IMG/VR virus record: IMGVR_UViG_3300034358_000008
Coordinates: 260,913 to 324,912 of that record
Length of the DNA: 64,000 nucleotides
Strand: one strand, 5' to 3'
Shown here: in pieces, positions 1 through 64,000 of the stretch
Numbering within the stretch: position 1 is the first letter of the stretch
How the letters are laid out: each line of letters opens with the position of its first letter
Program-made: the position numbers and the translations under genes
The notes under the pieces: generated by a model
Seen by the model: the letters and a program-made list of their open reading frames with translations, nothing else
Databases searched by the model: none
What the model was told of the DNA's origin: nothing

Positions 1-3000
1 TCACCACTTGCATACTTCACAGTTACAGCGTGCTTATCGATGGAGACAACTTCACCATCTTCATCAGCAGAGGTTGCAAAGATACTGGAAGTACGTTGAG
101 CTACGACTTGTTCATAACCAGTACGGACTGGCGAAAGATCGTAACCATCTGCATACAAACCTTGTTGCTGTTGAATCGACGCAAAGCCGATACGCTTCAT
201 GTCGTCGTGTGCCATACCTACACCCAAGAGTGCAGAGGTAGAGAACAACTTAGACTTGGTATCAATCGATTCATCAAACACACGTGTCAAACCACGCATC
301 GAGGTGAAGTTAGCATCAGGAGTCATGTAGGCAATGATACCTACGTCACCGGAGTCAACAGTAGACTCAGAGATAATCCCCCGATCGTTGTCACCATAAA
401 CACGAGTACGAGCAACCATCGATACAGCAGCACGACCACCCGACCCACGATAGGTCATTGCTTCTTGTTCACGCAGGTTAGCAATTGGGTTAGAGTCTTC
501 AATAGTAGCTACAGTCGGATCGTTCAGTTCACGCCATACTTCATGACGATCGAGAACTACCTTCAGTTCAGTACTACCTTCACGACTATTATACCGTTTT
601 ACAGCCTTAGACAGACTGCTGAAGATCTGGCCTGCAATGCGTTCGTAGCCACGATAGCGCATGTACGCACCGTCTACCTCATTAGGAGACCAATCGGTCA
701 TGAGGAGTTCTACAGAGCGGTACAGCAACCCTTCGAAGTCAGTTGGCTCACCCATCTCTTCCAACAGACCCTTAGTGATAGGGTCCAACCAAGCTTCGAA
801 CAGGAAATCGATCTCTTTCAAGAATCGAGCACCCATGTCTTGCTCAGCGAGGATACGGAAGTAAACATCCTTACGGTTAAAGTCATACCGGGAATAGTTA
901 CGCAGCGACTTGTGATAACGACGTAGACCACCGAGTACCAACATGGCTTTATAGTCAGAGCGTGGGAACACCAAGACTTCATCGTTGAAAGCCAGTACCC
1001 ATTCATCTTGCTGAATCACTACGCCTTTGGTACCACGAGGATAAGCCGTGTACTCAACACCGAGTTTCTCCAGCAGGTTATTGAAACCAAACTGATAACC
1101 CAGTACCAAGCCTAGAGGCAAGTCCTTACCACCCACCTTAACATCTACCGATTCCAGTGGAGCTTTGGTCATGTTCAATCCAGCGAGGTCTACGATAGTC
1201 CCCATTGGTTCAAGATCAGTCAAAGACTCTTGGAGATAGAACACACCTTGTTGGTCAACCACAACTGGAGAGTTCTGGTAAGCACCCACCAGCACCAACC
1301 CATCCCGTTCAACATTAGCTGCTGTGATCCCGTACTTAGACTGGAAATGCTCTTCACGTTGAGGATAGTTGAAGAAGAAGTGAATGTCTCCGTTATCGAA
1401 TGCGCTGAACTTAGTAGCCAGAGCAGTGTAGACTCGTGGTAACCCTTGGAATGAGGACAGATCAATTTCAGCGAACTTCGGATTGGAGATAATAGCGTTA
1501 GACTCATCACGAGCCTTAACATCCAATTGACGAGTCAACCATTTGTCGTAGTTGTTATCAGCACGCTCCGAACGCAATACGAATGTCTTGTTCGTATAAC
1601 TGGTCAACGCAACTTTCATTGGGTTAACTTTACGGATTGGAATATCAGCACGCTGAATACGTTGACGGTAAGTAACACCGTTAGACAAGAACCGACCATC
1701 CCGATCAATAACCGGAATAGTGAACTCCAAGTTACTCGATACACCACGAACAGGTTTCACTGTAACTGTGAAGGTTTGAGTGTGGTTCATGACATCTTCA
1801 TTCTCACGAATCTTAATGTCTGTAACCGATACACCTTGACGCTGGATAAACATGATGCCGTTGAGGATATCCTTAGGCAACAGAGTCTTGATGTATTTAC
1901 GCATCATCGGTTTGTGAACCGACTTCAACATGGCTTTGTCCATGATAGTAGCTTTATCAGGATACGCATCCACAGGGACCGTGTAATCCTCATTAGCATA
2001 CTGCATGGCTTCCTTAACAGTTAACCCAGAACCGAATGGGTCTGGCATTGTCTCGTAAGACATCGCTTGATCCACAGCTTGTTCAAAGCTACGTTCAGAA
2101 ATCATGTTGGTCTTAGCCAAACGATACGCTCGCTTAGCAACACCGTCCAACATGTCATCGCCAGTAGAGAACTCTTCCTGCTTAGGTGCACCCGGTTTAC
2201 GCTCTTCTACTTTAAGTGTCTTGGTAGCTGCCTCAGACATCTCATCGGTTTCGATGTGAAGTGTGGTGCTATCCAAATCTAACTCAGGTGGAGGAGTATA
2301 GGTGACTTGCAGAACATCAAGATCGAATGTCTTGTAGACCTTACTGAGAGGTTCAGCAACTTCCGTAACATCAATCTCTTCAACGGGTTCTTCAACAACA
2401 GCCTCTACTTCCGTATCACCGTTATCGTTCTCTTCAAGATCCTCAGTCATATCTGGTTGAGGAGCTTCAATCTCAGCTACGGCTTTCAACAGGTTGTTAG
2501 CTTGTACGTTAGCATCGTTCTCAACGAGTGCTTGACTACCGTTAGCAAATTCAACCAGTGTGGTTACCAGACTGATGAAACGACGCTGCAATACTTCAGG
2601 TTTGAAATAAGCTTCCAGACCAAAGTCATCGATGTACGATTCAAAGCCCATTGCATAGAGAGATTCTTTGTCGTTATTCTCGAGTGCTACCTTCTGAGCA
2701 GCCAAAGCCAACACGTCTTCTTCAATTTCTTCCTCGGTCTGTGTACGCCACTCATCGAGCTTACCAAGGTTGATAACAAAGAAGCTACCTTGGACACGGA
2801 TGAAGAAGTTAATCTGCGCTAGCGCTGCCTTAGGCACCTTAGAGATGTAACTAGACTTACGCTCCAAGCCAAGGAACCGATAAACATCAAACAGATTCAA
2901 AAGACTACCCGTATTGAACAGCTCCAAGAGGTGTTGGTTCTGGGAAGTCTCAAGTTGTTTGAACTGAGCGATGGTTGGCATCCGCTCAGGGATATGCAGT

Positions 3001-3503
3001 TCCATGAAATGGTTCCAGTGAGGGAACCGGTCTACAGCTTTCGCTACGCCGTCCCAAACTGTTGCAGCATTGTTACTCCAGCGGTAGTACGTTGCCTTAT
3101 AACTGGCAATGTAGCGATACAGCGGGTTGAGCATGTTGTAGTTGAACAACGCGACGTTCTGTTGATTCAAACGTACCGATTCATCACGACGCAGTGGTTT
3201 GAAGAAACGATGTTGTTTACGGAATTCGTTCATGAGGGTGATAGGTAACACCCCTGTACGCTTAGGACTACCATCAAGGGTTTCCAACTGAGTAAAGTGT
3301 TCAATGAACACCTTACCTTTCAGCTTAGCGATAATAGGGTCAGCTTGGCTAGGTCCCATTACCGCAGTGTTGTCATCCCAGAAGTGATAGACGGTCTCTA
3401 TCGGGAAATCAAATTTCTTAATGGCGTGCAGACGAGGAGACTGAAGCTCCCCAACCTGACGCAGACCGTAGTCTCTAAGAAACTGTATAATTTTTAAGCG
3501 CAT
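1..3503 (-). CDS. rpoB: Virion RNA polymerase beta subunit, N-terminal part (phiKZ gp178-like); runs off the window start
   Basis: ATG at 3503 (MRLKIIQFLRDYGLRQ...). It is absent from the ORF track, consistent with no stop before the window edge. Near position 100-250 it reads HDDMKRIGFASIQQQQG...RTGYE, matching the RpoB DDANRALMGANMQRQA...GTGME motif. Adjacent to the beta' gene. Confidence 0.88.
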   Translation of the reverse strand, partial: MRLKIIQFLRDYGLRQVGELQSPRLHAIKKFDFPIETVYHFWDDNTAVMGPSQADPIIAKLKGKVFIEHFTQLETLDGSPKRTGVLPITLMNEFRKQHRFFKPLRRDESVRLNQQNVALFNYNMLNPLYRYIASYKATYYRWSNNAATVWDGVAKAVDRFPHWNHFMELHIPERMPTIAQFKQLETSQNQHLLELFNTGSLLNLFDVYRFLGLERKSSYISKVPKAALAQINFFIRVQGSFFVINLGKLDEWRTQTEEEIEEDVLALAAQKVALENNDKESLYAMGFESYIDDFGLEAYFKPEVLQRRFISLVTTLVEFANGSQALVENDANVQANNLLKAVAEIEAPQPDMTEDLEENDNGDTEVEAVVEEPVEEIDVTEVAEPLSKVYKTFDLDVLQVTYTPPPELDLDSTTLHIETDEMSEAATKTLKVEERKPGAPKQEEFSTGDDMLDGVAKRAYRLAKTNMISERSFEQAVDQAMSYETMPDPFGSGLTVKEAMQYANEDYTVPVDAYPDKATIMDKAMLKSVHKPMMRKYIKTLLPKDILNGIMFIQRQGVSVTDIKIRENEDVMNHTQTFTVTVKPVRGVSSNLEFTIPVIDRDGRFLSNGVTYRQRIQRADIPIRKVNPMKVALTSYTNKTFVLRSERADNNYDKWLTRQLDVKARDESNAIISNPKFAEIDLSSFQGLPRVYTALATKFSAFDNGDIHFFFNYPQREEHFQSKYGITAANVERDGLVLVGAYQNSPVVVDQQGVFYLQESLTDLEPMGTIVDLAGLNMTKAPLESVDVKVGGKDLPLGLVLGYQFGFNNLLEKLGVEYTAYPRGTKGVVIQQDEWVLAFNDEVLVFPRSDYKAMLVLGGLRRYHKSLRNYSRYDFNRKDVYFRILAEQDMGARFLKEIDFLFEAWLDPITKGLLEEMGEPTDFEGLLYRSVELLMTDWSPNEVDGAYMRYRGYERIAGQIFSSLSKAVKRYNSREGSTELKVVLDRHEVWRELNDPTVATIEDSNPIANLREQEAMTYRGSGGRAAVSMVARTRVYGDNDRGIISESTVDSGDVGIIAYMTPDANFTSMRGLTRVFDESIDTKSKLFSTSALLGVGMAHDDMKRIGFASIQQQQGLYADGYDLSPVRTGYEQVVAQRTSSIFATSADEDGEVVSIDKHAVTVKYASG

Positions 3504-3506
3504 GAA

Positions 3507-5159
3507 TTATTTCCTTGGCTGAGGATCGCCTGTCATGTACCGGAGCGTAAGGTTAAGGGTATGGATGTTCAGAGAGAACGCAATACCACCACCGGCTCGG
3601 ATATAAGCCAAACGGGACTTAAAGAATTTGTTGCATTCAGCAATCGACTCATTCGAATAACATGCAATCCACGAAGTAGTGTCACCATCGAAGTCGGCAG
3701 TCAGTGGAGCGAGGGTTGCTGGGGGTAGAGAAATAGAGTCGTGCCATTGAGCAGGCTTGTTCAACTCGAACACTGGGAATTCCAGAGCCAGTGGCAAATC
3801 AGGATCACGCTTCCAATCCCAACCAAGTTGGTGACGAAGCTCACCTTTAACGGTGGTCTTGAGATACATACGGCACGGAATAGAACTGTTATAGTTCTCA
3901 ATCGGATAACGTGTAACGAATCCAACTGTGGTGTTCCACATAGATAAGCCGCTCAGGTAAACTAGCTCGGCATACGTCAGTGGGAATACGAATTCCTTGT
4001 TCAAATGCTTAGGCAAAGACGTGATATCACGGAAGATCTTGAAGTTAGAATCTTTGTCTTTGTAGATCAGTGCCAGATAGTGACCTTCAATCTCAATCGC
4101 TCGAGAACGTTGTTCCACTACTTTCAATTCGTTGATCACCTTCTCCAAACCATCTGGAGTAGCCCAACGATCGAGGATGTCTGTACCTACGTCAACCCAT
4201 TCCAGCTTAAGGGTCTTTTTGTTGATGAGTTCTACCCGTTGAGTCAGGGAATCGAATACATCACCGATTACCGAATTACGTAGACCATAGATCGTCTTAG
4301 GTTTAACCGATACTGCACCTTGATACAACCCGATAGCAACGTCCTTAAACTTAGGACGGTTAGGGAGATCCAAGTCAGCGGCGTTAGTATCCAGCGAGGA
4401 GATCACGTTTCGTGTACCGTTGAATACTTTACGAGATGCCCAGTTAGACTGAATGAAACCACCCTTACCCGAGAGCAGACGTTCGTAGTGGTTATAGATC
4501 TCCATCACGGTGTTCTGCAAAGCTACTCGTTTACGGTCGTAGATACTCAGATCGTCATTAGGACCGAAGTATTCAGGTACGTCACGAGACTGCTGGAGAA
4601 GCCGTCTGTAGAGTTCATTCACTTCATCCATAGTGGTGCGGCCATAAGCATCGATCTCGACCTCACGGAACGCAGCAGGAGCTACTAGGAACTGTTTCAG
4701 GATACAATTGTCTTTATACTTCTCAATCAGCTGCAATCGGTTGAGTCGGATACCGGAACCGGTGGATTTGAAGTCGACGTCTTTCCAGTTGTCGTAGAAG
4801 AAGGTGTAGCCAGTCTTTCCATTAAGCTCGTTAGCTGGGACGAAGTCTTTAAGATCTCTGTCAAAGATGGCGAAGGCTTTACCGAGGATGATGTCTTCAT
4901 AGAAACCTTTCAGTTTAAGAATGTTACGGTAGATCACCGGATGGATTACGGGCAAACCTAGTTCTATGTAACCGAAGCGAGATTCACGTTCATTAGAACT
5001 GATTCGACCGAAGATCTCAGTCGAGAACAAACCCTTCTCGTGGAAGTTGCCACCTAAGCCTTCAAAGATCTCATGACTCGTTACTTGACCCAAGAAACCA
5101 AGCTGTGCTTTGGTTGGAATCAGTAGTGAGATGTTGAAGGGCAACAATGCCTTTTTCAT
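3507..5159 (-). CDS. rpoC: Virion RNA polymerase beta' subunit fragment (phiKZ gp180-like)
   Basis: Catalytic ADFDGD motif, GLFSTEIFG...FGYIEL..PVIHP and RYP motifs; 550 aa. Confidence 0.93.
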   Translation of the reverse strand: MKKALLPFNISLLIPTKAQLGFLGQVTSHEIFEGLGGNFHEKGLFSTEIFGRISSNERESRFGYIELGLPVIHPVIYRNILKLKGFYEDIILGKAFAIFDRDLKDFVPANELNGKTGYTFFYDNWKDVDFKSTGSGIRLNRLQLIEKYKDNCILKQFLVAPAAFREVEIDAYGRTTMDEVNELYRRLLQQSRDVPEYFGPNDDLSIYDRKRVALQNTVMEIYNHYERLLSGKGGFIQSNWASRKVFNGTRNVISSLDTNAADLDLPNRPKFKDVAIGLYQGAVSVKPKTIYGLRNSVIGDVFDSLTQRVELINKKTLKLEWVDVGTDILDRWATPDGLEKVINELKVVEQRSRAIEIEGHYLALIYKDKDSNFKIFRDITSLPKHLNKEFVFPLTYAELVYLSGLSMWNTTVGFVTRYPIENYNSSIPCRMYLKTTVKGELRHQLGWDWKRDPDLPLALEFPVFELNKPAQWHDSISLPPATLAPLTADFDGDTTSWIACYSNESIAECNKFFKSRLAYIRAGGGIAFSLNIHTLNLTLRYMTGDPQPRK

Positions 5160-5226
5160 TTTATTTCCTCAGTGGGGGATTTACATGGCAACGATATGAT
5201 TAATTGATATCGATGGAGTTATCAAC

Positions 5227-8200
5227 ATGGCTAAAAAGACTATTCCTCTCGTCAAACCAAAAGGTACTGACGGCAAGGGGAACATCAAAGTACCGGGCGG
5301 TCCGTTGGTTCTAGACCTGGGCGATTTTGACGATATGTTTGGTCCTCTGGAGAGTGATTCTCCTAAGGGCGGACCTCTCGACGAATTCTGGTCAGGGATG
5401 AAAGAATCATTCAGTGATCGTGTACAGGTTAAAGATGTAGTCAGAAACTTTTTACGCTCGGCTGCTCCTGATGGTATCTCTAACCTGATGGGCTTTGCCG
5501 ATGAGGCATTGAGCGCATCTCGGGATATCAAAGAGTCTCTCGAACGTACTAACGCATCTGACCTACAATACATCGCTAAGCGGGCGCAAGCTCTCCTACC
5601 GAAATTACAAGACTACGCACCTGAAGGTATTTACAACGACATCAGTCAGGGTCTAGAGAATAAGATTGACGAGTACGACTACACGATTCAATCGGCTCGT
5701 GATCAAACTCCTATTCGTCGGGCTGCTCAAGAACGAACTGAAACTAGTGAGATCGAATCGGCACTGGACAACATTGCTCTCTCGAGCAAGGTTAACCACA
5801 ACCGCTCAGAACATGGCGCTCAAGTACGACATAACCAAACTCGTGCAGAAGCCAGTGTTCGTGATTTGCTCAAAACTAAACGCTTTGACTTCATGGCTAA
5901 GTCCATGGGCATGGCGAATGATAGCCTTCAACAAATTAATGGTTACAACCAACAGGTTAACTTTGGCTTCCAGCGTAAAGGCTTGGAACTCCAATTCCGT
6001 AGCTACATGGGTATCAAGGAACTCATCAAGCTTCAGGAAGCTAACCTTGAATTGAATGCTCGTGCATTTAATGCGATGATTCGTAACACCGGCATGACTG
6101 ACTTCGAGAAGAACGGGAATAAAGACCTGCAATCGATGGGTGGTCAAGGTGGTGGTAAGCGTCAAGGGTTGGTATCGAAAGCTACTAACAAAACCCTTTC
6201 TCACTTCCTTGGTAATTATGGTGGTGAAGCACAAGGTCGTATCTCAGGCGACATCAGTCAGAAACTCAGCATGGCCGTAATGGCTATGAAGATGGGTGAA
6301 GGTTCTGGCGGTAGCATGTGGAAGAACAAGTACAAGATGGCAGGTAACTTTGCTGGCGATCAAGCTGGCGACTTCATCTTGAATGAACTGATTCCAATGT
6401 TGGGTCGTGAGGCTCGTCCGGGTCTGACTCGTGCTTCTGACAAACACTTAGGTGGCGCACACAACAAGGTTGGTTATGCGTTGGATAACATCCCTGCGTT
6501 CTTGCAGGAGTTCGTTAACAACAACCAAAACCAACACGGGATGAAAGGAAAGCTCAGAGGTTTGATCGCTCCATACGTCCCACAGTTCGGTCTTCAAGAT
6601 CGCACGAAGAGTTCCAACTATCAAACAATTGATCAACCTGCCCAGTTTAACCAAATGACTCAACGAACTATCGTTGATGCTCTCCCCGGTTACTTGGCAC
6701 GTATTCTTCAAACTCTCCGTCAGATTAAGACAGGTAGTGACGATGTTGGTCGTGAGATTTGGGACTTCACCACAGGTAAGTTTACAGTAGAAGGTTCGGC
6801 CCATGATAGCCTCCTAGCTAAGATCGTTCCTAAGAATGCTATCCGTTCTGCATCGACTACTATTAACGACGCACTGAACACGATGGACTCCGGGGGCAAC
6901 CTTAGCCCTAAGGCTCGTCAAGCTTTGTCCGAACGTATGTTGCGTGATGCATCTACTAACCGTCGTTTCGATCCAGAGGCTTATGTCAAGTCTGGTGGTT
7001 ATGCTAAAGACATGCCTGCCGATGTTGCTAAAGAGCTGGAAGGCTTCTTTAATAGCAAGTTCGAGATGGATGGTCAAGGCGGGATGGTCGATAACGCCAA
7101 GAACAACAAACTCCGTCAAGAGTTTTCTCAAGCGTTCTTGGATATCCGTAGTATCTCTCGTGATCCAATCAAAGAGATCTCACGGATTATCGATTCGGGT
7201 CACACTGATGGTCTGCGTGCTATCGGTATCATTATTACTGAGGATGGGATCGATAAGATCAACTACCCTCGTATCTGGGAACTACTGCGAAGTGGTGTAA
7301 CGGATGGTAACCCATTCGGTCCAGGTGGTAATGGTGGACATGATCCAAGCCGTGATGATCAATCGGGTAACGCGGGTCATAAAGACTTCATGGGACCTAA
7401 GGCTCCAGGTGATGCCGATTGGGTTAAGGGTAAGCTGAGTCGGTTCCGTACCAAGTATGCTCCTGAAGAACAAGCTGCTCGTGATCAGATGGCTAAACAC
7501 CTGAAGACTATGCGTGGTCGTTTCGGTAGTGCTGCTAACCATGTTCAAGACATGGCTTCCAACTTACCGGGACAGTTCCAAGACCTCCAAAAACAAGCCG
7601 GTGAAGCAGGTGGTTATTCCCAACTGTTGAGCGGTAAGTATAAAGGCCAGATGCAGGGTATGGCCGATACCGGGATGGCTGGTTTCAATCAGTTCGTCGG
7701 TAAAGCATCTAACGTTGTAAACGACGCCGTCAGCAGTGTTGTTCACCGCTCCGAAGATGTTATCACAGACCTGTATTCCCAGTTCGATAAGAACTATCCG
7801 GCATTGCGGGCTAAGGATTTCGTTAACGGTAGTCTGATCGATGTTAACACCAAGCAAATTATTACCAAGCTCAGCGACATCACGGGTAAAGTAATTAACA
7901 TGGCTGGTGACACCATCCTGACCGCCAACGAAGTAGCTGCTGGGCTGATGAACCCAAATGGCGATATCGTTCTTAAGGTAGATGGGAATTCTACCAGTAA
8001 GGTTGGCGATGCAATCGATAAGAACCAACCTAAGCTTAACGGTGAAGGTGGGTCGGGTGATCCACAAGATCCTAACTCGGAAGAGAACCTCAATTCTCAA
8101 GACTGGGCACTTGGTCCCGGAGAGAATATCGTCCTTACTGCCCGTGGATTACTTAACGGTGAGTATCGAGATGAAGCAGGTAAGATCATCAACTCGATTA

Positions 8201-11200
8201 AGGATATTGCTGGTGACGTCTTTGACAAAACTGGTAACGTAGTCCTGACAGCTAAAGAGTTTGCTGGTGGTCTGTGGGGTCGTCGTTCTGGTACTCGTTA
8301 TCGTCCGACTAAGAACTTTGCTCGACTTCTTCGGTTGGGTAAAGCTGCCGGTAGGTTCTCCAGTCAGTCGGCTGGTACTATCGCTTGGGGCGCTACTAAG
8401 TTTATGGCTAAGGCCACACTTGGTATTGCATCTCGTCTGTTCAACATCTTCGTGGATAACCAGAACGCCTATACTGAAGGTGACCCTATCCCAGTATTGA
8501 CTCGTCGCTCTTTGGCTAACGGTGAATACTTTGATGATAAGGGTAAGGTCATTGAGAACTTTGTGGATGTGTATTCCATTATCCACGATGCTAAAGGTGA
8601 ACCGGTAATTCCTGCTGATCAATATAAACTACTCAAGAACTACGATGGTACTCGTCACGTACTGGCGAAGAACAAACGTATCTGGGGTAAGTTGGTCATG
8701 CGTCCTCTTCGGGCCATGCGTAACGCTTACGCTCGTCAAACCAAGAAGTACTACAAATGGCTCGGTAAAACGTCCGTTAAAGTAGGTGGTTGGGTAGGTA
8801 AGAAAACGTTGGGTGGTTTCGCTAAAGCAGGTGGGATGATCTTCAACCGCATGTTTGAGAAGATCCCTGATGAACAGCGTGCTACAGCGGAAGCGACAGC
8901 TGCCGGTGCATCCGTAGCTAACCAGCCTGTTGTCGAGGGCCTTCAAGAAATTCTTCAAGAACTGAAAGATCAGAAGCCTAAAGAAATCCGTAAGGGTAGC
9001 TGGCAAGATAAAGACGGGAAGAAAGAAGAAGGCGAGAAAGAGAAGAAAGGTGACGCGAAAGAAGAGAAGAAAAGTGGCTTCTTAAAACGTGGCCTTGCTG
9101 GTATTGCCGGTATGTTAGGCCTGGGCGGTAAGAAAAAGAAAGACGATGGTGAGGAAGGGGAAGAAGACGAAGATGGTGGTATCATGGACTCCATCAGTGG
9201 TGCTGCTGACATCAACTCGCTCTCGGGAGGGAAAGGCGGCAAGATCATGAAGTGGGGTAAGAAACTCATCGGCGGTAAAGCCAGTAAAATGCTCGGTAGC
9301 ATAGCTAGCTCGAAGGTTGGGCAGTTTATCGGTAAAGCTGGCGGCCAAATGCTGATGCGTGGTGCCATGATGGCAGGTACCGCTATTGCTGGGTTGTTGA
9401 GTGGACCTGTACTACTCATCGCTGCGGCAGTTGCCGTAACGGCAGGTGCAGCGTACCTTGGTTGGAACCGATACAAAAATATCTCGGGTGAATTCCGTGA
9501 ACTGCGGTTGGCTCAGTACGGTGTTGATAAACCGGTTAGCAAAGGTTTTATCGATTCCATTACATCGATGGATATGTTTAGTCTTGGTGGCGACAAAATC
9601 AAGATTCTCAAGATGGAAGGATTGCTTGATAAATTCACATCCAAAGACGCAGAGAAACCCCAAGTTAACATCAGTGGTGCAGGTGGTCAAGAACTGCTTG
9701 ACATCATGGGTATTGACATTGACGACGAAGCTGCTGTAATGGTGTTTGCACGTTGGCTCGAGAAACGTTTTAAACCAGTCTATCTCCAGTGGATTGGTGG
9801 TTTGAACAAGATCGGTCAAGGTACCGTTAATATCAACGACGTCGACGATAAAGTCCCTGAAGAACTGAAAGGTGATTTCCTTGAGACCATTCGATTCCCT
9901 TACAACAACGAGTCTCCTTACGTTGTAACCGAAAACCCATTCAGCCCAAGCTATCCCCTCCCTAACAACATGGACGTAATCTCTAAGATGTTCGATGAAC
10001 TCAAAGAGAAGTACGGCTTGAAGAAGAAAGAGGCGGAAGAGAAGAAAGCTGCTGAGGCTGGCAAAGACGGTAAACTGGGTACTCCTGCCGATGTGGCGAA
10101 GTCTGCTACTGATGGGATTGCTAAAGATGCTGTTGCTGCAACTGGTGGTGCCGCTGCTGGCGCTGGTGCAATGTCTGCTGCTCAAAAGCTGGCTAATGAA
10201 GCTAGTCAGAAAGATAAGACAGAGCAAGACAAGTTGAAGTCGCCTACTGAAGTTGCCAATGCAGGTGTGTTGTCTGCAAGCCAAGCTGTGGCTGGTATGA
10301 GCGGTGAGATTGCTGACCTTAGCGCGAAGTTGGGTCGTACTCTAACGGCGCTCCAAGCGATCCGTATGCGTGCGTACGGTATGCAGTTCCTTACCGCCGC
10401 TGAAGTTACTGCTGTATTAGCGTTGGAAGCTATCTATGCAAAAGACCTGACTGTATCAGCTACTAGTGTGGACTACGGCGGTGACGCTGGAGTACTACTT
10501 AGTGAAGCTGGACGTCTGTTGGGTAAAGATACTGCTATCGGTGCTGATGATCGATATGCATTGCATGGCTGGCTGACTAACCGTTTCACTCCTGTGTTCC
10601 GTGCATACTTCGGTGCTGCTCGTAACGTTCAACCTGCGGCTAGTCTGGCTGGTTTGGAATCGAAACTGACCGCCAGTGATAAGGTTACAGTGGCTACTGC
10701 CATGTTGGGTGCGTTGGATGCATTCAAACGCTCTATTTGGGATGCTCCATCGTTGTTTGAAATTATGGGCGATCCTAAACAGTTGAAGGCTCTGGCAGAT
10801 GCTGATCTGGCATCGTTGCAGAAAGACGCTGAGAAAGAAGCCCTTGCGACTCCTACTCAGAAATCATCCGATGCCGTAGCGGGTAAAGCAGCTGCTGATA
10901 AAGGTGGTAGTTTCGCAGATCAAGTCATGTCAGGTATTAAAGATACTTGGGACTCGGCTAAAGAAACTGTTTCGTCTGCATGGAACAATGCAACTGATGC
11001 CGTTGGTGATACTGTCGCCGGTGCTAAGATTGCATTGGGTATGGGTCCAGAGTTTGGTGGTGGCGGTACAGCCAAAGGTGGTACTGTTCAGTCCGCTGGT
11101 AATACCGGTGCAGTAGTTGCTGGTAACGGTGGTCAGTGGGAAGCTATTCCTATTCCTACGGCTAGTGGGTCTATCAAAGCTGCGCTGCCTACACTGAAAG

Positions 11201-12342
11201 CTGTTTCTGGGATGACCGGTGTTCCACTGGATTGGTTGTTGGCGATCGTTGGTTTGGAATCTGGCTTCCGTTTTGGAGTTAAGGCTTCGACCTCATCGGC
11301 AACTGGGTGGTTCCAGTTCATTAATAGCACTTGGGATATCATGTATGCTAAGTGCGTTAAGAAATATGGGTTGCCGCCAGATCCAGGTAAGACTCGTGCA
11401 GGTCGTACAGATCCACGTATCAACGCCTTGCTGGGTGGTGAGTTCACGAAGGATAACTGGGAAGGTCTGAAGAAAGGTTTAGGTCGTGATAACATCACGG
11501 ATACGGATGTGTACATGGCTCACTTCTTGGGTCTGTATGGTGCATTGAAATTCCTTCGTGCTGATCCGAATGCCTTCGGGTATAAGGTCTTCAAGGATGC
11601 GTACTCTGCGAACATGCCGTTGTTCTTCGTTGATGGGAAACCATCTAAACCTCGAACGATCTCTGAGATGTATCAGATGTTCCAGGCCAAGATTGCAAAA
11701 TTCTGGGCCACCACAGGTAAGGGTTATAAGTCGAGTGATGGTGGAGAAGCTTCCACTGTACCTCAAGCACAAACACCGGGTCCAGAGAAGACCCCTGAGC
11801 AAATTGCTGACGAGCAACTTCAGTCTAGTTTAAAAGAAGATGCTAAAGACAAAGATGGACTAGGTAAATCTGGTGATGGCCAAGATCCTTTGGACGTACC
11901 GGGTTCTGATAGTATCCCTACCGTAGCTTCTATAGCGGCGGATACTGCTCCAATGCCGGGTGCTCCTGCAACCGGTGGTGGTTCTAGTTCACCAAGTTCA
12001 AGCGTCAACTCTGAAGGCGCTGATTCGGGTGCTAGCTCAGTAGATACACAACGTCAATCTCAAATGGATACCGCTCAGTCTCAGAACTCTCGCCGTGAGG
12101 CGGAAGTTAGACGTGATCAAGCAACAGCTAGCGAAGTAGGGGACATTCAGACTAAACAACTGAACACACTTTACGAGATTCGTGACCTGATGAAAGTTGC
12201 GTTGGAACAGATCGGTAATAAATTCGGAGGTGGTGCTGGTGGACAACAAGGTTCGAATAGTCAATCGGGTAATAGTATGACCCCGTCTGGCATACAGAGC
12301 CGTCCAGCAGCTCAGCGACCGAGTAGCTTGACGCTGAAGTAA
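5227..12342 (+). CDS. Large tail protein with C-terminal lytic transglycosylase (phiKZ gp181-like)
   Basis: 2371 aa, helical and low-complexity; SLT motifs LESG...SATGWFQFINSTW...YMAHFLG; divergent from the vRNAP genes as in phiKZ. Confidence 0.9.
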   Translation: MAKKTIPLVKPKGTDGKGNIKVPGGPLVLDLGDFDDMFGPLESDSPKGGPLDEFWSGMKESFSDRVQVKDVVRNFLRSAAPDGISNLMGFADEALSASRDIKESLERTNASDLQYIAKRAQALLPKLQDYAPEGIYNDISQGLENKIDEYDYTIQSARDQTPIRRAAQERTETSEIESALDNIALSSKVNHNRSEHGAQVRHNQTRAEASVRDLLKTKRFDFMAKSMGMANDSLQQINGYNQQVNFGFQRKGLELQFRSYMGIKELIKLQEANLELNARAFNAMIRNTGMTDFEKNGNKDLQSMGGQGGGKRQGLVSKATNKTLSHFLGNYGGEAQGRISGDISQKLSMAVMAMKMGEGSGGSMWKNKYKMAGNFAGDQAGDFILNELIPMLGREARPGLTRASDKHLGGAHNKVGYALDNIPAFLQEFVNNNQNQHGMKGKLRGLIAPYVPQFGLQDRTKSSNYQTIDQPAQFNQMTQRTIVDALPGYLARILQTLRQIKTGSDDVGREIWDFTTGKFTVEGSAHDSLLAKIVPKNAIRSASTTINDALNTMDSGGNLSPKARQALSERMLRDASTNRRFDPEAYVKSGGYAKDMPADVAKELEGFFNSKFEMDGQGGMVDNAKNNKLRQEFSQAFLDIRSISRDPIKEISRIIDSGHTDGLRAIGIIITEDGIDKINYPRIWELLRSGVTDGNPFGPGGNGGHDPSRDDQSGNAGHKDFMGPKAPGDADWVKGKLSRFRTKYAPEEQAARDQMAKHLKTMRGRFGSAANHVQDMASNLPGQFQDLQKQAGEAGGYSQLLSGKYKGQMQGMADTGMAGFNQFVGKASNVVNDAVSSVVHRSEDVITDLYSQFDKNYPALRAKDFVNGSLIDVNTKQIITKLSDITGKVINMAGDTILTANEVAAGLMNPNGDIVLKVDGNSTSKVGDAIDKNQPKLNGEGGSGDPQDPNSEENLNSQDWALGPGENIVLTARGLLNGEYRDEAGKIINSIKDIAGDVFDKTGNVVLTAKEFAGGLWGRRSGTRYRPTKNFARLLRLGKAAGRFSSQSAGTIAWGATKFMAKATLGIASRLFNIFVDNQNAYTEGDPIPVLTRRSLANGEYFDDKGKVIENFVDVYSIIHDAKGEPVIPADQYKLLKNYDGTRHVLAKNKRIWGKLVMRPLRAMRNAYARQTKKYYKWLGKTSVKVGGWVGKKTLGGFAKAGGMIFNRMFEKIPDEQRATAEATAAGASVANQPVVEGLQEILQELKDQKPKEIRKGSWQDKDGKKEEGEKEKKGDAKEEKKSGFLKRGLAGIAGMLGLGGKKKKDDGEEGEEDEDGGIMDSISGAADINSLSGGKGGKIMKWGKKLIGGKASKMLGSIASSKVGQFIGKAGGQMLMRGAMMAGTAIAGLLSGPVLLIAAAVAVTAGAAYLGWNRYKNISGEFRELRLAQYGVDKPVSKGFIDSITSMDMFSLGGDKIKILKMEGLLDKFTSKDAEKPQVNISGAGGQELLDIMGIDIDDEAAVMVFARWLEKRFKPVYLQWIGGLNKIGQGTVNINDVDDKVPEELKGDFLETIRFPYNNESPYVVTENPFSPSYPLPNNMDVISKMFDELKEKYGLKKKEAEEKKAAEAGKDGKLGTPADVAKSATDGIAKDAVAATGGAAAGAGAMSAAQKLANEASQKDKTEQDKLKSPTEVANAGVLSASQAVAGMSGEIADLSAKLGRTLTALQAIRMRAYGMQFLTAAEVTAVLALEAIYAKDLTVSATSVDYGGDAGVLLSEAGRLLGKDTAIGADDRYALHGWLTNRFTPVFRAYFGAARNVQPAASLAGLESKLTASDKVTVATAMLGALDAFKRSIWDAPSLFEIMGDPKQLKALADADLASLQKDAEKEALATPTQKSSDAVAGKAAADKGGSFADQVMSGIKDTWDSAKETVSSAWNNATDAVGDTVAGAKIALGMGPEFGGGGTAKGGTVQSAGNTGAVVAGNGGQWEAIPIPTASGSIKAALPTLKAVSGMTGVPLDWLLAIVGLESGFRFGVKASTSSATGWFQFINSTWDIMYAKCVKKYGLPPDPGKTRAGRTDPRINALLGGEFTKDNWEGLKKGLGRDNITDTDVYMAHFLGLYGALKFLRADPNAFGYKVFKDAYSANMPLFFVDGKPSKPRTISEMYQMFQAKIAKFWATTGKGYKSSDGGEASTVPQAQTPGPEKTPEQIADEQLQSSLKEDAKDKDGLGKSGDGQDPLDVPGSDSIPTVASIAADTAPMPGAPATGGGSSSPSSSVNSEGADSGASSVDTQRQSQMDTAQSQNSRREAEVRRDQATASEVGDIQTKQLNTLYEIRDLMKVALEQIGNKFGGGAGGQQGSNSQSGNSMTPSGIQSRPAAQRPSSLTLK

Positions 12343-12348
12343 TTCATA

Positions 12349-12376
12349 GGCCGGTCCTTCGGGACTGGCTTTATTT
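12349..12376 (+). terminator. Intrinsic terminator
   Basis: GGCCGGTCC-TTCG-GGACTGGCT followed by a T-rich tail. Confidence 0.8.
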
Positions 12377-12393
12377 CCCTTGAGGTTTCAATA

Positions 12394-14412
12394 ATGGCCG
12401 AAGACTTACAACCCATCTGGCTACGGAAAGCATTTATGCTTCCAGTCAGTTACGAAAAAAGTAGTTATGGTTCTAATACCAAACGCCGAATGGCTAACTC
12501 AGCAGCATTCAAATTTACGAACACCTCTCCGGGTGGCAGCTTCCCCATCAACATGTTACCCCAATACACACGCTACTGTGATATCCGTCAACCGGGTCGT
12601 GGCCGCGCATGGGAAGATCGTTTCCTAGGTATGGGTCGGTATTACTCCGAAGCTCATGACGACACCAAACAAGAACTCCACATGGCCTTTGGCGTACCAC
12701 GCTTTAGTAGCTGGGCTGGATTCTTCACAAACTTCTACGACCGTAGTGCAGCATCGATGGCCAACACTGGCTCTGGTACTGGACTGTGGTATAACTTGGG
12801 TAACGCAGCAGGCTTGTTGGTATCTCTTCCAGCACAGCCGTTTATCCTTGGGTTGACTGGTACAATGAACGTACTTAGTTTCTTGACCAAGTCTCAACCT
12901 TCCAAGTGGTTCTACTTTAAACCGACGATGCACACCTACTGGTCTTCGGTAAACACCCTCGCTAACGAATTCGCTATCGGTCTAGGGATTACTCCTTGGT
13001 TCTGGGCTAACGAATCTCCTGAGGGTACTGACCCAGGGATGAAACGTGTAACTGCTGATACTGATATGCCGGGTGCTCAGGGTACATTGCAAGACATGAA
13101 AGAGCTTCACCGTATTTTCCCATCGTTGTTCCGGGAAGATGGTGGTGTAGACGTAATGGCTCTATGTGGTCGTGCTCAACGTATGGCCGATACATCGCAA
13201 CGTGAGTTCAAGGCTATGGCTGAGAAAGCACGTACTGTGGATGAACTACGAGCAGCTACTGAGAAAGCTATGGCTCAAGCTGTAGTCGATCCTAACCCAG
13301 GTCAAGACGCACGTAAATACTACTTGGACTATCTAAACAAAGATAAGCGAAAGAATAAAGAAGGTAAAGATGAAACGGGGGTAATCGACAACGACTTCTT
13401 CTCTAGTTGGTCTGACTTGACTCACATGTACAAATACATCGTAGGCGCACAGCACGACGGGCAACAATTCGTTACGTTACGAGCTGACTATAACGGTGAG
13501 ATATCTGAGAGCTTTACTAACTCGACACGAGACGTTGGTGTAATTCAAACGTTGAACACGAAAGTAGGTGAAGGTCGGAACAAGTCGTTCGAATTCATGG
13601 GTGGTAACATCGTAGAAGGTGCAGGTGCTGTTACAGGTATGTTGCTCGACTTTGCGGCTGGCGCATTGGACTCGGTTAACTTGGGCGGGCTTGCAGTACT
13701 TACAGGTTCGGCGTTTGTTGACGTACCTGAATACTGGGATGCGGCAACCGCCAGTCTCCCTACTGCTCAGTACACGATTCCTTTGATCACTCCTTACGGT
13801 AACGTGATTTCTCGATTCCTTAACATCTATCTACCGCTTGCTATGATCCTCCCAATGGGTCTACCACGCTCTGCTGGTCGATCGGCATACACAGCCCCAT
13901 TCATCGTACAACTCTTCCATAAAGGTCGCGTACAGCGTCAGCTGGGTATTGTTGACTCTATCCAGATCCGTCGCGGTACAGGTAACGTTGGTTTCAACTC
14001 TAACCACGATATGCTTGGGTGTGAAGTAACGATTGGTATTAAAGACCTTTCGAAGGTCATGCACATTCCTATTAAGGGTGGCTTCGCTTCTCCTAGTTGG
14101 ATTGGTACTGGCGCTAAGTGGGCTACAGCAACTGCTTCTGAAGCGGCTACTGGTAGTGCTGCATTGGGTCTGGCACTGACGGATGGCGCAGTATGGGACG
14201 AACAATCGTTGTTTAACGATTACGTAGCTACACTGTGTTCTCAAAGTTGGTCTGACCTTTACTATGCTGGTAAGCGTTTGAACCTTAACATCACTCGTTC
14301 TGTACAAGCTTTCAAGTCATGGCGTTCTCCATCGAACTTTGCCTCTTGGATCTTGGATGGTGACATTGCTCGTATGTTGTCTGCATTTGTACAAACCACT
14401 GATCGGTTCTAA
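12394..14412 (+). CDS. Virion structural protein (phiKZ gp182-like, tail/baseplate region)
   Basis: 672 aa directly after the gp181-like gene; call rests on synteny and size. Confidence 0.65.
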
Positions 14413-14484
14413 GAAATACTGGGGTGTTAGATTCTGTAGAGGATCTAGCATCCCTAACTCTTATTCCCTCTCGTGGAGATTCAC

Positions 14485-14973
14485 ATGAATCTGATTCAAC
14501 GTATCATCGTCTGGTTGGCAACTCGGTTCCTGACCAATGGCTCTGTTGTGGACCTTTTCATTGAAAAGATTCTGGCCAAAGAAGACGCTACACATACCTT
14601 GCGCACGTTGTTCAATCGTCACAACAACACTGTGCCTGGTGATAAGAAGAACCTGAACTTCATCGCCGTGAATCATCTGTACAATATCTTCGGTACACAT
14701 GAACTGGCTAAGTTACTGTTCTTCAAATCGATCAAAGAACAACGTGTCCGTTGCGCAGATGCTGCCTGTGATGAAAGTGAGTTGGATGAACTACTTGTCA
14801 AACTGCGTGACAACATTGCAACTAACCCAATGAAACGACTGTCGACCTTTAAGCAGATCCTACGAACTGCTTTGCCCCTGACAGGTGAAGAGGAGATCGC
14901 TATCCTCGCTCAGATCGCCATGTCTACCAGTCACACCCTCGTCGCCAACGCCCAATTCCTGAAAGAGATCTAA
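14485..14973 (+). CDS. Hypothetical protein, paralogue of next gene
   Basis: GGAG RBS before ATG 14485; shares LAxRFLT and TNxxKR...LP with 14976-15503. Confidence 0.75.
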   Translation: MNLIQRIIVWLATRFLTNGSVVDLFIEKILAKEDATHTLRTLFNRHNNTVPGDKKNLNFIAVNHLYNIFGTHELAKLLFFKSIKEQRVRCADAACDESELDELLVKLRDNIATNPMKRLSTFKQILRTALPLTGEEEIAILAQIAMSTSHTLVANAQFLKEI

Positions 14974-14975
14974 TC

Positions 14976-15503
14976 ATGTCTGCTATTAAATCCGTTGTAA
15001 AGTTCCTCGCTGATCGTTTCCTGACTAAGGACGATCTGCTGCCTGACCTGCTGGCTCAACAAGACATCACTGAACGTGCTAATAGTGCAATCGGTTTCTT
15101 CAAGCGCGAAGCTGCTCTGCTGGTTCCAGGGGGTAAGGTTTACGCTGATGCAGTGAAGGCTGCTGAAGACCTGTTGGTTACTCACTATCGTGCTTCCAGC
15201 TTCGTACAACTGTGCCGTAGCCAAGTACGTAAGAATGCTAAGCCTGAGTACTACACGATCGCTACTATCGGCCAGATCATCGAAGCTCATAAAGCTGATC
15301 ATCGTGAAGATGACGTTGCTCCAGTGGTTGGTGGTGAAGCTGCTGCTCTGTTGGCTACCATCAATGATGCTCTGGGTGCAGCCAAGTCTGAGACTAACTT
15401 CATCAAGCGTCGTTCGATCGTTCGCAAAGCTATCGTCGCTACTCTGCCTGGCATTAGTAGTGATCGTGCTGCTGCGCTGACCGAGTTGACTCTGCTGGTA
15501 TAA
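14976..15503 (+). CDS. Hypothetical protein, paralogue of previous gene
   Basis: 175 aa with high-expression codon usage. Confidence 0.8.
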   Translation: MSAIKSVVKFLADRFLTKDDLLPDLLAQQDITERANSAIGFFKREAALLVPGGKVYADAVKAAEDLLVTHYRASSFVQLCRSQVRKNAKPEYYTIATIGQIIEAHKADHREDDVAPVVGGEAAALLATINDALGAAKSETNFIKRRSIVRKAIVATLPGISSDRAAALTELTLLV

Positions 15504-15510
15504 GAATTCT

Positions 15511-15534
15511 GTCCTCCTTCGGGAGGACTTTATT
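15511..15534 (+). terminator. Intrinsic terminator
   Basis: GTCCTCC-TTCG-GGAGGAC-TTTATT. Confidence 0.8.
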
Positions 15535-15574
15535 CCCAGTTATGTTATGTAATCCATTAACCAAGGAACTCCCA

Positions 15575-16183
15575 ATGAGTCTTTCTCAAACTATGGCTTG
15601 GGCACATGGCCTCGAGTCTGAATCCGATGGCACTGCTCGTGAAGTAGACGTCAAGACAGTTAAGTCCTCTATCGATATCGACGATGTTGATTCGACGGAC
15701 ATCAAAGACAGCGATACTGAAACCAAGAATCTCACCGATGGTGGGGATGAAGTTAATGCCGATACCAATCACGACATCGTAGGTTCTATCGAAGACCACG
15801 AAGCGGGTATTGCATCGGGTGATGCTGGCGGTAAGATCATCGAAGCCTTTGCTATCGATCCTAAATCGAATGCTCCTAAGCGTTTCGTGATCAGTGGCTT
15901 TGATGCCCAGTCTAACGATGCTGCTGAAGCTGGCGACAACCTGAATGCATGTGTGATCTTGCTGCAAAGCGGTCCACTGGGCGAAGTAGGTGTCAACGGT
16001 ATCACTGCTGAAGATCTGCTTAAGGTGGTAGAAGAAACTTACGTCTGCTTCCAAGAAGGCCAGTTTGCTTGTGGAGAGAACGAAGAAGTTCTACAACACA
16101 TTCGTGCTGCACAAGCTGCTATTGCTAAACGTTTCCAACGGCGTGCTGCTGAAGGTACCGAAGGCACCATGCAAGGTAACTGA
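15575..16183 (+). CDS. Tad1-like anti-defence nucleotide sponge domain with acidic N-terminal extension
   Basis: C-terminal LQSGPLGEVGVNGITAEDLL...FQEGQFACGEN...KRFQRRAAEGTEGT aligns with the Tad1 pattern FQxG...GV...DLL...FQxGPF..REN...RR..R...GT; AAGGA RBS before ATG 15575. Confidence 0.75.
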   Translation: MSLSQTMAWAHGLESESDGTAREVDVKTVKSSIDIDDVDSTDIKDSDTETKNLTDGGDEVNADTNHDIVGSIEDHEAGIASGDAGGKIIEAFAIDPKSNAPKRFVISGFDAQSNDAAEAGDNLNACVILLQSGPLGEVGVNGITAEDLLKVVEETYVCFQEGQFACGENEEVLQHIRAAQAAIAKRFQRRAAEGTEGTMQGN

Positions 16184-16215
16184 CATACGGCCTCCCTTCG
16201 GGGAGGCTTTATGAC
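16182..16215 (+). terminator. Intrinsic terminator
   Basis: GGCCTCCC-TTCG-GGGAGGCT-TTATG. Confidence 0.8.
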
Positions 16216-16217
16216 GG

Positions 16218-16247
16218 CAATAGAAAAATCTTCAGATTTATATCATA
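16218..16247 (+). promoter_or_regulatory. Putative early (vRNAP) promoter
   Basis: CAATAGAAAAATCTTCAGATTTATATCATA, identical to 33682-33711; TATATCA core resembles the phiKZ early TATATTAC element. Confidence 0.75.
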
Positions 16248-16277
16248 GCCATGTATCTGAAACCAATAACAGGTGAA

Positions 16278-16610
16278 ATGATGTCAAGAGAATTGATTGG
16301 TGGATCTGATGGTGCAATGTCGACACTCATCATCGACCCCAGCTATGTAAGTTGTATTGATAAACCTCCTTCATTGGAGTCACATCAACGTCGACGTGAT
16401 GAAGAAGACGAAGCGCATGATGCTCGTCTGAATACACTTCGGGCTGAGATGGCCACGCGTAGTGCTAACGACGCTGTAGAAACATTACAGCGCTATGCAG
16501 CTGAGTTGGAACCATTCGGTACCCGTACTAAACCTGCGAGCTGGTTCCGTCGTAAGTACATCCGTTGGACTTATAAACTGCACGAGATCATCAAGATCAT
16601 TCGGGAGTAG
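16278..16610 (+). CDS. Hypothetical protein
   Basis: ORF following the promoter; AGGTG RBS before ATG 16278. Confidence 0.7.
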   Translation: MMSRELIGGSDGAMSTLIIDPSYVSCIDKPPSLESHQRRRDEEDEAHDARLNTLRAEMATRSANDAVETLQRYAAELEPFGTRTKPASWFRRKYIRWTYKLHEIIKIIRE

Positions 16611-16612
16611 TA

Positions 16613-17032
16613 ATGGATCAGAATTCGGTAGAATACCAAGAACGTCGAGAAAGTTTCCTCAATGGGCAGGAACGTTTGTTTGATCTGGTAAATGATCGAC
16701 AAGGTGGCGTACTCAAGAAAGACCTCGGTGATGAGATCTACAAACTCTATACCACCGAAGGTCTGACAACCGTACAAGTAGCTGAACGTGTGGACTGTTG
16801 GGTTGAAGAAGGTCGTCCGGTAGTTGTACGTACACCAGAAGAGCAAGTAGACGAAGCACTTGACCGCGCGTTCTCTCTATCAGGCTTCGATGGTTCATGG
16901 CATAAAGAATACGCAATCGATCAAATGGTCCGTGCACTCACTGGTCCGAAGTATCGTGAATGGGTTGCCAAGTTCGAAGACGGTGAAGACGGCCCACAAA
17001 CGTACAGCTGGGAAACAGGTACACCGCCATGA
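16613..17032 (+). CDS. Hypothetical protein with conserved phage module DGxxHKxxxIDQMVRAL...WxxGxxP
   Basis: C-terminal motif recognisable from many phage small proteins. Confidence 0.75.
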   Translation: MDQNSVEYQERRESFLNGQERLFDLVNDRQGGVLKKDLGDEIYKLYTTEGLTTVQVAERVDCWVEEGRPVVVRTPEEQVDEALDRAFSLSGFDGSWHKEYAIDQMVRALTGPKYREWVAKFEDGEDGPQTYSWETGTPP

Positions 17033-17214
17033 GTTACTACCATCATCTATTCATAGTTTACGTTGACGCGGTTGTCTCGAGTTGTGATACCTTAGGGTTG
17101 TCTAATGACGAATCCCTTAAGCGTTCGCAGTGCTGCTGGGATCTGCAACAACGTATTCGTAAAGGCGGTACTATCGTTCGAATCACGGTGAATCCAATTG
17201 GTCGAATTGTGTAA
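17029..17214 (+). CDS. Hypothetical protein
   Basis: ATGA overlap with the upstream stop. Confidence 0.55.
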   Translation: MSYYHHLFIVYVDAVVSSCDTLGLSNDESLKRSQCCWDLQQRIRKGGTIVRITVNPIGRIV

Positions 17215-17512
17215 ACGTCCTATCCGTCGTAGTTCAGTGGTTGCCTATAAAGAAGGTGGTCATTTATTCTACGGGCGGGTTATCCGAGTTTTACCTAACG
17301 GTGATATCTTCTGGTTGTGCTGTGGACTTCATTTCCATATCACTCCAGTAGCCGACTTGCATCACTTGTCTTACAAAGGTCGCTACAACTGGAAGAAACA
17401 TTGGATTCCAATGACTAGCCTTAGGAGTCTTAAACTTCAGGCCACGCGGTACCATTATGAGTACGCTCATAACACGCCGCTCGACTATCACCACATTCGG
17501 AGAAAGCTATGA
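17198..17512 (+). CDS. Hypothetical protein
   Basis: Fills the operon; its stop overlaps the next start. Confidence 0.6.
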   Translation: MVELCKRPIRRSSVVAYKEGGHLFYGRVIRVLPNGDIFWLCCGLHFHITPVADLHHLSYKGRYNWKKHWIPMTSLRSLKLQATRYHYEYAHNTPLDYHHIRRKL

Positions 17513-18012
17513 ATATCTGTCCTACTGGTTACTGTGGTTATCCATGCATGTGTGCATCGTCTTACAACCATGTAAATGCCACAGACACCAAAGAACTAAT
17601 TGGTATCTTGAAGAAGCGTCTTACCACAATTGCTGAAGGCGTAGCTAGTAAAGATACCGGCGAAGCGATGGTCGAGTTTGCAACCAAGACCGCTGTGATC
17701 AAAGTGATCCGTTGTGATAATGCGGTTCATCAAACAAACATCGAGTTGCACAAGTTTACCCCTAACTTGAATCCTGAGGGAATCAATGCCCTTAGTGGAA
17801 TGTGTTCGATCCTAAAGGTTGGCGATACATTCAAATCTAAGGAAGGGTACGATCCAGATGCTACAGGTTGGATCAGTTACGAGATCGTCAACTATAAAGG
17901 TGAGATCTCTGTTCAGGTGGTCACTAAGTCTACAGCCTATCCCGATATGACCGCGTACATCGGCTTCGAAGATGGTCTAACCTATTACCCAAAGGATGCA
18001 CTCCCAGCATGA
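17509..18012 (+). CDS. Hypothetical protein
   Basis: ATGA coupling at both ends. Confidence 0.7.
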   Translation: MNICPTGYCGYPCMCASSYNHVNATDTKELIGILKKRLTTIAEGVASKDTGEAMVEFATKTAVIKVIRCDNAVHQTNIELHKFTPNLNPEGINALSGMCSILKVGDTFKSKEGYDPDATGWISYEIVNYKGEISVQVVTKSTAYPDMTAYIGFEDGLTYYPKDALPA

Positions 18013-18674
18013 ACGATATCCAAGAGATTGTAAAAGGCGCCGTTAACAATGCGGTAATGGAAGGTCTGGTTAAGCTGGTACTTAACCCATACTTCCTGAA
18101 GATCCTCCAAGCCAGTGAGTTCAGCGCGTTGATTGATAACGTGTCGAAAGAATCGCAGGAACGAGAATTGCAATGGTTCCTCGACAAAGAGAGCGGGCCA
18201 CGTCAGACAGCCGAAGAACAAGCTGCTGCTTTGCGTAGCCAGTTCGGTGAAGACGGTATGAAAGCTGTAGGTGGTCTACTGACTGGTTATCATGAACCAA
18301 TGATTCCTGAGGCTGTGGTACCGTTTAAGGTCGGCCAGAAAGTTGTGATCGAAGAACCGATTCCTAAGTTCGACCGTTACAACTTCCCACTGCGTTCTGC
18401 TGGTTATGGTATCTGGGAAATCGGATTGAATAATCCACGGGTACGTGAAGCTGCTAATTTGTCGACTCGTGAGTTCTTCCGGGAGCAGGGTGCGATCAGT
18501 GGCTACGATGTTACTGATACAGTCATGTATTACGTATCGGACTTCGAACCATCGTCTTTTGTACATGTGCACAACGTGAGCCAAGGTAAGAACTTCCGTC
18601 TTGGCACCACCCTCGAGCAGTTCAATCAGTGGTTCAAGGCTACCTCCACTAAACTTGCTATTCTCGCTGACTGA
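18009..18674 (+). CDS. Hypothetical protein
   Basis: 221 aa, translationally coupled. Confidence 0.75.
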   Translation: MNDIQEIVKGAVNNAVMEGLVKLVLNPYFLKILQASEFSALIDNVSKESQERELQWFLDKESGPRQTAEEQAAALRSQFGEDGMKAVGGLLTGYHEPMIPEAVVPFKVGQKVVIEEPIPKFDRYNFPLRSAGYGIWEIGLNNPRVREAANLSTREFFREQGAISGYDVTDTVMYYVSDFEPSSFVHVHNVSQGKNFRLGTTLEQFNQWFKATSTKLAILAD

Positions 18675-18737
18675 TCCGCAATAAGTAATACCCACAACTA
18701 ATTCAAAACATCACTTTACGTAATAGGAAAATGTATC

Positions 18738-19160
18738 ATGGCTAAGACTACCAACACTGAACTGAAATCCCGCTCGTTCGCTACCGACAACAACCTGGGT
18801 GAACACTACATCCTGAACGAAGCTAACAGTTTCGATGTTGCTGCTGATCTGTACAGCACCGTTGTACTGGAGAAGTGTGGTATCACTCTGGACCAACTGA
18901 AGAAGAAACAAAAGCTGGATGGTGAGTTCGCCAGTGCTTCTGTTCTCCTCGGTGGTGAAGCAGCTGATGCACGCTTCAAAGAAAACGCTGAGCTGTCTGA
19001 GATCTCTCTGAGTATCCCTATGGGTGGTTCGCAAACTCTGTCGGCTGTGTTCACCCGTGGTCAAGCGACTGTGGTTGCAATGAACACCAAGATCGAAACC
19101 GCTGAGATGAAACGCGTACTGGGTCACCTCGATGGTTTGTTCGCTGAAGTAGCGAGCTAA
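18738..19160 (+). CDS. Hypothetical protein (highly expressed codon usage)
   Basis: AGGA RBS and strong codon bias. Confidence 0.8.
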   Translation: MAKTTNTELKSRSFATDNNLGEHYILNEANSFDVAADLYSTVVLEKCGITLDQLKKKQKLDGEFASASVLLGGEAADARFKENAELSEISLSIPMGGSQTLSAVFTRGQATVVAMNTKIETAEMKRVLGHLDGLFAEVAS

Positions 19161-19465
19161 TGTCTAGCCGCAGCTGTTTTACAAATCGGGTAAGTGACGC
19201 TGTAAAGGATAAGCTTGCTAAAGAAGCTACCCAGATTACAGCTAAACGCATGACCGATTACACAGCTGGCCTTAAGGATGGGGTAGATCTCATCCTTAAG
19301 CTTACATCCAGTGCCAACTACGAAGACGGGGGCTTTAAGATCTTCCAAGTTGACATGATTCCAGTTGTGCACACCGAACCCGTTCAAATGTTTAATCACG
19401 ACCGTCCGTTAGGTTCACCCTGTGTGACTTTAATGGATGAGTTATGGAATAAGGTGAGTTCATGA
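19160..19465 (+). CDS. Hypothetical protein
   Basis: TAATG coupling. Confidence 0.65.
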   Translation: MSSRSCFTNRVSDAVKDKLAKEATQITAKRMTDYTAGLKDGVDLILKLTSSANYEDGGFKIFQVDMIPVVHTEPVQMFNHDRPLGSPCVTLMDELWNKVSS

Positions 19466-19818
19466 TTCCTGCTCCACAAATGTCGGTTGAAGATCTCCGG
19501 CAACGTGTTAAAGAAGCTGCTGACTTGATTAACGAACCAAACTTCAAAGAACAGTTTGATCGTTATATTTTTCTGCGTCGATGGCTTATCCGTTTCGCTA
19601 AGGATATAAGTCAGGCGGAAGAACATCGTATCGATGCCTTTATGTGTTCCGATGCATTGAAGTTTGCGATGAACGTTACTACCGGTGCAATGCTGAAGAT
19701 GGCGAAGATGTTTGAATATAAGGAATCCGCACTATACGGAAAGCCTGTCGCTAATAATCCACCTGTCCGCCATTACTTTGCTCAGAATCTCCTGACTTCC
19801 GCATGTCGAGTTAATTGA
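19462..19818 (+). CDS. Hypothetical protein
   Basis: ATGA coupling. Confidence 0.65.
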   Translation: MIPAPQMSVEDLRQRVKEAADLINEPNFKEQFDRYIFLRRWLIRFAKDISQAEEHRIDAFMCSDALKFAMNVTTGAMLKMAKMFEYKESALYGKPVANNPPVRHYFAQNLLTSACRVN

Positions 19819-19819
19819 C

Positions 19820-20179
19820 ATGGGACTAGACTTAGATTTCTCACGCATTAAAAGAAAGACCGGTGAAGCCCTGTTGGATGAACGTGGTCAGATTGATTAC
19901 TACGATGGTTCAGCGGCAGAGGAAGAGTTGCTCTACTACCGTAAGAACTGGTCAGTAATGGAGGCGTTGAATGAGATGTTTGAATATCCACCTCAGACAA
20001 CGTATATCCCATTAACCAAATTGCAAGCGCATCATCTGTGGTACATGGTTCAACAGCGACGAGATAAGTCATGTGCTGTGACCAGGAAGAAGGGAGCTAA
20101 GTTCATTCAAGAGTTCGGTAATCTACTGAAAACTTTTGACTGGGATAACTATCTGCTGACTTTCAACTGGATCTCGTGA
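19820..20179 (+). CDS. Hypothetical protein, MGLD...YxRK phage family
   Basis: N-terminal MGLD and internal YYRKNW motif. Confidence 0.7.
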   Translation: MGLDLDFSRIKRKTGEALLDERGQIDYYDGSAAEEELLYYRKNWSVMEALNEMFEYPPQTTYIPLTKLQAHHLWYMVQQRRDKSCAVTRKKGAKFIQEFGNLLKTFDWDNYLLTFNWIS

Positions 20180-20267
20180 TTCTTTACTGATCATTGGTAT
20201 ACTGTAGGAGTTCCACACGGGCTCCTACAGATTACTTTTAATTTTTTGTTATCGATAGGAACTTGCA

Positions 20268-21326
20268 ATGTCGAACAAACGTACTTTCGTTGTAGTTGAT
20301 GGTCCAGACTTCTCCGGTAAATCTACCCTCATGAAAGCTTTCCTCGCTCGGATCGAGCAGGAACAAATCCCATTCGTGGCTATCCGTGAACCGGGTAGTG
20401 TTGATGGTGCTCCATCTCTGGCTGAAGAAGTTCGTGCTACCCTGATCGCTAAGCGTGATGAAGTAGTGCATCCTGAAACTGACGTACTGCTGCATATGGG
20501 TTACCGTATCCAGAACGTCAAGAACGTAATCAAGCCTGCTCTGGATGAAGGTAAGTGGGTCGTATCCGATCGCTTCATCTTCTCGACGTGGTGTCTGAAC
20601 GTTCAAGCTAACCTGCCAACTCATCCACATCTGGTTGAGATGTTCTACGGTCTGATGCCGTACGTACTGAAAGGTATTCCTGAGCCACTGACTTTCATTC
20701 TGGATACTCCTCGTGAGATCCGTGATGCTCGTGCAGCCTCTGACGAACGCAAGAAAGACCGTTACGAGTCTCAGGCTAAAGACGTACACGATCGCATTGA
20801 AGCAGCCTACGATCAACTCCGTAGTGCTCCTAGCTGTGTGTTCCTCGACGGTACCAAGTCTACAGAAGAACTGGTTGAGCAAATGCTCGTAACCGTTAAG
20901 GCTTTCAGTGAAGAACTTCAGGACCAGCTGGAATCTGAACAGGCTCGGACAGAAGTCGTTGAAGAACGTAAGCTGACTGCTGATGAACGCATGCAAGAAG
21001 TGCGTAATGAACTTGATGCAGACGAATCTTGGGATCTCGATACCAAGTGTCATGAATACGTACGTGATCACATCACAATCGTAGCTGACCGTTTGTTCCC
21101 AGGTGCTGAAGGTGAAGAACTGGTCAAGTACACCAAGGATGCTGAAGAGTTTTCCTTCAAGGCTGCTAAAGCCGTGTTCTTGAAATCCGGTGAAGACCGT
21201 ACCATTTTCCATCCATCCCGGATCGGACAGATTAACCAAAAGGTTCACTCTGTTCTTAACTTCAGCTTCATGAAGGAGCAGTGGAACGAACTCTTCGATC
21301 GCGAAGGGATCAAACCCGCTGAATAA
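20268..21326 (+). CDS. tmk: Thymidylate kinase with C-terminal extension
   Basis: P-loop DGPDFSGKST, REPG, and VVSDRF motifs. Confidence 0.92.
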   Translation: MSNKRTFVVVDGPDFSGKSTLMKAFLARIEQEQIPFVAIREPGSVDGAPSLAEEVRATLIAKRDEVVHPETDVLLHMGYRIQNVKNVIKPALDEGKWVVSDRFIFSTWCLNVQANLPTHPHLVEMFYGLMPYVLKGIPEPLTFILDTPREIRDARAASDERKKDRYESQAKDVHDRIEAAYDQLRSAPSCVFLDGTKSTEELVEQMLVTVKAFSEELQDQLESEQARTEVVEERKLTADERMQEVRNELDADESWDLDTKCHEYVRDHITIVADRLFPGAEGEELVKYTKDAEEFSFKAAKAVFLKSGEDRTIFHPSRIGQINQKVHSVLNFSFMKEQWNELFDREGIKPAE

Positions 21327-21329
21327 ACA

Positions 21330-21530
21330 ATGCCCGTAGACATTCCAGGACCAGATCTTTGGAAGTACGAGGGTTGTGAATTCCACTCCGTAGTTGGTGG
21401 CATGTTGATGCGTGTAATCTTTAAATGCGCTGATTCGAAGAACGTTACTGTCTGTAACTACTACCACCGAAACAATACTTGCAAGATCAAACTCAAATCG
21501 TTTCTCGAAAGCTTTACTCTAATCAAATAA
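21330..21530 (+). CDS. Hypothetical small beta protein
   Basis: Ends LKSFLESFTLI, similar to the next gene. Confidence 0.6.
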   Translation: MPVDIPGPDLWKYEGCEFHSVVGGMLMRVIFKCADSKNVTVCNYYHRNNTCKIKLKSFLESFTLIK

Positions 21531-21544
21531 GGAATCTTTGTAGC

Positions 21545-21784
21545 ATGGCCGACATCCTCTCCCTCTCTAGCCCTAAATACATTCGTGCAAGCGAATTGGC
21601 TGACCTCGGGGACTACGTAAACCGTACTTTCATTATTCGTAAGAACGGCGCCGTCAACGCAGTAAAGTTGAATGAAGTAAAGAACAACACTGTGTATTTG
21701 GAATACACCACAGAACGTCAGGATAAGTTTAGTGTACCACTGAACAAGTTCCTTAAATTCTACGAACTCCCTCAGAAGGTTTAA
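21545..21784 (+). CDS. Hypothetical small beta protein
   Basis: AAGGA RBS; ends LNKFLKFYEL. Confidence 0.7.
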   Translation: MADILSLSSPKYIRASELADLGDYVNRTFIIRKNGAVNAVKLNEVKNNTVYLEYTTERQDKFSVPLNKFLKFYELPQKV

Positions 21785-21787
21785 GCC

Positions 21788-22108
21788 ATGATTCGTACCG
21801 CTGGTAACATCATCGCATTAACGTCGTTGTTGTCTGGTGTACATTGCTACTTCTTGCATCACGAACGTTCTAGCGAAGTTGTAATCAAAGCTGGTAACAT
21901 CTTACTGGGCGAAGGCATTCAAATGACTTCGGATCGATGTGCTTACCGCCTGAATGTCTACTTAGAAGTCGATGAACTGGTTGTAAGTACATGGCATGAC
22001 GGTGCAATGATTAATCAACTCCGCATCGTAGGTGACACGGTTGAAGATCGGCGAGACCTGTTGGCTAAGGTTGTCAAGATTCTCATGGGTGAAACTGTTT
22101 TCGAGTAA
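21788..22108 (+). CDS. Hypothetical protein
   Basis: Operon member followed by a terminator. Confidence 0.7.
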   Translation: MIRTAGNIIALTSLLSGVHCYFLHHERSSEVVIKAGNILLGEGIQMTSDRCAYRLNVYLEVDELVVSTWHDGAMINQLRIVGDTVEDRRDLLAKVVKILMGETVFE

Positions 22109-22143
22109 ACATAAACTCCCTACCTTCGGGTAGGGATTTATTT
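22109..22143 (+). terminator. Intrinsic terminator
   Basis: TCCCTACC-TTCG-GGTAGGGA-TTTATTT. Confidence 0.8.
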
Positions 22144-22154
22144 CGTGAGGTTGT

Positions 22155-22403
22155 ATGATATCTGAAATCAAAGTGTGGATGCCTGAGAAGGGTTATAAGG
22201 ATGCAGATCTAGGTGAATGTATCTTTGTGACTGACGACTTCGTCACGTTTGCAACGGACTATCCACCTGCTGCACTCCGATCACAACAGATGTGGAATAA
22301 TGGTTGGGAGGTCTACGTTCAACCTGTGCTCTATACTTGGGTATCGGCGAATACGCCAAATAGGGGTTACGTTACCACTTACAAGCGGAGAACTCTAAAA
22401 TGA
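22155..22403 (+). CDS. Hypothetical protein (paralogue family FVT...GWE...TTYKR)
   Basis: GAGG RBS; similar to 22400 and 23003 genes. Confidence 0.7.
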   Translation: MISEIKVWMPEKGYKDADLGECIFVTDDFVTFATDYPPAALRSQQMWNNGWEVYVQPVLYTWVSANTPNRGYVTTYKRRTLK

Positions 22404-22618
22404 GTTGGATTTATGAGAATGGCCAGTATCTAGGTAATGATGCTAAAATTGCGAGTATGGCGGATGGATTCGTAACGGTCGATAGTATATTCATTCCCGA
22501 CGCTATTACGCTAGGCCTGTTCAAGCGTGATGGGTGGGAAATCTATAATGGTACTGTCCATAAAGATGAATCGCACGCAGTATTCAAATATCGTACAACT
22601 TACAAAAAGGTGATCTGA
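22400..22618 (+). CDS. Hypothetical protein (same family)
   Basis: DGFVT...DGWEIY...TTYKK. Confidence 0.7.
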   Translation: MSWIYENGQYLGNDAKIASMADGFVTVDSIFIPDAITLGLFKRDGWEIYNGTVHKDESHAVFKYRTTYKKVI

Positions 22619-22619
22619 C

Positions 22620-23018
22620 GTGGCAAGAAGATATGATTGGAAACGTCGCACGGAGTTATTGGTTGAAGCTGCTGGCGAGTATGCTGCTCACTGGGTGGGT
22701 ACAGCTGGTACAACACGAGCGAAGATTAGTACCGTTAACCGAGGGGAACGGTTCTATATCGAATGGCGCCGTAATAAGACCAAGCAATGGACTGCTGTAC
22801 GTGTCATGAGTCGACATGGTCGAGATATTTACGTAGAGTTGAAACACGGTATAGTACTAACGGTAGCTGATTGGACGCTTCATAAAGGTGATTGGAAGAA
22901 ACTGTACAAGCAACTTGAACGGACTATCTTTAAACATCTAACTACCGAACATGCTTCTCAAATTATGTCTAACGCTGATGACCGCTACTACTGGGATTGC
23001 ACATGTGTAAAGAACTAG
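22620..23018 (+). CDS. Hypothetical protein
   Basis: 132-aa ORF in the operon. Confidence 0.65.
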   Translation: MARRYDWKRRTELLVEAAGEYAAHWVGTAGTTRAKISTVNRGERFYIEWRRNKTKQWTAVRVMSRHGRDIYVELKHGIVLTVADWTLHKGDWKKLYKQLERTIFKHLTTEHASQIMSNADDRYYWDCTCVKN

Positions 23019-23227
23019 AACTATACGCCACCGTGGTAAATGCACAATGCATTAGCGTATCGGAAAACTTTGCTACTATGGAAAGTGATGTACCGATGAC
23101 GGCTACTGAATTACAGGAGATGCTAGAACAACAATGGGAATCGATGTACGCCCCTGTTCTAGTGGGTGAAGGTACGACCTCACCCGTTTTCCATCAAACC
23201 TTTAAGAAAATCATTTTCCACGGCTAA
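23003..23227 (+). CDS. Hypothetical protein (same family as 22155 and 22400)
   Basis: ENFAT...QWE...QTFKK. Confidence 0.65.
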   Translation: MCKELELYATVVNAQCISVSENFATMESDVPMTATELQEMLEQQWESMYAPVLVGEGTTSPVFHQTFKKIIFHG

Positions 23228-23238
23228 CAGGATAAGAG

Positions 23239-23931
23239 ATGAAAAAGTTTCATTGGAGTATAGTGTTACTGGTTTTGGTTATAGTGGTACTATGCTTGGG
23301 ACAAGCTAAGGCTGCTCCAATGCAGTACTTCGGTACTCCGATCTGGTACTCGAAGTTCACCCCTAACGAATTCGATTGCGTGTATGCAAAGGAAGCATCA
23401 TTCGGATTCTGTGCTGATGCTCGGTACTACGAAGAAGCTACAGTTGGGTACACTCAGAAGAATGATCCTAATAAAGGTGTAGGTGTGCCCGTTAGGCTGT
23501 TTACTGAAGTGGTCTGCTTAGACACGATCTGCGCCACGAACTACGGTGAGCCTTACGGTTCATCAGTTGAACGCGGTGTGACGTACTGGTACGTTCCTGT
23601 GGGCTTCTACATGGACAATAGCACTGGTAAGACCCGTGTATACAAACATGGTACTGGTCCACGTGCAGATTACTTCTTAATGAAGGGTATTAAACTGATC
23701 CCCGGTTATCAAGATCCACCTGTGGGTAAAGTACAAGTACCAAAAGATACTCTAGACCGTTACGATGTGTACTGCAACCAAGCTGATGAATGTAGCTATA
23801 TGGGTCGGATCATGCTGGCCTCTCAACTTAAACAGTACATCCCAAAAGTACTAACTTACAATTGTTCCGGTCGGTTCTGCTATAACCAAGATAAGACCAT
23901 TGCCGGACTTAACCCTCGAGACATGAATTAA
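23239..23931 (+). CDS. Secreted/periplasmic Cys-rich protein
   Basis: Sec signal peptide MKK-hydrophobic-AKA; paired Cys motifs. Confidence 0.75.
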   Translation: MKKFHWSIVLLVLVIVVLCLGQAKAAPMQYFGTPIWYSKFTPNEFDCVYAKEASFGFCADARYYEEATVGYTQKNDPNKGVGVPVRLFTEVVCLDTICATNYGEPYGSSVERGVTYWYVPVGFYMDNSTGKTRVYKHGTGPRADYFLMKGIKLIPGYQDPPVGKVQVPKDTLDRYDVYCNQADECSYMGRIMLASQLKQYIPKVLTYNCSGRFCYNQDKTIAGLNPRDMN

Positions 23932-24315
23932 ATGGATATTTTAGGCGAACTCCAGAGTTACATTACGATTCAGGCTACATTTGAATTGTTCTTCCTTCTA
24001 ATGGTTGGGCATGCACTTGCTGACTACGCACTGCAAAATGATTTTATGGCAGCAGCCAAGAATCATAAGACCGAACTAGGGAAGGTTTATTGGAAATGGG
24101 TATTGCCCTCACACGGGTTGATCCATGCTGGGTTCGTCTATTTTATTGCTGGGTCATTTGTACTGGCTCTAGCGGAGTTCGTTATCCACACGATCACAGA
24201 CTACCTCAAGTGCGATGGTCGTATTGGATTCCAAACTGACCAATGGATTCATGTGGGTTGTAAGGTACTATGGGTCTTGTTGTTGGCCTTCGAAATCCCC
24301 TTTGTTCTGGAGTAA
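23932..24315 (+). CDS. DUF3307-family membrane protein
   Basis: GHALADYALQ...HG.IH...H...DYLK...DQWIH pattern. Confidence 0.8.
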   Translation: MDILGELQSYITIQATFELFFLLMVGHALADYALQNDFMAAAKNHKTELGKVYWKWVLPSHGLIHAGFVYFIAGSFVLALAEFVIHTITDYLKCDGRIGFQTDQWIHVGCKVLWVLLLAFEIPFVLE

Positions 24316-24318
24316 GTT

Positions 24319-24771
24319 ATGAACCCTATGCAACAGTGTTTCTTTGGTATGACTCGTACAGAGATCGAGTCAGCCTGTAGTGGATGGTCTATACCTCACG
24401 ATGTAATGGTAGCCGTTTTTACAGCGGTGTCTCCACAGAAGCATGAAGTCGGTACCGGCACCGGACCAACACTTCAGGACGTAATTGATCATTTCATGAA
24501 TGAGAAGGCATATGGCGAACTACGGTTGTTGCCTGACACGTTGTTGCAACATCAACTCGATAAGGCAATGCAGTACACTGCCTTAGAGGCTGGCGCATGG
24601 AATGATACTACGTGTTTCAAAGTAGCCAGCCTACGTTATCACATGGACCTTTACAACGTCGGTCAGTTTAGCTTCATGAACTCCAGCTGGTTCCGTAAAG
24701 AAGTCCAACCTACTGTTAATTCGGTTAAAGCCAAATTGAAACTTGCACTACCATTTATTAAGGAAATGTAA
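24319..24771 (+). CDS. Hypothetical protein, paralogue of next gene
   Basis: GTGTGPTLQDVIDHF. Confidence 0.7.
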   Translation: MNPMQQCFFGMTRTEIESACSGWSIPHDVMVAVFTAVSPQKHEVGTGTGPTLQDVIDHFMNEKAYGELRLLPDTLLQHQLDKAMQYTALEAGAWNDTTCFKVASLRYHMDLYNVGQFSFMNSSWFRKEVQPTVNSVKAKLKLALPFIKEM

Positions 24772-24772
24772 C

Positions 24773-25183
24773 ATGGGACTCATGGGTACAACTGAAGATC
24801 GTTTCTATAACCTTACCAAAGACCAGATGGCAACCCTTGCTCCGTCAGATCTACGTGTCATCATACGTAAAGCTTTTGATAATCCATGTACAGGTACGGG
24901 TCCTGGTCCTACGATGCAGGAGGTCATTGATCATTACTACGATCAACGTAACTATATCCTTTTCCGTAGAATGAACCCTACATCTATACCGATGTTGGAA
25001 GTGTTGGATCTGTTGTTTACCTTTAACCGAAATGCTACCGCAGGTAGTCTTCCATGGTGTGTACCATCGATCTGTGAAGATAGTGATCAGGTCCACGGTA
25101 TTGGCGACTTTGATTTCAAAGCCGCCCGTGAACAACACCCAGAAGTTGACAAGCTTTTGACTGATGCTGGTTGGGTTTCCTAA
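24773..25183 (+). CDS. Hypothetical protein, paralogue of previous gene
   Basis: GTGPGPTMQEVIDHY; AAGGA RBS. Confidence 0.7.
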   Translation: MGLMGTTEDRFYNLTKDQMATLAPSDLRVIIRKAFDNPCTGTGPGPTMQEVIDHYYDQRNYILFRRMNPTSIPMLEVLDLLFTFNRNATAGSLPWCVPSICEDSDQVHGIGDFDFKAAREQHPEVDKLLTDAGWVS

Positions 25184-25186
25184 CGA

Positions 25187-25233
25187 ACATATCGCCAGTC
25201 CTTCGGGACTGGCTTTATGCCTTTTTCTTTTTT
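25187..25233 (+). terminator. Intrinsic terminator
   Basis: GCCAGTCC-TTCG-GGACTGGC with long T tract. Confidence 0.85.
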
Positions 25234-25281
25234 GTGTTCAATGTAATGTATAGATAAGTCCACTCTGACACGGAGGGGGAC

Positions 25282-25764
25282 ATGGTGCTTACTTACAACA
25301 CTGTCGACAAAATCGATATACAAGTAACTAATGGCATGTCTATTGGATACTTTGGGACAGAGGATGACCTTGCCGCGATCCCTAAACAGATTGGGGATTG
25401 GCTTCTAAAGACTGTACCGGATGACTATCGCCCAGGCGTTGGTTACATCGTAGCAGTCCCGTCGAATAAACGGACTCGGTTGTTGTACAAGCAAGGTCGT
25501 CTTCGATGGCTAGAGGTAATTGGGTTTAATCCAAATCAAGCATTTAAATACATGAAGGCTGCTGAACGTGCTTCTCGGCGTTGGGACCACCGTGTAGCTA
25601 AATTCGTGGTTGATAATTATACCCTTGATCCTTTCGTTATAGATGAGATCCTTAATAGTGCACTCCCACGGAATGTGTGCCTGGCTAACGGGATTTACAC
25701 TACATTAAACCATGGGAAGGTTCTTGCAGCCTGCAATATTCTCAAGAACCTAGCATCATTATAA
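25282..25764 (+). CDS. Hypothetical protein
   Basis: GGAGG RBS; has its own terminator. Confidence 0.75.
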   Translation: MVLTYNTVDKIDIQVTNGMSIGYFGTEDDLAAIPKQIGDWLLKTVPDDYRPGVGYIVAVPSNKRTRLLYKQGRLRWLEVIGFNPNQAFKYMKAAERASRRWDHRVAKFVVDNYTLDPFVIDEILNSALPRNVCLANGIYTTLNHGKVLAACNILKNLASL

Positions 25765-25767
25765 CTC

Positions 25768-25795
25768 GGAGGACTACGGTCCTCCATTTATTTTG
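25768..25795 (+). terminator. Intrinsic terminator
   Basis: GGAGGAC-TACG-GTCCTCC-ATTTATTTT. Confidence 0.7.
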
Positions 25796-25832
25796 CTTAT
25801 TCATATGAAACTAATAACTTGGAGACGCCATA

Positions 25833-26264
25833 GTGGACTTTTTTGTTGACGCAGAATTTGATGTACCTACTAAGACCCTAATCAGTTTGGGCATCGTAAG
25901 CGCCGACGGTAACCGTGAGTTTTACGAAGTACTCGACTACTCTAATATTCAAGATCCGTGGGTTAAGGCTAACGTCATCCCTATCTTGGAAAAGGAACCG
26001 ATCCCGCGCGAAGAATTTCAAGAGCGTCTTAAGCGCTTTGTTGGTCAATTCCCCGGCATGAACATAATCGTTAACCACCCGAACGATGTGATCTATTTTA
26101 GTGAAGCATTGTTATACGGTGACAAAGGCAAGTGGATTAAGATCCAACCTCTTACCTTTGATGTCGATGACGAACTAAGTGGTAAAGGCTCTAAGTTACT
26201 TCATAACGCCCTCCATGACGCAAGAGCTACCAGAGAAGACTGGCTCATGAAGAATGGTTTTTAA
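25833..26264 (+). CDS. DEDDh 3'-5' exonuclease (Rv2179c-like)
   Basis: FFVDAEF...LISLGIV...EFY...WVKANVIP...HNALHDARA. Confidence 0.85.
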   Translation: MDFFVDAEFDVPTKTLISLGIVSADGNREFYEVLDYSNIQDPWVKANVIPILEKEPIPREEFQERLKRFVGQFPGMNIIVNHPNDVIYFSEALLYGDKGKWIKIQPLTFDVDDELSGKGSKLLHNALHDARATREDWLMKNGF

Positions 26265-26278
26265 ATAAGGAAATAGAA

Positions 26279-26950
26279 ATGTCAGTATTTGAACAAATGA
26301 CCTCTCAACCAAATCGCCGTTGCCGTCCTGAGACGCTCCTGCGGTTGCTGATGTCCACAAGTTATCCTCAGTCTACCTTGAGTGATCTCACACTTGCAAT
26401 CGCGGTGCATGGTGGTCAGACTGATTCAGCAGAACTCGAACAAGATGCTTCGGGTATGCGTGAAGTAGAACGATCGTATTCGTTGTTTGACTTCATTCGT
26501 TGCATTGAGATTAAACGTGTAGATGGTGAGATTAAGATCATCACTAAATGTTTGGACATTGATCCAACCATGCGGGCTATTAATGATAGTGCCGAGACAC
26601 ACGTACAAATGGCTGCTGCTACAGTAAGCCTGATTAACGGTGATTCTCCATTGGCTGAGACAGATGCTTTGGCCATTCGTCTATTAGAGCTGTTCTACCG
26701 CTCTCAGGTTAAGTCTAAGCGTCCTAACGACACGATCGATAAGACTACGTGGCGTTACCGCAATAAGATACAAGACCGCTCCAATCCTGCTGGGAAGCGT
26801 GAGAACGTAGACTCTGATTTGTCCGTTAAAGAAGCTATTGATAAACTGGCTTCGAGTTTGGGTAAGAAGAACTTCCATGTGATCCTTACACAGAACGCTA
26901 TCCTGCTATTGGATCAGAAAGCACGTCTTTACGGTACACGTACGAAATGA
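26279..26950 (+). CDS. Hypothetical protein
   Basis: AAGGA RBS, 223 aa. Confidence 0.75.
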   Translation: MSVFEQMTSQPNRRCRPETLLRLLMSTSYPQSTLSDLTLAIAVHGGQTDSAELEQDASGMREVERSYSLFDFIRCIEIKRVDGEIKIITKCLDIDPTMRAINDSAETHVQMAAATVSLINGDSPLAETDALAIRLLELFYRSQVKSKRPNDTIDKTTWRYRNKIQDRSNPAGKRENVDSDLSVKEAIDKLASSLGKKNFHVILTQNAILLLDQKARLYGTRTK

Positions 26951-26990
26951 CATAAAGCCCCTCCCGTTAAAGGAGGGGTCTTATGCCGTT
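26950..26990. terminator. Bidirectional terminator between convergent genes
   Basis: CATAAAGCCCCTCC-CGTTAAA-GGAGGGGTCTTATG. Confidence 0.75.
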
Positions 26991-28926
26991 ATGCACCTAC
27001 AGTCGAGTTGGCACCGATAACCCAATTAGAAGCATTGAGTGTGTTGACGGCCTTACGACCAACGTTGAACAGTACGTCAGCTTTCACTGGATGGAGTGTC
27101 CAGACAATCGGTAAGTCATCCCAGTAATAGACTTGGTTGGTATCTGCAATAATAACTGCATCACCGATAGCGCCTACTGCGGGTTTGTTCGTATTGAATG
27201 ATGCGAGGTTTGCATAGATCTGTACACGAACCGGAGTCAGTTCAGAGCTTGCAAATGGTAGACGCATCTTACCCATCACCTTCCACCACTGATTGTAAGT
27301 GGTAGTACCCAAGCTTTTAGCTGTGGTATAACACTTATCTGCAAATAGCGTTATGTCGCTTTGCACCTCCGCCACAGTTTTACCTGTGAAGTAAGGGTGT
27401 TGAAGGATCTGATTAATAAACGTCGAGATTCCACCACTAGCTTCCCAGTACGGTGTAACGTTAGGGATACTAATAGTAGTTGTCAAGCTGTATTCAAACG
27501 GATCAGTGATCGAGAACTTCAATACCGAACCATTCTTCACTGGCATTGGGTTACCCGAACCGCCGAATGGTAGGTACGCGGTATTACCTACACCCGCCGT
27601 TACGGAAGTCTGGAAGAAGCCAACCAAATTACCATCTACTTGAATCTTACCTCGTAAGGTGCCTTCGAATGCTGGGTCAGGACCGATCCCATAATCCACG
27701 ACAGGTTTATAAGTGGTTGACGTAGCCAGTACAGACCGGTTAAAGGAATCACGTACAGTAACAGCAGACGGGTCAATTACAGTAAACAACATTGGCTTAG
27801 TAATGATAGTACCATCATTCAACTGGACCAATACGTTAACCCGATATTTACCAGCTGTAGTCATGGGGATCACTAGAGCTTGTGTTGGATCAACTGCTTC
27901 ATCGGTATACAACTCAGGCATCACTAGAGATTCAGAAACCCCTGCGTAGATAGATGCTGAATCTGGTAATCCATTTAACAACGGGTGAGTTTGTGGTGGA
28001 CCAGGAGCGCCAATTTGACGTTTGATTTCAGATACCAATACAGGACTACGATCAACGTTACCAGAGAAATAACAACCATACTCTTTTGCCAACAAGATAG
28101 CTGCCGCAGCAAATATACTACCACGAGACACAGCATCCTGAAGACTGGTATAGTTGTCACCGCAGTGGTCCGTAATGATAGCAATACCATTACCCGCTGA
28201 TCGATACGCTGCAAGTTCTTTTGCAAACCGATCTGTTACCCGTAAACTTGCCATATCGGCATAGTCTTTCAAACCGAAGAACACTACTGCTGCGTATTGA
28301 TCTAAGTAGTTGAAGTCAAAGTCGATCTTAGTGCTCGCGTTAGGTGGCTCGTAATAAGTTGCCGTCCAGTTACCCGCTTGGACGATACCAGTTAGAGTAT
28401 CCTTAAACCCTAATGGGCCATCTGGACTAGATTGGCCAGCAGTAGGATTGTAATGTGAGTCGGTCAGTACAAAGGTTTCACCCTTAATACAGTCACCAAT
28501 AAACAGTACCTTACGGTTACCTGCCGCAACCTTACGTGGGTTAGCAATAAAGTTCAATCCGTTATACAGGTACTTTTGTGCTGGAGTTAAAGTGGCAAAC
28601 GTATTGGGTAGTGTTGCAGGATACGTCCCACCATTATTAGCTGCAAGCTGGTTATTGTAGAACTTAGGGAAACCCCCATCGTAGATAACGTTACCACGTC
28701 CATCTTGAGTAACGGCTAGGAAAGGGCGATCGATAGTAGGTCCCGGATTAGGACCCGGTGGAACTGGCGTGATAGGACCACGGTCATATGCCAAGATCTC
28801 AGTCAGGACTGGATTTCGTTCAGTACGTGTAACAATAGCCCGACGAGAGTTCGCCGGGAACGTTACGGTAAGTGTTTGACCCGTTGTGTAATAACCGGGT
28901 TCTAGAGAAGAGATGATCTCAGCCAT
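26989..28926 (-). CDS. Putative virion structural protein (tail/fibre-associated)
   Basis: 645 aa, Thr/Gly/Pro-rich beta character; lies downstream of the helicase as virion genes do in phiKZ-like phages (inference). Confidence 0.6.
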   Translation of the reverse strand: MAEIISSLEPGYYTTGQTLTVTFPANSRRAIVTRTERNPVLTEILAYDRGPITPVPPGPNPGPTIDRPFLAVTQDGRGNVIYDGGFPKFYNNQLAANNGGTYPATLPNTFATLTPAQKYLYNGLNFIANPRKVAAGNRKVLFIGDCIKGETFVLTDSHYNPTAGQSSPDGPLGFKDTLTGIVQAGNWTATYYEPPNASTKIDFDFNYLDQYAAVVFFGLKDYADMASLRVTDRFAKELAAYRSAGNGIAIITDHCGDNYTSLQDAVSRGSIFAAAAILLAKEYGCYFSGNVDRSPVLVSEIKRQIGAPGPPQTHPLLNGLPDSASIYAGVSESLVMPELYTDEAVDPTQALVIPMTTAGKYRVNVLVQLNDGTIITKPMLFTVIDPSAVTVRDSFNRSVLATSTTYKPVVDYGIGPDPAFEGTLRGKIQVDGNLVGFFQTSVTAGVGNTAYLPFGGSGNPMPVKNGSVLKFSITDPFEYSLTTTISIPNVTPYWEASGGISTFINQILQHPYFTGKTVAEVQSDITLFADKCYTTAKSLGTTTYNQWWKVMGKMRLPFASSELTPVRVQIYANLASFNTNKPAVGAIGDAVIIADTNQVYYWDDLPIVWTLHPVKADVLFNVGRKAVNTLNASNWVIGANSTVGA

Positions 28927-28935
28927 GGGTCACAC

Positions 28936-29301
28936 CTATTTCTTAACCGGCATGGTAACACGAATGTGGTAAGTTACCACACCATTATAGTTGTTCTTGA
29001 TTACGACCTTACCATCAGCTTGGATTTCATACCGCAATACACTCAATGCATCAACGATTGGCGGAGTGGTTGGAATAGTCGGATCAACCATACTCAGTTG
29101 GATACCGATAGAACCAGCGTAATACAGAGCGATGTCGAAACCCAGTTCAGTTGGTGCATCGTAGATGGTCTGACCATTGGCTGGAACAGTACCTGTCTTA
29201 TAACGGAACGAAGCAGCCCCGCCGCTGGTAATAGCAGCCTTCACTTTAGCGAAGTATGCTTGCATTTGTTGGATCATGTAAGCTTTGCCTGTAGCGCTCA
29301 T
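28936..29301 (-). CDS. Putative small virion protein
   Basis: Likely start MSATGKAYM at 29301 with AAGG RBS; co-oriented with the 645-aa gene. Confidence 0.65.
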   Translation of the reverse strand: MSATGKAYMIQQMQAYFAKVKAAITSGGAASFRYKTGTVPANGQTIYDAPTELGFDIALYYAGSIGIQLSMVDPTIPTTPPIVDALSVLRYEIQADGKVVIKNNYNGVVTYHIRVTMPVKK

Positions 29302-29320
29302 GTCTTTTACCTTTAATGTT

Positions 29321-29345
29321 AGAACAATTTTAACAACTATATCAT
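29321..29345 (+). promoter_or_regulatory. Possible early-type promoter for the endonuclease
   Basis: AT-rich tract ending CTATATCAT. Confidence 0.45.
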
Positions 29346-29364
29346 TCACGTGGAGGAAAGCACT

Positions 29365-30138
29365 ATGCGTGAAAATATAACTTTGAAGTATCCAGATACG
29401 CCCGCCTTCTATAAGCTGACACTTAAGAGCGGACATTATTATGTTGGATCAACTAAACGTTTATCGAAACGGTTAAGAGATCACAGACATTATTTAGAAA
29501 CTGGTACACACCACAACGAGAAGTTCCTCAGTCATTTTACCGAATGGTCTGAAGTCACTGTTGAGTTTAATGAGTATCAATTTCTGGAATTAGCGAGGGC
29601 GCACGAACAGGCGCATCTCGATGAATATTATCTAGTGCCAGAACTATGTAACGTGGCTACTAACGTAGATAGTCTTTGGGGTGGACAACATGGAATGCCT
29701 CAGGAGGTAAGGGATAAAATTGCTGCTGGGCATCGTGGTAAAACACATGGTCAAGCATTTAGAGATAAATGCCGAGAACGTATGTTAGGTTCAGTTATGT
29801 CTGATGAACATAAGCTAAAAATATCTGAAACCTTGAAAGGACGTGAAGTTAGTGTTGAACATCGTGCTAATCTCAGTAGGGCTTTGAAGGGTAAAGGCAT
29901 CGGACGTAAGGCTTCTCCCAGTGCTATCGAGAATATGCGTAAAGCGCAACAAGGTAAAACAATGCCGGAAGAAGCTAAACGAAAAATTGCAGAAGCTAAC
30001 TACAAACGTGTATCGGTGTATGATGTAGAATATGAATCACTCCAAGCCTGCGCGGTAGTTTATGATGTAAGTCACTCAACTGTTACTAATAGGGCTAAAT
30101 CGGATAAACCGAAATGGCATGGTTGGCGACTACTATGA
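29365..30138 (+). mobile_element. Free-standing GIY-YIG homing endonuclease with NUMOD3-like repeats
   Basis: FYKL...YYVGST...RLRDH catalytic module; repeated S.EHK.KIS.TLKG / EE.KRKI.EA motifs; inserted in the opposite orientation within a minus-strand block. Confidence 0.85.
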
Positions 30139-30142
30139 AAAT

Positions 30143-30168
30143 AATGAGTGGGCATCAGCCCACTCATT
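30143..30168. terminator. Bidirectional terminator
   Basis: AATGAGTGGGC-ATCA-GCCCACTCATT. Confidence 0.8.
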
Positions 30169-30182
30169 TATAGTTTCTTTTT

Positions 30183-32312
30183 TTATCTCATCCAAGATGG
30201 TAGCAATGGCTTAGATTCTTGCTTGTACGTAAATTGATTGAAATCAATTTTGATATCATACATTTCAAAAGCCTTCGTCAATGTTTGATACATTATTTTG
30301 TTATCATCAAACTGACCTTCCTTTATTGCTTCCATAGCTGCTTGTTCAAATACGTCACCTTCGACAAATGGTGACGATATTCCCATTATGAGCGAAACTT
30401 GTTCAGTAGACCATGCCAAGATATCGGCAGAGCGAGTGGAAATGTTTGGGATCTCTCCAGTGTCAAGGATACATTGATAAACGTAAGTCTGAGAGTCTTG
30501 CCCTAAACGATAGATACGGGAAATCGCCTGTTCCAGAATGTAAGCACGGAAAGGAGAGTTCAACAGGATCATCGTGTCTGCCATGGTGAGTCGTACACCA
30601 GTAGACAGCGAGGCATATGTAGCCAACAACGGGTTCAGTTTGTCATCTGTTTCGAAACGCTTAACCATAGCTGGGAGATCGTTAGACGTCTTCCCGTATA
30701 CAACCAATGGCTTCATACCCAGTCGAGTAGTAAACACGTCAGCGGCGTCTACAGCCTCGATGAAGCTGGTAAACATGATGGTCTTCTTCTGAGTAGACTC
30801 AACAATGCCAACCCAGTCGATATGTGGGATCATAGCCACGTTTGCTTCGATACGCATACCACCTACGATCCGGCCCAATACTTCACCTTGGATCTTAAGG
30901 TTAACGTATTTGATTACAGACTTAACGTCACGGAATCGTGGGATCATCTCACGGGGTAAGAGTTTCTCAAAGACATGCTTCTCAAATGAGTTAGCCGCCT
31001 TCATCTCATCACCCAAGAACCTAGGGTCTGGTGTACGAGAAATCAAGTGTACCTTATACAGATACTCATCGAACTCTACCAGTTCTTGTTTCTTGATGAT
31101 CTTAGATCGGGCAAGCTTAACGCATTGATCCCAGAACTTAAGATCATCAGGGCGGCGGTCTTTATAGTAGGTTGCTCGTTCTTTGATGAAAGCTTCCATG
31201 ACCTTACGAATAGCAGGTAGGGTAAACCGCTCACCATCTGGAATACGGATTGGGTAACTACGCATGATCGGTGGTAACAGCTCAGCGTCAATCTCACCCT
31301 TCTCTACTTTATACGACACCAAACCCAATCGGTGACGAATAATGTCCAACCCTTTCGAAGCTTCCTTACCGTACATCTTCTTGAAGGCAAGTTCTACACG
31401 TGGAGTGAACAGTGGATCTACTACGCGGAGCAGAGTAATGATCTCAGCACCCAGTGCTTTAACTGGTGTACCGGAGCCTTGGATGTTATCACGTGAACCA
31501 AACTTCTTAACCAGTTCTTGATACAGCATACTACGTGCGGAAGTAGGATCGTTCATGTTGTGCGATTCATCTAGAATCGTAACGATCTTCTTACCAGCGA
31601 AAGACTTAGGGTTCTCAAAGATCTCGTTGAGTTTATGCATTGCGTCGTAGTGACACAGTACCCAACGTTGCCCAGTGTATTCCATCGGTGTGCCGGAATG
31701 CCAGATCGTCTGAGGTGTCTTAAACATCTCATTAATCGATTCGAGCCATACTGACTCTAGAACGATTTTAGGACAGAAGACTATGACGAGGTCAGCGTTC
31801 AACATTTCGGCTAGTGCAGAGGCCATGTAGGTCTTCCCAGAACCTGCTGCGGCTGCCATCAAGTCACCCAGTAAGTTATACTGGTCCAGACGGTAGCTAT
31901 AGTTCTCGAAGTACTCCATTTGATACGGCTTAGCTGTATAAGTGAGGTTACTCAGCTTACGGAAGTCTAGTCGTCCAGGGACAGTGGCTTTATCTACCGG
32001 TTTGGTATTAGCTAGATACGTATTCGTCATCATCGCTTCAATGATACCATTGATAGCTTTAATGCTAGTCCAACGGTTTCGATAGAACTTGATGTTCTCC
32101 AGAATGTACATGATCTCTGGAGCCCAGAACTTATCAAAGCTAAAGGAACCACTACTTACGGTGTTGAAGATGTTTTGGGAAATGCGAGTTGTCTTCCAGA
32201 ACTTATCCATGTCTCGGATAATGTCCTTAGCTCTGATACCAGAGACGACGATCTCAGCATTAGTCTCCTTTACGGTTACATTACCGAATAAGGATCTGAA
32301 TGAGTCGATCAT
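30183..32312 (-). CDS. SF2 (SNF2/DEAD-like) helicase (phiKZ gp203-like)
   Basis: AAGSGKT, LDESH, SGTP, STGV.L, QAISRIYRLGQ motifs. Confidence 0.9.
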   Translation of the reverse strand: MIDSFRSLFGNVTVKETNAEIVVSGIRAKDIIRDMDKFWKTTRISQNIFNTVSSGSFSFDKFWAPEIMYILENIKFYRNRWTSIKAINGIIEAMMTNTYLANTKPVDKATVPGRLDFRKLSNLTYTAKPYQMEYFENYSYRLDQYNLLGDLMAAAAGSGKTYMASALAEMLNADLVIVFCPKIVLESVWLESINEMFKTPQTIWHSGTPMEYTGQRWVLCHYDAMHKLNEIFENPKSFAGKKIVTILDESHNMNDPTSARSMLYQELVKKFGSRDNIQGSGTPVKALGAEIITLLRVVDPLFTPRVELAFKKMYGKEASKGLDIIRHRLGLVSYKVEKGEIDAELLPPIMRSYPIRIPDGERFTLPAIRKVMEAFIKERATYYKDRRPDDLKFWDQCVKLARSKIIKKQELVEFDEYLYKVHLISRTPDPRFLGDEMKAANSFEKHVFEKLLPREMIPRFRDVKSVIKYVNLKIQGEVLGRIVGGMRIEANVAMIPHIDWVGIVESTQKKTIMFTSFIEAVDAADVFTTRLGMKPLVVYGKTSNDLPAMVKRFETDDKLNPLLATYASLSTGVRLTMADTMILLNSPFRAYILEQAISRIYRLGQDSQTYVYQCILDTGEIPNISTRSADILAWSTEQVSLIMGISSPFVEGDVFEQAAMEAIKEGQFDDNKIMYQTLTKAFEMYDIKIDFNQFTYKQESKPLLPSWMR

Positions 32313-32449
32313 TAGATGTTCCCTTGGGTTGGTATGATTAAAGATTCATAAAATGAGTAGACAAGTACTTGGTTGAGGTATGTAATGGAGAGGGGAGATT
32401 TGAATTCAAAAGTATATAAAAGCTATTACGGAGTAATAAGCATTATTGA

Positions 32450-32472
32450 AAGCTCTTATAGACCTATATTAC
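32450..32472 (+). promoter_or_regulatory. Putative early promoter (TATATTAC)
   Basis: Exact TATATTAC at 32465-32472 upstream of an AAGGA RBS and ORF. Confidence 0.6.
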
Positions 32473-32507
32473 TCTTGTGAATCTACTACCATTAAAGGAA
32501 TTTAAAG

Positions 32508-32744
32508 ATGTCTATGAAAACAGATAAGTCGAAATACGAAGCTGAATGGAAAATGCGTGGCTGGGGACCTAAGTTCACTTGCCCTAGTCATTACGCCAAA
32601 GTCTATTTCGATACTCCAGAGGAAATGGAGGATTGGGTTAAGCATAACAACGAGCTACCTACTAATCACAGGTGGGCTAAGTATTTTGAAGTTAGGGATC
32701 TTGAGACGGATAGGATTGTCCATCGTAATCATTACCCTTACTAA
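32508..32744 (+). CDS. Hypothetical early protein
   Basis: Own promoter, RBS and terminator. Confidence 0.75.
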   Translation: MSMKTDKSKYEAEWKMRGWGPKFTCPSHYAKVYFDTPEEMEDWVKHNNELPTNHRWAKYFEVRDLETDRIVHRNHYPY

Positions 32745-32749
32745 TAATA

Positions 32750-32790
32750 GCCCTACCTCACGGTAGGGCGCTATACCTTTTCTTTTTTGT
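32750..32790 (+). terminator. Intrinsic terminator
   Basis: GCCCTACC-TCAC-GGTAGGGC followed by T tracts. Confidence 0.75.
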
Positions 32791-32819
32791 TTAAAAGAAT
32801 ACTTCAGCATACATGGTAT

Positions 32820-33000
32820 AGTCAAGAAGCAGTCCGTGCAATTACGCACTGCGTTCAAGGGGGTGATCCAGCCATAGGTGACCTGGTACGTTAAGAATAC
32901 TAGCGGGAGCTAGCATCAGTACCTAACTACGTGCTTCTTCGACTTTCATTAGGCTTATCTAATCTAATGGGTATCTAGCCTTCCCTTAGCGGGAAGGCTT
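32820..33000 (+). ncRNA. Putative structured small RNA carrying a complement to the 16S rRNA 3' end
   Basis: No long plus-strand ORF. Closing stem AGTCAAGAAGCA(32820-31)/TGCTTCTTCGACT(32932-44), inner hairpins GTGC/GCAC and CTAGC-GGGA-GCTAG, and AAGGGGGTGATCCAGCCATAGGT at 32857-79. Ends in a terminator. Confidence 0.6.
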
Positions 33001-33006
33001 TATGCC
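32977..33006 (+). terminator. Intrinsic terminator
   Basis: AGCCTTCCC-TTAGC-GGGAAGGCT-TTATG. Confidence 0.75.
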
Positions 33007-33030
33007 GTCACTAACAATTGAGGATTGTTT

Positions 33031-33210
33031 ATGAAGGTCGATTATAACAACGTGGATGGTCGAGAATGTGCTGTGAAACCTAATTACAAGTTTTTTGTCG
33101 AAGAAGCTCTCAAGCGTGTAGGCGAAGGGTTTCGAGCAGCTACTGAGAGAGACCCATGTACCGCTAGAGATAACGGTGAACCTAACGTTAATGAGAGAAG
33201 ATACAGATGA
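33031..33210 (+). CDS. Arg/Asp-rich microprotein
   Basis: GAGG RBS; ATGA coupling with the next gene. Confidence 0.6.
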   Translation: MKVDYNNVDGRECAVKPNYKFFVEEALKRVGEGFRAATERDPCTARDNGEPNVNERRYR

Positions 33211-33449
33211 GTAGAAATGCAGACAAGACTTCAGCAGCGGGGTCGATAGCAGAATCTAGAGATAAGAAGACTGACTATCGAATGTTTCAACAACGGGGTA
33301 AGAGTGATCAGACCTGGAGTTCCACTGAGGGTGCGCGGATTGAAAATGAACAAGATATGGATAACATCCATGACAGTAAGACTGATCTATACAGACTGAG
33401 TTGGAAGACCGACGTACAACGTGGTTTGATTGACGATAAGTGGTGGTGA
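33207..33449 (+). CDS. Arg/Asp-rich microprotein
   Basis: Coupled ORF. Confidence 0.6.
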   Translation: MSRNADKTSAAGSIAESRDKKTDYRMFQQRGKSDQTWSSTEGARIENEQDMDNIHDSKTDLYRLSWKTDVQRGLIDDKWW

Positions 33450-33450
33450 T

Positions 33451-33687
33451 ATGAGTAGATACGACCAAGACAAGGGAACAATTGTAGAGTTAGTGGGTTA
33501 TCCCGGTCGCGGAGAACTTAAACCATCCTTCACCCCTGATCGATTCCACAACACAGATGCTGAATCCGTTGCACATTCAATGGATCGAATCATCGAGCGT
33601 GCAGATGAGGACGATCGACTCGAGATGACGGAACGACAACAGACATGGGCCTTCTATAGTCGCCAGCCATTTGATACTAGTCAATAG
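33451..33687 (+). CDS. Arg/Asp-rich microprotein
   Basis: GGTG RBS; PDRFHNTDAE resembles a motif in the 36190 ORF. Confidence 0.6.
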   Translation: MSRYDQDKGTIVELVGYPGRGELKPSFTPDRFHNTDAESVAHSMDRIIERADEDDRLEMTERQQTWAFYSRQPFDTSQ

Positions 33688-33711
33688 AAAAATCTTCAGA
33701 TTTATATCATA
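33682..33711 (+). promoter_or_regulatory. Putative early promoter
   Basis: 30/30 identical to 16218-16247. Confidence 0.75.
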
Positions 33712-33744
33712 CACGGGCAATACTTACCCCAAGAGGATTAAATC

Positions 33745-33942
33745 ATGTCCCGTAAACAAGTGCATTTGATCGTTAATGCCGAACACGCTCTTCTCCGTAC
33801 TCCATCGTTAGATAACCGTATCTGGTTTTCAGCACAACGTTTGGTTAATCGTTGTCGTCGTGGTTTGGTAAAACAGATTAGCGTTACTGATCGTGAACCG
33901 AGTATGAAGTTTGATGCTCCGCTCATTGGACGTGTGTTCTAA
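33745..33942 (+). CDS. Hypothetical basic protein
   Basis: GAGGA RBS after the promoter. Confidence 0.65.
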   Translation: MSRKQVHLIVNAEHALLRTPSLDNRIWFSAQRLVNRCRRGLVKQISVTDREPSMKFDAPLIGRVF

Positions 33943-34322
33943 TGGACATGACTACAACCCAACGTGGGTTTGGTCTCCATGAGTTTGAGGACCGGTACGG
34001 TTCGAAGTGTTCGCTACAAGAGTCATCGGCCAGTGGTGATGAAGACACTGGTGCATTCATTTGGTTCGGTGTTGATAAACCTGAAGTAAAAGTATTCCGT
34101 CCAAATGAATCAGGTTGGCAGAATGTACCGTTGCCAGAAGATGTGATGATCACTGGTCGCATGCATCTGTCACAGGTAGAAGTAACTCGGTTGCTGCCTT
34201 CCCTCCAATACTTCGCGCATAGTGGTTATCTCCCTAATACGGAAGAACATGCTAAGTTCGTTGAGCACATTAAACCGGCTAACGATCTCGTTGCCTCCTA
34301 TTTTGAAGAAGTGAGTAGCTAA
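33942..34322 (+). CDS. Conserved phage protein (RGF...DRYG..CSLQ.SS...IWFG...RMHL); candidate Acb4-like nucleotide sponge
   Basis: The motif set is typical of a widespread phage family; the Acb4 assignment is from memory and unverified. Confidence 0.55.
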   Translation: MDMTTTQRGFGLHEFEDRYGSKCSLQESSASGDEDTGAFIWFGVDKPEVKVFRPNESGWQNVPLPEDVMITGRMHLSQVEVTRLLPSLQYFAHSGYLPNTEEHAKFVEHIKPANDLVASYFEEVSS

Positions 34323-34323
34323 T

Positions 34324-34689
34324 ATGCTGCGTAAGATCGACCCAAAGACCAAACTCGGACGTCGCCTGTTGACTATCGGCACGTACTACCAGAATGAATC
34401 CAGTAGCAAATCGGGTCGGGTTAGTAAGTTGATCCGTTCTGATAACACCTTCTTCAAGATCGGTGTTACAGCGAATGGTACTTTCAGCCTGAACTATAGC
34501 GGCTTACTCAATGACAAACATACTGTCATCGAATTGCTGTACGGTAACTTAACGGTAGAACAGTACATCGGGGATGTGCTGCGTTATGTCACTGACGCTG
34601 ATGCAATCAAGTTGTTGGACCGGTTGTTGAAAGCTGAGTTCAAACATGTACCGTCCAAAGTCACGCGTGCTGACACTATTCACATCTAA
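34324..34689 (+). CDS. Hypothetical protein
   Basis: Operon member. Confidence 0.7.
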   Translation: MLRKIDPKTKLGRRLLTIGTYYQNESSSKSGRVSKLIRSDNTFFKIGVTANGTFSLNYSGLLNDKHTVIELLYGNLTVEQYIGDVLRYVTDADAIKLLDRLLKAEFKHVPSKVTRADTIHI

Positions 34690-34699
34690 GGGGTTTACA

Positions 34700-35599
34700 A
34701 TGGGCTGCGACGTTCATCCGTCTTTTCAACGTAAGACAATCGATGTAGAAACCGGCAAAGAAAGCTGGGAATATATCCTGGATCACAAATACGAAGGCAA
34801 CCGTCACTACTTCCTATTTGGATGGTTGGCTAACGTTCGTAATGGCCTTGGCTTTGCTGGTTGCGATACTGGTGATGCTATCCGACCTTTGGCTGCTCCT
34901 CGTGGACTACCTGAAGATCTGGTAAAGCTTACTTCACCAGAACACGAGTATGAATACGAAGATCCGGCTTGGCGTCAGTTCTACCACAATGGTGGTGGTG
35001 ATTTCGGTGATCACTCGCAAAGCTGGTTGACTAGTACTGAGATCATTGAAGGTGCTAAGAACTTCAACGCTGTGCACCGTCGTGGCGTAATCAGCATGTC
35101 CGAATATCTCGCTTGGGATAAGAAGACTGCACTCGAATCGTGGTCCGGCGGTATCTGGGGTAAAGGACATTCCACGGTTGATCAAGCCGATGTTACCCCG
35201 GAACAAATCAGATCGCAAGCTTACGCTAGTGAACTCAGTCGACTGATCGAGGCTGAACAGGCCAAGAACCGTTGGGTTGTTAAGACTGTCAAAGCTCTGG
35301 TCTTTGAGGATGACAAATATAATAACATCGGTTGGCTGTTCCAGTCGCGCCCATCGTTCCACGAGCCGAAGGTTGAGAAGCTTGTCCGCAAACGTGTTCT
35401 GGTACGTAAGACAGCTAAGCAGAAGCATCTGGCTAAGTTGAATCGCTACGCTCGTCGTATCGGTACTATCAGTGTTCGCGTGCAGTGGACGCTTGACAAT
35501 GAGGCTATCTACAAAGAGTTCGCTTATTTCATCGATGAAGTGAAACGACTGCATGAACTGTACGGTGAAGTCCGTATGGTGTTCGGTTTCGATTCTTAA
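34700..35599 (+). CDS. Conserved phage protein, MGCDxH family
   Basis: MGCDVH, R.Y.LFG.LANVRN, PRGLPED, HSQSWLT, RMVFGFDS; AAGGGG RBS. Confidence 0.8.
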   Translation: MGCDVHPSFQRKTIDVETGKESWEYILDHKYEGNRHYFLFGWLANVRNGLGFAGCDTGDAIRPLAAPRGLPEDLVKLTSPEHEYEYEDPAWRQFYHNGGGDFGDHSQSWLTSTEIIEGAKNFNAVHRRGVISMSEYLAWDKKTALESWSGGIWGKGHSTVDQADVTPEQIRSQAYASELSRLIEAEQAKNRWVVKTVKALVFEDDKYNNIGWLFQSRPSFHEPKVEKLVRKRVLVRKTAKQKHLAKLNRYARRIGTISVRVQWTLDNEAIYKEFAYFIDEVKRLHELYGEVRMVFGFDS

Positions 35600-35608
35600 G
35601 AGGTTAGC

Positions 35609-36190
35609 ATGCACACACTGGAACAATATTTCGGTATCATCAGTTTTGACGGTGGTGTCAAATACATCAATAAAAAGGACATCTTGACGACTGATGCTTC
35701 GGAGGCTAAGCAGTTCTCCTCTATGGCAGAAGCTAAAACCTTCATGGTTGAATGGTTTAACCGTAAATCGGTCTTCCGCGATGAACAAGACACCTACTCG
35801 GTAGTCCCACTAGTTGGCCATGAAGTCAAACCGCATCCAGAGTTGCCATCATTACCACCACCTGACTTTTATGAGGTAGGTACACCGACAACCGCTGAGT
35901 ACATCATCAGCGTTTTATCGAATGACAACTTTGCAGCTAGCTTTATACCGGTAGACAACATTAATGGTTCAAGTCAGATGCAAGCGGGTGTTAGTACTGA
36001 CCCGCATGACGATCGTGCTGTAGCTCGTTCGGCTAAGTTCAGTTTCCCTGGCTGGATGGAGCAGGACGAAATTGTTAAGTTGCGTGAATCAGCTACACGT
36101 CATGGTCAGTGGAAGAACCTACGGATCGTCAATCGCGGTAATGGGTTTGCCAAGTGGTTCATTGTAATCCTTAGTCAGGATCTTCGTTAA
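35609..36190 (+). CDS. Hypothetical protein
   Basis: GAGG RBS. Confidence 0.7.
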   Translation: MHTLEQYFGIISFDGGVKYINKKDILTTDASEAKQFSSMAEAKTFMVEWFNRKSVFRDEQDTYSVVPLVGHEVKPHPELPSLPPPDFYEVGTPTTAEYIISVLSNDNFAASFIPVDNINGSSQMQAGVSTDPHDDRAVARSAKFSFPGWMEQDEIVKLRESATRHGQWKNLRIVNRGNGFAKWFIVILSQDLR

Positions 36191-36423
36191 TGCGTAAGGG
36201 TGAACCTTTCAACCATGAACGTAAGAATCTAACTAGACCTGATCGCGATATAACTGTACCGCATAAACAGGCCATGGGTATGCGAACCGGAGAACGGACT
36301 TTAGGCAATTCGGTACGAAAAGGAATCTATGTTCCAGATCGATTCCGCGATACCGAGAGTGAGCCTAACGACGATACAGTGATTGATCGACCAGATCCAG
36401 CTTGTGACGATTTCGCAATGTGA
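36190..36423 (+). CDS. Arg/Asp-rich microprotein
   Basis: TAATG coupling; PDRFRDTESE. Confidence 0.6.
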   Translation: MRKGEPFNHERKNLTRPDRDITVPHKQAMGMRTGERTLGNSVRKGIYVPDRFRDTESEPNDDTVIDRPDPACDDFAM

Positions 36424-36431
36424 GGTGTTAG

Positions 36432-36683
36432 GTGCGCGGAGATGTTTTGCATGACCCCAGTGACGATTACTCTTGGTGTGAGGAAGCGGTTCACGATGCA
36501 CGGTACGGCTCCCATAAACCAGAACCGGAATGGGAAAGTTATCCAGACTATCTTCGCGGCCTTACCGATTGTAGTTGGGTATTCCGACGTGACAATGAGA
36601 ATGATGATGAAGATCGTTTTGATCTAGATAAAGACTGTTTAGATCCACGATTAGAAAAGAGAGATGACGAATGCGTTTTTTGA
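36432..36683 (+). CDS. Asp/Arg-rich microprotein
   Basis: GAGGT RBS before GTG. Confidence 0.6.
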   Translation: MRGDVLHDPSDDYSWCEEAVHDARYGSHKPEPEWESYPDYLRGLTDCSWVFRRDNENDDEDRFDLDKDCLDPRLEKRDDECVF

Positions 36684-36961
36684 AATCTGAATTCGGGCAA
36701 CGTAGTAAAGAAGCTGCTTCCGGTTGTCGTGAAGATGACGTCATGTACCCAGAACAGCTTTGTGATCACGACATTCTAATCTGGCGCCGAGACGAGCATT
36801 CCTATTTTAACTATCGACGCGATGGCGATAAACACAGTTGGGCTGGCGAGGGCATAGACTTAGTTCGTGATAATGATGCACCTGGACTGTCTCGCGATAT
36901 CCATACCAAATCCAAAGACATGTTCAACTTATCATCCATGATTCTTCGTACTAGCCTCTAG
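36671..36961 (+). CDS. Arg/Asp-rich microprotein
   Basis: Overlapping array member. Confidence 0.55.
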   Translation: MRFLKSEFGQRSKEAASGCREDDVMYPEQLCDHDILIWRRDEHSYFNYRRDGDKHSWAGEGIDLVRDNDAPGLSRDIHTKSKDMFNLSSMILRTSL

Positions 36962-36969
36962 GAGGTTTA

Positions 36970-37209
36970 ATGCGCCGTGATGAACCGGGTAACTGGGGTA
37001 GGAAAGTTCCCGTGCATGGTGATAACAGTAACCCTACACGTGCCGCCGTAGCTATGTTCAGTAGTAGTCGGAATGGTAATGGTGAAGGTTATCGTGCGAA
37101 ACAACTAGACCTTAGCAACACAAAATTTGGTCGTAAGGGTCACCCAGATATCCGTACCCGTGAATTAGTGCATATTGACGATGCAATATGCGAACGTTTG
37201 ATTTACTGA
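36970..37209 (+). CDS. Arg-rich microprotein
   Basis: GGAGG RBS. Confidence 0.6.
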   Translation: MRRDEPGNWGRKVPVHGDNSNPTRAAVAMFSSSRNGNGEGYRAKQLDLSNTKFGRKGHPDIRTRELVHIDDAICERLIY

Positions 37210-37235
37210 ATCCAATTTAAACAAAGGAAAACGCA

Positions 37236-38369
37236 ATGAACTTTATCGAAAAGCAAGAAGCCGCTAACAAAGCTGAGTTTGATGGTATCACTCCAGAACT
37301 GCGTACCCGTCTGGAAGAATTCAACTCCAAACTGGAATTGCTTCGTGGTGATAACATCTACGACGTAGTGCGCTTGTACTTCTCCACCCAAGGTCAACAT
37401 TCGGAACAACATGAACTGTTGGTTGACATTCCTCATGGCGGCACTAAAGAAGAATCGGCTAACGAAGTTACTCGTGTTGTAAGTGAAGACATTCTGGCTA
37501 AAGTGGGTCTGCGTATGATCCGTTGTGTAATGGGCCGAGTGATCGTTTCCGATACCCACATCATCGGTGCTTTCGTTAACCCGTCGGTTACTGCTACCAA
37601 GTCGACTTACGATGTACTTGGTCTGCCAGTGTTCTGCGAATGGTTCAAAGCTGAGTTCGCTAAACACCTGCAAGCTAACCCTACACGCTACCTGACCCGT
37701 ATCCGTGTGGATGGTCAAGGTAACCTGTGTACCGTTATGGAAACCATTCAAGGTGTCCGTGACGTTAAAGATATTACTAAGTTCTATCCGTACTTCGATT
37801 TCACTCCAACCAAGTTCTACGAGGAGTTCTCCAAATCGAACTCTAACGTATCCCTGATCTACGGTGTACCGGGTACTGGTAAATCGAACTGGATGATGGA
37901 AGTTATCAACGCACGTGGTTGGGATGATAAGATCTATCTGGCTGACCGTATGGACGTATTGGGCCACCCTGGCTTCCCAGACTTCATTCGTGAACTGCCA
38001 GCTGGTTCGATCGTACTGACTGAAGATGCTGACATTCTGGTTAAGAAGCGTACCGAAGGTAACGTTTCGATGTCGGCACTGCTCAACGCTACTGCTGGTA
38101 TTGTATCTCGTGACGTGAAGATTATCATCTGCACTAACTTGCCATCTACCCGTGATATCGATGAAGCTCTGATGCGTCCAGGCCGTTGCTTCCGTGTATT
38201 GAAGTTCCTGAACCTGACTGGCGAACAAGCTAACGATATCCGTGCCATGATGGAAATCGATGCTTTCGACTTCAAAGAAGGTCGTACTGACATCACTCTC
38301 GCTGAGGCTATCAACGCTCACGAGATCAGTGAAGGTCACGCCAAACAAGGTATGGGCTTCGGCGGTTAA
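37236..38369 (+). CDS. AAA+ ATPase
   Basis: Walker A GVPGTGKS, Walker B IVLTEDAD, sensor TN, and DEALMRPGR arginine finger. Confidence 0.9.
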   Translation: MNFIEKQEAANKAEFDGITPELRTRLEEFNSKLELLRGDNIYDVVRLYFSTQGQHSEQHELLVDIPHGGTKEESANEVTRVVSEDILAKVGLRMIRCVMGRVIVSDTHIIGAFVNPSVTATKSTYDVLGLPVFCEWFKAEFAKHLQANPTRYLTRIRVDGQGNLCTVMETIQGVRDVKDITKFYPYFDFTPTKFYEEFSKSNSNVSLIYGVPGTGKSNWMMEVINARGWDDKIYLADRMDVLGHPGFPDFIRELPAGSIVLTEDADILVKKRTEGNVSMSALLNATAGIVSRDVKIIICTNLPSTRDIDEALMRPGRCFRVLKFLNLTGEQANDIRAMMEIDAFDFKEGRTDITLAEAINAHEISEGHAKQGMGFGG

Positions 38370-38375
38370 TTGACT

Positions 38376-38410
38376 GGGGAGCTTCGGCTCCCCTTTCATC
38401 TTTTCTTTTT
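38376..38410 (+). terminator. Intrinsic terminator
   Basis: GGGGAGC-TTCG-GCTCCCC with T tract. Confidence 0.8.
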
Positions 38411-38419
38411 GGAGTAGTT

Positions 38420-39199
38420 ATGTCGGTTCCTTTGGTATTGTTTTCTGGCGGTATGGATTCCACCTACCTCGTTTCTTATATGCTGTCCGAAGATGGCCCC
38501 GTTGATATTCTGTATGTTAATGGTGGACAATCTCGGGAGAAGATGCGCTTAGAGTTAGAGGCACGGGATCGTTTGATTGAATTCATGAACCGTGAATACC
38601 CTAACAAGATCCAACGCCAGTATGAGATTCTTCAACCAGTCTACATTCATGATGGCTGCAATAAGAAATGGATACAACCGAACGCGTGGATGCAAGGGGC
38701 ATTCCGGGTATTGGATGCTAGTCGACATAGCTGTGTCCGAATAGCGTACGTCAATAGTGATGGTGCTTATTTCGGTAGCCATCTCTCGGATATCAAAGCT
38801 CAATGGAAAAGCATGCTCAAGGTGGGTTTCAAAGGCGATCACATTCCACTAGAGTTCGCTATCCTACACATGGACAAACTGGAAGTGTTGGAAGCAATCG
38901 ATAAACGTTTGCTCCCGATGGTTTGGGTATGTGAAATGCCGAGCGATGGCAAAGCTTGCCAAAAATGCTCCCCTTGTAAACTAGCTAACGCTACACTACA
39001 TGCGTACAAACAGAGGCATGGTGAAACTGTATGGCGGGCTGTGGCGCGAGCTAAGCGTAAAGACCCTTACGGTACCCCATTGGAAGAACAGCGTGAAGAA
39101 CAACGAGTAGGTGACTTGGCCTATGTGAAGATAAGCTATCCAAGCTACGATCACTATCGTTGTCCCCCGGAGTTTAATAATGAAACGATCATGCTGTAA
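38420..39199 (+). CDS. queC: QueC-like (7-cyano-7-deazaguanine synthase-like) N-type ATP pyrophosphatase
   Basis: PP-loop FSGGMDST; Zn motif C-x8-CQKCSPC. Confidence 0.75.
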   Translation: MSVPLVLFSGGMDSTYLVSYMLSEDGPVDILYVNGGQSREKMRLELEARDRLIEFMNREYPNKIQRQYEILQPVYIHDGCNKKWIQPNAWMQGAFRVLDASRHSCVRIAYVNSDGAYFGSHLSDIKAQWKSMLKVGFKGDHIPLEFAILHMDKLEVLEAIDKRLLPMVWVCEMPSDGKACQKCSPCKLANATLHAYKQRHGETVWRAVARAKRKDPYGTPLEEQREEQRVGDLAYVKISYPSYDHYRCPPEFNNETIML

Positions 39200-39413
39200 A
39201 GGTGAGACATTTGTATCGGGTAAGCGTCGTGAAGCCGACAGTGATGGTTACATCCTTCTAAATGAAGAGGTCGGTATGAAGGAGCATCTCCGGGATGCCG
39301 AACCTATAAAAACCGCACTACGTAGTATTCAGTTCCCATTGGCTAGACTGATGCTGGTCGATGTACGCAATGCTCACGAACAACCGGGTCGGATAGGTGA
39401 GTATGGCCAATGA
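39180..39413 (+). CDS. Microprotein
   Basis: GGAG RBS; overlaps the queC end. Confidence 0.55.
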   Translation: MKRSCCKGETFVSGKRREADSDGYILLNEEVGMKEHLRDAEPIKTALRSIQFPLARLMLVDVRNAHEQPGRIGEYGQ

Positions 39414-39723
39414 CAAAAAACGCGAACGATATTACAAAGCCAAAGCTCATCCCGCCATGGGGCGAGGTATGGACGGGGAAGTTGATATCCTAGCGTACAT
39501 GAATGGGCCACTACATTTAATAGCGCTTGACTGGCAGATTGATCGTGACCGACGCGATCCAGAAGATGAACTCAGTATGGATTGTTGTTCTTACACTCGT
39601 GAATTCTATGAGTTGGATAAGAGCCTTGATGAACTCTGGTCACCAGATATGAATCGTGAGAATCGAGCGTTGTTAGTTTATCCTCACCACCTCAATTCTG
39701 ATCAGAGTAGAGAGAATGGCTAA
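39403..39723 (+). CDS. Arg/Asp-rich small protein
   Basis: AGGTG RBS. Confidence 0.6.
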   Translation: MANDKKRERYYKAKAHPAMGRGMDGEVDILAYMNGPLHLIALDWQIDRDRRDPEDELSMDCCSYTREFYELDKSLDELWSPDMNRENRALLVYPHHLNSDQSRENG

Positions 39724-40016
39724 TGGGTAGAAAGTTTGGAGGCAAATGCTTTTTCTACAGTGCTCGAGAAGTACCTGACGCACCTGTGACTAATGTTGAA
39801 CTTGGTGGACTAGATGGTTTTGGCTTAGAAACGAGTAGTACAGTTCTGCGTGATGACGAACCTAACCGTCTAATGCGTAATCGACGTGAAGGTGGTTGGC
39901 GCGACGAATTCAGAGTGGGTGAAACCAATGCTAACCGATCCACAGTTACTTTTAGGCAAGCGGGTAACAGTGAATGGTTACACAGTCGGCGCCTGAACGA
40001 TGACCAGCGTACCTGA
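39723..40016 (+). CDS. Arg-rich small protein
   Basis: TAATG coupling. Confidence 0.6.
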   Translation: MGRKFGGKCFFYSAREVPDAPVTNVELGGLDGFGLETSSTVLRDDEPNRLMRNRREGGWRDEFRVGETNANRSTVTFRQAGNSEWLHSRRLNDDQRT

Positions 40017-40052
40017 TTCTATGTGACCCATTAATTATAACAGAGGTGCTAC

Positions 40053-40421
40053 ATGGCAATCCCAACACCCGACAGCTTGATTGCTGTTGTTAAACCTGTA
40101 CTCGATACAACAGCTGGTTTCATTTCAAAGCTCAGTGCTTTGATGGCGGATGCTGGTACTGTAAACGACGCTTATCGCGGCGCAGGTCAGTTCAGCTTCT
40201 ATGTACCGGGTTACATCAACCCGACGGTGGAAATTGAAGTAAGTAAAGCATTGGTTACAGCAGGTTATGTGGTACATGCCTTCAAGCAACAAGTTGGTTA
40301 TATGCCAGCAGCCCACATGGTCGATATTGAAGCAGCCGATTACACCAACGAAGGTGTAACTGGTAATAGTCAATTCCTCTGGGTACAAGTTACCATTTCG
40401 AAAAAGAAAGTGGTGGAATAA
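40053..40421 (+). CDS. Hypothetical protein (possibly late/virion)
   Basis: GAGGT RBS; TATG upstream; own terminator. Confidence 0.75.
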   Translation: MAIPTPDSLIAVVKPVLDTTAGFISKLSALMADAGTVNDAYRGAGQFSFYVPGYINPTVEIEVSKALVTAGYVVHAFKQQVGYMPAAHMVDIEAADYTNEGVTGNSQFLWVQVTISKKKVVE

Positions 40422-40427
40422 AGTAAC

Positions 40428-40476
40428 GACATATCGCCAGTCCTCCGGGACTGGCTTTATTACCTTTTTTCTTTTT
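40428..40476 (+). terminator. Intrinsic terminator
   Basis: GCCAGTCC-TCCG-GGACTGGC, nearly identical to the 25187 element. Confidence 0.85.
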
Positions 40477-40507
40477 GCCAATTCAATAAATTTGAGATTT
40501 ATATCAT
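40477..40507 (+). promoter_or_regulatory. Putative early promoter
   Basis: GCCAATTCAATAAATTTGAGATTTATATCA, 29/30 identical to 58067-58096. Confidence 0.75.
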
Positions 40508-40544
40508 GCATTTGATCCTAAACCAACATGATGGTTAATACAAA

Positions 40545-41009
40545 ATGACTAACACTGTACCTGAACAACTTTACGGCACTGACGATTACATCAAGTATGA
40601 TTTCCACCGTACGGATGTAACTCCAGACATGTGTGAATCAGCTGTAGCATTCGCTGAGAACAATCCCGACACTGACGAACATAGCTACAACCAGTTCCGT
40701 GACCTACGTACATTGGTTGAAGAGAACTTCAATAACCCGTACGACCTCGAACGTATCACTGATGAAATCGGTGAAGGTTATGAGATCGCTATCGGTTACC
40801 GCACGTCTCCAACTGACGAAGCTTGGGGTCTTCTGGATCGTTACTTCAAACTGAATGGTTGGTTGAAGTTCACATATTCCTCATTTGGTTGCTATAAATG
40901 GCATACCCGTCACAAAGATGTAATCACCGATTCTTCGTCGGGCATTAACTACCGTATTAAAGTCTACCACAAACTACTGGAGCAAACAGATGCCTTGGCC
41001 AGCGCGTGA
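40545..41009 (+). CDS. Hypothetical protein
   Basis: First ORF after the promoter. Confidence 0.75.
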   Translation: MTNTVPEQLYGTDDYIKYDFHRTDVTPDMCESAVAFAENNPDTDEHSYNQFRDLRTLVEENFNNPYDLERITDEIGEGYEIAIGYRTSPTDEAWGLLDRYFKLNGWLKFTYSSFGCYKWHTRHKDVITDSSSGINYRIKVYHKLLEQTDALASA

Positions 41010-41496
41010 TTCAGGTTTCCAAGTAAAAGAAACACCGGGTGTATATAGCTGGAACAAACCAAATCTGGCTAAAAGGATGTGGTATCGTCTTACGGGTCAA
41101 GCAGATATGAAACGGCTTGAATTGATGGCGCGCCAAACTCTTGAACGCTATATGTTTCAATGCTGGATTCAAGATGATGCAGATGGTTTCACTGGGTGGC
41201 GTTGGGACAAGTACAAGGTAGACTTCGTAATCGTTAGTGCAGCTAACCGTTATAAAGATATCGTCGTAATGGGACCACGGCATTACAGTAACTTGATGAT
41301 GGCACACATCGAAGCTTATGGTGGCGTTGACCTACTCAGGAAATATGCTGGGGATGATCTCGAACAAGGTTTCGTAGATCAGTACGGTACTTTCTATGAC
41401 CGAGTGACGGCTAAGAAGATTGCAATCAAACGTGGTCAATTACGTTACCCTCAAAACTGCCCCGGTTCAGATCTGTTCTCCGAAGGAATCTGCTAA
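40990..41496 (+). CDS. Conserved phage protein (AAN...G.RH...EQGFVDQ.G.F.DR..A...GQ...LFSE)
   Basis: Recognisable widespread phage motif set; function unknown. Confidence 0.75.
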   Translation: MPWPARDSGFQVKETPGVYSWNKPNLAKRMWYRLTGQADMKRLELMARQTLERYMFQCWIQDDADGFTGWRWDKYKVDFVIVSAANRYKDIVVMGPRHYSNLMMAHIEAYGGVDLLRKYAGDDLEQGFVDQYGTFYDRVTAKKIAIKRGQLRYPQNCPGSDLFSEGIC

Positions 41497-41924
41497 TGAA
41501 GAAGTCTAAAGCTCGAATCGTAACCTCAATGGAATTCGTGGGCACTACCTTGAAGTTCGAGGATGTCCTCTACAAAGCTATTCCCCAAGTAGGCGATGCA
41601 TTACCTTTCCTACGGATAGATAAAGTTGGTGATAAGGTGCGTATCCTGAAAACCGAAGGGTTCTTAGGTGACTTTGGGGACAACCATCGTTTCGACTTTA
41701 AGATCCATCGGGAAGTTAGTGGTGAAGATCCACACGAACTACACACGGGTTCCGGTGATACCCACAAGGTGACTGTATACACGGGTATCAAAGACGCTGA
41801 GTTCTTATATGCCATCGAAGGTATGGAAGATGGTGATATTCGCATTACCCATTCAGTTGATTTCCTAAAAGAGTGGAGGCATCTGGATGTTGCAGGTTAC
41901 CTGTTCACGAGAGTGGTTAGCTAA
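41496..41924 (+). CDS. Hypothetical protein
   Basis: TAATG coupling. Confidence 0.7.
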   Translation: MKKSKARIVTSMEFVGTTLKFEDVLYKAIPQVGDALPFLRIDKVGDKVRILKTEGFLGDFGDNHRFDFKIHREVSGEDPHELHTGSGDTHKVTVYTGIKDAEFLYAIEGMEDGDIRITHSVDFLKEWRHLDVAGYLFTRVVS

Positions 41925-42085
41925 TGACCCCACTGCAATGGGAACTCAATTGGATTGACCAAAACGCGCACCGTTATGATTCCATCGATCATACCACGTT
42001 GGTTAAGTTCAACATTACTAAGCGTTATCAACGTAACGCTTTACTCAAGCAACTTCAATCACTACGCCCAAGGATACTTAAATGA
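41924..42085 (+). CDS. Small hypothetical protein (below the ORF-track cut-off)
   Basis: MTPLQWELNW...; coupled at both ends. Confidence 0.5.
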   Translation: MTPLQWELNWIDQNAHRYDSIDHTTLVKFNITKRYQRNALLKQLQSLRPRILK

Positions 42086-42555
42086 ATCACCTAGATATCA
42101 TCCGTTCCTTTAGCCGCTCCATGAAACTGGAACTAAGTTATGGTGGGAATAACAACAGTAAGATCAACATGATGGAACGTTGCATTGGTGGTGATCTTCT
42201 GGAAGTCCACCTGTCGCCGGAAGAAGACGAGTTCGCTGATGCACAGGACTTCGGTTGGAAGCTTTTGGTGGATGTCATGGTTAAACGTGCTCCTTACGAC
42301 TTCGAAGATCGCTTGTGGCGTTGGGAACCAAAAGAGATAGCCCATGGTAAGATCGCTTTCCATCACTGGGATCATGCGGAGCTGCTTAAGCGTGGCGCAG
42401 AATGGTTGCTTGAACACGAAGACCACAAAACTGGATTAGTTCCAGCTTGGGATGCTAACCGTAAAGATGTTGGTCCCGTAGTACGCACTGTTAAATGTGG
42501 TGCAATAGGTAGGCTAAAACACTACACCACTGTAAAAGGGTTTGAAGATGCTTGA
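42082..42555 (+). CDS. Hypothetical protein
   Basis: AAGGA RBS. Confidence 0.7.
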   Translation: MNHLDIIRSFSRSMKLELSYGGNNNSKINMMERCIGGDLLEVHLSPEEDEFADAQDFGWKLLVDVMVKRAPYDFEDRLWRWEPKEIAHGKIAFHHWDHAELLKRGAEWLLEHEDHKTGLVPAWDANRKDVGPVVRTVKCGAIGRLKHYTTVKGFEDA

Positions 42556-42604
42556 GTATTTACCTCCGTACCAGATGATGTACTACCTGTGATCGGAGGT
42601 AACC

Positions 42605-43255
42605 ATGGAACAAGAATACGTTGCAATTGTAGGCTCACGTGAAGCGAGTCTTGATGATCTCGAACTACTGATTCGTATAGGTCGTACTTATACGGATCTA
42701 GGGATCGCTGTTAGTTCAGGGGATGCTTTCGGAGCGGATCGTGCTGGTTGGTATGGCGCTAAACAATCCCGGAAGTATTCAGAAGTAGGTGCTCGAATCT
42801 ATTTGGTGGAATCCAAAGCTTCTCGTAAGCGTGTAACACAGCAACCATTTTTCATGGTCGCTCAAGACTTCGCAGAGAACTGGGACTTAGCTCGAGCAAT
42901 CGCTCAGACCGCAAGAGGTTCATTCAGGGGACTGGATGATTACGGTGAAGCTCTGCATACCCGTAACGTGTTCCAGATTCTTGGACATGATCTTAAGTCT
43001 CATGTAAGAGCTATAATCTATTCGGCACCTACTAAGGGTGATGTTAAACGCGAGGTGATAACCGGTGGAACCGCAACCGCCTTGCATATCGCCATTGAAG
43101 CAGGTGTACCCATTCGAAAGAATCTGTTTACAGAAGAGGGTACCAAGTGGGCAATTGAGTTCCTTAAGCGTTATGAACAAGATTACCCATATGAAGAAAT
43201 TGATTGGCGTCAAATCCTGAGGCCAACTGATCCACGATTAGAACATCTTTGCTGA
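42605..43255 (+). CDS. SLOG-superfamily (DprA/Smf-like Rossmann) protein
   Basis: AIVGSR, SSGDAFGAD, RNVFQILG, GGTATA motifs. Confidence 0.8.
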   Translation: MEQEYVAIVGSREASLDDLELLIRIGRTYTDLGIAVSSGDAFGADRAGWYGAKQSRKYSEVGARIYLVESKASRKRVTQQPFFMVAQDFAENWDLARAIAQTARGSFRGLDDYGEALHTRNVFQILGHDLKSHVRAIIYSAPTKGDVKREVITGGTATALHIAIEAGVPIRKNLFTEEGTKWAIEFLKRYEQDYPYEEIDWRQILRPTDPRLEHLC

Positions 43256-43262
43256 GGCATGT

Positions 43263-43628
43263 ATGACAACTCCTAACCTAGTTCAGACTGAAGTCGCTGA
43301 TCTGATCAAGCGAACATTTGAACTACAGATCCCATTGCTGTGGAAACAATGCTTCATTGCACCAATGGCTTTCCATGGTGATTACACTAACATCAAGTTA
43401 CCTTCACGTAGTATGCCTGGGCTTGAGCTGCACATGTGGAAGAACCGTTTAGAATGTCACTACTTAGGGCAGATCTATTCGGTAGACTGGTCAGTAGGTC
43501 GTCCATGGCATGTTAAGGGGGATTTCGTTCTGAGTCCTAATTGGCGCAGTGCCAAAGGTATCTTCGTCCACACACTCAGTACGCTTACACACCATGCACT
43601 GAAGATGGCTGAACACATCATCCTCTAA
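43263..43628 (+). CDS. Hypothetical protein
   Basis: GAGG RBS. Confidence 0.7.
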   Translation: MTTPNLVQTEVADLIKRTFELQIPLLWKQCFIAPMAFHGDYTNIKLPSRSMPGLELHMWKNRLECHYLGQIYSVDWSVGRPWHVKGDFVLSPNWRSAKGIFVHTLSTLTHHALKMAEHIIL

Positions 43629-43637
43629 GGACTAGTC

Positions 43638-43997
43638 ATGAGTTTTGAAACAACCCATAGAGGTAACCTCTGGACGCATAGTGCATCTATTAAAGGTGGA
43701 CGTAGAGAGCAAGTCAAGAAAGGTGTGTTTGTAATTGACCATCGTAACTCCGGTAGATTCATTATCGGGACTTCTCAAGACGTGTCCAAGGAAGTTGATA
43801 AGCAGATGGCCTTACTCGCTAAGGGTAAGTTCCCAATCAAGCATCTGCAACGGCAATACGATTTCGAACAGCAACGCGAAGATCGTCAACCAGCATTCGT
43901 TATCATCGAGTATCCATTGAAGTCGGATAAAGACATCAAAAAGACTCTTAAGGAGATTCGTGAAACTAACACGGCTCCTTACTGCTTACTTAACTGA
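43638..43997 (+). CDS. GIY-YIG-like single-domain protein
   Basis: GVFVIDHRNSGRFIIGTS and terminal LLN. Confidence 0.55.
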   Translation: MSFETTHRGNLWTHSASIKGGRREQVKKGVFVIDHRNSGRFIIGTSQDVSKEVDKQMALLAKGKFPIKHLQRQYDFEQQREDRQPAFVIIEYPLKSDKDIKKTLKEIRETNTAPYCLLN

Positions 43998-44005
43998 GGC
44001 AACCC

Positions 44006-44641
44006 ATGAAAATGCAACGTAACCATAATGAACAACAGATCGTAATGTCAGTCGAACATTACAATCAACTAATCGGTATGTCTTGTAGTGGTATGGAATA
44101 TGACCCACAACGCATCCAACGACATGTCCGCAAGTTCAACCCTTTCCTCCAAGCCCCACATCAAGAACGCGTGAAGACGTTCGAAAGCAAACGTTCTAAA
44201 CGTATTCGTGAAGTGCGTGATTTGGTAGAGAAGCATCACGGTGAAGTTCTGTACGGCATTACAGACGTACGTCAATATGCCAATGAAGAACAAGGACCGG
44301 TTTACACTCCTGTGCGTGTACGACGCATCAATAAAGAAAAACGTTGGTTGGTAGATACGTACAAACCAGAAGAAACGAAATTCGGTTATTACACTAAGAC
44401 TTCGGTTACAGCTGATACCTTATTCGTAGATGTACCTGAAGGCTACATCCAACTTTTAGGTCCAGGCGTATACCGTAACTTGTTCGTTAAAGAATGGTCT
44501 GGTATACATTTCTACCACCTGCAAGAACAGGCTGAACGAGAAAACTGGGAACGGGAAGAGTACTTGGAAAAACAACGTATGAAAGCTTACCGTGAAAGTA
44601 ACCCACGAGTTGAACTTGTCAGTGCCATCGGCGAACGATAA
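44006..44641 (+). CDS. Hypothetical protein
   Basis: GAGG RBS. Confidence 0.7.
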   Translation: MKMQRNHNEQQIVMSVEHYNQLIGMSCSGMEYDPQRIQRHVRKFNPFLQAPHQERVKTFESKRSKRIREVRDLVEKHHGEVLYGITDVRQYANEEQGPVYTPVRVRRINKEKRWLVDTYKPEETKFGYYTKTSVTADTLFVDVPEGYIQLLGPGVYRNLFVKEWSGIHFYHLQEQAERENWEREEYLEKQRMKAYRESNPRVELVSAIGER

Positions 44642-44811
44642 TGGCTAAACATAACCGTCATTGGTTTAAGACAAAGTTAAAACACCGCCTTAAACTAAAC
44701 GATAAGTACAATCCCAATCGCTGGGTACGGGTATCGTTCAGAGAAACCATTAGTAGTCCTTTCGGGGACTTTCTTAAACGTTGGGCAGAATACGTAATGA
44801 AGGATGACTAA
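44641..44811 (+). CDS. Small basic hypothetical protein (below cut-off)
   Basis: MAKHNRHWFK...; TAATG coupling at both ends. Confidence 0.5.
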   Translation: MAKHNRHWFKTKLKHRLKLNDKYNPNRWVRVSFRETISSPFGDFLKRWAEYVMKDD

Positions 44812-45494
44812 TGCGCAATCAACCACCAAGAGAATTCACTGTTGTAGATATGGCTCGGGCCTTCTGTATTGCTGCTCACGCAGGCGTTGGACAGAAACGT
44901 AAGTACACGGGTGAGGATTACCACCACCATCCTGAGGAAGCCTTACAGATCCTCCTGACTTACTGTGATCCATGCCATGCACAACAAGCAGCAATCCTGC
45001 TACACGACGTCGTTGAAGATACCTCGGTAACACGACAACATATCGCCCAAGTATTCGGTCAAACTGTGTCTACTCTGGTTTGGGGTATAACTGACGTATC
45101 CCGTAAAGAAGATGGTAACCGGGTCGTCCGTAAACGTCTAGACCGTGAACACATCCTGCGTGGGTGCGATAAGGTTCTGGAGATGAAACTTGCCGATTTG
45201 ATCTCCAACACCCGTTCGATTGCTAAACATGATAAGAAGTTTGCACGGGTGTATCTAGCAGAGAAGATTCTGATCCTATCTGACATGGTAGATCGGATGG
45301 GAGGCACACTGATTTACGAAGAAGCCTGTGAAGTTGCAGCTGCGGCAGGTAAAGAAGTATTTGAAACCCCACTGGAACACTTCACTATTTGGGACGAACT
45401 TTTCAAAGGACGTGCTGACTATAATGATTTCATGAAAGAAGTTTACCCGGAGATTACCAATGAAGTCCAGAGTGATGACAGCGTCCCAACTTAG
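44811..45494 (+). CDS. HD-domain small alarmone hydrolase ((p)ppGpp/(p)ppApp; SpoT/Mesh1-like)
   Basis: AH...QKRKYTGE.Y..HP, LLHDVVEDT, KLADLISN motifs. Confidence 0.85.
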   Translation: MRNQPPREFTVVDMARAFCIAAHAGVGQKRKYTGEDYHHHPEEALQILLTYCDPCHAQQAAILLHDVVEDTSVTRQHIAQVFGQTVSTLVWGITDVSRKEDGNRVVRKRLDREHILRGCDKVLEMKLADLISNTRSIAKHDKKFARVYLAEKILILSDMVDRMGGTLIYEEACEVAAAAGKEVFETPLEHFTIWDELFKGRADYNDFMKEVYPEITNEVQSDDSVPT

Positions 45495-45870
45495 TGCTAT
45501 CAACCCGAAGTTTGATAACGGGATTGTGTACCACTACGGGGTAGAAGAAAAAGTCCAAGAGGTCATCAAGATCGTGGACAAATACAATCGCGTACTTGAT
45601 TATGGGATGCCTATCTCCGGTACGGCTTTCATTCGACTCAACACGACTGTTAAGCGTGATAAGAATTCTGCACCATGGTCTATGTCTGGTGGTGCAATGG
45701 TGCGTGAAACGATTGGTGCTGAAGTAGAGCATTCGATCGCAAACGTACTTGAACTTAATCCGGGTTACGTAGTAGCTAAACAGCTGCTGACTTTAAACAT
45801 CGTCAACGAGTGGGATCGATATGTGGTAGTATTCGAACTCTACCTTGATCTCGAACAGAAGGATGTATAA
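45460..45870 (+). CDS. Hypothetical protein
   Basis: GGAG RBS. Confidence 0.65.
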   Translation: MKSRVMTASQLSAINPKFDNGIVYHYGVEEKVQEVIKIVDKYNRVLDYGMPISGTAFIRLNTTVKRDKNSAPWSMSGGAMVRETIGAEVEHSIANVLELNPGYVVAKQLLTLNIVNEWDRYVVVFELYLDLEQKDV

Positions 45871-46308
45871 ATGTCTCTAACATTACCCAATGAATGGAAA
45901 GAAGCTATCGAAGCTGAATGGCCTAATCATAGAGAAGTTCTCGGTGTATGGTTACCGAAGTCAAAGGTATTAATTTATAACGCCCGCGACGATTCACAGC
46001 TTAATGTTCTTTTGTCGCGTATCCCAAAAGAATGGAGTGAGGCAGCAGTACTACCGTTCAGTGATTGGTTCAAACTAACTGATCATAAGAAAGAACAATA
46101 CATCGACAAACATTTGATCCTAACCCGGTACATACCCCGTGAAGGAATATGTCATGTTCCCGGTTACTTGTTTTTCTTACCTTACAGCGTTATAGCTGAA
46201 GAACAAGGTAGGTTCACTGACATACGTGATCAGTCAGGTTGGAAGTGGGGTAGTCATGAACGTCGAATCTTATCCAGAGAAGTTTTGAACGGAGAAGTTG
46301 TATTGTGA
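45871..46308 (+). CDS. Hypothetical protein
   Basis: AAGGA RBS. Confidence 0.7.
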   Translation: MSLTLPNEWKEAIEAEWPNHREVLGVWLPKSKVLIYNARDDSQLNVLLSRIPKEWSEAAVLPFSDWFKLTDHKKEQYIDKHLILTRYIPREGICHVPGYLFFLPYSVIAEEQGRFTDIRDQSGWKWGSHERRILSREVLNGEVVL

Positions 46309-46450
46309 AGGTCGGTAACTCCAAATTGTTTCGTAAGTTACATCTGAACCGTAAATCAACTCGCATTCACGATCTGTTTGCGAACAAACCTAAGTGCGAA
46401 ATACCTCCGGTCGAGAACTGGTGGAAGGCACGTAACGTAAAGGACACCGT

Positions 46451-46732
46451 ATGAGTCAACACACTTTAGAGTCAATGGTTCAAACGATCTATAACCTTAA
46501 CTGGAAAGGACGTAACGCAAAGGATACAGTCGACTGGGTTAAACACCAGATCGATCACCGATCCGTTGTCGTGTTCCCAACGGCTATCGATTACAGTCCG
46601 TTTGAAAGTGAACAGGTATATCAAGTCAAATGGGAAATCCATAATGACCGTGTAGCTAATCTCTGGATCGCACATGACGTTCATCGTCCAATCGTAGAAG
46701 CTGTCCTCAAGGCTTATCTGGGGTACAACTAA
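46451..46732 (+). CDS. Hypothetical protein
   Basis: AAGGA RBS. Confidence 0.7.
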   Translation: MSQHTLESMVQTIYNLNWKGRNAKDTVDWVKHQIDHRSVVVFPTAIDYSPFESEQVYQVKWEIHNDRVANLWIAHDVHRPIVEAVLKAYLGYN

Positions 46733-47172
46733 TGATTGATAAATCTAAGCCGTGGTTTCCAAGTGACTTCCCGCTGGATGAAGTGCTTGCAGCAATTGAA
46801 GATCTTCCTTTCGCTAACGATGCTGAGAACCTCGCTCGTCGGCAGCAGATCGCTGACCAATACGAAACCCGTTTGATTGGACCAGCTAAGATTTTCTTTG
46901 ATCTTCGTCAAGACCTAATTAAAGAGATGGATGCTGAATTCCGTATTCATCCTGAGAAGGTGACGATGCATGTGGGTACAGCACTCATTAAGTTGATGGG
47001 TAGCTCTATTCCACAGACCCTGTTCACTGTGAACGAGTATGCGGTCCCGGTGGTCTGCCGAGATGTACCGACTACACTACTGGAAGAAGTCCGTCCAGTT
47101 AAAACGAACGCTGTGCAAGTGTACTGGGATATGGTAGCTGAAGACAGTGCTGTGCAAGAACCTACTGCCTAG
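46732..47172 (+). CDS. Hypothetical protein
   Basis: TAATG coupling. Confidence 0.7.
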   Translation: MIDKSKPWFPSDFPLDEVLAAIEDLPFANDAENLARRQQIADQYETRLIGPAKIFFDLRQDLIKEMDAEFRIHPEKVTMHVGTALIKLMGSSIPQTLFTVNEYAVPVVCRDVPTTLLEEVRPVKTNAVQVYWDMVAEDSAVQEPTA

Positions 47173-47213
47173 CATTATACTGTACGAAGATCAATATCTC
47201 TAAGGTAAATTCA

Positions 47214-47801
47214 ATGTCTATTCTCGCTGACTGGCAAATCCGGGACTTGTGCACTGGCGACAAGCCAATGATCAGTCCGTTCTACGCTGACAAAATGCGT
47301 TACATCGAAGAGGACATTCGTGTTCCCTCGTATGGTCTGTCCAGCTATGGTTATGATATCCGTCTCTCGGATGTTGGACTGAAGCTGTTCACTGACGTAC
47401 ACTGTATCGAAGTTGATCCACGCAACATCGATCCAAAGATCTACATCGAACCCGTAATCAAATACGCTGACGATGGCGCACCTTACGTATCGTTGCCACC
47501 TAACGGTTTCCTGTTGGGTCATACACCTGAATGGTTCGACATGCCTAACAACGTGTTGGGTAACTGCTTGGGTAAGTCTACCTATGCACGTGGAGCAGTG
47601 TCGGTAATCGTTACTCCACTGGAACCAGACTGGAAAGGTAATCTCGTAGTGGAAGTAGTGAACAACTGCAACCTGCCTGTACGGGTTTATCTGAACTGTG
47701 GTATCGCTCAGGTATTGTTCTTGCAGGGCGAACCATGTGAGTCTGGTTATGGTGATGGTAAATACCAGGGTCAGAAAGGTACACAGGACGCTTTGGCGTA
47801 A
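47214..47801 (+). CDS. dcd: dCTP deaminase
   Basis: SYGLSSYGYDIR, GKSTYARG, TPLEP.W.G, GIAQVLF, KYQGQ. Confidence 0.95.
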   Translation: MSILADWQIRDLCTGDKPMISPFYADKMRYIEEDIRVPSYGLSSYGYDIRLSDVGLKLFTDVHCIEVDPRNIDPKIYIEPVIKYADDGAPYVSLPPNGFLLGHTPEWFDMPNNVLGNCLGKSTYARGAVSVIVTPLEPDWKGNLVVEVVNNCNLPVRVYLNCGIAQVLFLQGEPCESGYGDGKYQGQKGTQDALA

Positions 47802-47818
47802 CTGTACAGTATAAAACG

Positions 47819-47848
47819 GAGTCCCTTCGGGGACTCTTTTTATTTTTG
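47819..47848 (+). terminator. Intrinsic terminator
   Basis: GAGTCCC-TTCG-GGGACTC-TTTTT. Confidence 0.85.
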
Positions 47849-47860
47849 TCTGAGGCTATT

Positions 47861-48472
47861 ATGCATTTTTACGTATTCACCGACGGTAAGCCGTTAGAAG
47901 TCCATAAGTTCCCGAATATCACTCCTGGATCAGAACAGTTTGAAGTCTGGACACCACCCGTACGGGAGAAACCTTACTTGTGGGAAGGGGAACACTTCTA
48001 CGGAATCATGTTCCTAGTCGATAAAGCTCAAGGGTCTGATAAACCTTCAGCTCAGCGTAAGATGCTGAAGATGGTATTGGATCTTGCATTCAATAAACCT
48101 GAAGATAACTACCCAAGAATGGTACGTGATCTGATCCCACTCTTCCCTGACTACTTTATTGTTATTACTGATCGCGGCATTCGAAGTCGACACTCAGTAA
48201 TACTGTCAGGCTGTGGACTAAAGAGGGATTCCGTTCTAACTGTACAATCTCAGGCTGTGGCAACTCAATGCTTCATGAACATCGTTCACAAGAACCTGAC
48301 CAAGAAAGATCTGACTACACAAGAGGCGTTCCAAAATGCATTCAACACCGGGATCTTCGACGAAAGCGAATACTACTATGCTCAAGTACCTAAGTGGTAT
48401 ACCTTCGCGCAAGAACATTACGGACCGTCAGACGATGCAACAGTTACACGAGCTAGGCTCGAGTTTGACTAA
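47861..48472 (+). CDS. Hypothetical protein
   Basis: GAGG RBS before ATG 47861. Confidence 0.7.
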   Translation: MHFYVFTDGKPLEVHKFPNITPGSEQFEVWTPPVREKPYLWEGEHFYGIMFLVDKAQGSDKPSAQRKMLKMVLDLAFNKPEDNYPRMVRDLIPLFPDYFIVITDRGIRSRHSVILSGCGLKRDSVLTVQSQAVATQCFMNIVHKNLTKKDLTTQEAFQNAFNTGIFDESEYYYAQVPKWYTFAQEHYGPSDDATVTRARLEFD

Positions 48473-49391
48473 CTACGATCTGATGTATCACATCTTCAAA
48501 GAACCTGTTATCGCCGATGTGCTCTATGATTTAATGAAACGTGATTACGAAAGGATGTGCAGAGAATACCCTGGGGTAGCTAACTCCATTCCTAGGGCGC
48601 GAAGTATTAGAGATCAGATGTTAACTAACGGTAAAAGCACCAAGCATGATTTCCCAATGTTACCACTGCGGGAAGTCCATGATGTATCTGGTGTGAAACG
48701 TTGGTTTGAAATGTTTGATGCAAAAGACATCGTGGTTGAACCCTCACTAGTAGGTGTTGAAGTTGAGTTGGTATATGTAGGTGGCACACTGCATAAAGCT
48801 GTTAACCGTGGAGACAGTCTAGAAGGTCTAGACATTACCATGAACATGTACCTCGTTAACGGTGTCCCGCAACAGATCCCTGAAACCGAACGTGTGAATA
48901 TCCATGGTAAGGTAGTCATCTCACGAATGGACCATATGGAAACTATGGGTTGGGAACATTGTTCTCCTCAGATGGTGGTGGCACACCATTTGATGAATCA
49001 ACCCGCCCATGGCACTACCGCGGTAAGACCCGAGTGTTTAGAGTTCATTCCTCACACCGTCAACATCCCAGGGTGTACGTTTGATCTGATGGAATTGAGA
49101 ATGGTTCTGATGGCATGGGACTTTGCGCTTACTCCAACAATCGTATTAAACGGTAAGTGCCGTGAAGTAGGTTCCATCGAAGAATACATAGAAGCCTTTG
49201 AAGAGATACACATCAAAGACTACATCTATCCGATTGAGGGTCTAACTTTCCGAGTGAATGAAACACAACGTCGTTTGGAATTAGGTTACACATCTCGATA
49301 CCCCGAGTGGGCATTCAAATACATCAAAGGGAAATCCAATGAAGGATCTAGCACCAGCGGTAGTACAGGCACTGAGAGTGGGTTACGCTGA
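48465..49391 (+). CDS. Degenerate NAD-dependent DNA ligase Ia + adenylation-domain paralogue (catalytic Lys absent)
   Basis: Colinear with the LigA N-terminal half, but KLDG is replaced by SLVG and there is no OB/HhH/BRCT. Start is uncertain (TTG 48465 or ATG 48483). Confidence 0.8.
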   Translation: MTNYDLMYHIFKEPVIADVLYDLMKRDYERMCREYPGVANSIPRARSIRDQMLTNGKSTKHDFPMLPLREVHDVSGVKRWFEMFDAKDIVVEPSLVGVEVELVYVGGTLHKAVNRGDSLEGLDITMNMYLVNGVPQQIPETERVNIHGKVVISRMDHMETMGWEHCSPQMVVAHHLMNQPAHGTTAVRPECLEFIPHTVNIPGCTFDLMELRMVLMAWDFALTPTIVLNGKCREVGSIEEYIEAFEEIHIKDYIYPIEGLTFRVNETQRRLELGYTSRYPEWAFKYIKGKSNEGSSTSGSTGTESGLR

Positions 49392-51462
49392 AGCCTGCTC
49401 AGAACTGAACGAGTTGAACTACCAGTATCACGTTAACGACGTTTCGGTTATCCCTGATCCAGAATACGATCTGAAGTTCCGTCAGTTAGTTGATATAGAA
49501 AAGCAATACCCATGGTTAATCGTTCCAGCTTCTCCAACTCAAACCGTTGGTCACGCTATTACGTCGGGCCACTTCCAACCATTGAAGCATCGGTTGTCGA
49601 TGTTGAGTCTGGGTAACACGTTCACTGCTTATGAAGCTGTGGATTGGAGTATTGACATTTCTGGTGATCCTGAAACCCAAGGACTAGAAGTTCGAGGTGA
49701 ATGGAAATTAGATGGCTTGAGTCTGAGTCTGGTTTACCGTAAAGGTCGACTGCTATATGCCGTTACTCGTGGTGATGGTGAGACAGGTGAGAACGTAACG
49801 ATCAATGCCTTGCAAATCCAAGGTATCCCTAAGGTACTCAAACATTGGACCTCGGTGTACACTTCGATCCGTGGTGAAGTCGTTGTTAATCTAGCCGACT
49901 ACAATGCTATTAATGACGCTTTGCTTGAAGCGGGTAAGAAACCATTCGCTAACCCACGTAACTATGCCGCTGGTAGTTTGCGTCAGAAAGACCCAGCTAT
50001 TACAGCTGAGCGTAAATTGATATTTGTGGGTTACTCGATAGATCATGAAGATGATGATACTGACCGTGATTGGTATAATGATCAGGAAACTCTAATCAAG
50101 AATGGTTTTGAGACAGCAGCTATTCCAGATAAGTTGAATCATAGCCTCGAGGGTATTATTCAAGGGTGGCCAGAGTTCATTGAGAAGATGCAAACGTTGC
50201 GTAGTGCCCAGCCCTATGAAGTCGATGGTATCGTCTTTAAAGTGGTTAAGCATGCTCACCGTAAATTCCTCGGTATGACTTCTCGTGCACCTAAGTGGGC
50301 AACGGCATTTAAGTTCCCTGCCTCTGAAGGCGTAACGCCCCTTAAAGATGTCGAGTACCAAGTTGGTCGTACTGGTCGACTGACCCCAGTTGCACGTGTA
50401 GAACCCGTTCACGTTCATGGCACCATGATTTCTAACGTGTCATTGCATAACCGCAACGAGGTTGCTCGTCTCCAGCTCTATAAAGGCTGTAGCGTACAAA
50501 TCAAACGAGCAGGGGATGTCATCCCTTACGTAATGGGTACGACTGTCGCACACACTGATCAAGAGCTTTATGAACCGTTGACACATTGTCCAGTCTGTAA
50601 CACTAAGACTTCTATTGTCCTCAGTAAGGATGGTAAAGAAACTGACAATTGCGATAATCGAGACTGCTATGGTCGCCAGATTGCACATCTTGAATATTGC
50701 ATGGATCGTGATGTCTTCAACATTAAAGGACTGGGGCCAGCTGTTATTAAGCTGCTCCATCAAGTTGGGCATATCACTGCGTATCAACCAGTAAAGATCT
50801 TTGATGTAACATTCATGCAACTAATCGGCGTTGGGTTGTCTGAGCTGGAAGCAGAGAAACTGTTGCGTGCAATTGCAGTCGCTGCCGGCGATCTGGATAT
50901 GACTCGGATGGTAAGGTCTTTTGGTATTGATGGTATTGCTAAGAACTCCTCTGAGAAACTAGCCATCCACTTCATGAACCTTGAGGCACTATCTACTGCA
51001 ACAGTAGATGATCTGATACATGTAGAAGACATCGGTAAGATTGGTGCTGCTTCTATCTTCGAATACTTTGATGAGGATCGTTCTAAACCCATCGAAGAGT
51101 CTAGCTACCGAAACTTCCGTATCTGCGATCGTCTGACGGGTCCTATGCGTATTGGACAAGGTCTGATGAGTGGGGCTACCATCGTTGTAACGGGTAGTAA
51201 GTTCTCAGGTCGTACCCGCAAGGAAATTGAAGAAGCTTATAAACGTTTGGGAGCTAAGATCACCAGCAGCGTAACAGCTAAAACTTCTATGGTTGTTTGT
51301 GGTACCAAATATACAGATCACAAGTTAGCCAAGGCTAAAGAGCTTGGTATTGCATGGCTTATTCATGATGCAGATAAAATCATCGAACGGCATGGTCCAG
51401 ATGAAATTACATTCTTAAACATTGAGGTTACACCTGATGGAAATATTAAAGGATTGGTATAA
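49339..51462 (+). CDS. ligA: NAD-dependent DNA ligase
   Basis: EWKLDG, TRGDG, RGEV, NPRN.AAGSLRQ, DGIVFK, VGRTG, Zn finger, HhH and BRCT. Confidence 0.96.
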   Translation: MKDLAPAVVQALRVGYAEACSELNELNYQYHVNDVSVIPDPEYDLKFRQLVDIEKQYPWLIVPASPTQTVGHAITSGHFQPLKHRLSMLSLGNTFTAYEAVDWSIDISGDPETQGLEVRGEWKLDGLSLSLVYRKGRLLYAVTRGDGETGENVTINALQIQGIPKVLKHWTSVYTSIRGEVVVNLADYNAINDALLEAGKKPFANPRNYAAGSLRQKDPAITAERKLIFVGYSIDHEDDDTDRDWYNDQETLIKNGFETAAIPDKLNHSLEGIIQGWPEFIEKMQTLRSAQPYEVDGIVFKVVKHAHRKFLGMTSRAPKWATAFKFPASEGVTPLKDVEYQVGRTGRLTPVARVEPVHVHGTMISNVSLHNRNEVARLQLYKGCSVQIKRAGDVIPYVMGTTVAHTDQELYEPLTHCPVCNTKTSIVLSKDGKETDNCDNRDCYGRQIAHLEYCMDRDVFNIKGLGPAVIKLLHQVGHITAYQPVKIFDVTFMQLIGVGLSELEAEKLLRAIAVAAGDLDMTRMVRSFGIDGIAKNSSEKLAIHFMNLEALSTATVDDLIHVEDIGKIGAASIFEYFDEDRSKPIEESSYRNFRICDRLTGPMRIGQGLMSGATIVVTGSKFSGRTRKEIEEAYKRLGAKITSSVTAKTSMVVCGTKYTDHKLAKAKELGIAWLIHDADKIIERHGPDEITFLNIEVTPDGNIKGLV

Positions 51463-52522
51463 GCGTTGCTTCGGTAAGATGGAAGGTCTCGAACTGATTG
51501 CTGCCCGCCTACGTAATGGCGCTCCTTACGTTAAAGCATACGACGGACAAGACAATGGCCTTGTGTACTTCAAAGGTACCGGTGAGCACGTCAGTGGTTG
51601 GGGACAAGAGAAGCGATACGACGTTCATTTCCAAGTATTGAATCATGTCAAAGGTTACGGTGAGATCCTCACTGATTGGCACCCAGTGCACAAGTCGATG
51701 TACTTGCGCGCTAACTTGGAAGATCTGAAGGATTCTTACCTCATTGGGTTACAAGACCAAGAAGGTGAGAATGATCCCGAAGAAGTAATTGCATGGTTAC
51801 GTAAGATCGCCAGTCGACTGAAACCACACCAAGCTTATACGCTGAACATGATGACCATCACCCATGAGTTATTCTCAGGTGATCGCATCCGTATGTTTGG
51901 TGGTGGCCGTGAAGTCTTGATCCCGCGTGAGTACATGGGTAATCGTCGTCTGGTTACTGAAGCTGAGTTGGGTACAACCTTTAACGGTAATAAGGTTAGG
52001 GTCGCTAACGAAGAGAAGATCAAACGGGAACATCGCCTGAACACCGATCCTAAACGTTGGTTCGTGCTAACTAAAGTTGACTCGGTAACTGATAAACATG
52101 CGATTCGCTTCACGCACCGTAAAACTGCCAATGCTCCGGTCTTTTATTACGCATTGGAAATCATTGCCGACTCTAAAGCAATGGTTGGTCATCCGTTCTA
52201 CGTTAAAGAACTATTGTGCAGTGCAGTGGACAGTCTATCCAAAGACCATTCGAGTGGGGATTATCAGCTGGAGATCACTACTTCAGCGATTGATTTTACC
52301 TGGGACAATAAAACTGTGTCGATTGACGTTTATCGGGATAATCAGTCTAAGTATCCAGCTAGCGTTGATAAACAACCTGTACTAATTTATCCAGAATTGA
52401 TGGTGGTGGGCTATGTTTATTATGGGTCAGGGGATGCGGGATGGAACATCCGCGAGCGTGCCGAAGTCGAAGCGGAAAGAGCGGCTCTTGAAAAAGGCAG
52501 CAACGGACGAAAGAAATCTTGA
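51437..52522 (+). CDS. Hypothetical protein
   Basis: ~360-aa ORF with GAGG RBS. Confidence 0.75.
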   Translation: MEILKDWYKRCFGKMEGLELIAARLRNGAPYVKAYDGQDNGLVYFKGTGEHVSGWGQEKRYDVHFQVLNHVKGYGEILTDWHPVHKSMYLRANLEDLKDSYLIGLQDQEGENDPEEVIAWLRKIASRLKPHQAYTLNMMTITHELFSGDRIRMFGGGREVLIPREYMGNRRLVTEAELGTTFNGNKVRVANEEKIKREHRLNTDPKRWFVLTKVDSVTDKHAIRFTHRKTANAPVFYYALEIIADSKAMVGHPFYVKELLCSAVDSLSKDHSSGDYQLEITTSAIDFTWDNKTVSIDVYRDNQSKYPASVDKQPVLIYPELMVVGYVYYGSGDAGWNIRERAEVEAERAALEKGSNGRKKS

Positions 52523-52529
52523 TGTTTAC

Positions 52530-52733
52530 ATGCTCTGGTGGCATGACTTCCGAATGTACCTGATGGAAGGTATTAGTGATGGCAGTTCACTGAGCGTACT
52601 ACGTAGACAGTTCAAAGAACGATACACCAAAGGTAGTCGACGTAAGTCCAATCGTTGGTTTACGGCTACTCGAATGAATCGGGATTTCAAAGCTTGTATG
52701 GGCATGGCGTGGGGACGTGAAGGGTTACGTTAA
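52530..52733 (+). CDS. Hypothetical protein (start uncertain)
   Basis: Fills the gap between genes. Confidence 0.45.
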   Translation: MLWWHDFRMYLMEGISDGSSLSVLRRQFKERYTKGSRRKSNRWFTATRMNRDFKACMGMAWGREGLR

Positions 52734-52741
52734 CCAATCCT

Positions 52742-53164
52742 GTGAATAACTCACAGGTACGGACTATGGCCTTCAATATCGTTACGTCTGTTATTGAACT
52801 ACCTTATCGGTTCAATCACAGTTACTTTGAACATGGTAATGATCTTCGCAAGCAAGGTGATCCTGAGATTGGGTTCTCAGATGCCGACATTCTGGAGATC
52901 ACTAACTTCTCTAAAGGTGGGGATCGCAGAGAGATCAGATTTCATAAGGAAAGGTTGTACCCTAAGCCCGATGAGATCGTCTTTACGATTTACGACGCTG
53001 AGGAAACCTTAATCATTTCTGAACTCCACGTGATCCTTAGCGAGAAGCGAAGTTACTGGCGAAAGAACCGACCGGGCAAAGTTTATGCAGACATGTCAGT
53101 TAGGCTTAAAATAATACAAGATCCTAACTGCACCACTTACATCTGGACAGGACACTACTCATGA
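52742..53164 (+). CDS. Hypothetical protein
   Basis: Operon member. Confidence 0.65.
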   Translation: MNNSQVRTMAFNIVTSVIELPYRFNHSYFEHGNDLRKQGDPEIGFSDADILEITNFSKGGDRREIRFHKERLYPKPDEIVFTIYDAEETLIISELHVILSEKRSYWRKNRPGKVYADMSVRLKIIQDPNCTTYIWTGHYS

Positions 53165-53589
53165 CAGCATCAACTGTTGTTTCTATTCCTTTATACCCTG
53201 GCGTTAAAGGGGACCTCTTCGAATCCCCGTGGACGAAGGATGGTACGCAGGTAACTGGTAAAGTACATTGGGTAGTGCCACTGGAGATCCAGTTCCCTGA
53301 TGGTTGGGCGATCTTTAATACAAGTGTCGTTCCAGCCCTACAAGCTTACCGGGATACATTCGAGTTTGAGATCTATGACAAGTATCAACTCGCTAAACCC
53401 AAGTACATGGGTAAAGTGAAAATCAACGCAGTAGACGATACTTATGAAGTTCAACTCGAACCGCGCTTTCACTGTTATCGCTTGACGATGATGCTGACAG
53501 TATTTCATACACCACAGGAACCAAACGAAACCAATGCGTATCGTGTTGGCGTACCTTATGGTGACTGGCGTTATAAGGACGTCATTTAA
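53161..53589 (+). CDS. Hypothetical protein
   Basis: ATGA coupling. Confidence 0.7.
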   Translation: MTASTVVSIPLYPGVKGDLFESPWTKDGTQVTGKVHWVVPLEIQFPDGWAIFNTSVVPALQAYRDTFEFEIYDKYQLAKPKYMGKVKINAVDDTYEVQLEPRFHCYRLTMMLTVFHTPQEPNETNAYRVGVPYGDWRYKDVI

Positions 53590-53861
53590 TGAATGATCTT
53601 TGGCAACTACTTACGAAAGTATTTGGTCGGGGTAAAGTCCCAATGAAAGAAAAGAAAACCTCCAAGAAAGATCGGTTGTCAGAGTTGGAACAAATGGTAT
53701 CGTCTCAAGCCGAGAACATTAAAAACCTAACAAAAGAACTTTCTGAACTTAAGCGTAATCCATTGAAGCTTATTGCTGAAGATGCTTACGGTATTGCCAC
53801 ACGACTGGGTATCTTTGAAGGCACACGTGACGAGTTCATTGAAGCGCTCAAATCTGAATAA
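53589..53861 (+). CDS. Coiled-coil protein with AY.IA...G.F.GT..EFI..LK motif
   Basis: Heptad coil followed by a SAYE-like motif seen in phage fibre proteins. Confidence 0.7.
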   Translation: MNDLWQLLTKVFGRGKVPMKEKKTSKKDRLSELEQMVSSQAENIKNLTKELSELKRNPLKLIAEDAYGIATRLGIFEGTRDEFIEALKSE

Positions 53862-53871
53862 GGAATAAAAC

Positions 53872-54738
53872 ATGTCAGTAGCAGTTGTATCACATGCGGC
53901 ATTGAGGAACCACGCTTTGATGCTTGGCTTCCCACTCCAAACCAAAGTAAAATGTGAGTCTGGTCTGAATGGTTACCAGCTCTGGGATAAGTGGATTCGC
54001 GAGAACGTGTTCTGGGTTATTGAAACTGCATTCAATCCAGATGCCCACGTGAAGATCACCGAGTCGGCTCAACTGGTTGGTGAACTGAAAGATCCATGGG
54101 AACTGCGTTGTCAGAAATTCCTTGAAGGGGATGAGAACTATAACACCTTCCGTTCTCTTAATGCTGATGGTGAAGAGTTCCAAACTCATGTTAACCGTCA
54201 AGCTATCCAAGTAGCTGTGTCGAACGCCATGTTTAAATACAAGGTAGACTTCGAGACTGAAGAGTCAGGTACGGTGGTTACCCATAACGCTCTGACAGTA
54301 GCTATCTTTAATGCTGCGGAAGATACTAGTCTTTCGTACACCAGCGATATTGAGGTAGCCCAACTTTGGACCACTCGTGTACTGGAACGTTACGTAGGTG
54401 CCACCGTTGTACCGATCCTTGAGAAACGTGCTTACGCAGATGATCCAAAGATCGAAGAATCCTATCCGTGGATTGAAATTGGTGAGCTGAGTTTGGTGGA
54501 ATACAAAGAGTGGAAAGAACACAACATCAAACCCGAAGTAGTTCTGGATGATACCCCTTTGGACATCCGTGCTATCGATGAACGGGAGTCGTTCACTTCG
54601 ATCAGTAAACCCGCTAATATTTCCACCATTCTTCGGGGTATCACTCAGTCTGAATCACATGAGAGTACTTACCGTACCGTAGTTGTAGACTACCCAGAGG
54701 CAGATAGTTCCAGCGTATCAGGTGACGTAAGTGATTAA
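53872..54738 (+). CDS. Hypothetical protein
   Basis: AAGGA RBS, 288 aa. Confidence 0.75.
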   Translation: MSVAVVSHAALRNHALMLGFPLQTKVKCESGLNGYQLWDKWIRENVFWVIETAFNPDAHVKITESAQLVGELKDPWELRCQKFLEGDENYNTFRSLNADGEEFQTHVNRQAIQVAVSNAMFKYKVDFETEESGTVVTHNALTVAIFNAAEDTSLSYTSDIEVAQLWTTRVLERYVGATVVPILEKRAYADDPKIEESYPWIEIGELSLVEYKEWKEHNIKPEVVLDDTPLDIRAIDERESFTSISKPANISTILRGITQSESHESTYRTVVVDYPEADSSSVSGDVSD

Positions 54739-54913
54739 GATCCTGATCATGGTTGCAATGGTGGTGGTAGGGTTGATTGGGATAGCGAAAACCGTTACTC
54801 GACGTTGTTATCCAGGTGACAACATTGAACTGATGGCATTCATCTTTGTGGTCAGCTTTGTTCTGGCTATGTCAGGTGCGGTGTGTCTAGGGGTGGCCTT
54901 CGCTTCCTATTAA
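54731..54913 (+). CDS. Small 2-TM membrane protein
   Basis: Two hydrophobic segments. Confidence 0.65.
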   Translation: MIKILIMVAMVVVGLIGIAKTVTRRCYPGDNIELMAFIFVVSFVLAMSGAVCLGVAFASY

Positions 54914-54960
54914 CACTGTCTGAGTACCTTATCCTCTGAATCAAACAACTAAGGTCCAAC

Positions 54961-55329
54961 GTGATGCAATGTTTAACACACGTACTGCGTCTTGGGTTGC
55001 TGGTGGGAGTCTTAATGATCCCATCGATGGCACATGGCGAGCAAGTGGTGATTGACGAGCTTTATTGTGACAGTGCGGCCTTGATGGCTAAGGCTGGAGC
55101 AGAAGCAAAGCAGCGTGGTGAAAGTCTCCCTAAGTGGAAACAGAACCTACAAGCCATGAAAGGTTACGGCGTGCGCAACAAAGATAACGTTCTTTACCGC
55201 GTTCTGCCCAGAGTAATAGAAGAAGCACCACAGGTGTACCAATGGCGTAAAACCCCAATAGACACTTACGTGCAGTCCTATAATACTTGCATGCAAAACG
55301 ACTATGGCAACTTAGTCTCATTGAAGTGA
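54961..55329 (+). CDS. Secreted/periplasmic helical protein
   Basis: Signal peptide ending AHG; Cys pair in the mature region. Confidence 0.7.
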   Translation: MMQCLTHVLRLGLLVGVLMIPSMAHGEQVVIDELYCDSAALMAKAGAEAKQRGESLPKWKQNLQAMKGYGVRNKDNVLYRVLPRVIEEAPQVYQWRKTPIDTYVQSYNTCMQNDYGNLVSLK

Positions 55330-55337
55330 GGTTGGTA

Positions 55338-55505
55338 ATGTCACTAGTTATGATCGTCGTGGGGATGGCTCTCGTTTCACTGGCCACCTTTATTGATACA
55401 GCTCCGGGTAACCGATCCAATATCGGTAATGCCCTTAACGTACTCATGTATTTAATGGGTATTGGAGTTGCTTTGCTAGGCTTCCTAAAGATGCTTGGTG
55501 TATAA
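55338..55505 (+). CDS. Small 2-TM membrane protein
   Basis: GAGG RBS; two hydrophobic segments. Confidence 0.6.
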   Translation: MSLVMIVVGMALVSLATFIDTAPGNRSNIGNALNVLMYLMGIGVALLGFLKMLGV

Positions 55506-55508
55506 ATA

Positions 55509-55535
55509 GGGCTCTCCTTCGGGAGGGCCTTTATT
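55509..55535 (+). terminator. Intrinsic terminator
   Basis: GGCTCTCC-TTCG-GGAGGGCC-TTTATT. Confidence 0.75.
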
Positions 55536-55557
55536 CCGTCTCGGAGATTTATGAATC

Positions 55558-55746
55558 ATGATGTTTGCTATCGTAGGGTTTATACTCCTGATGTTAGGAC
55601 ACGCAATAGATGTCAGTCAACGATTGGTTCATCCGTTATGGGAATGGGTCTCCGTTGTCATTTCCATCACTGGGATACTATCGCTCGTTGCAACCGCCTT
55701 TACAGCCTCGGGTGTAATGTGTAGTTACGGACAATGGTTCTTTTAA
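55558..55746 (+). CDS. Small 2-TM membrane protein
   Basis: Hydrophobic pattern. Confidence 0.6.
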   Translation: MMFAIVGFILLMLGHAIDVSQRLVHPLWEWVSVVISITGILSLVATAFTASGVMCSYGQWFF

Positions 55747-55762
55747 AGTAATTGGAGGTTTT

Positions 55763-55954
55763 ATGTTTGTCGGTATGCTTATCATCGGTTTGATTCTTAT
55801 CGTAGTCGCAGAGACAGCTGATAAGAAAGTTTACAGTTACAAGAGTGAAGTCAGTAGTCCTAAACTCGAAGTGCTCTACGGGATCGTATTGCTTATCGGT
55901 GTGGTCTTAGCCTTGATAGGTGCACTTAATTGCTCCGTCGGTAATTGGAGGTAG
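55763..55954 (+). CDS. Small 2-TM membrane protein
   Basis: GGAGG RBS. Confidence 0.65.
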   Translation: MFVGMLIIGLILIVVAETADKKVYSYKSEVSSPKLEVLYGIVLLIGVVLALIGALNCSVGNWR

Positions 55955-55955
55955 T

Positions 55956-56138
55956 ATGGCACCCGGTGGATTAATTTTGATAGGCACAGCAATCGCAGTG
56001 GGTGTGTTGTTTACACCTTACAAATGGTTCCTACGCGATAATGGTTGGTCTCGAGTAGACAAAGGTCAAATGATCGGGGTAGCCATTATCTTTGTGGGTG
56101 TGATCTGGAGTGTAGTAGATGCGTTATGGATTCCCTAG
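55956..56138 (+). CDS. Small 2-TM membrane protein
   Basis: GGAGG RBS. Confidence 0.65.
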   Translation: MAPGGLILIGTAIAVGVLFTPYKWFLRDNGWSRVDKGQMIGVAIIFVGVIWSVVDALWIP

Positions 56139-56397
56139 TTCACCATGGGCACATCCTCATGGTTGCCCCAAGTACTTCTGGAACGAACGTTGCTTAAAGG
56201 CTCCGAAACCATACTTGATAGACAACATGTATGCGATGGACCCTCGACGTAGAGTTCGTCCAGGTTTATTACCTGTACCCCAAGGATTCATGTCAATCCC
56301 TGATTCCAGTCTGTTAGTTCAGATGTTACGCCAATTGATGTCTAACGTCCCCAACACAAACGACGCAGTAAAACAACTTCTGGAGAACCATCAATGA
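56119..56397 (+). CDS. Hypothetical Pro-rich protein
   Basis: GGAG RBS. Confidence 0.55.
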   Translation: MRYGFPSSPWAHPHGCPKYFWNERCLKAPKPYLIDNMYAMDPRRRVRPGLLPVPQGFMSIPDSSLLVQMLRQLMSNVPNTNDAVKQLLENHQ

Positions 56398-56597
56398 CAC
56401 ACCTCCTTTTTGCACTGATCCTGATTTTCGCCCTCGGCGGCGCATCCATTGAAATGTTCTTCAACCATAAGAAGAAACTTGCTCAAGATACTGCTCAATG
56501 GGAACGTTACAACAAGTATGCTCTCTGGGGTAAGATCGTAGGTATCCTGTTTGCATTGGCTACAGGTTTCATCGGAAGCCAGCTGTACATTAAGTAA
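56394..56597 (+). CDS. Small 2-TM membrane protein
   Basis: GGAG RBS; two hydrophobic segments. Confidence 0.7.
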   Translation: MTHLLFALILIFALGGASIEMFFNHKKKLAQDTAQWERYNKYALWGKIVGILFALATGFIGSQLYIK

Positions 56598-56628
56598 ACA
56601 ATCTCTTTCCAACCGTGTGAGGTTTTAA

Positions 56629-57873
56629 ATGTCGTATATCAACCTAGCTGAACCAAACGAAACTCCAATCAAAGCTTGGGTACAAGGCGTTCCTATTGAG
56701 GAAGAAGCCAAGAAGCAACTCCGTAACATTTCCCGTCTACCGTTTATCCATAAACACGTAGCTGTAATGCCAGACGTACACTTTGGTCTGGGTGCTACCA
56801 TTGGTTCGGTTATCGCTACCAAAGGCGCTATCATCCCTGCTGCGGTAGGTGTGGACATTGGCTGCGGAATGGCAGCCCAACTTACTAACTTCGTCGCTAA
56901 CGATCTACCAGACGACCTCTCGGGGCTTCGTGCACTGATCGAGGCAGGTATCCCTCATGGACGTACTAATAATGGTGGACGTGGGGATCGTGGTGCTTGG
57001 GGTGACTTCAACGTAGTACTTCCTACCCTGAACGTAGAGATGGCTGCTGAAGTAATGTCGATCCGTGAAGGCTTCGCAAACTTAGCTCGCAAGTATCCAA
57101 TCATCTCCCGTGCGGTTGCGGGTGCATTCAACCATGCTGGGACGCTCGGTGGTGGTAACCACTTCGTAGAGATCTGTCTGGATGAATCCGATCAAGTCTG
57201 GATCATGTTGCACTCTGGTTCCCGTGGTGTAGGTAATGCTATCGGTCGTTGCTTCATCGAGAAAGCCAAAGAAGAAATGGTTGAGCGTGGTATCGAACTA
57301 GTAGATACTGATCTGTCGTATCTGGAAGAAAACTCCAAGTTCTATGCTGACTACGTCAATGGTGTTGAGCTGGCTCAGCGTTTCGCTAAGCTGAACCGTT
57401 CCATCATGATGCAGAACACTATCGCTGCACTGGCTAAGTTCATGGGTCGTCCCGTGACCACCACTCTGGGTGCTGTCAACGCACACCACAACTACGTGTC
57501 CTACGAGAATCACTTCGGTGAAGCCGTGACCGTAACTCGTAAGGGTGCAGTATCAGCACAGAAAGACCAGCTGGGTATTATCCCTGGCTCGATGGGTGCT
57601 AAGTCCTTCATTGTTCGTGGTAAGGGTAACGAGGAATCGTTCTGCTCTTGCTCTCATGGTGCAGGTCGTGTGATGTCCCGTAACAAGGCTAAGGCTATCT
57701 TCACCGTGGCTGACCATATCCGTGACACCATGGGTATCGAGTGTCGTAAAGACCAAGGCGTGGTAGATGAAACTCCAAAAGCCTACAAGGATATCGATGC
57801 AGTGATGTTGGCTCAGGCCGACCTCGTTGAGATCGTTCATACCCTCCGTCAAGTAGTTTGTGTAAAGGGGTAA
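56629..57873 (+). CDS. rtcB: RtcB 3'-phosphate RNA ligase
   Basis: MPDVH.G.G..IG, VGVDIGCG, GTLGGGNHF.E, HSGSRG, HHN, PGSMG, SCSHGAGR, DE.P.AYK. Confidence 0.96.
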   Translation: MSYINLAEPNETPIKAWVQGVPIEEEAKKQLRNISRLPFIHKHVAVMPDVHFGLGATIGSVIATKGAIIPAAVGVDIGCGMAAQLTNFVANDLPDDLSGLRALIEAGIPHGRTNNGGRGDRGAWGDFNVVLPTLNVEMAAEVMSIREGFANLARKYPIISRAVAGAFNHAGTLGGGNHFVEICLDESDQVWIMLHSGSRGVGNAIGRCFIEKAKEEMVERGIELVDTDLSYLEENSKFYADYVNGVELAQRFAKLNRSIMMQNTIAALAKFMGRPVTTTLGAVNAHHNYVSYENHFGEAVTVTRKGAVSAQKDQLGIIPGSMGAKSFIVRGKGNEESFCSCSHGAGRVMSRNKAKAIFTVADHIRDTMGIECRKDQGVVDETPKAYKDIDAVMLAQADLVEIVHTLRQVVCVKG

Positions 57874-57877
57874 GACT

Positions 57878-58066
57878 ATGATTATCGCACACACGGTACT
57901 TTGGACATTCTTCTTCATCATGTCTCTGATGTTTTATTTGACCAAAGATAGTTATTCTGGCTTCAGTGCGCTGGTCAGTTTTGGTTGGGTCATCAGCCTC
58001 TATGGGTTTGCACTAAGTGTATTCGCAGGGATCATCAAGTTGCTAGCTACATTAGCTGGGTTCTAA
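57878..58066 (+). CDS. Small 2-TM membrane protein
   Basis: Hydrophobic pattern. Confidence 0.6.
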   Translation: MIIAHTVLWTFFFIMSLMFYLTKDSYSGFSALVSFGWVISLYGFALSVFAGIIKLLATLAGF

Positions 58067-58096
58067 GCCAATTCAATAAATTTCAGATTTATATCA
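58067..58096 (+). promoter_or_regulatory. Putative early promoter
   Basis: GCCAATTCAATAAATTTCAGATTTATATCA. Confidence 0.75.
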
Positions 58097-58129
58097 CTGT
58101 GGTGTAATGAATCCAATTGAGACTAAGAA

Positions 58130-59014
58130 ATGATCAAGCTCAAACTAGTATCGCATAACGGTCGTGGTATGACTCCACGTGAATGGACAACTATTGACGC
58201 TCCGGTGTTTAAAGGAGGTGAGGTTAATCCTTGCCTTCACATTGACATCATCAATGCTCTGCCTTATGCAGCTAACGTAACACTCAAGACTTACTTGAAC
58301 GACCCGGCTACTGGCTTTGAACTGATGTTGGTAGTAGATGCTATCCGTCAGATCAACCCAGAAGTAAAGCTATTCCTTGAAATGGGTTACACGCCATACG
58401 CCCGGCAAGACCGTGTATGCAATCCGGGTGAAGCTAACGGGATCGCCGTATTCGCTCGGGTACTCAACATGCTGAAGTTTAACGAGGTTCGTATTCTCGA
58501 TCCTCACAGCGATGTTGCTCCTGCGGTGATCAACAACTCGGTGATTCGTTCACTGGCTGAAGTGATCCAGATCGTACAAGACTACAATCCTGAGAACATC
58601 AAGGACACGTACTTGGTAGCTCCTGATGCAGGGGCACAGAAACGTGTGAAAGCACTGGCTAAAGAACTAGGTGCTGCTGGCTACATCTTTGCAACCAAAG
58701 AACGTGATCTTGAAACCATGGAGATCACAGGTACTCGATTCGATTCGGATACCACAGGTAAGAAACTGTTGGTGGTAGACGACATCTGTGATGGTGGTCG
58801 TACTTTCATTGCTCTGGCTAAAGCTATTCGTGAACATGGCGAACCGGCTAAGCTGGAACTCTGGGTTACTCACGGTATCTTCTCCTACGGCACTGAAGTT
58901 GTGACTGAGCATTACGATGCTGTTACTTCCACGAACACTTTCCAGCCTTACGCCTTGGGTAACAAGGATAACGCTGGTAATGTCAATCCAAAAATGAACT
59001 GGCTGAATATTTAA
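58130..59014 (+). CDS. prs: Ribose-phosphate pyrophosphokinase-like (NARP1 Adps-type ADPR-PP synthetase)
   Basis: F.GGE, PYARQDR, DPHS, APDAGA, VVDDICDGGRTF, VTHGIFS; paired with the NAMPT-like gene. Confidence 0.88.
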   Translation: MIKLKLVSHNGRGMTPREWTTIDAPVFKGGEVNPCLHIDIINALPYAANVTLKTYLNDPATGFELMLVVDAIRQINPEVKLFLEMGYTPYARQDRVCNPGEANGIAVFARVLNMLKFNEVRILDPHSDVAPAVINNSVIRSLAEVIQIVQDYNPENIKDTYLVAPDAGAQKRVKALAKELGAAGYIFATKERDLETMEITGTRFDSDTTGKKLLVVDDICDGGRTFIALAKAIREHGEPAKLELWVTHGIFSYGTEVVTEHYDAVTSTNTFQPYALGNKDNAGNVNPKMNWLNI

Positions 59015-59024
59015 GGGATACCGA

Positions 59025-60761
59025 ATGTCTACTAATTTCGAATTGTTTGCCCCAACCGTTGCTGACGGCTACAAAATGGGCCATGGTCCACTCTATCCAG
59101 AAGGCACTAACTTCGCTTACGGTAACGGTACTCCACGTTCCGACCGCCTGTTCATGGGTTCCAAGTCCCAATCGATTCACTGGGATAACAAAGTAGTATG
59201 GTTCGGTATTCAAGCAGTGATGCGTGAAGTACACGGCCTGTGGGAACGCAGTTTCTTTAATAAAGATAAGAACTCTGTGATCCGCCGTTACAAACGTCGT
59301 ATGGAAACCTACCTCGGTGAAGGCATGGTTGATATCGAAGCAATGGCTGCTCTGCACGATCTGGGCTACCTGCCTATTACTGTGCTGAGTATTCCAGAAG
59401 GTTCCCGCCTGAACATGAACGTTCCGGGTTACGTGATCTATAACACTGTCCCTGAGTTCTACTGGGTAGTGAACTATCTCGAAACCATCATGTCCTCGCT
59501 GATCTGGGCAATGATCACCAACGCGACTATCGCTTACGAGTATCGTCGTGTACTGGAGCACTTCGCTGAGCTGACCGGTTCCCCAATCGAGTCCATCGAC
59601 TTCCAAGGTCATGACTTTGCACTGCGTGGTATCAACAACCCATACGCAGCAGCCTTCTCGAACTCCGGTCACTTGATCTTCTTTAAAGGTACTGACACTC
59701 TGCCTGCGATTGACTTCGTAGAAGACATGTACTTTGCTAATGCTGAGAAAGAGTTCCTTGCTACGTCGGTAGTAGCTACCGAACACGCCGTGGCAACTTC
59801 GAACATTCTCTACAACCTCGAAATGTGGTTGCGTGAACAAGGTACTGCTCGAGCTGATCTGGATGTTGCAGCTTACGCTAAAGCGCAGTTGGTTGCTGAA
59901 CGTAAGTTCATTCTGGAAGCCATTACCAAGAAAGTCCCACGTGGGATTATCTCGTTGGTATGTGACTCGTTTGACTTCTGGGGTGTTCTGACTGTAGTGG
60001 CTCCTTCGCTGAAAGAAGAGATCCTCGCTCGTCAACCAGATGCTAACGGTCTGGCTAAAGTGGTGTTCCGTCCAGATTCGGGTGACCCAGTAGAAGTGAT
60101 CTGTGGTGTTGAGATCCTGACTGTATCTGAAGTCTCGGATCTGATTCAGGCAGGTAAATGGGTTACCGGTAAGTTCGTCAGCATCGATGGCGTGATCAAC
60201 AAGATCTCTCTGGAACGTGATGGCTACGAATATACTCCGGTAGAACTGACCGCTGAACAGAAGGGTGCTGTTCAGGTCCTCTGGGAGATCTTTGGTGGCA
60301 CGGAAACCGCACTGGGGTACAAAGTCCTGCACGAACGTGTTGGCTTGATCTACGGCGATTCTATCACCGTTGAGCGTACTCAAGAAATCATGCGTCGCCT
60401 GATGAAGAAAGGCTTCGCTAGCTGCAACTGGGTACTGGGTATCGGTTCGTACACCTATCAACACAACACACGTGATACCTTTGGCTTTGCTGTTAAAGCA
60501 ACTGCTATTCAGGTTGAAGACGTATTCGTTGAGTTGTTCAAAGCACCGAAGACTGAAGGGACTACTGCCAAGAAATCGGCAATGGGTTTCCTTAAAGTTG
60601 AACGTGCTGCTAACGGTGACTACGTACTCCAACAAAACCAAACCTTCGGGATTGATGAAATCGATACGGCATCGGGTGAACTGAAACCTGTCTATAAAGA
60701 CGGTACCTTCCCTAATGAAGTAACCTTTGCACAAGTACGTGAGCGTGCAGCTCGGGGCTAA
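59025..60761 (+). CDS. nadV: Nicotinamide phosphoribosyltransferase-like (NARP1 Namat-type)
   Basis: DGYK.GH..LYP, HDFALRG, GTDT, ATEH, RPDSGDP, LIYGDSI, GIGS, RDTFGFAVK, KKSA.G. Confidence 0.9.
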   Translation: MSTNFELFAPTVADGYKMGHGPLYPEGTNFAYGNGTPRSDRLFMGSKSQSIHWDNKVVWFGIQAVMREVHGLWERSFFNKDKNSVIRRYKRRMETYLGEGMVDIEAMAALHDLGYLPITVLSIPEGSRLNMNVPGYVIYNTVPEFYWVVNYLETIMSSLIWAMITNATIAYEYRRVLEHFAELTGSPIESIDFQGHDFALRGINNPYAAAFSNSGHLIFFKGTDTLPAIDFVEDMYFANAEKEFLATSVVATEHAVATSNILYNLEMWLREQGTARADLDVAAYAKAQLVAERKFILEAITKKVPRGIISLVCDSFDFWGVLTVVAPSLKEEILARQPDANGLAKVVFRPDSGDPVEVICGVEILTVSEVSDLIQAGKWVTGKFVSIDGVINKISLERDGYEYTPVELTAEQKGAVQVLWEIFGGTETALGYKVLHERVGLIYGDSITVERTQEIMRRLMKKGFASCNWVLGIGSYTYQHNTRDTFGFAVKATAIQVEDVFVELFKAPKTEGTTAKKSAMGFLKVERAANGDYVLQQNQTFGIDEIDTASGELKPVYKDGTFPNEVTFAQVRERAARG

Positions 60762-60762
60762 G

Positions 60763-61161
60763 ATGATCTTCACTATGGATCTACTCAATAAACATCCAAC
60801 CTATCGTGAGGCGCTTAAGACATTCCTTGAGCATCCCTGCGTTAAGGATGGAGTACTGTGTGAATACGGTAGTCCTGTAAAGGGTGAGTTAGATTTCGCA
60901 TCGTGGATGAAACGTGTAATGCATGTCGATGACGATCGCATCTGTGTGCGGTTAACTAACCCAGTATGGGAGGATATTAGCGTTAGCTTTACGGCTGAGC
61001 CTTATGGTCCATTCGCTGAAACATTCATGGCTCTTCGTGAGTGTGGTGCACGCTTTGCCATATCGACACGTAAGTTAGAGGGTCAGGGTGGTGAAGTTCG
61101 TCAGGTCTATGCATTAGACATGATTGACTACAGACGCCATATCGACCATCAACCTCAGTAA
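60763..61161 (+). CDS. Hypothetical protein
   Basis: ATG immediately after the NAMPT stop. Confidence 0.65.
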   Translation: MIFTMDLLNKHPTYREALKTFLEHPCVKDGVLCEYGSPVKGELDFASWMKRVMHVDDDRICVRLTNPVWEDISVSFTAEPYGPFAETFMALRECGARFAISTRKLEGQGGEVRQVYALDMIDYRRHIDHQPQ

Positions 61162-61162
61162 C

Positions 61163-61210
61163 GACATATCGCTCCTACCTTCGGGTAGGAGCTTTCTTTT
61201 ATTTCTTTTT
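61163..61210 (+). terminator. Intrinsic terminator
   Basis: GCTCCTACC-TTCG-GGTAGGAGC with T tract. Confidence 0.85.
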
Positions 61211-61218
61211 GGTGATCT

Positions 61219-61422
61219 ATGCATCCGTTAGCTCCGCTATTAACAATGTTGCTATCCATGGTACTGGTGTTTGGATTTAACTATTGTTGGATGGGTAGCG
61301 CAAAGCCAGTATACAACAATCCTGTCGTCTTTAATGATGGTGGTAACCCATGGTGGCTAATTCCGATCTTTCTTTCATTTGTTGGGTTCGTAGCTAGTTT
61401 AATCTGGCTGGGTGGTCAATAG
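61219..61422 (+). CDS. Small 2-TM membrane protein
   Basis: Hydrophobic pattern; GGTGA RBS. Confidence 0.6.
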   Translation: MHPLAPLLTMLLSMVLVFGFNYCWMGSAKPVYNNPVVFNDGGNPWWLIPIFLSFVGFVASLIWLGGQ

Positions 61423-61445
61423 ATTTTATTTGAGATCTATATCAT
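61417..61445 (+). promoter_or_regulatory. Putative early promoter
   Basis: CAATAGATTTTATTTGAGATCTATATCAT. Confidence 0.65.
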
Positions 61446-61480
61446 GCTCTCGTAAGCAATATTAACTAGAGGAAAATAAA

Positions 61481-62611
61481 ATGGCTCCGATGGCAAAGAT
61501 TACATTTAAAGCTCTACTCGATTGGTTCATGGAAACCAATGCTCGGTATTGGAATATCCATGTACAAGCTGCGCAGTTCGATTCGCAAGAATACATCTCC
61601 ACTATGAGCCCTGCTACGGGTATGATCTGTTTGAACATCTCGGCTAACGCTACCCGCGGGTTCGATATGGATGATGAGAAGTTCTGGTTCTGGTCTCGGT
61701 TCCAAGGTAAAGAGATCTTCCTCGAAGTTCCTTACACGGCTGTAATGTGCGCAGTTGATCCAGAAACCGGTATCCCTAATTTGTTCCCGTACTTCGAAGA
61801 CTGGGGTGATATTGAAATGGACCTGCCTGATGAACTGAAACCAACAGATATTGAAATCATGCCTAACGGCAATCACCTCATCCGGTTTGGTAATAATACT
61901 TCTCAGGAAATGGAACCTTTGTCAGACGAAGAGGTAGAAGCTCTGCGTGCCGATATCCTCGCTCGGGCAAAACCAGATATGGCTATTCCCGACAGCGTAG
62001 TAAAGGTTCTCAACTTTGATGGTAATCCTGTTGAAGTTAAGATCCCAACCATGGCCGAGTTGGATGAACTTAATAAGCTGTGGCGTGAACAAGGTATGTC
62101 CATTCAGGCAGATGGTTTCACTGTTGGACCAGATGGTAAACTGGTAGTGCGGGCTAGCACATTGAACGATAGTGTGATTCACGTTGACTTCAAAGGTAAT
62201 AGCGTACCCACCTTCGATGGGGATGCAACGATCCTTAACTTCCCCGGTAAATCGGAAATAAAGATCGAAGAACCGAAGTTGCTGAAACACGATACCTTGG
62301 AAACCCGTGTACGGGATCGTCACTGGACTGTCATCGAGGGCGGTAAGACTAAACCCGAAGCTACTATGCCTTGGATCGATACAGTCTACCGTGAGAAGCG
62401 TGCACGCCGTGAAGCAGCTGAATTGACAAAAGATAAAATGGTCATCGGTAATGAGATGAAGTCTACTCAACCAGAGATTCGGTCAGATGGTTCTACCGGT
62501 GAGAGTTCGTTCTTCCCTAATCTGGATGTATCGAAATGCACTTGGCCAGGTAAACGTAAAGCCCGACCTGAATGGTTGACTGTACATAAAGGTGGTGAAC
62601 ATGTTGCGTAA
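61481..62611 (+). CDS. sspB: SspB-like ClpXP adaptor with long disordered tail
   Basis: ALLDWF...ICLNIS.NAT....MDD..F.F.SRFQG....LEVPY.AV.....PETG aligns with the SspB core. Confidence 0.8.
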   Translation: MAPMAKITFKALLDWFMETNARYWNIHVQAAQFDSQEYISTMSPATGMICLNISANATRGFDMDDEKFWFWSRFQGKEIFLEVPYTAVMCAVDPETGIPNLFPYFEDWGDIEMDLPDELKPTDIEIMPNGNHLIRFGNNTSQEMEPLSDEEVEALRADILARAKPDMAIPDSVVKVLNFDGNPVEVKIPTMAELDELNKLWREQGMSIQADGFTVGPDGKLVVRASTLNDSVIHVDFKGNSVPTFDGDATILNFPGKSEIKIEEPKLLKHDTLETRVRDRHWTVIEGGKTKPEATMPWIDTVYREKRARREAAELTKDKMVIGNEMKSTQPEIRSDGSTGESSFFPNLDVSKCTWPGKRKARPEWLTVHKGGEHVA

Positions 62612-63098
62612 CGTTTTAGTAAAGCAGGTTATTGTGGATGCTATCGCCCGGATGGAAATGGTATCCGATTCACTTGATCTGTGGATCGTAATAGCCATGG
62701 CTCCAGAAGTTGTTCCATTGGTAGCTGAGGCGCTCGATCCTGAACGCAACAGCGAGGCCGTAGTAATGGCATTGGGTGATGTAAAATCCAGGACTATGTC
62801 TTTGGGATTGGGCCCACTGACGCGCAATACACGTACGGTTGCTAATGATGACCATTTGTCAGTTACCCTCCCAGAGGGTAAGGTGGTTAACATTCCTTAC
62901 GCTGCTATTTACTGCACTGCTACCACAGGATCATTAGCAGACACACTGGTATGGCATCGTTCTACTGAACTGGGCCAAGACATTGCATACTTGGATATGG
63001 TTGAACCAGAACATGGTAGTCCAAGCTTCCATGGTTTAAGTTCTCCCAATAGGATCACTTATGTCGCCCATTCTAATTCACTAAAGGTAAATACATGA
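62601..63098 (+). CDS. Divergent second SspB-like protein
   Basis: MSLGLGP...ANDDHLSVT...VNIPYAAIYC resembles the SspB core beta region. Confidence 0.5.
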   Translation: MLRNVLVKQVIVDAIARMEMVSDSLDLWIVIAMAPEVVPLVAEALDPERNSEAVVMALGDVKSRTMSLGLGPLTRNTRTVANDDHLSVTLPEGKVVNIPYAAIYCTATTGSLADTLVWHRSTELGQDIAYLDMVEPEHGSPSFHGLSSPNRITYVAHSNSLKVNT

Positions 63099-64000
63099 AA
63101 CCCTATCTTGACTCGATTCAAATGATCAAAGACCTCGGCATCTTCAAAGGTGATCGTACCGGTACGGGTACACAGTCGATGTTCGGTCAGCATGAACGCT
63201 ACGACCTACGTAACAATAAGTTGCCTGTAGTCACCACCAAGAAGATCCACCTGCACTCGGTGATTCATGAACTGATCTGGATGTCTTCTGGCGATACACG
63301 TGTAGACTATTTGATCCGTAAAGGTGTTCGTATCTGGAACGAGTGGGTTAAACCGGAAACCGCCGTTTACGAAGATCTCAGTGAAGCCGAACTTCAAGCT
63401 AAGATAGATAAACATATTGGCGGCCACTGGGTATTGGCTTTCACCACCATCGAAACTGAAGATGGTATTGAAGTTCTTGACATCCAAGACTATCTGGAAA
63501 AATTAGATGCCGCAGCGGTCTCTGCTTTCTGGGGACAATACCCACAAATCACTGACCGCGAAAGCATTAAGAAAGTTGTACGGGTTAACCTGCTTAGCTG
63601 GAAAGAAGCTGAACAGCCAGTCAACCCGTTGGCCTTCTTTGGGCATGAGTGCTTGATTCGCCTACATCGCTTGTTCTTCAAGTCCGAACCACAGCGTTTG
63701 ATCGGTGGTGATCTGGGTGCAGTGTACGGTAAGACTTGGCGTAACATCGAAGACATCCGTATTATTCCTAAACTGGAATGGGCTGACTTCGAGAAACGTG
63801 GTTTTCAATTCGTCGTAGATATTCCGGGTACCGATGCTTCAAGTGATCGTTGTGTTGTACAGCGTCGTATCGATCAACTACAAGATGTAATGGATCAACT
63901 AGCTAATGGTCCAGACTCCCGCCGTATCATCGTTTGTGCATGGGACCCACGTCTGGTAGAAGATCAAGCATTACCGCCGTGCCACTGCTTCTTCCAGACG
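63095..64000 (+). CDS. thyA: Thymidylate synthase with large insertion; runs off the window end
   Basis: ATG 63095; DRTGTGT, TTKK, ELIW, IWNEW, GDLG.VYG..WR, DQL...DSRRIIVCAWDP, LPPCH. Confidence 0.95.
   Translation, partial: MKPYLDSIQMIKDLGIFKGDRTGTGTQSMFGQHERYDLRNNKLPVVTTKKIHLHSVIHELIWMSSGDTRVDYLIRKGVRIWNEWVKPETAVYEDLSEAELQAKIDKHIGGHWVLAFTTIETEDGIEVLDIQDYLEKLDAAAVSAFWGQYPQITDRESIKKVVRVNLLSWKEAEQPVNPLAFFGHECLIRLHRLFFKSEPQRLIGGDLGAVYGKTWRNIEDIRIIPKLEWADFEKRGFQFVVDIPGTDASSDRCVVQRRIDQLQDVMDQLANGPDSRRIIVCAWDPRLVEDQALPPCHCFFQT

Follow-up and report, generated by a model that had tools for sequence, protein, structure and literature searches.

The plus strand of the viral DNA analysed here, a stretch of 64,000 nucleotides referred to as the window, carries a segment complementary to the 3' end of the 16S rRNA between two open reading frames. 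The locus raises the question of whether this segment is an unusually strong ribosome-binding site, part of the leader of a neighbouring gene, or part of an RNA that acts on its own, and in the last case on what it acts. The initial annotation favoured a stand-alone RNA that displays the segment towards the ribosome, with a stabiliser of the STAB-SD kind and a tiny peptide as alternatives.

Extent and coding potential of the locus

On the plus strand, window 32821-33006 holds a stand-alone gene of about 185 nt for a structured RNA. A hairpin and T-rich run equivalent to the terminator on its upstream side are also present in the alignment rows of 201phi2-1 and Viktualia, and its own terminator, a GC-rich hairpin with a U-rich tail, was found in every family member. 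At window 25195-25221, an unrelated protein gene is terminated by the same hairpin plus TTTATGCC, and UUAUGCC is therefore considered a generic terminator signal of this phage. For the same reason, the conserved tail was rejected as a start codon or pairing partner.

The sole plus-strand ORF spanning the element is a 35-aa ORF with a TTG start, which is not conserved. In the 64-kb window, no tRNA or tmRNA genes were detected with ARAGORN, and no family of Rfam 15 was matched at gathering thresholds. A search of positions 32700-33100 against Rfam at E-values up to 10 returned only a spurious U6atac match upstream of the element. The sequence of the window by itself is not compelling, as its fold z-score of -1.59 is uninformative when taken alone, and an anti-16S match with at most three mismatches arises in 12 of 100 shuffles of the window. 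The case rests on conservation and covariation across homologues.

Homologues of the RNA gene

About 31 distinct homologues were identified in Pseudomonas jumbo phages and related metagenomic contigs, covering several clades. The named carriers are phiKZ, PhiPA3, 201phi2-1, Viktualia, PS119XW/PA1C, RVTF4, Phabio and pPa_SNUABM_DT01. In phiKZ (NC_004629) the gene is located at about 212,853-213,040 (+), and in 201phi2-1 (NC_010821) at about 229,019-229,215 (+). All known hosts of the family are Pseudomonas, and no member was found within 8 kb of the homologous helicase gene in Klebsiella LPKP23, Xanthomonas RTH11, Erwinia RAY, Burkholderia FLC9 or Ralstonia RP12. The phiKZ genome contains no second copy of the RNA gene. 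Outside the anti-16S motif, the identity among homologues is only 44 %, and in comparisons with 201phi2-1, Viktualia and the PS119XW group, conservation at the DNA level is confined to the non-coding stretch, the flanks not being conserved. No report of this family was found in the literature searched. The RNA locus goes unmentioned in early-time dRNA-seq and Grad-seq studies of phiKZ; the Grad-seq data taken 10 min after infection yielded two other ncRNAs and not the anti-16S RNA (PMC8545117).

Conserved scaffold and predicted promoter

As the all-clade MAFFT alignment is not structural, a hand-annotated model of five sequences followed by iterative covariance-model alignment was used to compare the homologues. 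Four helices, P1, P2, P3 and P3b, covary strongly, and P3b is mostly capped by a GNRA tetraloop (Table 1). In the covariance-model alignments, 93-94.5 % of the cells are paired compared with 65-67 % in shuffles, and 26 of the 29 pairs are altered on both sides, including all 12 pairs of the P3/P3b helices (3-5). The covariation score of 0.64-0.67 was reached by none of 500 shuffles; it is 0.20 in shuffles and 0.06-0.09 in slid controls. The excess of G-U over A-C cells (52 versus 16), together with the terminators on the plus strand, supports this strand as the functional one. One noise row in alignments A6 and A7 stems from a weak model match in 201phi2-1 (L001 1374-1486), which resembles an unrelated intergenic terminator-like hairpin.

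P2 stays paired as GGAC/GUCC in RVTF4, GUACU/AGUAC in L019 and GGUGU/ACACC in L081. The P3b loop reads GGGA, GAGA, GCGA or GUGA in 29 of 31 members, and a C-rich tract precedes P3 in 30 of 31. In the comparative model, P1, P2 and P3 make a three-way junction, and the invariant segment AGGRGGUGAUCCA(GCC) is placed on a junction strand. The P4 hairpin is absent from clades B-D; in the clade of named phages its loop motif CUAUYCUAAYC is conserved, and its stem sequence varies among the window, 201phi2-1 and Viktualia yet stays paired. This hairpin is an addition to the structure described initially.

Table 1. Features of the RNA gene and its upstream region, in window coordinates.
Feature	Position	Strand	Description
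Upstream terminator	32750..32790	+	Hairpin 32750-32769, then T-rich run; ends a 78-aa ORF; 5' limit of the RNA gene
Upstream promoter box AAAAGAATAC	32793..32802	+	Putative; centre about 24 nt before the predicted start; resembles phiKZ middle-promoter motif AAanTTACc
TATAG box	32817..32821	+	Putative; predicted start G32821 is the first base of the closing stem
P1 closing stem	32820..32829 / 32934..32944	+	10 pairs, 9 changed on both sides; 94.5 % of cells paired
P2 hairpin	32830..32851	+	Outer GCAGU/ACUGC, inner CGU/ACG, 6-nt loop; 5 of 7 pairs changed on both sides; 97.6 % paired
Anti-16S segment AAGGGGGUGAUCCAGCC	32857..32873	+	Universal core AGGRGGUGAUCCA at 32858-32870
Linker	32874..32884	+	Variable; ends in C-rich tract ACCU (32881-32884)
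P3 arm	32885..32923	+	GGUAC/GUACC at 32885-32889 / 32919-32923; carries P3b
P3b	32897-32904 / 32909-32916	+	CTAGC-GGGA-GCTAG cap 32900-32913; GNRA tetraloop GGGA 32905-32908
P3-P1 junction strand	32924..32933	+	Conserved ACG at 32929-32931; ACG or ACGG in nearly all members
P4 hairpin	32947..32969	+	CAUUAG/CUAAUG; only in the clade of named phages and the window
Own intrinsic terminator	32977..33006	+	Stem 32977-32985 / 32991-32999, tail UUAUGCC

These results agree well with the architecture proposed in the initial annotation. A stand-alone structured plus-strand RNA is borne out by its own terminator and by helices that covary across homologues, and it does lie between two terminators (32750-32769 with a T-run and 32977-32999 with TTATGCC). 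The closing stem (given as 32820-32831 / 32932-32944), the GGTAC/GTACC arm and the CTAGC-GGGA-GCTAG cap are all present. The hairpin described as GTGC/GCAC also exists (32830-32851) and is longer than thought, with an outer GCAGU/ACUGC and an inner stem recognised by comparison. Finally, the test proposed there, covariation of the stems combined with invariance of the anti-16S segment, had a positive outcome in the homologues.

The region directly upstream resembles promoters of phiKZ, for which a middle motif AAanTTACc located at about -24 and a late consensus TATG of the non-virion RNA polymerase with +1 at G have been reported (PMC4666361). An AAAnnTTAC-like box occurs at about -24 in clade A, and the alignment of four phages shows AA....TACT as invariant in the upstream box. 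At the place equivalent to the TATAG of the window, clades B, C and D carry TATG, and in all clades this box abuts the first base of P1. From these similarities, we infer a promoter of the phiKZ type and of the middle/late class that ends at the first base of the closing stem.

Complementarity to the 16S rRNA

In the window, AAGGGGGTGATCCAGCCATAGGT sits at 32857-32879 on the plus strand. According to the Rfam bacterial SSU consensus aligned to a 16S 3' end, the 16S rRNA ends with helix 45 followed by 13 unpaired nucleotides, GAUcACCUCCUUu. In register with the 16S 3' end, the segment complements this unpaired tail and additionally as many as 5 nt of helix 45. For the window, this amounts to 17 contiguous pairs, one of them G-U, which reach the penultimate 16S residue. 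The core AGGRGGUGAUCCA is invariant and is extended to AAGGGGGUGAUCCAGCC in most members, with a mean consensus fraction of 0.98 in the segment compared with 0.57 in other unpaired columns; since most homologues were baited by the exact motif, this invariance is partly by construction, and the independently ascertained set comprises about eight lineages. Past the SD core, the invariant positions spell UGAUCCAGCC. Where changes are tolerated, they mostly preserve the pairing with the 16S rRNA (G/A opposite U, C/U opposite G). AGGAGG in RVTF4, L080, Phabio and L081 replaces the G-U by an A-U pair, and CCAGUC in phiKZ forms a G-U pair.

The extent of the match has to be revised in two respects. 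From the proposed 23-nt match, the 17 contiguous pairs stand, and only 13-17 of the 23 nt are conserved, as AUAGGU is restricted to the subclade of the window and 201phi2-1 and the family does not keep the 6 nt that follow the 17-mer. The suggested invasion of helix 45 would involve up to 5 nt in most members; as a property of the whole family it is weakened, since it does not appear to be universal (Phabio has a 7-nt insertion after CCA, and the segment of DT01 ends in A).

The predicted energy of the duplex with the 16S rRNA is -33 kcal/mol for 17 bp and -19.6 kcal/mol with the free tail only. For comparison, GGAGG yields -8.7 kcal/mol, shuffled sRNA -14.7 +/- 2.5 kcal/mol, and the SD duplexes of the 68 putative genes of the window reach -11.9 kcal/mol at best, with a median of -5.2 kcal/mol. 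Helix 45 itself amounts to -18 kcal/mol, so the last 4-5 pairs would need its partial unwinding, and it is those positions that vary. The initial description of the segment as displayed at the junction holds for its location on a junction strand. In the predicted ensembles, however, the G-run, which is its SD-like part, is mostly paired internally (P(unpaired) 0.06-0.3), compared with 0.55-0.78 for GAUCCAGCC. The G-run may form an internal helix with the C-tract ACCU before P3, in which C/U variation opposite G is seen and both sides are nearly invariant. Being paired in the predicted folds, the G-run would have to open before the segment could bind the 16S rRNA.

A search for other pairing partners gave no comparable site. 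No phage antisense target for the motif with at most three mismatches was found in the window, and in the whole phiKZ genome no site pairs with the motif better than -24 kcal/mol, compared with -30.3 kcal/mol for the 16S rRNA. Exact scans with E. coli-type variants (…CCAACC) matched only coding sequences, genuine ribosome-binding sites and rRNA fragments. As the CCAGCC of the family can itself pair with GGUUGG by means of a G-U, so that an E. coli-type tail would pair too, these scans are not decisive for covariation with the host 16S rRNA.

A segment of this kind could simply be a very strong ribosome-binding site for a tiny peptide, and two candidate starts are available in the window: a GUG inside the motif (4-aa ORF) and a GUG 6 nt past it (11-aa ORF). 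The first has zero spacing from the SD. The second ORF exists only in the subclade of the window and 201phi2-1, its frame, length and start being lost in PS119XW, phiKZ and clades B-D, so that neither peptide considered in the initial annotation is conserved. No ATG, GTG or TTG is located at SD spacing in any member, in line with the earlier judgement that this is not an ordinary ribosome-binding site, and no ORF is conserved. Genuine sites with the same 16-nt extended SD in unrelated phages (L154, L071) carry an ATG at offset 10. In addition, the changes in the stems are compensatory at the RNA level and not synonymous. A peptide-coding function is therefore scarcely credible.

Genomic context and cis-acting alternatives

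The downstream context of the RNA gene differs between members, with a convergent gene in PS119XW, a helicase gene in PhiPA3 and a separately promoted gene in phiKZ, and the downstream genes are not homologous across the family. An early-promoter-like box is located between the terminator and the next gene in phiKZ, RVTF4, L080 and Phabio. These varied, convergent or separately promoted genes indicate that the RNA gene is independent of its neighbours.

This context bears on the possibility that the element is a cis-acting leader. Here, read-through mRNAs would use the super-SD to recruit the 30S subunit, either as a stabiliser similar to STAB-SD or as a standby or loading site, and the short RNA would be a by-product. 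The STAB-SD was reportedly defined by Agaisse and Lereclus in 1996 by an SD-like sequence without a start codon, and the anti-16S element is likewise SD-like without one. In the window, the next ORF begins at 33032, only 26 nt past the terminator tail. A promoter would not fit into this gap, and transcripts that run past the terminator would have the element as the leader of that ORF; the helicase gene of PhiPA3 is arranged alike. Moreover, 8 of the 11 sRNAs reported for 201phi2-1 come from premature termination in 5' UTRs (PMC11512511). Nevertheless, the convergent gene of PS119XW leaves nothing to lead, four members have a promoter-like box of their own before the next gene, and the genes that follow the element lack homology between members. 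A strong terminator and an elaborate covarying scaffold, both needless for a simple stabiliser, are kept everywhere. The leader position of a STAB-SD is thus not found here, as a conserved terminator sets the element apart from the downstream genes and the downstream gene of PS119XW is convergent, with read-through possible in the window and PhiPA3. A cis-acting leader is unlikely on balance, though it may apply in the window.

A related alternative is a riboswitch-like leader or attenuator, in which the junction is an aptamer, the terminator is the expression platform and the likeness to an anti-16S sequence has no functional relation to either. The architecture would fit, as a junction with invariant unpaired nucleotides and a GNRA loop is directly followed by a terminator. 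Yet chance cannot account for a complement of 17 nt that stops at the 3' end of the 16S rRNA, no conserved alternative antiterminator pairing was seen in the homologues, and neither the differing or convergent downstream genes nor the lack of an Rfam match even at E = 10 is expected for such an element. Furthermore, these phages carry out middle and late transcription within the phage nucleus, at a distance from ribosomes (PMC12908238), which rules out ribosome-sensing attenuation. This reading is very improbable.

Proposed function

Judging from the comparative evidence, the RNA most likely docks on the host small ribosomal subunit via the 16S 3' tail. It would be transcribed by the phage non-virion RNA polymerase from the middle/late-type promoter, stop at its own terminator and be exported from the phage nucleus, after which it would meet host 30S subunits. 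The invariant segment would then pair with the entire single-stranded 16S tail, comprising the anti-SD and the linker, over 12-13 bp, and most members could add as many as 5 pairs with the 3' strand of helix 45. As this duplex is predicted to be 2-4 times more stable than any mRNA SD duplex, the anti-SD would be held by what is in effect a non-translatable super-mRNA.

In the middle/late phase of infection, the RNA would then most likely compete with SD-dependent initiation by occluding the anti-SD, or it would park 30S subunits. The initial annotation put forward similar outcomes for translation, together with interference with 16S 3'-end maturation or hibernation, all of which are hypothetical. 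That the phage encodes a structured sRNA which pairs with the 16S tail and leads to one of these two results is considered somewhat better than an even bet. The broader proposition of a dedicated jumbo-phage RNA that forms a 13-17-bp anti-SD duplex and reprogrammes, parks or protects 30S subunits in mid to late infection is held a little more tentatively, at just short of even chances. Since genes of the phage itself use SDs, as seen in the window, a blanket block of SD recognition would harm the phage too. Strongly SD-dependent host messages would be hit harder than phage messages with modest SDs.

The same conserved segment could serve as a decoy or sponge for an SD-recognising protein, such as a GGAG endoribonuclease of the T4 RegB kind, a defence nuclease or a repressor that binds ribosome-binding sites, with the 16S complementarity as a side effect. 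RNA sponges that mimic a binding site are well known, for example RsmY/RsmZ and 6S RNA. The strongest constraint lies on the SD-like half together with UGAUCCA, and the members with AGGAGG do contain a GGA. However, 27 of the 31 members read GGGGG without GGA and thus have no RsmA/CsrA motif, and the conservation extends 7-11 nt past any SD in the exact register of the 16S tail, which a GGAG-binding protein does not need. The phage RNA also carries a single site, whereas sponges carry several, as RsmY/RsmZ-type RNAs do with their GGA motifs in hairpin loops. A protein decoy is accordingly regarded as quite improbable.

Alternatively, the duplex with the 16S tail may form as proposed and serve another purpose. 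It could shield or mark ribosomes against 3'-to-5' decay, hibernation factors or 16S-cutting toxins, or the RNA could act as an adaptor through which a phage factor reaches the 30S platform. Consistent with protection, just one nucleotide of the 16S 3' end would stay unpaired in the duplex. A second partner might be bound by the conserved GNRA arm or by P4, whose loop is conserved in the named-phage clade. phiKZ is reported to target ribosomes by means of proteins (PMC10914614). Against this, a ribosome whose anti-SD is occupied cannot use the SD-led messages of the phage. We therefore give this purpose a rather small chance, and occlusion of the anti-SD or parking of the 30S subunit is preferred.

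Relation to known systems

The phages phiKZ, PhiPA3 and 201phi2-1 are models for nucleus-forming phages, in which transcription is separated from translation. To our knowledge, only proteins, for example phiKZ gp14, have so far been found to contact the ribosome in these phages. Docking on the small ribosomal subunit has not yet been described for any phage RNA, and the literature searched, recent jumbo-phage reviews included, yielded no natural trans-acting RNA with the anti-SD as its target. If the proposed function is true, no natural trans-acting RNA would have been shown to target the anti-SD before this one. Such a natural 'anti-anti-SD' RNA, a ribosomal counterpart of 6S RNA, would control the ribosome in a new way and would also explain a strongly constrained non-coding locus in well-studied genomes. 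The family would be an addition to Rfam, and the motif could be a natural design for ribosome-binding RNA tools.

The likeness to 6S RNA concerns the proposed mode only. In both cases, a stable structured RNA would mimic the nucleic-acid substrate of a core machine and occupy its recognition site, but 6S RNA acts on RNA polymerase instead of the ribosome, has a different fold and shares no homology or Rfam match with the phage RNA. The STAB-SD of the Bacillus thuringiensis cry3A leader is similar in that an SD-like sequence without a start codon is proposed to pair with the 16S 3' end and to hold the 30S subunit on the RNA. However, it is a cis element of about 9 nt near the 5' end of a long Gram-positive mRNA and has no conserved scaffold, whereas the phage RNA combines 13-17 invariant nucleotides covering the whole 16S tail with a predicted covarying three-way junction, its own terminator and predicted promoter, and varied contexts.

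Other systems act on the same subunit by different means. A Val-tRNA fragment on the archaeal 30S subunit is a small ncRNA that damps initiation globally (PMC11009984). RNAs of this type are cellular processing fragments that bind the decoding or mRNA-channel region, whereas the phage RNA has a dedicated gene and a proposed Watson-Crick contact with the anti-SD tail. RMF, the bS21 of Bacteroidetes (PMC7797042) and synthetic antisense oligomers against the 16S 3' end share the target and the expected loss of SD-dependent initiation, but are proteins or man-made. Classical base-pairing sRNAs of bacteria and phages resemble the phage RNA in that a structured RNA of 100-200 nt with an intrinsic terminator carries a short seed that is conserved. 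Their seeds, usually C/U-rich, bind the SD regions of mRNAs, whereas the candidate seed of the phage RNA is itself SD-like and thus of opposite polarity, is far longer, and has its best complement in the rRNA.

Structured RNA family and genomic context

The element between the two ORFs is almost certainly a conserved structured RNA gene, which has homologues in jumbo Pseudomonas phages. From the window sequence alone, the case is weak. All stems listed in the initial annotation are present and the anti-16S sequence it described was located at 32857-32879; the minimum energy of the single-sequence fold is just 1.6 standard deviations better than that of shuffles, and the 17-mer with up to three mismatches occurs in 12 of 100 window shuffles. 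No match was found in Rfam 15, at the gathering thresholds or at E-values up to 10, and ARAGORN detected nothing.

A sensitive blastn search of 50,697 phage records with a 1.2-kb query spanning the site returned matches confined to the non-coding part, at about 32778-33023, in the Pseudomonas phages 201phi2-1, Viktualia and the PS119XW/PA1C/phiHQ/BRkr group, and showed no DNA-level conservation of the flanking ORFs. Similarity searches added PhiPA3, phiKZ with its many close relatives, and pPa_SNUABM_DT01 (DT01), and examination of the regions around the homologous helicase revealed the members in RVTF4 and Phabio. Scanning IMG/VR and metagenomes for the exact motif yielded three more clades (B-D), which include no named phage except DT01 (clade C) and whose contigs are mostly 94-320 kb long. 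In total, the family comprises 31 distinct sequences, and the host of every cultured member is Pseudomonas. Relatives infecting Klebsiella, Xanthomonas, Erwinia, Burkholderia and Ralstonia have no member within 8 kb of the helicase.

Both flanking ORFs lie downstream of the divergent helicase gene. This gene adjoins the sRNA gene in the window, phiKZ, PhiPA3 and PS119XW, lies about 1.5 kb or less away in 201phi2-1, and is also found nearby in RVTF4, Phabio and the metagenomic contig L024; in DT01, the annotation shows no helicase less than 4 kb from the sRNA gene. A single copy is present in phiKZ, between gp203 and gp204. A weak match of 201phi2-1 to the first covariance model (L001 1374-1486, in the gp301/gp302 gap; E = 0.66) was rejected as a second copy because its sequence, AAGGAGGGGGAGTTCCTCCC, resembles an ordinary terminator-like hairpin, and it is included in the sRNA alignments A6 and A7 as a noise row. 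Automated annotation places tiny ORFs over the element, on strands that differ between phages. Small hypothetical proteins are annotated across the RNA gene in Viktualia (L002 2545-2634, +) and DT01 (L161 4031-4153, -), and these calls are probably annotation artefacts.

Features of the sRNA locus and related signals in the window
Feature	Position	Strand	Remarks
Terminator of a protein gene	25195-25221	+	same hairpin and tail as the sRNA terminator
TATAG box past this terminator	25249-25253		preceded by a T-run
SNF2/DarB-like helicase gene	30183-32312	-	709 aa; homologue of virion protein phiKZ gp203
Upstream ORF	32508-32744	+	78 aa
Non-coding stretch	32745-33031		
TATAG box ahead of the sRNA	32817-32821		window's clade
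Predicted sRNA	32821-33006	+	
P1 closing stem	32820-32829 / 32934-32944	+	covariance-model consensus
P2 hairpin	32830-32851	+	covariance-model consensus
Junction strand		+	about 35 nt; carries the invariant segment; covariance-model consensus
P3	32885-32889 / 32919-32923	+	carries P3b
P3b	32897-32916	+	GNRA tetraloop (GGGA, GAGA, GCGA or GUGA) in 29 of 31 members
Short junction strand 3' of P3		+	conserved ACG
P4 hairpin	32947-32969	+	named-phage clade including the window; conserved loop
P4 with following GGGUAU	32947-32976	+	conserved loop motif CUAUYCUAAYC
sRNA terminator hairpin			GC-rich, then UUUAUGCC or a near variant; all members
Downstream ORF	from 33032	+	

Secondary structure and covariation

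The structure was derived from a five-sequence alignment annotated by hand, from which a covariance model was built and iterated. The consensus fold is a three-way junction. Covariation of the stems, which the initial annotation had named as a check, is borne out across 32 distinct rows: standard pairs make up 93.1 % of cells vs 64.8 ± 1.1 % with partners shuffled, pairing being somewhat inflated because the alignments were fitted to the model, and in 26 of 29 pairs both partners have changed. Covariation scores 0.673, compared to 0.209 for shuffles (0 of 500 reach the observed value) and 0.06-0.09 with partners slid by one to three columns. An earlier 24-row alignment gave the same pairing picture. 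The helix sequences visibly differ between clades, with P3 occurring as GGUAC/GUACC, GAUAC/GUAUC, AUGAGC/GCUCAU, GAAUCC/GGAUUC, GGAACG/CGUUCC and GGGGUUA/UAGCCCC. Since G-U cells outnumber A-C cells (52 vs 16), and given the terminator positions, the RNA is placed on the plus strand. The metagenomic clades B-D lack P4, which could be a second binding site.

Promoter and terminator signals

In clades B-D, P1 begins with the G of a TATG box, and the window's clade has a TATAG box. For the non-virion RNA polymerase of phiKZ, the late consensus is TATG with its last G as +1, and in middle promoters the motif AAanTTACc has its centre near -24 (PMC4666361). At about -24, the window's clade has a box that reads AAAAGAATAC in the window, AAAGATTAC in PS119XW and AAAACTTAC in PhiPA3, with AA....TACT invariant in four phages. 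Because these boxes match the phiKZ motifs in place, the sRNA is predicted to have a promoter of middle or late phage type, with G32821 as the putative +1 and a transcript of about 185 nt. Neither dRNA-seq nor Grad-seq (10 min) of early infection reported the locus, which would fit such timing. It may figure without a name among the sRNA candidates tabulated by ONT-cappable-seq for phiKZ or 201phi2-1.

The tail UUUAUGCC was rejected as an sRNA-specific feature, since a protein gene of the window ends in the same hairpin and UUUAUGCC / TTTATGCC tail, followed by a T-run and a TATAG box like the one ahead of the sRNA. Hairpin, tail and TATAG box appear to be termination and promoter signals that this phage uses generally.

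Invariant segment and complementarity to 16S rRNA

Pairwise identity outside the motif has a mean of 0.44 and a minimum of 0.23. The consensus fraction is 0.98 in the 16 motif columns vs 0.57 in other well-occupied unpaired columns, much of this invariance being by construction as the exact 16-mer served as bait for many members. The invariance of the anti-16S segment, which the initial annotation had also named as a check, is upheld for the core: positions 1-3 and 5-13 of AGGRGGUGAUCCA are unchanged in eight lineages found by flanking similarity or synteny, that is, without the motif as bait. Position 4 is G or A, with A in RVTF4, L080/L102, Phabio and L081. The motif ends in CCAGUC in phiKZ and CCAGCA in DT01, and Phabio has a 7-nt insertion past CCA.

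A 16S 3' end carried by one of the contigs was aligned to the Rfam bacterial SSU model. At the end of the consensus, helix 45 (uagCcguacc-GGAA-ggugcgGcug) is followed by 13 residues that are unpaired, GAUcACCUCCUUu. Of this free tail, 12 residues, up to the penultimate nucleotide, are complementary to the phage 17-mer, as are the last five on the 3' side of helix 45, and the extent of the universal 13-nt core is almost exactly that of the free tail. Since the G/A position faces the U of CCUCC (G-U or A-U) and the C-to-U change of phiKZ faces a G, both variants keep the duplex.

The computed energy of the 17-bp duplex between 17-mer and 16S rRNA is -33 kcal/mol, with -30.3 kcal/mol for the phiKZ variant, -25.8 kcal/mol for the Phabio variant, -19.6 to -20.9 kcal/mol for the motif with the free tail only, and -8.7 kcal/mol for GGAGG with the tail. 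By the same computation, the best site in whole-sRNA shuffles reaches -14.7 ± 2.5 kcal/mol (minimum -22.6), and the 68 putative genes of the window have a median of -5.2 and a best value of -11.9 kcal/mol. The best other site for the motif in the complete phiKZ genome, on either strand, has a computed -24 kcal/mol, the top phiKZ sites being mostly on non-coding strands, and the window contains no site complementary to the motif with up to three mismatches. Because the phiKZ alternatives are weaker and the window has none, 16S rRNA is, by complementarity, by far the best candidate partner of the motif. That the sRNA pairs with it is considered moderately probable.

A reading of the element as a ribosome-binding site was rejected. 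Past the SD-like core the bases, UGAUCCAGCC, are invariant and offer no ATG, GTG or TTG at 5-10 nt, the GUG within the motif has zero spacing from the SD, and the 11-aa ORF behind the tiny-peptide alternative of the initial annotation is restricted to the subclade of the window and 201phi2-1. Two unrelated phage contigs from IMG/VR, L154 (about 5735-5750) and L071 (about 10972-10987), carry the same 16-nt extended SD with an ATG at offset 10 past GGAGG. In these phages the full 16-nt complement of the 16S tail serves as a genuine ribosome-binding site, which illustrates the layout of a true site of this type, and SDs extended to 16 nt thus do occur as translation signals.

Partition-function folds of 24 full transcripts give a mean probability of being unpaired of 0.55-0.78 for GAUCCAGCC and 0.06-0.30 for the G-run. 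In the predictions, the G-run pairs with a C-rich tract directly 5' of P3, present in 30 of 31 members (ACCU, ACUU, UCUCC, UUCCC or ACCC). The tract varies between C and U opposite G, which is consistent with this pairing; both sides are near-invariant and uninformative for covariation. Hypothetically, such a helix would hold UGAUCCAGCC in a loop and mask the SD-like half until strand exchange with the 16S tail.

Proposed mode of action

The best-supported reading is that the sRNA would dock on 30S subunits via the 16S tail. Since middle and late transcription take place inside the phage nucleus and ribosomes are cytoplasmic (PMC12908238), contact with 30S subunits would follow export and occur in trans or at least post-transcriptionally; transcription within the nucleus also rules out ribosome-coupled attenuation. 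The exported sRNA would meet the 30S subunit and pair with the 16S tail, in a duplex whose computed strength exceeds that of every SD in the window two- to fourfold. If abundant, it would occupy the anti-SD and either lower SD-dependent initiation or keep 30S subunits out of use. The phage's own SDs are of modest strength, with 32 % of them reaching -6 kcal/mol or lower, and a swing to SD-independent or weak-SD initiation might, speculatively, favour the phage over the host. The same binding could instead protect the 16S 3' end, exclude hibernation factors or toxins, or make the sRNA an adaptor for a protein attached to its GNRA arm or P4.

The main rival is a cis role, with the element acting as a 5' leader following terminator read-through. 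In the window and PhiPA3 this role is conceivable: the following gene begins about 30 nt or less past the terminator, leaving no room for a promoter, and the box AAATCTATATTAC is absent. The convergent neighbour in PS119XW contradicts it, as does this separate early-type promoter box 3' of the sRNA terminator in phiKZ, RVTF4, L080 and Phabio. The AT-rich box lies between terminator and next gene (phiKZ L032 2715-2727; also L040, L080 and L038) and is taken to be a phiKZ-type early promoter.

An sRNA docking on 30S subunits would resemble a ribosomal analogue of 6S RNA in its mode of action, or a trans-acting, greatly extended version of STAB-SD, while belonging to neither family. The searched literature reports no phage or bacterial sRNA pairing with the anti-SD, and two recent jumbo-phage reviews touch on ncRNAs just in passing. 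The element is regarded as a putative sRNA of the base-pairing or mimic kind whose candidate target is without precedent.

Motif matches outside the family

On the metagenome contigs L162, L165 and L177, a conserved bacterial coding sequence (...SPSKGVIQPDFDP...), taken to be trpC-like, contains the exact 16-mer in frame. This recurrent chance match must be filtered from any motif-based family search. The 93-kb 'viral' contig L137 (IMG/VR 651053022_000007) contains two copies of truncated, inverted E. coli-type 16S 3' ends with adjoining spacer, about 8 kb apart (2440-2455, -; 10478-10493, +), and in both the rRNA sequence stops directly past ...CCAACC.

What the first reader, a model, noticed from the sequence alone, without database searches (positions are those of the whole stretch)
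48465..51462. Catalytically dead LigA paralogue that keeps the NMN-binding pocket, overlapping the intact ligase gene
Seen: the upstream ORF aligns end-to-end with domain Ia plus the adenylation domain of the neighbouring LigA. Motif I EWKLDG becomes EPSLVG (adenylated Lys lost), RGEV becomes HGKV and DGIVFK becomes EGLTFR, and it stops before the OB fold. Yet domain Ia YH-x8-D-x2-YD (YHIFKEPVIADVLYD) is intact. Established: these Ia residues (E. coli LigA Y22/H23/D32/Y35/D36) bind the NMN moiety of NAD+. The ORF is uninterrupted and highly diverged, arguing for selection rather than decay. Inference: an NAD+/NMN-binding pseudoenzyme acting as a sensor, buffer, ligase regulator, or decoy for host factors that target ligases. 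This fits the NAD-centred gene set here (LigA, NARP1, Tad1-like).
Basis: partly seen in the sequence, partly recalled or inferred. Interest (0 to 1): 0.72.

Follow-up and report, generated by a model that had tools for sequence, protein, structure and literature searches.

The report
Dead LigA paralogue beside phage ligase
A giant nucleus-forming phage from peat carries, directly in front of its working NAD-dependent DNA ligase gene, a shortened copy that has lost every catalytic residue yet is kept under strong selection in a small group of related phages. It is a ligase-derived protein with a new, still untested job.

Summary
Window 48435-49391 (+) encodes a ~318-aa protein homologous to domain Ia plus the adenylation domain of LigA. 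It ends before the OB fold and overlaps the intact LigA gene (49339-51462) by 53 nt.

It lacks the motif I lysine and the equivalents of D117, E173, R200, R208, R277 and K314. K290 is replaced by Arg.

It is not decaying: dN/dS is 0.04-0.15, the same as the neighbouring LigA. In all 14 related loci fetched it sits directly upstream of a full LigA.

The short proteins form one clade (100/99 support). An exhaustive profile search of 1.84 billion proteins finds only six 50%-identity clusters. Members include 201phi2-1 gp332 and Phabio gp331, both annotated as ligases.

The genome encodes chimallin, so this is a nucleus-forming jumbo phage.

The five NMN-contacting Ia residues are intact here and in 12 of 23 members. 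They were lost in at least four lineages that remain under equally strong selection, so NMN/NAD+ binding cannot be the family's core function.

Best reading: a non-catalytic, co-expressed accessory of the phage ligase, possibly NAD/NMN-responsive in this lineage. The mechanism is inferred, not shown.

The parts
48435..49391 (+). Pseudo-LigA gene (about 318 aa; alternative starts TTG 48465 and ATG 48483; first ATG of the ORF at 48336)
   Evidence: ORF list; Pfam PF01653 E 3e-23; start inferred from conservation of the first Ia helix; dN/dS 0.04-0.15
48435..48641 (+). Ia-like helical domain; YHIFKEPVIADVLYD at 48486-48530 holds all five NMN-contact equivalents (Y22, H23, D32, Y35, D36)
   Evidence: Alignments; synonymous codon variation at four of the five positions; omega 0.09; weak Pfam Nlig-Ia match (E 0.15)
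48642..49322 (+). Adenylation (nucleotidyltransferase)-like domain without catalytic residues: EPSLVG 48738-48755 (motif I, K to S, D to V), HGKV 48903-48914 (motif III, E to K), EGLTFR 49236-49253 (motif IV, K to R), LGYTSRYPEW 49281-49310 (R/K308 to E, invariant in the family)
   Evidence: Residue table; entropy analysis; coordinates; AF2 model; Foldseek
49323..49391 (+). Low-complexity Ser/Gly/Thr-rich C-terminal tail, predicted disordered, variable between homologues
   Evidence: pLDDT under 50 for the last 18 residues; alignment
49339..49391 (+). 53-nt overlap of the pseudo-LigA 3' end with the LigA 5' end; AAGGG lies about 9-13 nt before ATG 49339
   Evidence: overlaps of 4-53 nt in all related loci
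49339..51462 (+). Intact NAD+-dependent DNA ligase LigA (707 aa): Ia, adenylation, OB, Zn finger, HhH, BRCT; all catalytic residues present
   Evidence: Pfam; residue table; conserved Cys4 and other invariant columns
47214..47801 (+). dCTP deaminase, conserved synteny anchor upstream
   Evidence: Pfam PF22769 and PHROG 1663; same position in related loci
47846..48472 (+). Conserved hypothetical gene (208 aa) directly upstream; its end overlaps the pseudo-LigA start
   Evidence: no Pfam or PHROG match; a gene of 200-230 aa sits in this position in most related loci

Best explanation
The ORF encodes a LigA-derived pseudoenzyme: an Ia-like plus adenylation-like module. It arose once in a sublineage of nucleus-forming (chimallin-encoding) jumbo phages, lost the whole nucleotidyl-transfer machinery and the DNA-contacting basic residues, and has since been kept by purifying selection. 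It cannot adenylate itself or seal nicks. It is always encoded immediately upstream of the intact ligase gene, on the same strand and overlapping it. I therefore infer that it is co-expressed with the ligase and acts as a non-catalytic accessory of it or of the repair/replication step it serves, in the manner of dead paralogues that partner active enzymes. In this phage's lineage the Ia pocket is preserved and may add NMN/NAD+ responsiveness, but that is a lineage-specific extra, not the family's core function. Shown: homology, loss of catalytic residues, selection, single origin, strict synteny, narrow distribution. Inferred: co-expression, partnership with LigA, any ligand binding.
For: Homology. 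Dead active site: K115 is absent in 22 of the 23 short proteins compared. D117, E173, R208, R277 and K314 are absent in all 23. R200 is absent in all but three, where the aligned Arg sits in a poorly conserved stretch. All 26 full-length LigAs compared keep these residues, apart from one R208N. These columns are among the most variable in the short family. Selection: pairwise dN/dS 0.04-0.15, equal to the LigA N-terminus and holding for both subdomains. Single origin: the short clade has 100/99 support and its internal branching mirrors that of the partnered LigAs. Synteny: in 15 of 15 loci (this window plus 14 relatives) the order is short gene then full LigA, overlapping by 4-53 nt; dCTP deaminase lies upstream wherever the locus reaches that far. 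Distribution: six 50%-identity clusters (299-467 bits), then a drop to full-length LigAs at 180 bits or less, in 1.84 billion proteins. Loss of the DNA-binding character of the NTase surface: the R/K308 equivalent is an invariant Glu, and mean net charge is -8.4 against -3.7. The genome is a chimallin phage (67% identity to 201phi2-1 gp105). The full LigA homologue of PhiPA3 is nuclear (PMC10643120).
Against: There is no direct evidence that the protein binds LigA or anything else. Adjacent, overlapping genes are common in phages and alone are weak evidence of physical partnership. One close pair (L012/L013) has swapped the adenylation-like part of the short gene against a nearly identical LigA, which argues against tight co-adaptation. 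Relatives such as PhiPA3 and Psa21 manage with LigA alone and carry no remnant of the short gene. No transcription or protein data were found: a peat RNA library gave small contigs on the dCTP deaminase and LigA genes but none on the short gene.
Confidence: 0.4

Rival explanations
1. NAD+/NMN-binding sensor or buffer: the preserved Ia pocket binds NMN or NAD+ and reports or buffers NAD+ status, which is relevant because the phage also carries a NARP1-like NAD+ reconstitution pair.
For: All five Ia contact residues are intact in this protein and in 12 of 23 members, with synonymous codon variation at four of the five conserved positions. A NARP1-like pair lies at 58130-60761. Stand-alone Nlig-Ia proteins of phages have been proposed as NAD+ sensors (PMC9503650).
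Against: The pocket was lost in at least four lineages that stay under equally strong selection. The Ia positions show only average conservation family-wide. The AMP half of the NAD+ site is gone and variable. Presence of the NAMPT-like gene does not track the pocket: Viktualia has the gene but no pocket. A stoichiometric buffer is implausible against millimolar NAD+ (my own estimate).
Confidence: 0.2
2. Decoy or inhibitor aimed at a host factor: the ligase-shaped but inert protein occupies a host protein or defence sensor that recognises or uses LigA.
For: It retains the LigA fold and some surface motifs while losing activity. The family is confined to phages. Several short-family-specific invariant residues (equivalents of E. 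coli positions 25, 65, 76, 122, 131, 150, 167, 308) suggest a new binding surface.
Against: No defence system or host partner is known to target LigA adenylation domains (my knowledge). The strict linkage to the phage's own ligase gene is not explained. No data.
Confidence: 0.12
3. Non-sealing DNA-end or nick binder: it recognises nicks or adenylated DNA ends without joining them.
For: It derives from a nick-sensing domain. The GDG loop and the G-x-D-x-T segment are conserved.
Against: It lacks the OB, Zn, HhH and BRCT domains that give LigA its DNA affinity. Basic DNA/phosphate contacts (R200, R208, R277, K290, K314) are lost, position 308 is an invariant Glu, and the domain is more acidic.
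Confidence: 0.08
4. Residual or altered catalysis through another lysine or a different nucleotide donor.
For: A nearly invariant Lys lies in the LHKA strand. One member (P0028) has Lys at the motif I position.
Against: The LHKA Lys is Arg in Phabio. Every member, P0028 included, lacks D117, E173, R208, R277 and K314, residues I know to be essential in E. coli LigA; they are invariant, apart from one R208N, in the full LigAs compared.
Confidence: 0.03
5. A decaying gene fragment or annotation artefact.
For: It is highly diverged from LigA and truncated.
Against: The frame is intact in every locus examined, dN/dS is 0.04-0.15, and the AF2 model is confident.
Confidence: 0.02

Closest known systems
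NAD+-dependent DNA ligase LigA (E. coli LigA; the neighbouring gene 49339-51462)
   Same: Homologous Ia and adenylation-domain fold. Structural motifs are kept: G118, G137, G139, G286, L-G-x-T-S-x-x-P-x-W.
   Different: No nucleophilic Lys. D117, E173, R200, R208, R277 and K314 are replaced and K290 is Arg. No OB, Zn, HhH or BRCT domains. It cannot be a ligase.
201phi2-1 gp332, Phabio gp331, Viktualia CDS0038 (GenBank: 'NAD-dependent DNA ligase')
   Same: Orthologues: 33-35% identity, same position before the full ligase, same loss of catalytic residues.
   Different: 201phi2-1 and Viktualia have also lost the Ia NMN-contact residues; Phabio keeps them. Their database annotation as ligases is misleading. 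No paper on them was found.
Stand-alone Nlig-Ia proteins of phages, proposed NAD+ sensors (Iyer et al. 2022, PMC9503650)
   Same: A non-catalytic LigA-derived protein in phages that can keep the NAD+/NMN-contact residues of domain Ia.
   Different: Those are Ia alone and occur, with one exception, in phages without a ligase. This one keeps a dead adenylation domain, always sits beside a full LigA, and the contact residues are not conserved across its family.
Split heterodimeric NAD+ ligase, as solved for phage PR1 (PDB 9hu3, 9i5i; PHROG 3359/3498)
   Same: A roughly 330-aa phage protein made of the N-terminal ligase module (Foldseek E 4e-15; PHROG 3359 E 2e-30).
   Different: In a split ligase the N-terminal subunit should be the catalytic half and its partner the C-terminal half; this, and assigning the two PHROGs to the two halves, is my inference from their lengths, not tested here. 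In this window the N-terminal-type protein is dead and the neighbour is a complete ligase.
Dead-paralogue partners of active enzymes ('prozymes', e.g. trypanosomatid AdoMetDC prozyme; my own knowledge)
   Same: A duplicated enzyme gene that lost its catalytic residues, is under purifying selection and is linked to the active paralogue.
   Different: Physical association and activation, the defining property, is untested here.

Membership tests
NAD+-dependent DNA ligase (LigA, EC 6.5.1.2) | Ia plus adenylation-domain homology | tested here: met
   PF01653 E 3e-23; PDB LigA adenylation domains E 3e-18; Foldseek E 6e-23
NAD+-dependent DNA ligase (LigA, EC 6.5.1.2) | Motif I KxDG with the adenylated lysine | tested here: not met
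   EPSLVG here; Lys absent in 22 of 23 family members, Asp absent in all
NAD+-dependent DNA ligase (LigA, EC 6.5.1.2) | Motifs III, IV, V and phosphate-binding arginines (E173, K290, K314, R200, R208, R277) | tested here: not met
   K, R, I, Q, M and H at these positions here; variable across the family; kept in the 26 full LigAs compared apart from one R208N
NAD+-dependent DNA ligase (LigA, EC 6.5.1.2) | OB fold, Zn finger, HhH and BRCT DNA-binding modules | tested here: not met
   The protein ends at the AFKY equivalent of motif V; no Pfam match beyond PF01653
Stand-alone Nlig-Ia NAD+-binding proteins of phages | Ia domain as a solo protein, in phages that with one exception lack a ligase | tested here: not met
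   It has an adenylation-like domain and an adjacent full LigA; definition from PMC9503650
Stand-alone Nlig-Ia NAD+-binding proteins of phages | Conservation of the NAD+/NMN-contact residues | tested here: inconclusive
   All five present in this protein and in 12 of 23 members; lost in at least four lineages
Split heterodimeric phage LigA (as in PR1, PDB 9hu3) | N-terminal subunit carries the active site; partner supplies only the C-terminal domains | tested here: not met
   The active site is absent and the partner gene is a complete LigA
Pseudoenzyme partner of an active paralogue (prozyme type) | Paralogy, loss of catalytic residues, purifying selection | tested here: met
Pseudoenzyme partner of an active paralogue (prozyme type) | Physical complex with, and modulation of, the active enzyme | not testable with these tools
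   Needs co-purification and nick-sealing assays with and without the short protein

The most novel reading that the evidence does not exclude
In this lineage the dead ligase copy is an NMN/NAD+-responsive regulator. It couples the activity or localisation of the phage's nuclear DNA ligase to the cell's NAD+ state during NAD+-depleting immunity, working alongside the NARP1-like NAD+ rebuilding genes.
Probability: 0.15. Interest if true: 0.8.

Novelty: new variant of a known kind. Interest (0 to 1): 0.5.

Why it matters
No catalytically dead LigA paralogue turned up in the searched literature. The members in cultured model phages (201phi2-1 gp332, Phabio gp331) are annotated as second ligases. 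Recognising them as a conserved pseudoenzyme corrects those annotations. It also poses a tractable question in nucleus-forming phage biology: what does an inert ligase module do beside the real ligase, and is it tied to NAD+ supply, which bacteria attack and these phages rebuild? 201phi2-1 is an established laboratory system, so the question can be tested directly.

Tried and rejected
1. Complex prediction of LigA (alignment A5) with the short protein (alignment A4): no answer, score 0.00.
2. Programmed frameshift fusing the two ORFs: rejected. The frame offset between the genes differs in 2 of 15 loci, and two loci have only a 4-nt ATGA overlap.
3. Remnant of the short gene in PhiPA3 or Psa21: none found with relaxed tblastn.
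4. Origin of the duplication: AU tests reject neither 'short plus partnered LigAs form one clade' (p 0.157) nor 'short plus PhiPA3 LigA form one clade' (p 0.46). In-place duplication versus an older or foreign copy stays open.
5. Correlation of Ia-pocket retention with a NAMPT-like gene: no clean pattern in 6 genomes.
6. Transcription evidence: a peat metatranscriptome holds only three small contigs, on the dCTP deaminase and LigA genes and none on the short gene. This is too sparse, and DNA carry-over is not excluded.
7. Literature: nothing found on gp332, on pseudo-ligases or on the PR1 ligase paper. No supplementary files are held for the 201phi2-1 transcriptome paper.
10. Mapping the family-specific conserved residues onto 3D was not possible because model coordinates are not returned.
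Full report
**What is there.**

On the + strand an uninterrupted ORF (first ATG 48336, stop 49391) precedes a 707-aa LigA gene (49339-51462) and overlaps it.

- The ORF product aligns with LigA residues 18-326 at 25% identity (E 8e-15).
- It matches Pfam DNA_ligase_aden well above threshold (E 3.1e-23) and matches Nlig-Ia weakly.
- It matches the PHROG families of NAD-dependent ligases and the solved LigA adenylation domains (phmmer E 3e-18).
- An AlphaFold2 model built on 16 homologues is confident (pLDDT 82.9, pTM 0.79). Its best structural matches are all LigA adenylation domains (Foldseek E about 1e-22).
- The neighbour is a complete ligase with Ia, adenylation, OB, HhH and BRCT domains, four conserved zinc-finger cysteines and every catalytic residue.

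The likely start is ATG 48435 rather than 48465, because the first Ia helix upstream of the later starts is conserved in homologues and in LigA. The LigA start codon at 49339 sits inside the short gene's tail, with an AAGGG motif 9-13 nt upstream.

**It is catalytically dead.**

I checked E. coli LigA numbering against the K-12 ligA translation. I then tabulated the key positions in 23 short proteins and 26 full-length LigAs.

- The full-length enzymes all keep K115, D117, G118, R136, E173, R200, R277, D285, K290 and K314. One has Asn at R208.
- The window protein has S, V, G, R, K, Q, M, H, E, R and I at K115, D117, G118, R136, E173, R200, R208, R277, D285, K290 and K314.
- Across the short family these columns are among the most variable (50th-97th percentile of column entropy). 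The exceptions are the structural glycines and position 308, where the Arg/Lys of LigA has become an invariant Glu.
- One member (P0028) has a Lys at the motif I position but lacks the other catalytic residues.
- The adenylation-like domain is more acidic than that of the ligases (mean net charge -8.4 against -3.7).
- The domains that give LigA its grip on DNA are absent.

That these residues are essential in E. coli LigA, and what each does, rests on my knowledge of the Shuman laboratory's mutational and structural work. The Ia paper is cited as reference 119 in PMC9503650.

**It is a maintained gene, not a relic.**

A word-indexed search found 12 metagenomic homologues at 45-77% identity. 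The phage collection holds three annotated ones at 33-35% identity: 201phi2-1 gp332, Phabio gp331 and Viktualia CDS0038.

I fetched 14 related loci. In every one the short gene lies directly upstream of a full LigA on the same strand, overlapping it by 4-53 nt. It usually follows a dCTP deaminase and a hypothetical gene.

- Pairwise Nei-Gojobori dN/dS for the short gene is 0.04-0.15 wherever dS is not saturated, the same range as the LigA N-terminus and the rest of LigA.
- Split by subdomain, the Ia-like part and the adenylation-like part are similarly constrained.
- A maximum-likelihood tree of the shared region puts all short proteins on one side of a branch with 100/99 support. The branching within that group mirrors that of their partnered ligases.
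- An exhaustive HMMER profile search of 1.84 billion representative proteins finds six clusters of the short family (299-467 bits), then a sharp drop to ordinary full-length ligases at 180 bits or less.

The family is therefore small, phage-restricted and of single origin. Where the copy came from is unresolved. Relatives such as PhiPA3 and Psa21 have only the full ligase and no remnant of a short gene.

**Context.**

The window is the last 64 kb of a 324,912-bp virus record judged complete, from a peat metagenome. The genome encodes a homologue of the 201phi2-1 nuclear shell protein at 67% identity over its full length, so this is a nucleus-forming jumbo phage. In the related phage PhiPA3 the full ligase localises inside the phage nucleus (PMC10643120).

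**The NMN pocket.**

For this protein that is true: all five Ia contact residues are present. At four of these five positions (Y22, H23, Y35, D36) relatives use synonymous codons for the same residue, so the residues are selected.

It is not a family property.

- The five residues are intact (allowing the H23Y variant also seen in active ligases) in 12 of 23 members.
- They are singly altered in four members.
- They are replaced wholesale in at least four lineages: 201phi2-1/Viktualia, P0020/P0024, P0026 and P0027.
- Their family-wide variability is only average.
- The Ia-like region stays under strong constraint in a lineage without the pocket (omega 0.041).

The earliest-branching member (Phabio) and this lineage both keep the pocket. 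The simplest history is inheritance from LigA followed by repeated loss. The conserved function of the family therefore cannot be NMN or NAD+ binding. The AMP half of the NAD+ site is gone everywhere.

A lineage-specific role for NMN or NAD+ remains possible. It would fit the proposal that solo Nlig-Ia proteins of phages are NAD+ sensors (PMC9503650). It would also fit the NARP1-like PRPS-like plus NAMPT-like pair 7 kb downstream (pathway defined in 10.1101/2024.02.11.579819). However, presence of the NAMPT-like gene does not track pocket retention in the few complete genomes available.

**Most likely mechanism.**

What all members share is:

- an inert ligase-shaped module;
- loss of the DNA-contact character;
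- a set of new invariant residues;
- an unbroken genetic link to the active ligase.

I therefore favour a non-catalytic accessory role with the co-expressed ligase, in the manner of dead paralogues that partner active enzymes. NMN/NAD+ responsiveness would be an optional extra in this lineage.

This step is inference. No tool result shows binding, and adjacency alone is weak evidence. One close pair of phages has exchanged the adenylation-like part of the short gene against an almost unchanged ligase, which argues against tight co-adaptation. Rivals are a pure NAD+/NMN sensor, a decoy for a host factor, a non-sealing DNA binder, and residual catalysis; they are weighed in the Rival explanations section.

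**Novelty.**

The genes are already in GenBank, annotated as ligases. I found no paper that discusses them or any dead LigA paralogue. The survey of viral NAD+ systems describes solo Ia domains but, in the passages retrieved, not this architecture. I rate it a new variant of a known kind: a pseudoenzyme offshoot of LigA. It is moderately interesting, and testable at once in 201phi2-1 or Phabio.

Noticed in passing
window 58130-59014 and 59025-60761 (+): An adjacent PRPS-like gene (PF00156/PF14572) and NAMPT-like gene (PF04095). This arrangement defines the NARP1 NAD+ reconstitution pathway. The NAMPT-like gene is also present in the L006 genome, Phabio and Viktualia, but not in 201phi2-1 or PhiPA3.
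   Followed up: partly
window 56629-57873 (+): An RtcB RNA ligase homologue (PF01139, E 2e-121).
   Followed up: no
window 61481-62611 (+) and 63095-64000 (+): A protein with an SspB-like N-terminal domain (PF04386), recalling the SspB-like ClpXP adaptor noted in Erwinia phage RAY, and a thymidylate synthase gene that runs off the end of the window.
   Followed up: no
G000:C1:113779-115674 (outside the window): A chimallin (nuclear shell protein) homologue, 67% identical to 201phi2-1 gp105. The phage is a nucleus-forming jumbo phage from a peat metagenome.
   Followed up: yes
L012 3501-4433 versus L013 683-1558: Two near-identical phages (LigA 98% identical, dS 0.18) differ strongly in the adenylation-like part of the short gene (dN 0.094, dS 0.58), while its Ia-like part is identical in protein. 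This looks like a recombination tract inside the pseudo-ligase gene.
   Followed up: partly
window 48502-48588: A related strain in another metagenome (run X2) has an 85-nt patch too diverged to align at 90%. The patch covers the Ia segment that holds the D32, Y35 and D36 equivalents. The strain's residues there were not seen.
   Followed up: no
L010 1078-2022: An HNH_3 endonuclease-like gene is inserted between the dCTP deaminase and the hypothetical gene upstream of the short ligase gene in one relative only.
   Followed up: no
L014 2205-3469 and L015 2306-3532: The roughly 205-aa hypothetical gene upstream of the pseudo-ligase is present as two tandem copies in these relatives. 201phi2-1 has none at that position.
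   Followed up: no
window 48435-49391 compared with L004 3471-5513: The short protein is more similar to the PhiPA3 LigA N-terminus (32% identity, E 2e-39) than to its own neighbouring LigA (25%, E 8e-15). This may reflect a short PhiPA3 branch or descent from a different ligase lineage; the tree and AU tests do not decide.
   Followed up: partly

What the first reader, a model, noticed from the sequence alone, without database searches (positions are those of the whole stretch)
61481..63098. Tandem SspB-like adaptors, one with a multivalent ClpX-docking tail
Seen: a 376-aa protein with an SspB core followed by a ~270-aa acidic tail bearing several short motifs (VVKVLNF, VIHVDFK, ILNFPGK, WTVIEGGK, RPEWLTVHKGG). 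A second, divergent SspB-core gene lacking such a tail follows, and both lie under an early promoter. Established: SspB dimers deliver substrates to ClpXP via one C-terminal XB motif (LRVVK-type; V.VDF/L.V..GG-type in other adaptors). Inference: a phage adaptor, possibly a heterodimer, that hijacks or titrates ClpX with high avidity to redirect proteolysis towards defence proteins or away from phage proteins.
Basis: partly seen in the sequence, partly recalled or inferred. Interest (0 to 1): 0.62.

Follow-up and report, generated by a model that had tools for sequence, protein, structure and literature searches.

The report
Phage SspB adaptor pair, multi-motif tail
A jumbo (nucleus-forming type) phage encodes two back-to-back relatives of the bacterial SspB protease adaptor; the first has a long flexible tail carrying several copies of the short motifs that bacterial SspB tails use to dock on the ClpX unfoldase. 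That makes it a likely viral tool for steering or blocking host ClpXP proteolysis, though binding has not been shown.

Summary
ORF1 (61481-62611, 376 aa) has a genuine SspB substrate-binding domain: Pfam scores it above cut-off, and its profile matches solved SspB structures at E 1e-9. A 271-aa tail follows.

ORF2 (62601-63098, 165 aa) has no sequence-family hit. With a 21-sequence alignment it folds confidently (pLDDT 83.6), and its best structural matches in four libraries are SspB proteins (Z 8.2 to E. coli SspB, 99 of 105 residues). ORF2 has no tail.

Only three of the five listed tail motifs are conserved:
- WTVIEGGK (nearly invariant)
- RPxW[LM]xVxxGG at the C-terminus
- V[IV]xVDF, less strictly

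All three types also occur in bacterial SspB tails, in a survey of 70 genomes done here. Other chimallivirus SspB-like proteins (phiKZ gp232; the RVTF4/D6/Psa21 group) end in L-T-V-I-x-G-G-K.

A phage promoter-like motif conserved across five phages lies 35 nt upstream of ORF1. ORF1, ORF2 and thyA overlap end to start.

ClpX binding, ORF1-ORF2 heterodimerisation and the cargo are untested. Phage SspB homologues were already annotated (201phi2-1 gp347, RAY gp039). The multi-motif tail and the cryptic tail-less paralogue are the new details. I rate it a new variant of a known kind, of moderate interest.

The parts
61171..61192 (+). Intrinsic-terminator-like hairpin followed by a T-run, closing the upstream transcription unit
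   Evidence: 9-bp stem, 6 GC pairs, then TTTCTTTTAT
61428..61445 (+). Phage promoter-like motif ATTTGAGATCTATATCAT, 35 nt upstream of ORF1. Probably a promoter for the phage's own RNA polymerase, of the early type
   Evidence: Conserved upstream of ORF1 homologues in 5 phages. 5 copies in the window against 0.36 expected. 17 copies in the genome, all on the + strand. Review statement that such motifs mark early promoters (PMC7598289).
61481..62611 (+). ORF1, 376 aa: SspB-like adaptor with a long tail (homologue of 201phi2-1 gp347). The ribosome-binding site GAGGA at 61469-61473 is conserved
61481..61795 (+). ORF1 aa 1-105: SspB substrate-binding domain
   Evidence: Pfam PF04386 32.4 bits, above the 27-bit cut-off. 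Profile against PDB SspB E 1.4e-9. hhalign against bacterial SspB 97.8%.
61796..62290 (+). ORF1 aa 106-270: acidic linker (net -17) that varies in length and is poorly conserved. It contains VVKVLNF and ILNFPGK (not conserved) and VIHVDFK
   Evidence: The ESM Atlas model of the whole protein has pLDDT 0.52.
62174..62194 (+). VIHVDFK (aa 232-238): semi-conserved V[IV]xV[DT]F[GK] motif. It resembles the alpha-type C-terminal end of bacterial SspBs (VVTVDFGKKK, VVSLDAFRKK) and the PLLDFG motif of the RVTF4/D6 phage lineage
62324..62347 (+). WTVIEGGK (aa 282-289): nearly invariant internal XB-like motif of the form hydrophobic-x-V-I-x-G-G-K
   Evidence: Bacterial counterparts LRVIEGG and FQVIEGG. 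The same motif ends phiKZ gp232 and the RVTF4/D6/Psa21 proteins.
62366..62416 (+). Conserved block MPWIDxVYRxKxxRREA (aa 296-312); partner unknown
62477..62539 (+). Conserved block IRSDGSxGxSxFFPxLDVSKC (aa 333-353); partner unknown
62564..62596 (+). RPEWLTVHKGG (aa 362-372): C-terminal XB-like motif RPxW[LM]xVxxGG (compare E. coli SspB RPALRVVK)
62601..63098 (+). ORF2, 165 aa from ATG 62601 (168 aa if from GTG 62592): tail-less paralogue with an SspB fold, homologue of 201phi2-1 gp349. Its start overlaps the end of ORF1 by 11 nt, and a Shine-Dalgarno-like AGGTGGTGA lies inside ORF1's KGGE codons. Its stop overlaps the thyA start (ATGA)
63095..64000 (+). Thymidylate synthase gene (runs off the window end), translationally coupled to ORF2; same operon

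Best explanation
ORF1 and ORF2 are a phage-encoded pair of SspB-family proteins. They belong to a 325-kb jumbo phage related to 201phi2-1 (chimallivirus type).

ORF1 is built like a complete bacterial SspB adaptor. It has an N-terminal peptide-binding SspB domain, a flexible acidic linker, and a tail with short motifs of the kinds that end bacterial SspB tails. Unlike E. coli SspB, whose one characterised ClpX-binding (XB) motif is at the C-terminus, ORF1 carries three conserved XB-like motifs: V.VDF, WTVIEGGK, and a C-terminal W[LM]xVxxGG. It also carries two conserved blocks of unknown role.

The most likely mechanism is as follows. ORF1 is made from a phage promoter and stays in the cytoplasm. 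It docks by these motifs on the N-terminal zinc-binding domains of host ClpX. There it either hands bound proteins to ClpXP or occupies the docking sites that host adaptors use.

ORF2 is a tail-less SspB-fold paralogue translated together with ORF1. It probably adds or alters cargo binding and can reach ClpX only through ORF1.

Shown: domain identity, fold, motif conservation, motif equivalence with bacterial SspB tails, and operon structure. Inferred: ClpX binding, multivalency, the ORF1-ORF2 interaction, and the cargo.
For: ORF1 core is SspB.

ORF2 fold. The AF2 model has pLDDT 83.6. The top four of 48,161 PDB representatives are the four SspB clusters: Z 8.2, 7.5, 7.3 and 7.1, each with about 99 residues aligned. 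The top 16 Foldseek PDB hits are all SspB-type structures, including the Agrobacterium SspB-like 2nys. After the gp349 orthologue, the BFVD hits are phage SspB-annotated proteins, including gp347 and the phiKZ gp232 type. The top Atlas cluster is SspB. Profile matches are in register: 65% probability against the ORF1 family and E 5e-4 over 97 columns against bacterial SspB.

Tail motifs.
- Invariance across 19 or more homologues down to 31% identity.
- The same motif forms the extreme C-terminus of phiKZ gp232 (PKLTVIKGGKK) and of 16 proteins of the RVTF4/D6/Psa21 lineage (PHL[TR][VL]IQGGK). This is the position XB holds in E. coli SspB (RPALRVVK).
- In 70 bacterial SspBs, 39 end in L[RK][VLI][VI]x and 31 in VVSLDAFRKK or VVTVDFGKKK. 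13 also have an internal [FL]xVI[ED]GG 20-35 aa upstream.
- XB works at internal positions too (PMC12373786).

Supporting context.
- Homologues are cytoplasmic: RAY gp039 and phiKZ gp232.
- The phage has no ClpX zinc-binding domain, ClpP or tmRNA of its own, so any Clp partner must be the host's.
- ORF1 and ORF2 are adjacent or overlapping in 8 independent loci.
Against: - No binding evidence of any kind exists for ClpX.
- The function of the internal xVIEGG motif in bacterial SspBs is, to my knowledge, uncharacterised, so equating it with XB rests on similarity to L-R-V-V-K.
- No bacterial SspB ending in the exact phage pattern was found in 185,579 species genomes.
- Two strongly conserved tail blocks (aa 296-312, 333-353) are not XB-like and point to an additional, unknown partner.
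- ORF2 is absent next to ORF1 homologues in 2 of 10 loci.
- ORF2's sequence signal for SspB is weak. No Pfam hit, Foldseek E 0.16-1, and Z about 8 is at the level the tool says unrelated small barrels can reach.
- The phiKZ SEC-MS interaction study (main text and the supplementary files held) showed no link between gp232 and ClpX.
Confidence: 0.55

Rival explanations
1. Decoy or inhibitor rather than delivery adaptor. ORF1 binds the ClpX N-domains through several motifs, or sequesters ssrA-type degrons in its SspB groove. This shuts host adaptors and N-domain-dependent substrates out and protects phage proteins from ClpXP.
For: There are more XB-like motifs per chain than in E. coli SspB. The phage has no Clp parts or tmRNA of its own. 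The promoter is of the early type. The homologues are cytoplasmic, which is where ClpXP is.
Against: The intact, conserved SspB peptide-binding domain and the conserved second SspB-fold protein suggest that cargo recognition matters. Bacterial delivery-competent SspBs also carry two motifs, so motif number alone does not imply inhibition.
Confidence: 0.25
2. The SspB fold serves here as a generic peptide-binding module with no link to ClpX. The conserved tail motifs and blocks recruit another host or phage partner, for example a different AAA+ machine or a nucleotide-metabolism complex encoded by the neighbouring genes.
For: Two long conserved blocks (aa 296-312, 333-353) resemble no XB. The genes are embedded in, and translationally coupled to, nucleotide and NAD metabolism genes. 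The phiKZ interaction data read here show no ClpX link.
Against: All three conserved short motifs have direct counterparts in bacterial SspB tails. The terminal motif sits where XB sits.
Confidence: 0.15
3. ORF2 is not an SspB relative. It is an unrelated small helix-plus-beta-barrel protein whose resemblance to SspB is convergent or a modelling artefact, and its position next to ORF1 is incidental.
For: No Pfam or PDB sequence hit. Foldseek E-values are 0.16 or worse. Z 8.2 is within the range the tool warns can arise for common arrangements. ORF2 is absent from 2 of 10 loci.
Against: All four independent SspB clusters take ranks 1-4 of 48,161 chains and cover 99 of 105 residues, ahead of generic Sm/SH3 barrels that cover only about 60 residues. 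Three other libraries agree. Two profile comparisons align the same strands in register. The gene overlaps ORF1 in 8 loci.
Confidence: 0.1

Closest known systems
Bacterial SspB (E. coli and H. influenzae; PDB 1ou8, 1ox9, 8et3), the ClpXP specificity-enhancing adaptor
   Same: Same N-terminal substrate-binding domain. Same architecture of domain, acidic flexible linker, and short hydrophobic-x-V-[VI] motif at or near the C-terminus. E. coli-type and other bacterial SspBs also carry an internal xVI[DE]G motif.
   Different: The tail is 271 aa against about 50 aa. It has three conserved XB-like motifs plus two extra conserved blocks. The motif ends in GGK rather than VVK-COOH. It is viral, and it comes with a tail-less paralogue. 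ssrA binding and ClpX binding are untested.
Alpha-proteobacterial SspB (Caulobacter SspB-alpha; PDB 2qas, 2qaz)
   Same: Its kind of C-terminal end (VVSLDAFRKK; variant VVTVDFGKKK in 3 of 70 genomes) matches ORF1's V[IV]xVDF[GK] motif. The fold also matches ORF2 (Z 7.1).
   Different: In ORF1 this motif is internal and only semi-conserved. That the alpha-type end binds ClpX is recalled from the literature (Chien et al. 2007) and was not checked here.
Chimallivirus SspB-like proteins: 201phi2-1 gp347, phiKZ gp232, Erwinia phage RAY gp039, and the RVTF4/D6/Psa21 proteins
   Same: Homologous cores (hhalign 99.5%). The shared terminal motif is L/W-x-V-I-x-G-G-K. The location next to thyA is shared. 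Localisation is cytoplasmic. gp347 is the direct orthologue (31% identity over the full length).
   Different: Only the 201phi2-1-like lineage, including this window, has the second motif copy, the roughly 90-aa conserved C-terminal extension and the ORF2/gp349 paralogue. The genes downstream of the phiKZ and RVTF4 homologues are unrelated to ORF2.
Pseudomonas phage pf16 gp18 (a T4-like phage's SspB)
   Same: A phage-borne SspB homologue proposed to interfere with host ClpXP-linked regulation (PMC5587285).
   Different: pf16 gp18 is a close copy of host SspB with a shortened linker. It has no extended multi-motif tail and no paralogue.
Engineered XB-peptide degraders (CLIPPERs)
   Same: They work the way proposed here: an XB motif, at any position in a chain, tethers a bait to the ClpX N-domain and induces degradation (PMC12373786).
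   Different: They are synthetic, carry a single XB, and have no SspB domain.

Membership tests
SspB (Pfam PF04386), ORF1 | SspB substrate-binding domain recognisable by sequence profile | tested here: met
   32.4 bits against a cut-off of 27. Profile against PDB SspB E 1.4e-9. hhalign against 70 bacterial SspBs 97.8%, E 1e-12.
SspB (Pfam PF04386), ORF1 | Flexible linker ending in a short ClpX-binding (XB) peptide of the L-R-V-V-K type | tested here: inconclusive
   A linker is present: acidic, variable and modelled with low confidence. The terminal RPEWLTVHKGG and internal WTVIEGGK resemble RPALRVVK and the bacterial LRVIEGG. They are not the canonical motif, and their function was not measured.
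SspB (Pfam PF04386), ORF1 | Binds the ClpX N-terminal zinc-binding domain and enhances ClpXP degradation of ssrA-tagged or RseA-type cargo | not testable with these tools
   Needs binding and degradation assays. No informative computation was obtained.
SspB (Pfam PF04386), ORF1 | Homodimer through the N-terminal helix | not tested
   The N-terminal helix region aligns with SspB helix 1. The oligomeric state was not modelled.
SspB fold, ORF2 | SspB domain by sequence profile | tested here: not met
   No Pfam hit for ORF2 or any of 21 family members. No PDB sequence hit. Only weak profile-profile signals: 65% against the ORF1 family and 31% against bacterial SspB.
SspB fold, ORF2 | SspB three-dimensional fold (N-terminal helix packed on a small beta-barrel) | tested here: met
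   AF2 pLDDT 83.6. SspB clusters take ranks 1-4 of 48,161 chains, Z 7.1-8.2, 99-100 residues aligned. Consistent in Foldseek PDB, BFVD and Atlas. This is a predicted model, not an experimental structure.
SspB fold, ORF2 | ClpX-tethering tail | tested here: not met
   Family members end shortly after the domain and have no XB-like motif.
Chimallivirus (nucleus-forming jumbo phage) gene set, genome context | Synteny and homology with 201phi2-1, Viktualia and phiKZ around thyA | tested here: met
   The record is a 324,912-bp virus genome. Chimallin itself was not searched for.

The most novel reading that the evidence does not exclude
The pair is a viral two-component ClpXP adaptor. ORF1 would use a multivalent tether (three XB-type motifs per chain) to out-compete host SspB and other N-domain clients for ClpX. 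ORF2 and the two unexplained conserved tail blocks would supply new cargo specificity. Early in infection, host ClpXP would then be reprogrammed to destroy chosen host proteins, possibly immunity proteins. This would be the first characterised phage-encoded ClpXP adaptor system. It would also show that the internal xVIEGG motif of many bacterial SspBs is a second, overlooked ClpX-docking site.
Probability: 0.2. Interest if true: 0.7.

Novelty: new variant of a known kind. Interest (0 to 1): 0.45.

Why it matters
Nucleus-forming jumbo phages shield their DNA, but many of their proteins work in the host cytoplasm, where host proteases act. A conserved, probably early-expressed SspB-type adaptor with several ClpX-docking motifs would be a direct handle on how these phages manipulate host proteolysis, whether to remove host factors or to protect their own proteins.

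The comparative result also bears on bacteria. About a fifth of the sampled SspBs, E. coli's included, carry a second conserved motif (xVI[ED]G) inside what is usually treated as a passive linker. If that motif binds ClpX, current models of bivalent SspB tethering would need revising.

Natural multi-XB tails could also inform the design of targeted-degradation tools that use the XB peptide.

All of this can be tested with cultured relatives: 201phi2-1 gp347/gp349 and phiKZ gp232.

Tried and rejected
- Complex prediction. The tool says this is no evidence either way, so it is not used.
- First ORF2 fold, with only 4 sequences: pLDDT 44, unusable. Replaced by the 21-sequence model.
- Megablast of the region against phages found only a 63-nt match.
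- Viral-contig scan with the ORF1 family found only 2 loci.
- Genome scan for bacterial SspBs carrying the phage C-terminal pattern found none.
- ESM Atlas look-alikes for the tail (aa 262-376) gave nothing usable.
- Pfam and PHROG on the tail and on ORF2 gave nothing meaningful. The PDB sequence search with the ORF2 profile returned only a chance adenylate-kinase hit.
- The genes downstream of the SspB-like genes of RVTF4 and phiKZ were tested as possible ORF2 counterparts. They are unrelated.
- Literature searches for the motif strings (LRVVK, VIQGGK and similar) found nothing relevant. A search for Caulobacter XB evidence found nothing directly usable.
- The phiKZ transposon screen does not mention gp232, and the supplementary files held for the phiKZ SEC-MS study show no ClpX link to gp232.
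- Sigma-70 promoter scan: 1 site against 9.3 expected, so host-type promoters are not the relevant signal.
- A shorter pattern, GAGATCTATAT, was not clearly enriched. The full 18-nt motif was.
- Rejected idea: that the extension aa 290-376 exists only to hold ORF2. P0019 and P0007 keep the extension without an adjacent ORF2.
- Sequencing-run tools were not used. The record is a metagenomic virus and expression was not the point at issue.
Full report
**Context**

The window is the last 64 kb of a 324,912-bp virus record judged complete. Its nearest named relatives are the jumbo Pseudomonas phages 201phi2-1 and Viktualia. ORF1 is 31-32% identical to their proteins over its full length, and gene order is the same around a thymidylate synthase gene.

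The local gene order on the + strand is as follows:
- a Prs-like gene (58130-59014)
- a NAPRTase-family gene (59025-60761)
- a small PHROG-7478 ORF (to 61161)
- a terminator-like hairpin (61171-61192)
- a 67-aa membrane-type ORF (61219-61422)
- ORF1 (61481-62611)
- ORF2 (62601-63098)
- thyA (63095 onward)

**ORF1**

The N-terminal roughly 105 aa are a genuine SspB domain:
- Pfam PF04386 scores 32.4 bits against a cut-off of 27.
- PHROG 8945 'SspB-like' matches.
- A profile of 19 homologues hits solved SspB structures at E 1e-9.
- hhalign against 70 bacterial SspBs collected here gives 97.8%.

The remaining 271 aa have net charge -14. The acidity is confined to aa 106-270; the last 106 aa are slightly basic. 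The ESM Atlas holds a low-confidence model of the whole protein (pLDDT 0.52), which fits a largely unstructured tail.

**Which tail features are conserved**

Nineteen homologues were found and aligned. More distant ones were recovered from contigs.
- Region aa 106-270 varies from about 0 to 165 aa in length and is poorly conserved. VVKVLNF lies in a segment missing from 12 of 18 relatives, and ILNFPGK is kept only in the six closest.
- Region aa 271-372 is about as conserved as the SspB core. It contains R-x-W-x-V-I-x-G-G-K (W282, V284, I285, G287, G288 invariant), the block MPWIDxVYRxKxxRRE, the block IRSDGSxGxSxFFPxLDVSKC, and the terminal RPxW[LM]xVxxGG.
- V[IV]xV[DT]F[GK] (VIHVDFK) is kept in most sequences.
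- In a six-frame scan of the whole phage genome, W.V[IV].GG[KR] occurs only in ORF1.

**Are the motifs XB-like?**

Three lines of comparison bear on this.

1. Other chimallivirus SspB-like proteins have cores clearly homologous to ORF1 (99.5%) but tails that cannot be aligned with it. They all end in the same motif. phiKZ gp232 ends PKLTVIKGGKK. RVTF4 and 15 relatives, including D6 and Psa21, end PHL[TR][VL]IQGGK and carry an upstream invariant PLLDFG. This is the position of the ClpX-binding XB peptide in E. coli SspB, which ends RPALRVVK.

2. I sampled 151 Pseudomonadota genomes. 143 have an SspB gene. I read the tails of 70 of them.
   - 39 end in L[RK][VLI][VI]x.
   - 31 end in the alpha-type VVSLDAFRKK. 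Three of these have the variant VV[TA]VDF[GK][RK]KK, which nearly matches the phage V[IV]xVDF[GK].
   - 13 additionally have an internal [FLM]-x-[VI]-[IVL]-[EDQ]-G-x motif 20-35 aa before the end. Examples are LRVIEGG, FQVIEGG and LAVIQG; in E. coli and its kin it is MSVIDGD.
   
   So each conserved short motif of ORF1's tail has a direct counterpart in bacterial SspB tails, and two-motif tails already exist in bacteria.

3. An XB peptide binds the ClpX N-domain at any position in a chain (PMC12373786), so an internal copy could function.

Against this, no bacterial SspB with the exact phage terminal pattern was found in one genome for each of 185,579 species. The role of the internal xVIEGG motif in bacteria is, as far as I know, uncharacterised. 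That the alpha-type end binds ClpX is my recollection of Chien et al. 2007 and was not verified here.

**ORF2**

The likely start is ATG 62601. It is preceded by AGGTGGTGA, which lies within ORF1's KGGE codons, and it overlaps ORF1's stop (62609-62611). ORF2's own stop overlaps the thyA start as ATGA.

ORF2 is the homologue of 201phi2-1 gp349 and Viktualia CDS0061. It has no Pfam or PDB sequence match.

A word-based search gave only 4 sequences, and the fold from them was unusable (pLDDT 44). An exhaustive profile search gave 18 representative clusters. With the resulting 21-sequence alignment, AF2 gave pLDDT 83.6 and pTM 0.77.

The structural matches all point to SspB:
- Against 48,161 PDB representatives, the four SspB clusters take ranks 1-4: E. 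coli 8et3 Z 8.2 with 99 of 105 residues aligned, Agrobacterium 2nys Z 7.5, H. influenzae 1ou9 Z 7.3, Caulobacter 2qaz Z 7.1. They rank ahead of generic SH3/Sm/WYL barrels, which align only about 60-70 residues.
- The top 16 Foldseek PDB hits are all SspB-type structures, although E is 0.16-1.
- In BFVD, after the gp349 orthologue (E 1.5e-14), the hits include proteins annotated as phage SspB, gp347 itself and a phiKZ gp232-type protein.
- The nearest ESM Atlas cluster is an SspB cluster.
- Profile-profile comparisons are weak but align in register: 65% probability against the ORF1 family over the central strands, and E 5e-4 over 97 columns against bacterial SspB.

I conclude that ORF2 is a very diverged SspB-fold protein. 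It has no tail and no XB-like motif. In this phage it also has a 14-aa insertion and a 15-aa C-terminal extension, both modelled with low confidence.

**Linkage of the two genes**

An ORF2 homologue directly follows, and often overlaps, an ORF1 homologue in 8 loci:
- this window
- L004
- 201phi2-1 (where a tiny membrane ORF lies between them)
- Viktualia
- L006/L007
- L008/L009
- L010
- L167

It is absent in two. In L166, ORF1-like P0019 is followed directly by thyA. In L168 the downstream 111-aa ORF is unrelated. Both of those ORF1 homologues keep the conserved C-terminal extension.

ORF2 is therefore a frequent but dispensable companion. The phiKZ and RVTF4 lineages have unrelated downstream genes.

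**Expression signal**

The 18-nt element ATTT[CG]AGATYTATATYAT lies at 61428-61445, 35 nt before ORF1.
- It is nearly identical upstream of the ORF1 homologues of five phages whose proteins are only 31-60% identical.
- It occurs 5 times in the window against 0.36 expected.
- It occurs 17 times in the genome, always on the + strand.

A review states that such AT-rich motifs found by bioinformatics in jumbo phages that encode their own RNA polymerases have proved to be early, virion-RNAP promoters, whereas middle and late promoters cannot be predicted this way (PMC7598289). 'Early promoter' is therefore a reasonable inference, not a demonstration. Host sigma-70-like sites are depleted in the region.

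**Partner**

The phage genome encodes no ClpX zinc-binding domain, no ClpP and no tmRNA. It has only a sub-threshold AAA_2 hit. Any Clp partner must therefore be the host's.

[quoted passage not shown] The phiKZ co-fractionation study, in its main text and the supplementary files held, shows no gp232-ClpX link. That is not strong evidence either way.

**Interpretation**

The best-supported reading is a phage SspB-type adaptor module that tethers to the host ClpX N-domains through several XB-type motifs, with ORF2 as an accessory cargo-binding paralogue.

Whether it delivers cargo or blocks ClpX cannot be decided from sequence. The intact peptide-binding domain and the extra SspB-fold protein favour delivery or retargeting. 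The larger number of motifs is compatible with either.

Two strongly conserved, non-XB blocks (aa 296-312, 333-353) remain unexplained and imply at least one further interaction.

**Novelty**

SspB homologues in phages are already annotated:
- 201phi2-1 gp347 is labelled 'SspB domain-containing protein'.
- Viktualia carries the same kind of annotation.
- RAY gp039 is described in the literature.
- pf16 gp18 is described in the literature.
- PHROG 8945 is an SspB-like family.

None appears to have been characterised biochemically in the literature I could search.

New here are:
- the shared x-V-I-x-G-G-K terminal motif across chimallivirus lineages and its match to an internal motif of bacterial SspBs
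- the duplicated motif plus conserved extension in the 201phi2-1-like lineage
- the recognition of the gp349 family as a tail-less SspB fold

I class this as a new variant of a known kind, with moderate interest.

**Limits**

The single complex job gave no verdict and is listed only under things tried.

Noticed in passing
window 58130-59014 and 59025-60761 (+): A Prs-like phosphoribosyl-pyrophosphokinase-type gene (294 aa) sits next to a 578-aa NAPRTase-family gene. The same pair precedes the SspB-like gene in Viktualia and in contig L006. From memory, this looks like the phage NAD+ reconstitution pair (Adps/Namat type) that counters NAD-depleting defence systems. I did not verify this.
   Followed up: partly
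window 16229, 33693, 40490, 58080, 61428 (+); 17 sites genome-wide: An 18-nt motif, ATTT[CG]AGATYTATATYAT, occurs on the + strand only and is conserved upstream of orthologous genes in five diverged phages. It is probably the promoter consensus for the phage's own (virion) RNA polymerase.
   Followed up: partly
bacterial loci L096, L117, L121, L131-L142 (SspB tails): 13 of 70 sampled bacterial SspBs carry a conserved internal motif ([FLM]x[VI][IVL][EDQ]G, e.g. LRVIEGG) 20-35 aa upstream of the terminal XB. E. coli has MSVIDGD there, inside what is usually treated as a passive linker.
   Followed up: partly
window 62366-62416 and 62477-62539 (ORF1 aa 296-312, 333-353): Two tail blocks are as conserved as the SspB core but unlike any XB motif or known family, so their partner is unknown. 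They persist in homologues that lack an adjacent ORF2.
   Followed up: partly
window 61219-61422 (+): A 67-aa hydrophobic ORF lies just upstream of the promoter-like motif. Small membrane-type ORFs sit in the same place in 201phi2-1 (gp346) and L004, and 201phi2-1 has another (gp348) between its two SspB-like genes.
   Followed up: no
window 63095-64000 (+), runs off the end: The thymidylate synthase is unusually long in this clade (457-481 aa in relatives). It has a large insertion after the N-terminal segment and is translationally coupled to ORF2 by an ATGA overlap.
   Followed up: no
genome position ~232,304 (+), outside the window: A 397-aa open frame ends in ...SGLKVVRA, an XB-like C-terminal end. 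I did not examine it further, and it may be chance.
   Followed up: no
window 60727-61161 (+): A small ORF (144 aa from TTG, or shorter from ATG 60764) matches PHROG 7478, annotated 'head maturation protease', at E 8e-12. It has no Pfam protease domain. A gene with the same annotation lies a few genes upstream of the SspB-like gene in Viktualia, in a different position.
   Followed up: no
window 62745-62786 and 63051-63095 (ORF2 aa 49-62 and 151-165): Compared with all relatives, this phage's ORF2 has a 14-aa insertion and a 15-aa C-terminal extension. Both are modelled with low confidence.
   Followed up: no
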